From assembly GCA_054661495.1 (NCBI GenBank), contig BAAFSQ010000060.1:1-32000 (forward strand): a stretch of DNA of 32,000 bases. The letters are read 5' to 3'. Below the pieces are notes generated by a model, which saw only the letters and a list, made by a program, of their open reading frames with translations, was not told the DNA's origin and ran no database searches. Made by a program: the position numbers and the translations under genes. Positions 1 to 32,000 of the stretch are shown piece by piece (position 1 is the first letter of the stretch; each line of letters opens with the position of its first letter). This DNA is from Zygophlyctis sp. KS116. Lineage: Eukaryota > Fungi > Chytridiomycota.

Positions 1-91
1 AGAGACCATCGGCATTCAATATAATGTCTCGGAATTTAAATTTATTAAATAAATATAATTTTCCGTTGTTAAAAAAATTAAATAGCAAATC

Positions 92-1569
92 ATGAGTTTA
101 TCGAGGAATGTAATAACTGCAGGAATGAGTTCGCTGTCTAGAAAGAAAAAGCTATTATGGAAAATCCTTATCAGAACATCCGTTATAGTCGCATTGTTTC
201 AACTAACCTACCTACTTTTCGGATTTAAAAGGAATGCATTGAAAACCCAGACATGGGAAGGAACTATTCGTACCGGGAAGGCGCTAGCAGCACTACCAAC
301 CAAAAACGATACTCGCCTGCTAGCATTAAAAATACAACAACATCAAAAGATATTTAACACACTATACGGAGATGAATCGCTAATAGTAGATAAAGCTACA
401 AAGGATAAACTGATGGATACGCTTAATACTCTGGAAACTATTTATCCCATAAACAAGGACAAATTCGGCTCAATTTGGAATCTATATTCCACATTTAAAG
501 GAAGAGGAATAGTCATGACTACAGGGAAATATCATTTCAAGTAATTCATTATAAATCAATTTTTTAGATATGCGTTACACACTATAAACGTCTTGCAGAG
601 GCTGGATTGTAAATTACCAATTGAAATATTTTATAATGGCGAAGAAGATCTGACTCCAAAAATGATCAATACTTTGAAGAACAAGAATGGTGTTAAATTG
701 ATTGATGCAAAGACATTTGTTCTTACTTCAAAAGAAAATTCTATAGGAGGTTGGGCGATTAAGCCATTTGCTATGCTCATGTCTAGTTTTCAGGAATTTG
801 TTTTTCTTGATGCAGATGTTTTATTTTTTCAAAATCCAGAAAAAATGTTTGACTTTCAGTCATATCGTGAAACTGGTACGCTTTACTTTAGAGATCGCAC
901 AATTGGGGGTGGAAACGATGATCATGCCACACTCGATTATTTGTTGGTAATGGCCAAGAAAATATCTAAATACGGCCAAACTCAAAGAATTTGGAAGCGA
1001 TTATCTGCACACGAAGGGGAATCTGGGGTTATCGTGATGGACAAAAAGAAAGGTGGTCTTTTTGTTCTACTTTTGGCGACATTATTGAATATGGACCCTT
1101 TTCAACAAGATATGTATGAAGTAATTCATGGAGATAAGGAGTCATACTGGATGTCAAATGAAGCGTTAGATGTACCATATAGATGGGGTCCTGGAGCGGG
1201 TGGTACAGTCGGATATCCTAATCCAAATAATACGGATTCAATTTGCGGACAGCTTTTTCATGTTGATGAAAACTGGAAACCATTATGGCTAAATGGAGGA
1301 GTTGTCATGAATAAGCACTCTGACTATGGTAAAAATACACTGATGCCAATCACTCATTTCGCAGTTGATAGTTCATTTAAAGATATTGATTGGTAAGAAC
1401 AGTCTGATCGTAATGATCTAGGGAATGGGAAACTGATGCTCATCCGTTTTGCTTAAAGCCGTCAGATTCTGTAAAAGAAAGCGGTGAGCTTTCTAAAGAG
1501 TTTCTTGGCATAGGACAGATGATGGTCCATGAGTGGCTTTTGCTTGATTTGCCTGATATTGATCAATAA
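92..1569 (+). CDS. Alpha-mannosyltransferase, GT71 (MNN1/MNN2-like), type II membrane protein; introns 541-567 and 1393-1421
   Basis: N-terminal TM segment, GRGIV, LPIEIFY, KPFAML.SSFQE, DxD motif (FLDADVLF), ESGVIV.DK, GDKESYW. Removing the two GT-AG introns gives one frame ending ...WEWETDAHPFCL...DIDQ* at 1567-1569. Confidence 0.85.
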
Positions 1570-1946
1570 ATTAAAATAATAGATTTAATTTATGATTCAG
1601 ATATAGAAAATCAGCATCGATGCGTTAATTTACAATGTCGTTCAATCGTTCGTCTTAACGAAGTATGATTAGGCTGACACATTTTGCAATAGATCGTTCA
1701 TTTATCAATCTTCGTTGGTAATCATAGATGCAGTAATATATGTAGGCAATGGGAAGGAGATAGATATTTATTCTGAAATTTCGTGAAATAAGTTCCATTA
1801 TAAACCCTAACTAACAGCTAACATGTTAGCTAACAGCCGGTAACAGTTAGTTAGTGTGTAGTAAAATTTACTAACATCATTTTACGTACACTAATTATGG
1901 CCGGGTAATGGATTTCATTGATTAAAGAATTAGAAATTAAATATTA

Positions 1947-3540
1947 TTAATTATTTTCAGACATTTTGATTCCATGTATGAATGCATCCGATACATCTTC
2001 TTCATCCAAATGAACATTTGGAGTAAATGATTTCCACTTTCTTTTTGTTAAATAGAGATAGATATATTCCATAAAAATGAAAAATACAGTTCCAAATGCA
2101 GAAGATATAAATGCAATTAAAAAGACTTGCCACCTGTATGTTTCCCAAAAGCAATAATATATTCCGTTTAGAAATGACCCGGTACTTGTCCAGCCAAAAA
2201 CCATAATTGAGGAAAGAGAAAATATGCAACTAAATACTGCTGTACCTTGATGTATGTATTTATCCAAAATTGGGAAAATCCCAAGGATAACAGGCAGAAA
2301 TGAAGTTATTGTCAATAGACAAGAAATTAAAAATAGTGAGTTCACGTCATACCCTTGAAGTCCAATTATAACTATTGGAATGTTCATCAGGATAGTAATG
2401 ATGCGTGCAGCTGTGATAGAAATATCTATTCCAACCGAAATGGCAAGTGATGAAAAACAGTCAGTCAAAGCATTCTGTAAAGAGTCTACTAACGACTCAT
2501 TCATCGCAACTGCCAACAGCGTTGTAACAATGAGCATGAATTCTTGAAGATTTCCACTTGAATTTGCTATAATTTCAAAGAATGCAAAATTTGGATCACT
2601 GACATAGCCAGCCCAACTAGCCAAAAACCCTCCCGTACCAAAAACAAGAATGACAGTGACAATCATACCAAAAGCACCGGCAGCCCCTTTCTTGAGAGCT
2701 GCTTCATCTTCAGAAGACCAAACTCTTTGCCAATATGCATCATTAAATACACTTACTGCAGGAAATGATAATCCTAATGTAATTAAAGATCCCCATCCTG
2801 CCTCATTCACTGCTAAATAATCAGGTAACTCGGGTAATTCTGATGGCCTAAATCCGTAAAAAATGTACAATACGGATATTGCACTTAAAATTAATGAGAA
2901 TTTGGCTTGCCACTGATCAGTCACAATTGAGACATAAACTCCTCCTACAGATGTATAAACCATTGTAATCTAAAAGATTAAAAAAATTAAAAATACACAA
3001 AAAACTAGTGCTATAGGCACTTTTCGATCAATACCATAAAAATGCTCAAATAGCCCACCGATTGTAGTATATTCGACTGATAATGTTAATCCCACATTAA
3101 AAATAACTAGAAGAGTTGTATAAAGTTCATAAGCCCTTCCATATCTCCAGTAAACAAAATCACCAATCGATAACGCCTTGGGATGTCTGATTCTAATGGA
3201 TGATCCAAGATAAGCAATTAACAATATCGGATATCCGCAACTAAATGCATAAACCAAAAGTCCGATCCATCCTGCTCCCCCTTGAGGGCTCACAACGAAT
3301 GCACTTGGGGCGAACAAGACCCTATTATGAGCTATACAAATCTTACCATGCTCCTACAGTCGATGAGTAGAATGACCAAGCAATGTTTGATGCAGTCTGA
3401 GAATTTCTTGCTGTCAAGAAAAATTCAGTGTCCTGATCAGCCAACTGTTTGATCTTTGATGAATAACTCAATGCAACACCTCCAAAGATCAGCATTAGTA
3501 TGATACTCAACGATTGAGCTATAATCGCAATTTGAAGCAT
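1947..3540 (-). CDS. Sodium:solute symporter family transporter (DUR3/DUR31-like urea/polyamine type), copy A; introns 3322-3346 and 2970-2996
   Basis: FLTARNS, WSFYSS..GAW, FVYWRYG, YTSVGGVYVSIVTD, YWQRVWS and many TM helices. The introns join ORFs 3343-3540, 2970-3317 and 1947-2963 in frame. Confidence 0.82.
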
Positions 3541-3599
3541 CAGTAAAAAATTAAAACCTTGACCTGAAAAATACTAGTATTATAACGTATAAATTAAAA

Positions 3600-5145
3600 T
3601 TAATCATCATCCGAAACAATATTTGATGTCTGATATGAATTATATGAATGATATGGCAAAATTTGACGTTGAACTTTAACTTCAGTCGAACTCGGTCCAT
3701 CTGCACATGAGTAGAGACTCATTTCAATTAAAACACTTAGTCCCACCCCAACAAGTGAAGATATAAGAGCAATTACAAATGGCTCCCAAGAGTAATCATC
3801 AAACAATACTCTGAATATCCCATTTGCGAATTCACCAGTTGTAACATATCCAAATAAAAAAACAGAAAACAAAGAAAATGCACAGCCCAATAATACAGAT
3901 GAACCAGTGATATAATCTTCAAACTGAGGCACTAATCCTAACAGAACAGGGAGTACTGATGTTATTGTAAGAATATTTGCAATCAAAATGAGTTCAGTGA
4001 TTTCCAATTCAAGGAGTCCAAGCAGCATTAAAGGAATATGCAAAAAAATAGAAATAATTCGGGTTGAAACAAGAGACTCTTTGAATCCAAATGAAGAGCA
4101 TAGTGATATGAATGATCCTGTTAATGAGTGTTGAAAAGAGCTAATTAATCCTTGACTTATGGAAACACCTAAAAGCATTACACAAATCTGAATGCTTTCT
4201 GGAGCGTAACGAAAGATTTCAACAAAACAAACTCTTCGATCAGGAACTAAGCCTTTTGCGAAGCCTAAATAACCAATTGCACCAATGGTAAAAATAATAA
4301 CCAGAGTCAATATTGTACTCACCCATGCGCCCACTCTGAGATCTTGCCTGCTTTTTGCTGCAAATGCTCTTTGCCAAATCCCATCAGTAAAAACAAATAA
4401 AGAATGATAAGAAACCAGCATTACAATAATCGTTGAAACTGCATGATGTGTGACGTTGATTGGTTCTAATGGTTTAGATTGAGACTCTATAGCAAAATAT
4501 GCATATATTGTAATAATTAACAGCATAGCAATACTTAGCATCATCTGAAACTGATTGATTATTATTGAAACGTATAGACCTCCACTTGTTGAGACCAAAA
4601 GAGTACTAAGGCCTATGCACAAAACAGCAAAAACACTGCTGGAATCAAAAAAGTCAAACAACTTTCCTAATGCAGTATACTCAGCTACTAGTCCGATTCC
4701 TAACTTTTAGCCCCTATTAAGTACCTGTTATAAAAATGGTGACAAAGTAAATGTAACATGCAGCGGCCTCTCCAAACCTTGATCCAACAAATTCCGTTAG
4801 AGATTTGACTAGAGGATATTTAGTTTTCATGATATCTGCAAGATAAGCGATCAATAAAATAGGATAAGATGCAGCTAAGGCATAGAAAATGAGAATAATC
4901 AATCCTGAAGAACCATTGTCGGGATCACCGGCCATTTTGGATGGAAGGAAAAGAATCCATGATCCAATAGATGTTGTTAAGAAGGCAAATGCAATGCTCC
5001 ACCATGGCAGTGAGTTTCTGGCAGTCCAGAACCAGTCCACAGAGCCAGATAATCTATTGTATGATTGAAGTCTGGACAGATAAACTCCTAATATTCCAAA
5101 AAGAAAAGCAACAAAGATGCTGATTGCATTTGCAGCTACAGTCAT
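3600..5145 (-). CDS. Sodium:solute symporter family transporter, copy B; intron 4700-4724
   Basis: FWTARNS, GSW.LF.PS, V..RFG, LVAEYTA.G, GGLYVSI, WQRAFAA. The 25-nt GT-AG intron restores the frame. Confidence 0.8.
3697..4050. repeat. Near-identical segment shared by SSS copies B and C (second copy about 5366-5719)
   Basis: Direct comparison shows a colinear match at a constant offset of 1669 nt with only scattered substitutions. Confidence 0.9.
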
Positions 5146-5277
5146 TAGTTATTGGATTAAAATTTGAATTGCTCAGGAGAAAATCGCAGATCTTTCAAAT
5201 TTGACTGCAGATTTTGATCAGTCACTTTAAGTTTATAATGAATTATGTCATGCAACCTTATATGTATTCTACTAATT

Positions 5278-6817
5278 CTACCTGGTTACGTAGGACATAT
5301 CCATGTATTGGTATGAATGATGAGGTAAAATATCACGCTTCCCTTTAAGTTCAGTCGTGCTCAGTCCATCTGCACATGAGTAAAGACTCATTTCGATTAA
5401 AACACATAGTCCAACCCCAACAAGTGAAGACAGAAGAGCAATTACAAATGGCTCCCAAGAGTAATCATCAAACAATACACTGAATATCCCATTTGCAAAT
5501 CCACCAGTCGTAACATATCCAAATAAAAAAACAGAAAACAATGAAAATGCACAGCCCAATAATACAGATGAACCAGTGATATAATCTTCAAACTGAGGCA
5601 CTAATCCTAATAGAACAGGGAGTACTGATGTTATTGTAAGAATATTGGCAATTAAATAGATTTCAGTGATTTCCAATTCAAGGAGTCCAATCAACATTAG
5701 AGGAATATGCAAAAAAACAGAAATGACTCTGGTAGAAACTAGAGATTCTTTATTGCCTAGAGAAGTGTAAAAAGACACGGCCACTCCAGTCAATGAATGC
5801 TGCAGAGAACTTATTAGTCCTTGACTAATGAAAGCACCTAGTATCATTAGACATATACGAGACCATTGCGGAGAATCTAAAAATATTCCAATAAAAGAAA
5901 TATTCGGATCATGCACAATTCCATTTGAATAACCTATACAGCCCATTGCACCAATACTAAAAATAATAATCACTGCCAATATTGTCCCAAAGATGGACCC
6001 TACTTGAAGTGCATGTCTACTTTCAGCAGCAAATACTCTTTGCCACATAGCTTCAGTGAATACAAATAAAGATTGATAAGATACAAGCATTGCAATGATT
6101 TTTGAAAATCCAAGGGAAGTTAAGTTGAAGTGATCAGATGTTTTAGTACTCATTTTAAGGTCTGAAATCGATCCAACATATACACAAAGAATAATAATTA
6201 AGATGAGATTAATAATTGTCCTATACTTATTTAGAAATAATGAAATTGATAGTCCACCGATTGTAATATATGCAAGAGTAATGCAACCGATACCAAATAA
6301 AGGAACCGCACGAGAAGTATTAAAAAAATAAAAGAGCTTCCCTATCGCAGTATATTCAGCTACCAATACAATTGCTAAAGTTAACAAGAAAAATCTTACC
6401 ATTACTTATAAAACATACGCATGCTATATAGTTGGCCGCAACATTTCCAAACCTTTGAACCGCATAATCTGTCAATGATCTTACTGTTGGATATCGTTTT
6501 ACCATAAGTCCTCCAATAAATCCAATCATTAATATCGGATAAGATGCACCGATAGCGTACATCATCAGAATGATTGGCGCAGATCCTAGATCAGAATCGT
6601 TAGCATACTTTGATGGAAGGAAAAAAATCCATGATCCAGTTGAAGCAGATACAAATGCAAATGCCATGCTCCACCAAGACTGAGAATTTCTTGCAGTCAA
6701 GAACCAATCAAGTGAATATGGTGATCTATTACAAGATTGAAGTGTGGACAAATATATCCCTAATGCTCCAAATAGTATTACACCCATGATGCTGATCACA
6801 ATATCCGCTTCGATCAT
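5278..6817 (-). CDS. Sodium:solute symporter family transporter, copy C; intron 6375-6399
   Basis: Paralog of copy B, with the same motifs, the same intron position and a near-identical 3' segment. Confidence 0.8.
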
Positions 6818-6913
6818 CTTTGCTCAGTAGTATGCAAATTATAAACACGTTTTTAGTTCTTTCGGCACGATTAAGCGCTCAAATTTAGTGCTATGAAATC
6901 ATCAAAGTATATT

Positions 6914-8611
6914 CTATTTAAAATCTGGCAGTATGGTAGATTCTGAAATATTGGATCCCAAGTCTCTCTCTGGAATCGAAGTAGAATAATTAGAGTCGGA
7001 TTTTTTATGCTGGGGCTTCCAAGTCGATTGAATGCAAAAGAAGGGTCTGAGATATTTCTGGTCAACCTTTACCAGCCAATTGGTAATTTCGCGCTCTCCA
7101 CGCAAGGTATTTAAAGTCTTGCGACTAAATAATGGATCATCATCTGCATGATCTGTAGATGAAGAAATTGAGAATCTTTTCTCTTGATCTGCTTCCAAGT
7201 CTGAACTTTCAGAGTCTGAAGAGAAATCAAAATCCCCAGTAGTTGATTTCCGCCTTGTATTCTTTTCAGATAAAGGAATATTCAAGTAATTTAGCATGAA
7301 TCTTGTAGTTCCTCCCAATAGAACTATGGTAAATACACATACAACAAGGGTCGTAGTTCTAATAGGCATGGAAGAAGGTCCTTTAACTTCAACACTTAGA
7401 GCAAAAGCAATAGCTCCTCGTAGACCAGCCCACCAGAGCATTATTTGATGATTTTTTGGAATATTTTCATGGGTATCACCATTTATTTTGGTAGATAAGA
7501 AATTTAGAAATTTTGCTAGTGGTACAGTTGATGCATACCGTGCTACTAATACAAAAATCTATAATTAATTCTTTTTAAAATTACAAGAGTAAAAAAGCAA
7601 AGTCCAAAATAGTACTTTCCATCAATAGCAAACAAGTTGATTCCTAGATAAATGAATACAAAGTTTTCTCCTAGTTGAGACAATACTCTAAACATATATT
7701 TAGTAGTTCTTTTTGTTTTTAGTGACATGTTTGGATAGCAATAATGCTTTAAAGTCATTCCACAAAATAGTAAAGAAACGATTCCTGAAATTTGAAAAGC
7801 ATTTGAAAACAAGTACGAAAAATAAGCCATTACAGAAATCAAACAAGATTCTAATGAAGGAAATAATCGTAATTGCAAATGTTTTAGCATTAATGATGCA
7901 ATTAATGCAATTACTATTCCTACAACCACTAAAACTATCAATCTAAAGATTTACCTGAACTTAGGAACATGACAAAGAAATGAGCTATCCCATAAATTAC
8001 AGATGTAATGGAGATTCCACTCATTGTCTGTAATGATTGAAACAAGACTATTGCAACTGAATCATTTAAAATTGATTCACCAAAAATAATTGCATATAAT
8101 TTCTCGTCAACTCCAGCCTGATTAAAAATAGAGAGAACCGTTACGGGATCTAAAGTTTAGAAAATTAATTACCTGTTGAGGATAAAATCGCACCAAATGT
8201 TAAGCATTCCAAGTACGTCATTGATAGTCCATGCATCCCGGTTAACGCGATTACGTAAACTAGATTACCAATGACAAATGTTGAAATAAAAGTCCCAAGA
8301 AATGCAAACGTAAGAATTGGTCCGATATTCTTAAAAAACTGATTCGTGTTCAAGTCATATCCGCAATTTAGGATGATTGGAGGTAGAATGAGATAGAAAA
8401 AGTAATTATCATCAAACTTTAGGATTTGCTTTACTTGTTCGAAATTTGATACAAACGCACCAATCACCGCACCAAGGATTATTGATACTACGGATTCATG
8501 AATGACTTGAATATTTTTCAGTTGTAAGAAATATGAAATCAGTAATATGATGAGCAATAATGATGTTTGGACAAGTATCGCAAAGGATGCAACATTGTTT
8601 GCGTCTTCCAT
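6914..8611 (-). CDS. NHX1: Endosomal/vacuolar Na+(K+)/H+ exchanger, CPA1 family; introns 8150-8172, 7929-7954, 7559-7584
   Basis: [17 protein letters not shown]...[11 protein letters not shown], spliced [36 protein letters not shown]. Confidence 0.92.
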
Positions 8612-8619
8612 TCTGCCAC

Positions 8620-8650
8620 TTTCGCGTTCGCGTCACGCAAGTTTCGCGTC
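8620..8650 (-). promoter_or_regulatory. Cluster of three ACGCGAA(A) elements (SCB/MCB/E2F-like) just upstream of the NHX1 ATG
   Basis: Plus strand TTTCGCGT (8620), TTCGCGTC (8627) and TTTCGCGTC (8642) in a 56-nt intergenic gap of a CpG-poor sequence. Confidence 0.4.
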
Positions 8651-8667
8651 TCACAAAAACTAGAATT

Positions 8668-10811
8668 TTATTCTAAATAGCTACATTCCTCTAGGAATTC
8701 AGATCCTAAAAGTCCAGCTTCTAAAAAGGAATCGATAGCATCCTGAATTTTTCTAAAGAAATTCTGAGGTCCCAATAATGAATAAATCCCAGAATGACGA
8801 AACATTGGTTTGCAAGTTTCACGTAATTTTACAAAACATACAGAGATTCCTCTATCGATGTAGGACTGTACAACTTCCAACATAATCTGAGTTGCACTAA
8901 TTTTAAAATATATATAAATTACGTAGCATCAATATCCGTTACAGCAGCCATATCAAAAATTATTACTTTTAGTTCTTTATGTCCCAAATCTTCTGAAATT
9001 ACTATTGGCTCTTCCCCAGGATGAATTGACAAATCTCCAAAAACTTCAATTCGTTTTAAACGTTCCTTTAATTGACCAGAATTGCCAAAAAATAAACCTT
9101 CTTCTATACGTATGATTAAAAGAGAATCTAGAGGCTCGACAGATGGTCCTTCTTGAATTGATCTATACTTTGCTTTAAAAGATCCAGTTGCAGGATTTAT
9201 AACCAGGGTCTGTCCCAGTATTGCTAATCTAGTCTTGGTTGTATGTTGAACAACTAAAAGTAGTGAAATTCCAACACTGATGAGAGTTCCTGATTCAATT
9301 GAAATAAAAACAGTTGAGAGAAACGTTAAACATAAAAGTCCTAAATCTGTCCACGCACAAAGTCGAACAATAAACCATACATCATGTAATTCGACCAAAT
9401 TTGCTGCAGCAGCTACAATGATACTAGAACAAACAGATTTTGGAAGAAATTCAAAGAGTGGTAAAAACCAAAGAGACACAATAAACACAATCAAACCAGT
9501 AATTCCACCAGCTAATTGTGATTTAGCACCAGAAGCATCATTTACAGCTGAACGACCTAATGACCCAAAAGCAGGATATCCTCCAAAAAAAGAAGAAATT
9601 ATATTTGCAGTCCCGATAGCTACCAGTTCTCTATTTGGTGAAACTGGATAATTATATTTTGAAGAAAATATTTTAGCAGCTGCAATAGATTCTACAAACC
9701 CAATTACCGAAATTAAAATTGAAGATAGAGTCAGAAACTTGATTGAATCCATACTTATTGGCGGCATACGAGGATAAATATAAGAAAACGATGGATTCAC
9801 CTTGTTTATAATATCAACACCTTGTAAATCCCATCTAAACATCCAACATAGAATTGTAGAAACCAATACTAAAACCAGTATATCAGGAAAGAATGAGATC
9901 CGAGACTTATTCTTAAATTTTGATTTTACCATCTTAAAACCAAAAAGATAGGTTATTGAGAAAATTGAGATTAGAATGGTTAAGAAATGACATTCCCCCA
10001 GTCTATGTAAAGTATTTAAAAGCTTTGAAACAGGAGATTCACCATCTCCTGCATTAGAAGCATTTGGAATCCCTAATAACGTATCTGCCATATCAATCAT
10101 TACAACACACGCAACAGCGAGTACAAAACCTCTTAAAAGAGCTCTTGAAAGTACGGAATCCAAAAATCCAAGTCTAAAAAACCCAAGAAGAAATGTAAAT
10201 ACACCAACCATTAAACACATTAGAGTAGCGATCCCAATTCTTTCTGAAATATCCACTTGCACTAAATCAGATTTATTCTTCCAAGCAAACCATTCCTTGA
10301 GTGATGCACCTACTAATATAGAAACTAAAGCTTCCGGACCCATTGCCAAATGCTTTGATGTACCGAGTAAAGTATATAATATTAACGGAATCAGAGCCGT
10401 GTACAGTCCATGGATCGGCGGAATTCTAACCAGCGCCTGTGCATACGATAATCCCTAAAACTCTTGAGTTATATTTCGTACCTGTGGAATAATTAAGAAT
10501 GCTACTGAACAACCGGCAATCACATCTTGTTTAAAGTCAGAATGAAACTTGTACTTTGGAGCCCATGATAGAACTGGAATATAATATCTTGTCCGAATCA
10601 GAAAATATTTCTTTATAGAATCCCATTTATAGCTATAATTGGCATCTAAATCATTTGAATCAGGCTTAAATTGACCAATCAATGGAGAGCTTTCAGAATT
10701 TCCTTCTAAACGACTGTACGGAGACTCTATTAGACCAAATACATTTGAATGATTGGAATGTTGGGGAGATGAAGGCTCAGAATCAATAATTGTCTGCGGG
10801 GCTTGAGACAT
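8668..10811 (-). CDS. SLC26/SulP sulfate/anion transporter with STAS domain; introns 10455-10481 and 8897-8922
   Basis: D.IAG.SVA...IPQ|GLSYA, GPEA, G..RLGFLD..LS, NRELVAIG.AN, FGSLGRS, STAS motif IIFDMAAVTDIDAT. Confidence 0.92.
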
Positions 10812-10815
10812 TTTT

Positions 10816-11337
10816 ATGATCAAAATTCTGCCAATCTATAATTTCTTGTCTAGAATTCCATTGGGAAAATGGATATTTTCATGTTTGGTATCTCTCTTTA
10901 GTCCATATACCGGTAAGAATTTATTATAAATTTTAGGATCTATTGGTTTTTATGTAAAGGAATTATCTTCAAATTCATGTTGTCTCTCAATGCGTGATTC
11001 TTACTGGGTTAGAAATCCATTCAAATCTATTCATGCTGCTGCATTAATTAATTTAGGAGAAGCTTGTACTGGTCTTGCAATGTTATCATGGATAGAATCA
11101 AAAAATAATTCTTACAAGGGTATAGTTACAAAGATTGAAGCTACATATTTCAAAAAGGCCCGTGGGACTATTAGAGCTGATACAAATTTACTAAATTTAC
11201 AAAATATTGTAAGGGATGGAAATGATGATTTTGATATTCCAGTTAAAGCATTATTAACAGATTCAACAGATACTGTAGTTGGCAATGTAATTGTATATTG
11301 GACTCTAAGATGTGTTAAATCAGTAAAGGCTGATTAA
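10816..11337 (+). CDS. Hotdog-fold thioesterase (DUF4442/PaaI-like); intron 10913-10936
   Basis: Spliced MIKILPIYNFLSRIPLGKWIFS...SPYTGSI..., NPFKSIHAAALINLGE, Y.KKARG. Exon 1 is missing from the ORF track. Confidence 0.85.
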
Positions 11338-11362
11338 CTTTTCACGCGAAATTGGCCGTAAC

Positions 11363-12484
11363 ATGTCTAGAAGAAAGTCTTTAGCCGCAGTTTTTAGTTT
11401 TTCTGATAAACAAAAAGAGTCCGAGTCTAGACATAATTCTTTAGATGGGAGCAGTATAAGTCCAACTAAAAGAGATAAACCATTCTTTGGGTCAATTAGT
11501 CTTGGCAGCGTATTAAAGTCGACTGATAAGCCAAACTTGATTTCTGCAAGTCCCGGTCTTAGCATTAGTCATGCGTTGGATATGATGAAGGCAAACAAGA
11601 TTTTTAGTTTGCCGTTAAAGTCTAGATCAATGCCTGGTAATTATTGGAGTTTAATACTTTAAGGGAAATTCATTGGAATTGTTTCTGCTCAGGATTTGTT
11701 GCATTACATCTTAAAAAAATGTAATCATACTCTAGATGAACAAATGGCAAAGGCTTTATTTGACGATTCAATTGAAAATATCTTATCATTGGATTCGGAA
11801 GATGAATCTTATCGGATTTGGGAAAGAGATTATAGAGATACGATTGAAACTGTAATATTTTTAAAATTTAAATGATATAGACTGGAATAGCATTTGCTAA
11901 AGGATATCATCGTGCATTGATAACAGATGCTTTAGGAAAGTATTCAACAGTGATTTTAACACAAACGGATTTGATTTTACACGCTCTGTCAGTTGCAGAA
12001 ACACATCGGTTTTCTATAGATTTAGAGTCTACTATTGCTGCATCAATGTCATATTGTATAAGGGATGTTGTTACAATGACTAAATTAGAGTCTGCTTTAA
12101 CGGGATTCTTAAGATTAAAAGAGAAAAATATTCCTTCTATGCCTATAGTTGATAAGGATCGGTTGATTGGGACATTGTCTAAATCAGATTTAATTGGATT
12201 AGATAAAGAGTCATTTATGAAACTTTCAAGTCCAGTTTTACATTATCTACATGTAAGTTTTACAAGATTAATAGTTTTAGCACTCTGCCAGTTCTCAAGT
12301 GATTTGTATTCCTAGTGATTCAATTAAAAATGTAATGGAAAGAATGATTGAAAGTCGTGTTCATAGAGTATGGATAGTTGCTTCTGAAGATTCAGAAATA
12401 GTTATTGGAGTTGTGTCTCAAAGTGATATTTTAGGTGAAATACTTGGTGTAAGCCGTACCTTTGGACTTAGTGTGGAAGATTAA
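11363..12484 (+). CDS. Multi-CBS-domain protein (SDS23/SNF4-like); introns 11637-11663, 11852-11880, 12253-12280
   Basis: CBS repeats: IFSLP...FIGIVS..DL, YHRALI...LTQTDLI, IPSMPIVD...IGTLSKSDL, VHRVWIV...IGVVSQSDIL. Confidence 0.8.
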
Positions 12485-12507
12485 AGTTTACAAGAATATC
12501 AATTTAT

Positions 12508-13888
12508 TCATTTTGACATTAATTTTTCAATGTCCTCAATACTCTTAGGTATTTCCCTTGTTAGAATTTTGATTCCATTCTCAAGGATCAATACATCATC
12601 TTCAATTCGGACTCCTCCAATATGTCTGAATTTATCCAAAACTGCTGAATTAAGATATTTAGCAATTTTAGGATCCTTGAGTGCCTTATCCAATATTTGA
12701 TCAATAAAATAGAGTCCAGGTTCTACAGTTACAACCATGTTTGTCTTCAAGGTTCTACGCATTCGAAGATACCGGATGGCCGGTTCTGGAATTCTTTCAA
12801 CTCCTGGAGGGTATCCACCAACATCATGAACATCTAGACCAATTAAATGACCCAATCCATGAGGAAAGAAAAGGGCTGAAATATGGGATTTTATCATTTC
12901 TTCATAGTCACCGTGAACAATCCCAGCTCTTATCAATCCATCCAAAATAACTCTTTCTGCCAATCTATGCATATCTTCCCATTCAACGCCTGATTTGAGC
13001 GATTTAAGAACCGCCTCTTGAGATTCTAATACGATTTGGTAAATAATCTTGTATTCTCCTTCAAATTTACCATTTATGGGATAAGTTCGAGTCACATCAG
13101 AAGCATAACATGAAAATTCACAACCAGCATCTACCAATAACATATCCGATGGATTATTGGGAAATTGCGAATTGTTTGCAACATAATGTAAAACTGATCC
13201 ATTTCTTCCAGCTGCAAAAATTGGAGTATATGCTTGAAACGATGCACTTTAATTTAGATTTTTCGTATAAATACCCTTGCTTTGCGCATTCATAATGGAA
13301 TAGAGCACTTCCTTCTCGTTCATTTTGAAAATGAGATATATTCTTCATTACTTGAATATGAGCAATAGCAGTGATACGTGCTGCCTCCTCCATTAAAATG
13401 ATTTCCCCGGGAGTCTTGTAGACTCTACATTCATCTAAAGAAACTTTAAGGGTATCATCAGACACATTCCATCCATCAAAACTGGAATTTCCATTAATCT
13501 GATCTTTAAACAAGACATGAACCACTTTTGATTCTATTTTAGATATCATTTTAGACATTTCGCTGGTATAATATACGTCAATACCGCATTTTTGTGAAAT
13601 CTGACTTAAAGATGGGGATTTACCGCACCAGAGCGCATGATCATCATCATATTCTGGAACAAACAAATAAGCCTTTGAATCAGATATATCAATGATTAAA
13701 TGTGAATCTGCTTCATCTGCTCCTGTGAGATAATAAAAATACGACTCTTGACGAAACGAAAACTCCACATCTGTCCATTTTCTCGTCTGATGTGTTTCCC
13801 CTTTTAGATATATAACACCTTTTGAGTTTCCCATCATTGATAATAAATTTGATCTATGTAAAGCAGCATCGTTTGAGTAATTGGCCAT
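12508..13888 (-). CDS. PEPD: Xaa-Pro dipeptidase/aminopeptidase P (M24B, prolidase-like); intron 13247-13274
   Basis: FRQES.FYYLTG, metal-ligand motifs LVDAG.E...YASDVTRT, PHGLGHLIGLDVHD, TVEPGLYF, GGVRIEDD. Confidence 0.9.
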
Positions 13889-13954
13889 TGAAACAATCAA
13901 ACGTTAGAATTTTAGAATTCAAATTTGAAGTTTCAGAATTGATCAGCTAAAATA

Positions 13955-15931
13955 ATGAAATTGTCTGCATTGATTTTTGGGATTTTATCAGGATATGTAT
14001 CTGCTGGTTGTATCAATCCAGTTACCAATTGTAATGCCTCGATGAATTACTTTCCAACTGTTCCTAAATTTCTATATTCCCAAACAGTATCCCAGATCAA
14101 GGCTTCAAATACATGGATAAACATTGAATTATCATATGGAGATACTGCTGTGAAACAGTCATACTATTTGGTTCAATGGTAAATTTACAGAGATTAAAAG
14201 TAGTGGTTGTCCTATTCCAACCGAAACAAAGGATAGTGTGGTATTTCATGTTCCTGTAGAGTCGGTTATGATCCAGGATCGAGTTACTGTTCCTAAAATA
14301 TCATTAGTTGGCCAAACATATTCGATAAAGTATGCCGAAGACTCTTCTCCTGTTACGTCTACGTCTTTCAGATCAGCAATTAGATATGGAATTTCAACTG
14401 ATATTAAATTCGATTATTCAAAGATTAGTAATGAAAGCTTTCCGGACATAATTTTTACTAGACCTGGTTTGGTTAATGGGGCTGATGGATTACAAAATCC
14501 TACTTGGTATAATCAGAGCTACACAAAGAATTTGGAGGATATTCGGTTTATGGAAACTGATTCTTTTGAAAAAACTGCTTTAGGGAGAGCGGAATTGCTG
14601 AAGTTGTATGGGATTTTATTTGGGGTTTCTGATACTGCTGATTCTATTTTTTCAGCTATTGACCAAAAGTATGATTAAATTGATTAACATCTAGTTATCT
14701 AGCTGCTAAAACTGCTGCCCATAGTTATACTGCAACTCGTTCCTCGGTTGTTCGAGGATTTCCAAAAGATGGAGAATGGGTGGTTTTACCAAAGTCTTCT
14801 TATCTTGGACATCTTTTGCAGGATGCTGGTGCGACTTTTTTGGATGCCGATATGTTTACGGCATCTTCTCTTCCATCTCAAGCTTTCAAGGATTTCTTTG
14901 CCCAATCGAATTATTGGATTGATGTGTATGGCGATTTAAATCAAGGAAATTTGGGGTCAAATTTTGATTTATTTAATGGTAATCAATCAAAAACTTCTGG
15001 AGGGGATGGACAATATTTTTCAAGTTTTGTCTCTGTGCAGTGTGATCATATTTACAGTAATGGTGCACAGCAAAATTCTATTGGAAATCCTTTGTATGAA
15101 TCAGGAGTTCTTAGGCCTGATTTAGTTTTATGGGATCTTGTCCAAATGCTTCATCCAGAAAGTTTTCCAATGCCTAATCTTCATTATTATGAATATGCAG
15201 GAGATAGTGGGGATCATTCTTACGCCCGTAATTGTCCGATTGCAAAGATTCCTTCTTCTCCTTCAAATAATTACGTTTTTGTGGATAGAAGATTTACAAT
15301 TTCCGGAGTATATCCTGCACTTTACCACAATGTGATTCCTTCAATTGTCAAGCCCAAGTTAGAATCTCTTACTGGTGCAAGTGTAGACCAGCTTAGTGTT
15401 TACATAATGAACTCTGAAAGATATAGTGACATGGCTTTTGATGTTCAGATAAGAATTTATTCTGAAACTGGAAACTTGACAAGATTTGCTTATACATTGG
15501 AAGACGCTGAAAAAATTAAATCAATTTTGTTCGATAGTTATATCTCGTACTTGAATTCAAATTCTATTAGTTCATCAATCTCTTTTTTGAAACAGGTTCC
15601 TGCTAGTCTTACAGTAAAAGCGATTGATGCTGTAACCGTTACAAATGCAGACGGAGCCAAGTCTACATGGACTAGTGGAACAACTTTTTCGACTGGTGCT
15701 ATGATTGGAATAGTGATTGGAGCCCTCCTATTTGCATTCATTCTCGCATATTTGGCGTCTAAAATTGGATTCAAAAAGGGAACTGCATATGCTTATCAAA
15801 AACTAGAAGAAGAAAAAGGTGGCTTGGAAACTATCAAGTCTATTGATACTTTGGTAGCAGACTTTGAAAATGCGGATGAAGAAGGAGATTTCGTAGAAAT
15901 GCGACCAAGAACTTCAAAGAGTTCTTTTTAA
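13955..15931 (+). CDS. Secreted, membrane-anchored periplasmic-binding-protein-like (Fe/B12 BtuF-like; CBA1-like) protein, about 641 aa; introns 14179-14203 and 14669-14694
   Basis: Signal peptide, Y.LVQCG, E.TALGRAE.LKLYG.LF, YESGVLRPDLVL.DL...LHP, and one C-terminal TM helix with a cytosolic tail. Confidence 0.7.
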
Positions 15932-15997
15932 TAGTAGATATTATTATGTTAATAAATATCTCTTGTGACCAAGTAGCTTAGGGCTTTGTTAGTTAAA

Positions 15998-18275
15998 ATG
16001 CTGTTATTCATCTATACTGCCTTGAGCTGGATGATTGCGATTCTTTTGTATAGAGGCTCTATAGCTTCTCTGGGATACATTCATTCCGATCATGGAACAG
16101 ATGAAAATGGCTTTAAGCAGCAGAGGAATGCAACAAATTCTATGGATTCGGATGGAATATTTACGTTTTTGCAGATATCCGATTTGCATATTTCTGTATT
16201 TAGGCATTCCGAAGGGATCGATCATTTGAAATCTTTTTTAGCGAATGAATTACCAATGATCTCTCCAGAGAAGGTTATTGTCACTGGAGATTTGACAGAT
16301 GCAAAAAGCCGATTTAAAATGTCGTCTGCTCAGTTTTATCAAGGTATTTAGCTTGTAAATAATTTAGATAGAATGGCATGATTATCATGAAGCTTTGATG
16401 AATGCAGAAATTTTTTCAGTTCCGGACTTTTGGCTCGATCAGAGGGGAAATCACGATTGTTCTGATGTTGCTGAATTTGACCATCCTTCCAATCATTTCA
16501 AATCACTTTCTTCTACCAAGAAGGAAGGCTATGCGATTCATCTAAAGAAAAATTATGGAATTTATTTGTTTCTTGGGGTAGATGGTTGTCCAAAATATGG
16601 AACAAGAAGGTTTTTAGCTTTTTTTATTTTATAGGCCTTTTAATTTTTTTGGGACTTTAGATCAACAAGATCTCAATTTTATGCAAGATTCAATGATTGC
16701 AACTGCTAATCATACATTTGTAATGAGTCATTATCCTTCAGGAACAATGGTTAAGGGGTTGTCATCTACGGGCGCCGATTTCGACTACGTGACCAGAAAT
16801 GTGTCGGTTTGGTTTTCAGGACATTTGCATAATTTAATTGGTGGGCTGGGAGAGACAATGTATCATCGTAAACATAATGGATTTCTTGAATTGGAGTTGG
16901 GGGATATGAAAGTACACAAGATGTATCGGATAATGACAGTGGATAATGATGTGATTTCATTTAGAGACCTTTCTTTATCAGAAAAGAGTTATGAATCTAT
17001 GGATCCAATTGTTTTGATAACTTATCCGAAAGATGGTCGATTTTTAACAAAAAATGAACCAAGGACTTTTCTTTTCAAGAATGCATACATACGATTTTTA
17101 TTATGGGCAGGTGAAAAAAGAGATTTTCAATTTATAATCTCTATTGATGGAGATGTCAAGCCAGATCTTGTTCCGGTGTATGCAGGTGTGGGACATCCCT
17201 GGAAGAATAAAACAGTTGTGAGTGGAGAAGAATATGTTCCTCTTTGGACAATAAAGTGGGACCCTACTGAGTACAATGACGGACTGACACACACGATGAC
17301 TATTAAAGTAGATGGTAGTGCAAATTCAGAGTTTTCTCATTCAGCTTCTCATTCTATCAGTTTTAGATACGATGGTGATCTCATTGATGATCTAGATTCC
17401 GGATCGGGTGGTTTTATAGTTTCGATTGATTTTAATCTGTTGTTTAAGTCACTTTTTTTAACAGGATATATTTTACTATTTTTTGGACTATTGGTTGTGC
17501 CAAAATTGTGGGTAACTTATCTCAAGCAAAGGCGTTCTTATAGACCTTGGAAAACAACGATTTCAAAATGGATCTTAAAATCAGAGATGACAAATAAGTC
17601 GTCCTTGTATGGATTGATCCAAAGATTCACTTCCAGATGGATTTTAAGATTATGCCACATGGCCTCTGATCAATTAACTCTTTGGACTTCATATTTTATC
17701 TACGCCAATTGCATAATCTCCCTCCCGTGGTTTTTTGGAGATTTCGTTCCTTCGAGCGAGGATTCATCCAGGAGATGGGGGTTTTCATTTCTGTATGGAA
17801 TTTTGTTCTTGGACGGCACATGGATTCCTTTGCTAGATTCTTGGGCTTACTGTAAATATATTTTGCTCAACATATAGCGACATTTACTCTTTTTGGCACA
17901 ATCATCCCCTTTTACCTCTACTTTTCTTGCTGGTACGAGCCTTTAGAACTTTCATCTGACAATATTTCAAGAGTCCGTCCAATTCATCGGAGATGGTATA
18001 TATCATTTTTAATAGCTTATCTGTGGCTTTATTCTGCATTAGATATATTCTTTATGCTATTTTATTATGGTAAATGGGCAGTTTTGATGAATCAAAGAAC
18101 ATGGTTTTTAGTGTTTATCGCTCTAAATCTTTATCGTGCTTGGAGGAATGCGCAATTTACGTCAGTAGATACCATAGAAGAACACGAAACTCCTCAAGTT
18201 GGGATATCGTTAAGTAGAAAACACGGCACCTCTCCTTCTTCGTACAATCTCAGAAGTCGGACATCATTAAACTAA
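15998..18275 (+). CDS. TMEM62: TMEM62-like calcineurin-type metallophosphoesterase with C-terminal TM helices; introns 16344-16371, 16610-16634, 17852-17877
   Basis: QISDLHIS, TGDLTDAK, spliced QEW, RGNHD, spliced RPFNFFG, HYP, GHLH, LELELGD. Confidence 0.82.
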
Positions 18276-18288
18276 AATATGAACTTTT

Positions 18289-19409
18289 TTATATTCTGTT
18301 TGATCGAAGTCTTGATTCCCTAAGAATTGTGTCCACAAGTGCATCATCTTTATCCAAACTAATTTCTTCTGAGTCTAATATTTCCTTTTTTCCAGAAAAA
18401 GTTCCAGAAATGGAAACATCAGATTTCAGATTGCGATTTCCCGACCTGAATCTGATTGGATAGAGTTCATCAAAACCCCAGGAATTCCCAAATTCTGATA
18501 GATCTTGTTCTTCAGCTTCAATTCGCATTGTAAGATCTTCTGGAGTTGCAAAAGGTGATTGTTCAATCTCATCCAACATTATATGACAATAAAATCCTGT
18601 TTCATTCACCACTGGAGGACTTAAAACAACCACACTTAGATTCTTATTCTGTCCCCATAACCCATTTGGAACCTCTATCTTTGGATTAAAACAATTATCT
18701 AAATTTAAAAAATCAAACTTACGCAAAAGATCTGGAATCATTGAACGTATTGCATCCTTTCCAGCTTTAGCTAAGAATCCTGGAATGATCCTTTTTAAAA
18801 ATACAGATATTAAGCTTGAAAATTTAGAATCTTTTAGTTTGATCTACAATAAGTGCCTTTAAACCTTACATCCACCTTTTCAAAAGACACATTAAGCGTT
18901 TCAATGACTGGAATAATCTGACGATTACTTTGATCATATTTAAACCCCAATTCTGTCTTTATAAAAGATCCATTTAGATGTAAATTGATAGCCGAACCTA
19001 AAAGACCAACTTTAATTTGACCATGATCCGTTTGTTTAGCATTTGTAAAGCAAAACACGTTGAATTTCAATGATAGTCCAATATGTCCGCTACTTAGATA
19101 CAGTCCATTTATCGTATCATTTGAGACCTGAAAATCCCTACATTTTACTCTATCAAAATTAAAAGAAACGATCCCGATTCCAGCAACTTTAAATTCTTGT
19201 TGAGGAATTTCTATTTCCAAATGATGAAACATTTGCTTCATTTGCTAACCGTCAGCATAATAATTTACATAAATCCATAAAGGATTATATCCATTAAAGA
19301 ACTCTACCGGCAACGTAAAATTAATTCCATGATCAACTTTATCTGATCCGTTGCCCGATAAGACAACTGACACTAACAATACAAAATACAATATTGACAA
19401 GTTTAGCAT
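18289..19409 (-). CDS. Secreted protein, probable LBP/BPI/CETP (TULIP) lipid-binding fold; introns 19245-19268 and 18844-18869
   Basis: Hydrophobic signal peptide MLNLSILYFVLLVSVVLSG, long amphipathic beta-strand pattern, then a long helix and a 'PPVV' segment as in BPI N-terminal domains. The gene model is solid; the fold call is tentative. Confidence 0.5.
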
Positions 19410-19455
19410 TTTATTACTTTTTAAATGCTGATAATGCTAATGCCTTCTAGTGCCC

Positions 19456-19811
19456 CTACCTCATACGTACACAGTTACAAGTGCTTAAGCATTCGCAACC
19501 CATTCCCTTTGGTCAGTGACTACAATCTTACTGTTCCTCTACAAGAGCAAAGAGGAGAATGTGATTTAGCACCCTTGGCTTTCCCAAGAATCTATAATTA
19601 CATATTATAAATTTACTTTATCTTCTAATTCTGTCCAATCGGTACTCAATGTCCGAGATCGGACAATACTATTTGTAGAAAATGAATTTCTACGATGGCA
19701 TTCAAAGCATTTACAAGAGCTACGATCACACAAACATGCAGTTTTACAAATGCATTCTAGAGTATCCATTTTAGGCTGACAGATTTTACAAAAAGTATCG
19801 AGATTCTCCAT
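19456..19811 (-). CDS. Small Cys-rich metallothionein-like protein, about 101 aa; introns 19592-19616 and 19507-19531
   Basis: Two 25-nt phase-0 GT-AG introns (the second with a CTGAC branch motif) extend the 68-aa ORF with ILGKAKGAKSHSPLCSCRGT and GMGCECLSTCNCVRMR*. It has 15 Cys, mostly CxC. Confidence 0.6.
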
Positions 19812-19884
19812 GTAAAGCTTGTTCCGATGTGCGCAATTCTCTTAAAAGCAGTCACTTGAGCTTGAGGCGTATGGCTTTTAAAAA

Positions 19885-20807
19885 ATGTTATTTCAGGTAA
19901 TCATTGTTCTGGTAATGTTTAGACTCTATTGATTGTAACTGGTTGTAGCGCAAGTGTTTTTCATCAGACTGATCTTCCTTCCCAACTCAAGAATGCGTTG
20001 GATCCAATCTTTACGAAAAAGGCTGATAAAATTAAGCCGCTATGTGTAATAGATCATTGTGGAAATTTGTTAGGGAAATGTCTCTTAAGTGAAGGATGTA
20101 GATTGACGCTTAATTGTTTTAAGAAATGTACTGCAGAAGATGTGCAATGTAATAATGATTGCTTTTTTGGATACTCTAATCCAATATTTAATCAACTTAC
20201 AGATTGTTTAATCTCTAATAGTTGTTTACCAGGACTTGTATTATCCTCAGATTCATGTCCTAATAATGGAAATATTGATAATCCAAAAAAAGGTTGGGAA
20301 AATAAATTATTACTAGGACCAAGTAATAAAGGAAAAGTATATATAGCTCGTGGATGGAATCCAACTTATGATTGTGTACCGTGTCAAAAAGCTACTTATA
20401 CTGGAATTTATGATCCAAATGATGAAAAGATTCAATTATATACTGAATGGACAACTGAAAATGAGGTTGGGCAAGTTAGATCAGCAAATTATACTCTAGT
20501 TCAGACGGGATCTAATACAATGTTGACGAAATATAGTCTTTTTGGAATGAATGTAGAAGAAAATTATTATATGCTGGATTGGACAAATGATGGGAAATGG
20601 GTCATGTTTTACTATTGTGGCTATGGATTTGGTTCAGAATATCAGGGGGCTCTATTACTTACCACAGAACGCGAGTTTGATACACTTCCAAGGGAGATTG
20701 AATCTAGATTTAACCGGGCAATAGTTTCAGCTGGTCTATCAGATTATTTAGATCCAATGTCTGATTGGTGTAAGCCTCTGTATAATACACAGTGCAAGTC
20801 TTTTTAA
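19885..20807 (+). CDS. Violaxanthin de-epoxidase-like (VDE/VDL/VDR family) protein with signal peptide, about 298 aa; intron 19897-19922
   Basis: Cys-rich domain C...C......C.....C.....C...C......C...C..............C.....CL followed by lipocalin motifs GKVYIARGWNPTYDCVPCQ, EENYYMLD, FYYCG......YQGALLLT. Confidence 0.8.
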
Positions 20808-20871
20808 ATTACTGTTTACGTCATGATATGATAAAATACATCACCCCCTTTCCCTTGATAATTATCAGTCA

Positions 20872-21904
20872 ATGACCATACATGAGAGATCGGATCTAGA
20901 TAGAATAGGACTTTTCAGTGAAACATCATATATTTCAACTGGAGAGCCATTTCGTAAAGCTCCTGGTATTTAAAAATGTTTAACGGTAGATGGATTTTTG
21001 GATTATAGAGCAAAAGGAAAACAATTTCAAGTCTTGCCTTCAAAGATTGGTAAGCATGATCCTAATTATAATCGGATCTTTGAAGTATGATTTGATTAGA
21101 TTGATTTTAGAATGAGGCACATTCGGACCTGGTCGTTTTGAGAAGGCGCCACCGACTAAAGGAAAAGGAGAAGAATATCTCTGCAATCCCATTTAAACCA
21201 TCTTCTGTACCATCAAAGCCATCTGGTAAAGGATCTCATTGGGGGACTATTGAGCAACAATGGCCAACTTTTAAGAAATCATATTCATTAAAGCAAGTCG
21301 ATAAGGAAATTGTTAAGAAACAAACTGTCGAAAATCCTAAAAATGTTGTTACTAGACCACCAAAAAAAGGATCTGGGTATGGATATCCAGATGTGACAAT
21401 CGGAAAACCACCTGAATACTTGTCCGATCCTTTTGATCGTGCGGAATCGTTGCTTCGTAAAGAAAGAGAAGAAAACAAAAAGAAGACTTTATCAGGTCAG
21501 CCATTCATTACATCATCATCAAATTTGGAATTCTTTAACAAATTTATTTGCTTATCTCTTGATGAGAAAGGTAATTGAATTTTGACTAATATTTAGAATC
21601 GGAAAAACCAGGAACAGCTCCAGCAGAAAGTCGCATTGATAAATTACCTTTGATCGTTCCATTTAAGCCTACTGCAAGATGTGGATACACTATCAATCCA
21701 TATCCTTCTTATGAGGCACCTAAATTTCACCCAAAGGAAGAGAGAAGCGCTATCAAGTCTGAAGCTATCTTTAAACCACCTGGAAAACCTGGAAGTTATC
21801 CAATTATGTCAATTACTCAAGCGAATTGTCCTTTGGCTCCTCCAAGTTGGTTAAAGGAAAATCTACGTCATGTTATTGCAGAATGTGCAGAGAAAACATA
21901 TTAG
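20872..21904 (+). CDS. CFAP96: Cilia/flagella-associated protein 96 (C4orf47/UPF0602 family); introns 20966-20989, 21085-21110, 21571-21596
   Basis: D.DRIGLFSE..YI..G, KGKQF, RIFE|NEA, PFKPSS, GSHWGT, KN..T.PPKKG.GYGYPDVTIGK. Confidence 0.85.
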
Positions 21905-21934
21905 GATCGTTTTTATTGATAAAACATTTAGCTT

Positions 21935-23014
21935 TTATGCTTTGCTGTAATGAATCACTGAAAGAGATTTTAAACGCTCTGCAGCCTGTTCAGCTGTAAT
22001 ATCTCGTTGAGGCTCTCCCAACATTTCATATCTAGTCGTAAACTTTATAAATTCATACCCAACTAAAAACTTTTTTACAGTTGCTGATCTTAGCAATGGT
22101 GGATAAAAATGAATATGAAAATGAGAATCTAATATTGTGTCACCATGAAAAGGAGCTTGATGTATTCCCATAGAATAAGGAAAAGAACATTTAAAAAGGT
22201 TATCATACTTTATAGTAATGATTGAAAGAATATCCGCCAAATCAATCTTTTCCTTTTCTGAGAAATCTAGCAATGAGTGCTTATGAGTTTTTGCCAAAAT
22301 TAACGTCTCAAATGGCCAAATTGCCCAAAACGGCACTACACAAATATAAGAATCATTCTGATAAACAAGTCTTGTTTCATCAGTAGTCTCTAAAATCACA
22401 TAATCACATAGTAAACAAGTCCCATTCTTATCCTTATACTTTTTCAAACAGTTAAACTCTTTCTGTGGTTCATCTGGAATTTCTTGAGTAGCCCATAATT
22501 GTCCGTGTGGATGCGGATTAGAGCATCCCATAACCGCCCCTTTATTTTCAAACAATTGAACATAATTGAGAGTATCTTTCAGTTTGATCATTTCACTTAT
22601 CCATGTATCAACTATAATTTTTATTTCTGAAACAGACATTAGTGCCATTGTCAATGAATGATTTGGAGAGAAACAAATTACTCGACAGATTCCACGTACT
22701 CCCTTTACACGCAACAGCTTTGATGCTATTTCCAGTTTAGATTTTGAAACAAATTCTTGATCTGGAGAATCCATTTGAACGGCTGGAAAATCATTATCAA
22801 AAACCCAAGTATGCGAATAATCAGGATTCATATCCAAAGAAATCCTCTTGTTCCTAGGACACAAATAACATTTTGGATCATGACTTATTGACGGTGCATT
22901 TAATACTTCTTCTACTTGCCCCAACCACGGACGGTTTGATCGATGAGGAGAACAAAGCACAAAAGAATCAGTCAGTGGATTGTATCTTTTATGCGAGTGT
23001 TGAGTAAGATCCAT
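21935..23014 (-). CDS. GAL7: Galactose-1-phosphate uridylyltransferase; stop-less in-frame intron 22032-22058
   Basis: H.RYNPL, SPHR..RPW.GQ, CYLCP.N.R, FENKG..MGCSNPHPHGQ (catalytic HPH), spliced KKFLVGYEMLGEPQRD. Confidence 0.96.
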   Translation of the reverse strand: MDLTQHSHKRYNPLTDSFVLCSPHRSNRPWLGQVEEVLNAPSISHDPKCYLCPRNKRISLDMNPDYSHTWVFDNDFPAVQMDSPDQEFVSKSKLEIASKLLRVKGVRGICRVICFSPNHSLTMALMSVSEIKIIVDTWISEMIKLKDTLNYVQLFENKGAVMGCSNPHPHGQLWATQEIPDEPQKEFNCLKKYKDKNGTCLLCDYVILETTDETRLVYQNDSYICVVPFWAIWPFETLILAKTHKHSLLDFSEKEKIDLADILSIITIKYDNLFKCSFPYSMGIHQAPFHGDTILDSHFHIHFYPPLLRSATVKKFLVGYEFIKFTTRYEMLGEPQRDITAEQAAERLKSLSVIHYSKA

Positions 23015-23103
23015 TCTAATATAATCTAGTCTTTTATGGGCAGTGGTGCAACTTACCAGAGGGCAGGTTCAGGTTATTTTCTTGCGCAAGTTGAAAAGTT
23101 ACA

Positions 23104-24247
23104 ATGTTTCAAGTCCCATCGACATCAAATTCAGCTCCGACGGGGCCATCGACTTCTGTAAACATTACACTTCCTCAAGCATCAACTGCCCCTGCTAAAA
23201 AACCCAGGAAAAAGAGAGATACATCACATATTTCTACAAAAATTAGAATTTCTGCAAAGAAAACGAAAAAGAAGAAATTGGATGAGCTACGAGAAGCTCC
23301 GATTGAAGATCATATGATTCTAAGATTACCGCCATCTCCTGCAACGCAAGAGTTTAGAAATCTTGTCAAAAAACGGCAAATTCCTTTAGGATTCTTTCTT
23401 AATTTCTCTGAACCAAGGAAAGCTACCATCAATTTAGGACTAGCAGAAGGTGGCGCTGATCTAAAGGCTAAATTGGTTGATTTGCCATGTATTTTGGAGT
23501 CTCAAAAGACATTTGATAATAAGCAATTTTATAAAATTGCAGATATTTCACAGGCAAGTTTATACAATTTTTAATTTTAAGATGTTGATTGTTTCAGATC
23601 CGAAATATCCTCATCCTCCTCCGACTCCAACTACAGATAAGATTAATTATCCTGATGGTATAACTCCTCCAATGCGTGCTGTTAGAATAAAAAGATTTAG
23701 GAAAAGAGTCTCAAAAAAAGTAATAGAAGATGTAGAAAAAGAAGTAGAAAGATTGTTGCAAGCGGATTTAGAGGCTGAAGATGTGAAATTTGAAATTACT
23801 GAACAAAAAGAATTGGATTTAGAAGAAGAATTTTCAAATGCTGATGAGACTGAAGAAAGAACAGAAATTCATGATGACGATTTTGCGGCTGAAATTGATG
23901 AGGCTTTATATGCTGATGGTGCTGAATCTTCAGAAGAAGAGTCAGAAGATGAAGAGGAAGACTCTCAAGAGGAAGATGCAGGTGATGATGAAGAAGAAGA
24001 TGAAGGTGTTGATGGACAAGTGAAGGAACATATTGCTCTGTTGAAGGAAGAGATTTCTGACATTGTGAGGAAAATTGATGAGAAGAAATCCTTGATAGTT
24101 TCTCAAGTCAATCCAATCATTAAAAAGAGATTTGAAGATATTATCACAAGGTTAGAAACAGAGTTGGACTTGAAAAAAGAACAATTGGATATTGCAAATT
24201 TAGAAATTCAGGAAGAACAAGGAGAAGATGATGCGAATCAAGAATAG
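23104..24247 (+). CDS. TAF7: Transcription initiation factor TFIID subunit 7; GC-AG intron 23554-23581
   Basis: IEDHMILRLP, AKLVDLPCILESQKT.D...FYKIADISQ|ML, PDGITPPM..VR..RFRKR, acidic tract, NPIIKKRF. Confidence 0.92.
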
Positions 24248-24253
24248 TTTGGT

Positions 24254-26446
24254 TTATATTGGAGTTTTAACGAGATTGATGTACCACACGGATTTCTTTG
24301 ATGTAGGGGTAGAGATTTCAGTTTCCCTATATATTATACGTAAAATTGTGGATGTACCCTGATATAATTGCTCCGCCTCGTAATGGTTTTACGATTCTCC
24401 CATTTAGGAAGGGATTTACCAAATTCCTATCTTTATTTAGAGTGCTGAAATCATTGTTTTGAGAGATTTTCAGTTTTTTTTGAGCTTCTTCCAGTGACTT
24501 TTCGAGATTATATATCTTTTCAGTTCTGGAATTCAGCTTCTGCTCTGACAAGGAGACACTCTTCTTCAATTCCAAATTTTGATCGACTAATTGCTTTTGA
24601 ATTTTTGACAACTGTTCCAAGCTCTGCTCTAAAAAGTACATTTTTTGCATTTGCTCTTGATCATTGATCACCTTTGATTCGGATAGCTCATCTGATTCTA
24701 AATTTTCTGCTGTTGGTTCAAAAATTGTACTCTGAGATCTATAATATTAAATTTATATTTTCACCTTGATCGAATCTATTTATATAAGTCATTTTTAAAA
24801 TACCGATAGATTTTGTATCTCTTCGCTTAAGCTTTTATTCGCATCCTGCAGTGTCCCCAAAAACTGCAGTTGCTCATTATTGACAGCTCCTACATTCTCA
24901 ATCTGCTCTTCCAAGGTTTTAACTTGATCTTTAAGTGAGCTATTTTCCTAAAATTATCCAAAATGATCCTACATCAGCCAAAATATCCTTGATTTCCATT
25001 ATATTTTGCAGCTTGAGTCTTAAATCCTCTAAAACAATATCCTTTTCCCTGAGAAAACTGTCTTTTTCGGCCAACATATCAGATAACTCATTTTCTCTTC
25101 TTAAAAAGAGTTCACGTTCTTCCTCTGATAATGTAGATACAGCAATACTTTCTTCTGTTGATTTTAGTCTATCAGAATCTAAAGCCTTAATTTTTGTCCA
25201 TTGAGTTTCCGGAATATTGCTTCCCATTCTCCATTTCTTGAGTTCGGATTCTAAGCTTTCTGTATATTTTTTCAATGACAAAAGATCAGTTTGAGCTTCT
25301 TTGAGTAGTCTCTTTAGCTCAAGAGGAGGCAATTCGGCATTAATCTTTGCATGATTCTTTATGCATTTTGCACGAACTCCAAATCTTAGTGTAGAAATAG
25401 TTTCTGATGCATTACAATATGACGGCGAACAATTAACAATGAGTGTAGTTTTAGAATTCCCTCCAATAGAATCTTGAAGGAGCCTTGTAAGTTTAGAGTC
25501 TCTATATGGTACATGTGCAGACTTTTTATTATTTTAATCTTAATTTACCTTTCCGTCTGTCAAGGAATTGATGACATTTCCTAAAGCCGACAAAGACTTG
25601 TTAATCTTTTTAGCTTCCTCTAATGTTTGACCACTTGCACCAGTCTTTGAGACTTTTTCTGATCCAGCTAAATCAACTAGAAAAAGCTTTCCACTTTTAA
25701 AGATCCCATTTTCAATATTTCTTTGAGTCACATTAATTATAAAGATTGCATGACTCCTAGAACTTTCTTCATTCATATTAGTAGTAGCAGTTACTCTTCC
25801 GGAAAGTCCACTTTTCATTACTTGTAAAACTTCATTTGAAGATGCAGCAAAAACTTGTGTCAGATCTTTTACGTAAACTCCTCTTATTTTATCCTCGTGA
25901 ATAACTAAATTATCTTTTCTAGAATCTAAAAGATCTCTAATTCTTTCCATATAAATTTCCATAAAAGAAACATTCACAGTAAATTCTAGATTACTTGAAG
26001 AGTTTAAAATAGAATCAAAAATATGGTTTGAGATTCTAGGAATTACACCACGCAGACTATCAGATTCCACGTCCGGACCCATCATAGTATAAGTCTTTCC
26101 AGAACCTGTCTGACCATAACATAATAATGAGCCATTCCATCCATTCAAAACGTCCTTGACTATATGAGCTGCAGTAGAATTATAAAACTCTAATTGACTC
26201 GTGTCTTTCTGAAATACATTATCAAATACAAAATATCCAGAGAAATCACGATACTAATATCAATACCAGCCAATTCAAACCTTTATTTGTATTCCGGTTT
26301 GATCATCATCAAATTCTAATAAATGGTTTCCTGACTTATCGACCGACTCCTTGTCCGAACAAGGCCTAAATCGGCAAACAACTTTAATACTATCTTCAGA
26401 ATTATATGCTGTTATGTATACCTTGATTTGATTTATCTGCCAACAT
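24254..26446 (-). CDS. Kinesin-1 (conventional kinesin heavy chain)-like, about 666 aa; introns 26394-26421, 26254-26280, 25522-25548, 24948-24972, 24776-24803, 24739-24764, 24327-24357
   Basis: [45 protein letters not shown]-like tail RIVKPLRGG. Confidence 0.9.
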
Positions 26447-26661
26447 ACTTATGCCCCGAATATTTATTATTTGGCACGCCTGGCTAATCTTGATCGGACA
26501 TGGATGATATTTTTGTCAAAACATTTTTTAGCATGAATATTATTGATTTATTTTAATAGTAATAATTGATGTTAGCTATTGATCATGCAAATAATTAATC
26601 ATTCAAATTAAATCATGCAGATCAGCAAGATCAGTAAACTCCTAAACCGATAGCCAAAGAA

Positions 26662-27768
26662 ATGTCAAACGGCCGCTTTTTAGTCTCAGTTTCAGATCAA
26701 GATCGGTTAATCAGACTTGTTGAGAATGGATTTGCTTATCATTCAATGACGATCATCTCTGATAAATCAATGCAAGACAAATTACAAATAGATCAAGACT
26801 TACAAGCATCCTTTGCAACGATTGCATTATCATTAAATGACATTTTAGAAACTGAATTTCTTCAAAAGGCTCAAAGAGGTTTTTTTTATTTCTGATCAAA
26901 AGGGAATATCGTTGCTATTACAAAAGGAAAGCGGATAGATGTCGATGATGTTTTTATTATTACACATTCTGGTAAATTAATAATGACTGATTCAAGGATA
27001 TCTCATTTTGCATCTAACAAAAGAAACTTATTACAAGTTGGGATTGATTGGGAAAAAATCCAAATACTCTAAAAATTCATCAATTTTAAAATATGGTAGT
27101 TAAAAAAATACTCATTATCTAAGTCGTTGAAATTAATTTACTAAACTTACATAAATCTAAAGCACAATTAGATAGGATCAAATGGTCATTTACAAATGTA
27201 TTATCATCAACATTTGAATTTTATATTTCTGATATCTCTGGTACTATAGACGGTATTATGCAAGAGAAGACATGTAAAATTCAGTCTAATATCAAGAATG
27301 CCGTTCAAACTCCAGATTTTTCTAATCTAAACTTGAAAAAGATTCAAAATATTGAAGAAGAAATATTGGATATTATTGAATGGTTTGGCATGGTTCAAAT
27401 TGATTCAGATTGGATTAAAGATGGGGTCATGGCGGATCCTTTTATTAGTGTTTATTCACCACCCTTGAATTCATCTGTCAAGGATTTATCAGTAATTGAA
27501 TCTGTTGGACTTATTCATCCATCCAAAGCAGCTCAAATGGTAAAACATATCTTGTAAGAATAGTGATTTTATTTAAATTAGAGAAATTATGGATGGAAAT
27601 TGGTTCATATTATCAATGATTGGATTTAGAGATTCTCCGATTTCATGGAATCATCAGGAACATGGATATTTATACACTGGAGAGAACGATCTTGTTGTAA
27701 TCGGACATAAAAATGAACTTTTGACGGCGCAAGTCGTTGGATCGCATGAAAGAGGTCTGAAGTTTTGA
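26662..27768 (+). CDS. RPP40: RNase P/MRP subunit RPP40-like; introns 26879-26902, 26972-26996, 27096-27123, 27554-27581; true start may be ATG 26615 via one more small intron
   Basis: Spliced product contains RIDVDDV, G.LIL.LTKETY..LGL.G, EWFGMV, W..LSMIGFRDSPISW...EHG....GEND. Confidence 0.75.
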
Positions 27769-27778
27769 TTAAATAAAA

Positions 27779-29054
27779 ATGGCTTTAAAGGGAATTAGAA
27801 TTTTAGATCTTACTCGTATTCTGGCAGGGCCTTATTGCTCAATGATCTTGGGTGATATGGGTGCAGAAGTAATTAAAGTTGAGCATCCAATAAACGGAGA
27901 TGATACAAGGAAATGGGGACCGCCGTTTCTAAAATCAATAGATCAGTCTTGTACTGAGAGTGCATACTTTCTAGGCGTCAATAGAAATAAGCAAAGTATT
28001 GCTGTAGATCTTAAACATTCAATGGGCGTCGATGTAATCAAAAGGATCGCTAATGTCTCGGATGTTGTCATTGAGAACTATTTGCCAGGGAAATTAGATC
28101 AACTTGGATTGGGTTATTCTGATTTATCTAGAAATAATAAGGGACTCATTTATGCTTCGATTACTGGATATGGACCAACAGGTCCTTTTGCAAATAAACC
28201 AGGATACGATGTTATCATTGAAGCAGAGGCAGGTTTAATGCATATTACAGGAGAGAATTCAAGACCTCCAGTAAAAGTAGGAGTTGCAATTACGGATTTA
28301 ACAACTGGATTATATGCACATGGTGCTATTTTAGGGGCGCTTTTGGCTAGATCAAAGTCTGGAAAAGGTCAAAAAATAGATGTTTCATTATTGGAATGTC
28401 AGGTAGCTAATTTAGCAAATATAGGACATAACTATTTGATTGGTGGTTTAGAGGCAGATCGACTTGGGACTGAACATCAGTCCATTGTTCCTTATCAAGT
28501 AATCATAGTTGTCTGATGATATTTAGGCTTTTAAGAGTTCAAATGGCTATATAGTGATTGGAGCAGGGAATGACTCTCAATTTGCTAAATTATGCAAATG
28601 TTTAAATTTAGAATATTTGATTTCAGATTCAAGGTTTTTAACAAATCAAGATCGAGTTAAAAACCGGGAAGCATTGGTAATTTCTTAAATTTAAATTTTT
28701 TAATAGGTGTCAATCATACTGGAAGTCACATCCAAAGAAACAACAGAGACTTGGTTAAACATTTTGGAGGGTTCTGGGATTCCTTATGGTCCTGTAAATA
28801 ATATTTCTCAAACTTTTTCTCATCCTCAAGTCAAACATCGGTCAATGATACAAGAAGTAAATCATCCTTTAGTTGGAACGATCAAATTGATTGGACCCGC
28901 AGTCAAGTACTCTGACACGCCATGTACTATTCGTTCTCCTCCTCCTCTATTGGGACAACATACTAAACAAGTTTTGCAAGAAATTTGTAAATTTAATCAA
29001 GATGAAATCAATGATCTGATTAGAAATGGAGCGGTTTCTGCACACGAGGGGTAA
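27779..29054 (+). CDS. CoA-transferase family III (CaiB/BaiF; SUGCT-like); introns 28499-28526 and 28677-28706
   Basis: [18 protein letters not shown]...[43 protein letters not shown]. Confidence 0.92.
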
Positions 29055-29124
29055 GTTTGTTTATATTTACATTGCAGATGAGGCGTTTGGAGGCATTTTG
29101 TTTACAATCTTTTTCATAAAACTT

Positions 29125-29694
29125 ATGAGATATTCTTTAAGAAGCAGAAAGGATAAGCGTCCAGTATCGGCAGAGGAACCTCCAGCCGATATTGTTAAAA
29201 AGACCAAAATCATTAAAACTACAACAAAAGTCAAGCCAAAAGATCAAACAAACCATGATTCAAAAGAGTTGACAAAGAAAGTACAGATGAAACATATCAT
29301 TCGTCCATCACTCCCAATCTCTGATGCAAAGCAAAGATTAATAAGAGAATTGTCATTCGTACAGGGTAAACCATCAGAGATCAAGGAAAAATCCAAAACT
29401 AAAAAGAAATTAGTTCTTCATAAGATTGATTTGAAAGGATCTGGAAAGATCCACAAATCATCTCAAATGGATGGAAAACATCTCAGCAAAATATTGTTGG
29501 GAAAAGTCCAACAGTTAAATTCGGACATTACACCTTCGATAGCAAAAGCTAGAGACCATGCATCTCCAGCAAAATTAGCGATCCAGACTGAGATATTGAA
29601 ACGAGCAGTTCTCAAAGAGATTAGACAAGCGGCGGACAAAAGTAAGAAATCCGCCGCAAAATCTCCAATAAAATCTCCTCTAAAAGGTCGTTAA
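29125..29694 (+). CDS. Lys-rich, probably disordered hypothetical protein (may be the 5' part of the next gene)
   Basis: Open frame from ATG 29125 (MRYSLRSRK...) with SPxK motifs at the end. No recognisable domain. Confidence 0.45.
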   Translation: MRYSLRSRKDKRPVSAEEPPADIVKKTKIIKTTTKVKPKDQTNHDSKELTKKVQMKHIIRPSLPISDAKQRLIRELSFVQGKPSEIKEKSKTKKKLVLHKIDLKGSGKIHKSSQMDGKHLSKILLGKVQQLNSDITPSIAKARDHASPAKLAIQTEILKRAVLKEIRQAADKSKKSAAKSPIKSPLKGR

Positions 29695-29728
29695 ATAGAG
29701 TCTATTTTTTAAATTGATTGAAATTGCC

Positions 29729-30407
29729 ATGTCGTCTATTGTTGAATCAAAGAATATCAAGGAATTGAAAGAAGAAATACTGGAAAATAAGCAAATTAAA
29801 GTCTCTATGGAAACGGTAAAGGAAACGCGTCTAGAGCTCATAGTTCAGACATTTGTGGATAATATCATACTCACTGCATTAGCTGAAATTAAAAGTACTC
29901 TTCAGATTACTAAAATCAATGCTCAAGTCTCTTGTTTACGATTAAGTCCGAGTAAAAGAACTCATAAGGACTTTCTGGATGATGATTTTATAAATAATGC
30001 GCCGTTAATCATATTTCAGGACTCTAAACAATCTGAATCAATCTCAGATTGCTCAAAGACTGCAAATAAAACTCCTAGTCAAAAAGTAGTTGATTTTGCT
30101 AATCCTGATCAGCGGTACTTATGGGACAAGGAAAACTATGATCCAATTAAAAAACAATACTCAACTGATCGAAAAAAGAGAATCAAGGGTCTATCGGACA
30201 ATAAGGGTAATAACAGTAGAATTCCATTGGCAGATCTAACACAAAAAAATCTAGTGGTAATAATCATTTCTAAATTTTTAGGAATCTAATAGTAATTCTC
30301 TTCTCAGTAGACCGGCACGATTTATTGTAAGACCAAAATCTCCCAAGAAACCTAGTACTAACAGAAATGAATCTACAAAATCTGTTAGTTTGCTCAGAAT
30401 GCGTTAA
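29729..30407 (+). CDS. Hypothetical protein with KEN box, D-box and C-terminal MR tail (candidate APC/C regulator); intron 30257-30281
   Basis: DKENYDP and RIPLADLT; the spliced last exon ends ...SVSLLRMR* at 30405-30407. Confidence 0.55.
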
Positions 30408-30438
30408 CTGTATTTAAATCTGTTCAATAAATCTCGCT

Positions 30439-31480
30439 TTATTTCTTAATCTTTTCAGTTAATTCTGGAACTGCCTTGAATAAATCAGCCACTAATCCAT
30501 AATCTGAAACTTGAAATATTGGAGCTTCAGGATCCTTATTGATGCAAACAATCGTTTTTGAATCTTTCATTCCAGCTAGATGCTAAAGATTAAATATTAA
30601 TAAACACCTGAATAGCTCCAGAAATCCCGACTGCGATATATAAGCTTGGAGCAACAATCTTTCCAGTTTGCCCAACTTGTAAATCATTTGGAACAAATCC
30701 AGCATCAACTGCAGCTCTAGATGCGCCAACAGCTCCACCCAATTTATCTGCCAAATCGTATAAAATCTTGAAATTCTCTCCAGATTTCAAACCTCTTCCT
30801 CCACCAATAACAACAGTAGCACTTCCTAATTCTGGTCTATCAGATTTTGAAAGTTCTTCAGACACCCATTTAGTAGATTGTTTCAAGTCTGATGGAATAC
30901 TTAAATTTTCTACTGATCCTTTTCCACCTGTAGCTTCAGCTGGCGGAAAAGCAGTTGTCCGAACAGTAATTATTTTAACATCATCTGTTGATTTTACTTT
31001 TGCAATAGCATTCCCTATCCATAAATAAAAACTCTTCTCACCAGCATAAAATGGTCTTGTAAACGTTTCCGCATCATCAATCTTGATAACATCAGAAATT
31101 TGTGCTACATCCAACAATGCAGCAACTCTTGGCATAACATTTTTACCAAAGGCCGAATGTGGAGCAATTACATGACTAAACCCACCACTTTTAATCGCAG
31201 ATACAATTAAAGGCCCACAAGTCTCTGGCAAATTGTATTGCAACAATGGAGAAGAAGCAACAAGTACTTTATCAACAGCGGATACATTAGATAATGCCTT
31301 TGCAACTGCATCCAACTCTTTACCGTTACCACTCACCAATGCGGTTACGGAACCAACTTGTTTAGCAGCCGTCAAAGTATTCAGAGTATGTCCTGCAAAC
31401 TTACCATTCTGATGTTCTACAACTACTAAAGTTGACGCAAAACATCTCGATAGCTTTAAAGTTGACTGATTGAATCTCAT
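30439..31480 (-). CDS. ETFA: Electron transfer flavoprotein alpha subunit, mitochondrial; introns 31015-31041 (stop-less, in frame) and 30583-30607
   Basis: Mitochondrial presequence, [13 protein letters not shown], spliced YAG|[34 protein letters not shown]|HLAGMKDS. Confidence 0.96.
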
Positions 31481-31495
31481 CAAAAATATTTTTTT

Positions 31496-32000
31496 ATGGA
31501 TAATTGGTATAGTAAAGCTAGCGAATATTGGTCAAAAATTCCAGGTAATAACTAATAATAACTAATATTTAAGCGACTGTCGATGGAGTTTTAGGAGGAT
31601 ATGAATCTATTTCTGATATTGATCTTGAATCATCTCTAGAGTTTTTATCTCCATTTTACTCAAAAGACTCTATAGAATCCAAAGATTCAAAGGCTCCTAG
31701 TATATCTTGTGATTGCGGTGCTGGAATCGGAAGAGTTACAAAAGGACTACTAGTTAAATTATTTGATAAAGTAGATTTAGTAGAATCAAATCCAAAGTTT
31801 ATTCAAGAAGCAAAATCCAATTATTTAAGTGATTTATCTGATAATATTGGACTTTATATTCAAGTTGGGCTAGAAGATTTTAATCCATTACCTTCAAGAT
31901 ACAATTTAATCTGGTGTCAATGGGTTTTGGGACATTTAAAAGATTCTGATTTAATTCTATTTCTAAAAAGATGTAAGAATAGACTCAGTCAAGGAGGAAT
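31496..32000 (+). CDS. NTMT1: Alpha-N-terminal protein methyltransferase (NTMT1/Tae1), truncated by window end; intron 31545-31573
   Basis: WY.KA.EYW..IP|ATVDGVLGGY, DCGAGIGRVTKGLL, DLVE, Y.LIWCQWVLGHL.D. Absent from the ORF track. Confidence 0.9.

Follow-up and report, generated by a model that had tools for sequence, protein, structure and literature searches.

A predicted secreted protein of the violaxanthin de-epoxidase family encoded in a chytrid-like fungal genome

The literature assigns violaxanthin de-epoxidase (VDE) and its relatives VDL and VDR to photosynthetic eukaryotes (PMC13181403), yet a VDE-like gene is present in the genome of a fungus that does not photosynthesise. How did such a gene come to be there, and what could its product do? 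The locus lies in a stretch of 32,000 nucleotides, here called the window. An earlier note on this DNA had proposed that the gene is an integrated host gene with a native 26-nt intron, that it encodes a secreted rather than plastid-targeted member of a family known from plants and algae, where its members are plastid proteins, and that it was acquired horizontally from algae or is an ancient relic, repurposed as an extracellular enzyme or binder of carotenoids or epoxy-lipids.

Gene structure and genomic setting

The VDE-like gene consists of two exons on the forward strand (window 19885-20807), with an ATG at 19885 and a TAA at 20805-20807, and encodes a precursor of 298 aa (roughly 31 kDa):

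19885..19896, + strand, exon 1: 4 codons (ATG plus three; M-L-F-Q), the start of the signal peptide, read directly
19897..19922, + strand, predicted spliceosomal intron: 26 nt, phase 0, GTAATC...TTTAG (GTA..TAG)
19923..20807, + strand, exon 2: 882 nt or 294 codons (19923-20804) plus TAA, covering the rest of the signal peptide, the N-domain and the barrel

Because the frame of exon 2 lacks a Met until residue 199, the upstream ATG and the 26-nt intron are required. The same layout was found in an orthologue that is 69% identical at the protein level and lies on an independent metagenomic (Logan) contig, L001. There, an ATG at 4493 opens a four-codon exon 1, followed by a 25-nt GTAAG...TATAG intron (4505-4529) and a long exon, and both the position and the phase of the intron (phase 0, after codon 4) are kept. 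RNA runs were searched for the locus with regard to splicing and expression, and none of them contained it. A ciliate-type genome or an alternative genetic code, suspected from the 26-nt GTA..TAG intron, was rejected given the TAA end, the lack of in-frame TAA or TAG codons and the fungal neighbours. All searches and models used exon 2 alone (window 19923-20804; 294 of the 298 residues), and residue numbers refer to exon 2; the exons of the paralogues described below were likewise analysed separately and unjoined. Head-to-head with the gene, ~75 bp from its start codon, lies a 68-aa Cys-rich ORF (13 Cys; window 19605-19811, - strand) with no match in Pfam, which may encode a small metal-binding or secreted peptide or may be a chance ORF.

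The surrounding genes were identified as follows:

16681..17877, + strand, TMEM62-like gene, upstream; syntenic with L001
21138..21578, + strand, CFAP96-like (cilia/flagella) gene, largest exon, downstream; Pfam PF15239, E 1.3e-39; also in L001
21935..23014, - strand, galactose-1-phosphate uridylyltransferase (GalT) gene, by Pfam

The best named matches of GalT were from Spizellomycetales and other chytrids (55-58% identity), and a quick single-gene tree placed it beside Rhizophydiales with weak support (84). Gene order on L001 is the same as in the window (TMEM62-like, VDE-like, CFAP96, GalT, TAFII55), with 69-81% protein identity between the shared genes. Synteny, the conserved intron and the fungal neighbours together imply that the gene resides in a flagellated chytrid-like fungus, whose assembly is an incomplete MAG (12.7 Mb in 1175 contigs) and whose DNA was found again in the freshwater metagenomes of 15 studies. 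An artefact, be it the mis-binning of an algal contig into the fungal MAG or the assembly of a chimera, might be suspected from the fragmented assembly and from the algae that the source metagenomes also contain, but it is extremely improbable given that the gene is located 19 kb or more into a contig whose length is at least 32 kb, that GC is even across the window (33-37%), that a chytrid-grouping GalT and CFAP96 flank the gene, that its order among these neighbours recurs on a contig from another sample, and that the algal homologues share just ~30% identity with it and have Ala-rich sequences, which points to GC-rich genes.

Comparison with the L001 orthologue gave an omega of ~0.19 at a dS of 1.1, which is near saturation, and short metagenome contigs mapped to the locus revealed 7 synonymous and 3 nonsynonymous SNPs in near-identical strains from other lakes. 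By these sequence comparisons, the gene is under purifying selection.

Family, fold and active-site positions

Exon 2 matched the Pfam VDE family (PF07137) over profile positions 3-231 of 242 with an E-value of 6.8e-27 and 94.9 bits (cut-off 25.7), and both the GKVYIARGWNPTYDCVPCQ and the YYCGYGFGSEYQGA motifs are found in the protein. Two domains follow the N-terminus:

20043..20258, + strand, helical Cys-rich N-domain: residues 41-112, 11 Cys; helices at 39-98 in the model
20331..20732, + strand, eight-stranded lipocalin barrel plus C-terminal helix: residues ~137-270, by DSSP on the model

The predicted mature protein contains 16 Cys, and the 11 in the N-domain (C41, C46, C53, C59, C65, C69, C76, C80, C95, C101 and C112) show either no variation or at least 90% conservation in alignments of 22 and of 59 relatives. 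An AlphaFold model built from the 59 relatives reached a mean pLDDT of 86 and a pTM of 0.83; DSSP assigned to it 8 strands spanning residues 138-247 and a C-terminal helix at 257-269. When the model was compared with the PDB using Foldseek, the lipocalin domain of Arabidopsis VDE (3CQN) ranked first (E 1.3e-7, TM 0.69 by target), followed by ApoD, crustacyanin, bilin-binding protein and other lipocalins, carriers scoring nearly equal. The best shape matches in the ESM Atlas were two-domain VDE-domain clusters from Chlorophyta and Streptophyta (TM 0.72-0.73 over ~250 residues). By sequence, phmmer aligned the protein to 3CQN with an E-value of 0.027 in a small PDB set.

The N-terminus, of ~19 residues with a hydrophobic core, carries neither a long extension nor plastid targeting. 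The signal peptide of the window copy is short and weakly hydrophobic, and signal-peptide-like hydrophobic N-termini are found in the L001 orthologue and in both paralogues as well. The protein is thus predicted to enter the secretory pathway and to reach either the extracellular space or the acidic lumen of an endomembrane compartment.

Residues were mapped through the alignment to 3CQN, mature Arabidopsis VDE numbering being the 3CQN chain number plus 76 (checked on D114, D117, H121, H124, R138, H168, D177, W179 and Y198):

20370..20372, + strand, Asp150: equivalent of VDE D114 (gate residue), followed by C154 (C118) and Q155 (Q119); invariant in 59 relatives
20559..20561, + strand, Glu213: equivalent of the VDE catalytic acid D177
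20613..20618, + strand, Tyr231-Cys232: equivalent of the VDE catalytic Y198, followed by the R199 position (Cys is a signature of the short forms)

Canonical Arabidopsis VDE (3CQN/3CQR), the best solved fold match, thus shares with the window protein D114, C118, Q119, Y198 and an N-domain with 11 Cys. It differs in having Asp at position 177, in its Glu-rich C-terminal domain, in its transit peptide and in its place in the tree, which is a separate clade. In addition, the pH-switch and dimer residues D117, H121, H124, R138 and H168 are replaced in the window protein by P, A, Y, T and Y, respectively, and the protein ends 4 residues past its last conserved Cys. According to a review (PMC13181403), VDE uses D177 and Y198 in catalysis, and in VDL and VDR Glu takes the place of D177 while both Y198 and W179 are kept. 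Glu at 177 is shared by all aligned members of the 19-row subfamily defined below. C232 is invariant and C291 nearly invariant in the 22- and 59-relative alignments, and the C-terminal Cys (C291) is present in all short forms. N214 and Y215 occupy the D178 and W179 positions. W179 of VDE has been proposed to stack on violaxanthin, and with Tyr in its place in the subfamily the ligand may differ.

A polymorphism affects the residue adjoining the catalytic-type Glu. In lake strains, A is replaced by C at window position 20562, which changes N214 to His. His at 214 is the state in the orthologues and in most subfamily members and was seen in all four metagenomes examined; the Asn of the assembly is the minority state.

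Taken together, the earlier note's description of the gene held up. The 26-nt intron is present at 19897-19922 and, as a prediction at the DNA level, finds its counterpart in the L001 orthologue; integration in place of contamination is borne out by the fungal-type neighbours and the synteny; and the call to the VDE family agrees with the profile match, the 3CQN alignment and the fold search. The features it had read from the sequence, namely the Cys-rich N-domain, the lipocalin motifs, the short signal peptide and the lack of a Glu-rich tail or transit peptide, were all found in place. The modelled two-domain fold with an acid and a Tyr at the 177 and 198 equivalents adds to the family call, and the N-termini of the protein, its orthologue and both paralogues, along with the 16 Cys of the mature part, favour secretory over plastid targeting.

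Subfamily, origin and breadth of the family

A search of 1.84 billion representatives, run exhaustively with HMMER, returned 212 relatives at E<=1e-3, 55 of which were used for an ML tree (LG+C20). The window protein fell into a clade of 19 rows (support 100/98), 8 of which were looked up by name, and this clade comprises three groups:

chytrid-lineage group, support 100/100: WIN (the window protein), P0001, P0002 and P0003
aphelid group, support 98/89: Amoeboaphelidium protococcarum KAI3653994 plus metagenomic sequences
Chlorellales group, support 94/88: two Micractinium proteins (KAL4438955 and KAL4443961) plus unnamed Ala-rich sequences

Members follow the pattern D114/C118/Q119/E177/Y179/Y198/C199 with a C-terminal Cys, a signal peptide and a length of 260-335 aa, which the window protein fits. 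KAI3653994, KAL4438955 and KAL4443961 share with it the clade, the length class, the signal-peptide-like N-terminus and E177/Y179/Y198/C199; they are 28-40% identical to it and annotated only as hypothetical proteins. On this evidence, the short and presumably secreted VDE-like proteins of chytrids, aphelids and Chlorellales are a subfamily separate from canonical VDE, VDL and VDR. Our literature search found no paper describing it, and a profile search of a protein collection with the alignment of relatives returned 8 proteins and no new names. One algal member (P0012; Micractinium tetrahymenae KAL4443961) carries a C-terminal Pro/Ala-rich extension that ends in a hydrophobic tail resembling a GPI-anchor signal. 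This C-terminus suggests that the algal members, too, are cell-surface or secreted proteins and not plastid proteins.

Two further VDE-family genes are present in the same assembly, on contigs C44 and C61:

C44:24575-25542 (L004:1345-2312), + strand: same subfamily, 44-59% identical, clear signal peptide, two large exons
C61:34608-35398 (loci L003/L005), - strand: different subfamily, signal peptide, Glu at the D177 position, at least 2 small introns

The C44 paralogue has metagenomic orthologues of its own (P0008 and P0003), which implies that the duplication is old. Among the nearest relatives of the C61 paralogue are P0151 and P0045, the latter a transcript cluster from Euglena mutabilis.

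Within the 19-row clade, each of the three groups (chytrid, aphelid and algal) is monophyletic and sits on a long stem. The best tree pairs the chytrids with the aphelids at a support of only 78/78; a topology constrained to unite chytrids and algae is 2.9 lnL units worse, and the AU test does not reject it (p-AU 0.35). Any transfer must have been ancient and not recent, since identity to the algal proteins is ~30% and since introns and composition are host-style and there are two old paralogues. Our preferred reading of the origin is an old presence of the gene in the lineage of aphelids plus fungi, combined with an ancient exchange with green algae in either direction.

A different history would be that chytrids and aphelids each acquired the gene directly, by independent horizontal transfer from a green-algal host or prey, and that it did not descend from a shared ancestor within Holomycota. 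Green algae of the Chlorella type serve as food for chytrids and aphelids, and among the 8 of 19 rows looked up for names, the sole members outside Holomycota are Chlorellales, with no named cultured chytrid among them. A tree that joins chytrids and algae is, as stated, compatible with the data. However, chytrids and aphelids group together in the ML tree, the fungal sequences are not nested among the algal ones, and both the low identity to the algal proteins and the host-style character of the genes push any transfer far back in time. We consider separate acquisitions possible, if on balance doubtful. As for the acquisition from algae put forward in the earlier note, green algae (Micractinium) are indeed the nearest named non-fungal relatives, but the direction of exchange does not follow from a weakly supported branching order. 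An ancient transfer from algae is possible.

The other clades of the tree were identified by residue pattern, the labels VDL-type and VDR-type being based on such patterns and a few named taxa instead of reference sequences. A clade containing ochrophytes keeps D177, H121 and R138 and is VDE-type. A clade containing haptophytes (100/99) combines E177 with W179 and is labelled, by inference, VDL-type. VDL is a plastid-lumen protein restricted to chromalveolate algae, whereas the window protein lies outside the VDL-type clade, has a plain signal peptide, is ~130-200 residues shorter, carries Tyr in place of W179 and has the additional Cys pair C232/C291. The ~520-aa proteins of a clade containing Closterium, with E177, would be VDR-type, again an inferred label; they are separated from the 298-aa window protein, which belongs to the opposite half of the tree.

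Members of the family also occur outside photosynthetic eukaryotes. A large clade with D177 and C199 includes lipoprotein-like sequences along with proteins of the vampyrellid Leptophrys vorax and of the chytrid Blyttiomyces sp. JEL0837. Members of this type are also encoded on three contigs (20-98 kb) of bacterial MAGs (L009, L010 and L011; Spirochaetales and two Proteobacteria); these bacterial proteins are short, have lipoprotein-like N-termini and keep D177, W179 and Y198. The Blyttiomyces protein (KAJ3314929), automatically labelled 'violaxanthin de-epoxidase, chloroplastic', is also a short VDE-family protein of a chytrid, but unlike the window protein it belongs to this other subfamily and has Asp at 177 and Trp at 179. 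Another clade is found on large, gene-poor contigs as short intronless genes (L014:6001-6910; L012/L013:6001-6897). The gene on L014 adjoins Death-domain genes, which suggests that this contig stems from an animal genome, and the ESM Atlas contains clusters of VDE-domain proteins of 282-291 aa for which Mollusca or Porifera make up most of the known taxa. Based on the Atlas taxa and the Death-domain neighbours, animals probably carry VDE-family members.

Among heterotrophs, a VDE-like gene has been described in a MAST-4 stramenopile (Roy et al. 2014, PMC3998028), where it was read as green-alga-derived and as possibly acting as a lipocalin. Compared by description only, it resembles the window gene in its non-photosynthetic host, in its position between host genes and in lacking an N-terminal extension, and differs in host lineage. 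A literature search on VDE-family proteins in chytrids, aphelids, fungi, molluscs and sponges returned nothing specific, MAST-4 being the sole heterotroph case found. The earlier note's premise that the family comprises only plant and algal plastid proteins is contradicted by the members in bacterial MAGs, Blyttiomyces and Leptophrys vorax, probably by those in animals, and already by the published MAST-4 gene. With the window gene and its aphelid and Chlorellales relatives added, the VDE family is much wider than photosynthetic eukaryotes.

Possible function

Extracellular action on epoxy-carotenoids, as suggested in the earlier note, is plausible. For this native, maintained chytrid gene, our best reading is a secreted VDE-family protein that would open epoxides of algal xanthophylls or similar lipids without a cofactor, and an old presence in Holomycota; we put the probability of this reading at about 0.45. 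The barrel would bind a long hydrophobic epoxide, most likely a 5,6-epoxy-xanthophyll (violaxanthin, antheraxanthin or neoxanthin) from green-algal cells or other carotenoid-rich material. Buried Glu213 would protonate and open the epoxide, assisted by Tyr231, both positions being taken from the alignment. Green-algal xanthophylls are suggested as substrates by the circumstantial finding that the subfamily occurs in an aphelid that consumes green algae, in a lake chytrid and in Chlorellales.

The reaction would be an isomerisation that, like that of VDL1, needs no cofactor and takes place outside the cell or in an acidic digestive compartment, rather than an ascorbate-dependent de-epoxidation. 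We favour isomerisation over reductive de-epoxidation because the VDL tautomerases likewise have Glu as the acid and because the window protein has neither the His/Arg pH-switch nor a Glu-rich docking tail. VDL1 is the violaxanthin-neoxanthin tautomerase of diatoms and haptophytes; it does not require ascorbate and works best at pH 5-6 (Dautermann et al. 2020, PMC7056318). Like the window protein, VDL1 belongs to PF07137, has the two-domain core with Glu at the D177 position, keeps Y198 and has no strict need for a Glu-rich tail, and its independence from cofactors would be well matched to a compartment that lacks ascorbate.

The main alternative is a secreted lipocalin with no catalytic role that carries or scavenges hydrophobic compounds (sterols, fatty acids, carotenoids or retinoids) from the environment or the host and for which VDE ancestry provides merely the scaffold. 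Lipocalins are often plain carriers, and the near-equal scores of ApoD, crustacyanin and bilin-binding protein in the fold search and the replacement of W179 would be expected of one. Still, D114, Q119, Glu177 and Y198 are kept across chytrid, aphelid and algal members at 30-37% identity, as is typical of a catalytic constellation; the acid, Tyr, Asp and Gln thus persist together in proteins that are only ~30% identical. The Cys-rich N-domain, which is required for VDE activity, is also fully retained. We regard a mere carrier as unlikely.

Genes that bear on carotenoids and retinal were also surveyed in the assembly. Two tandem microbial-rhodopsin genes are located at C71:25549-28121 (- strand; Pfam Bac_rhodopsin, E 2e-19 and 4e-16), with weaker matches on C38 and C43. 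Two SQS_PSY matches were found, which may represent squalene synthase and a complex-I assembly factor. A domain search of the incomplete assembly yielded no lycopene-cyclase and no RPE65 carotenoid-oxygenase domain, which, with rhodopsins present, puts the source of their retinal in question.

Given at least two tandem rhodopsins and a flagellar (CFAP96-like) gene next to the locus, the protein could instead serve the fungus's own isoprenoids, supplying or processing a carotenoid or retinal chromophore for zoospore rhodopsin photoreceptors and not acting on foreign pigments. This is highly unlikely. A secreted, disulfide-rich protein would be odd for an internal biosynthetic step, and fungal carotenoids are not known to be 5,6-epoxides; that no lycopene cyclase or phytoene synthase-type domain and no carotenoid cleavage oxygenase turned up in 12.7 Mb of incomplete assembly counts against it as well, as weak evidence.

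Epoxide opening on algal xanthophylls by the window protein thus remains our preferred reading, and a broader and quite improbable extension of it would see the short secreted VDE-like proteins as a shared digestive or pigment-processing toolkit of algivores (chytrids, aphelids, vampyrellids, MAST-4 and filter-feeding animals) that opens the 5,6-epoxides of dietary xanthophylls outside the plastid. In a chytrid with rhodopsins and no detected carotenoid pathway, the products might then feed the chromophore supply. If this were true, these would be the first enzymes named for carotenoid conversion by algivores.

For the biology of the organisms, the subfamily represents a well-conserved branch of the VDE family that is predicted to work in the secretory pathway of non-photosynthetic relatives of fungi that live with algae. 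If the window protein is a mere carrier, it would still mark cleanly an ancient sharing of genes between green algae and the Holomycota that consume them. If it is an enzyme acting on epoxy-xanthophylls, it would provide a first candidate for the processing of pigments where chytrids or aphelids interact with algae, and a new cofactor-free carotenoid biocatalyst.
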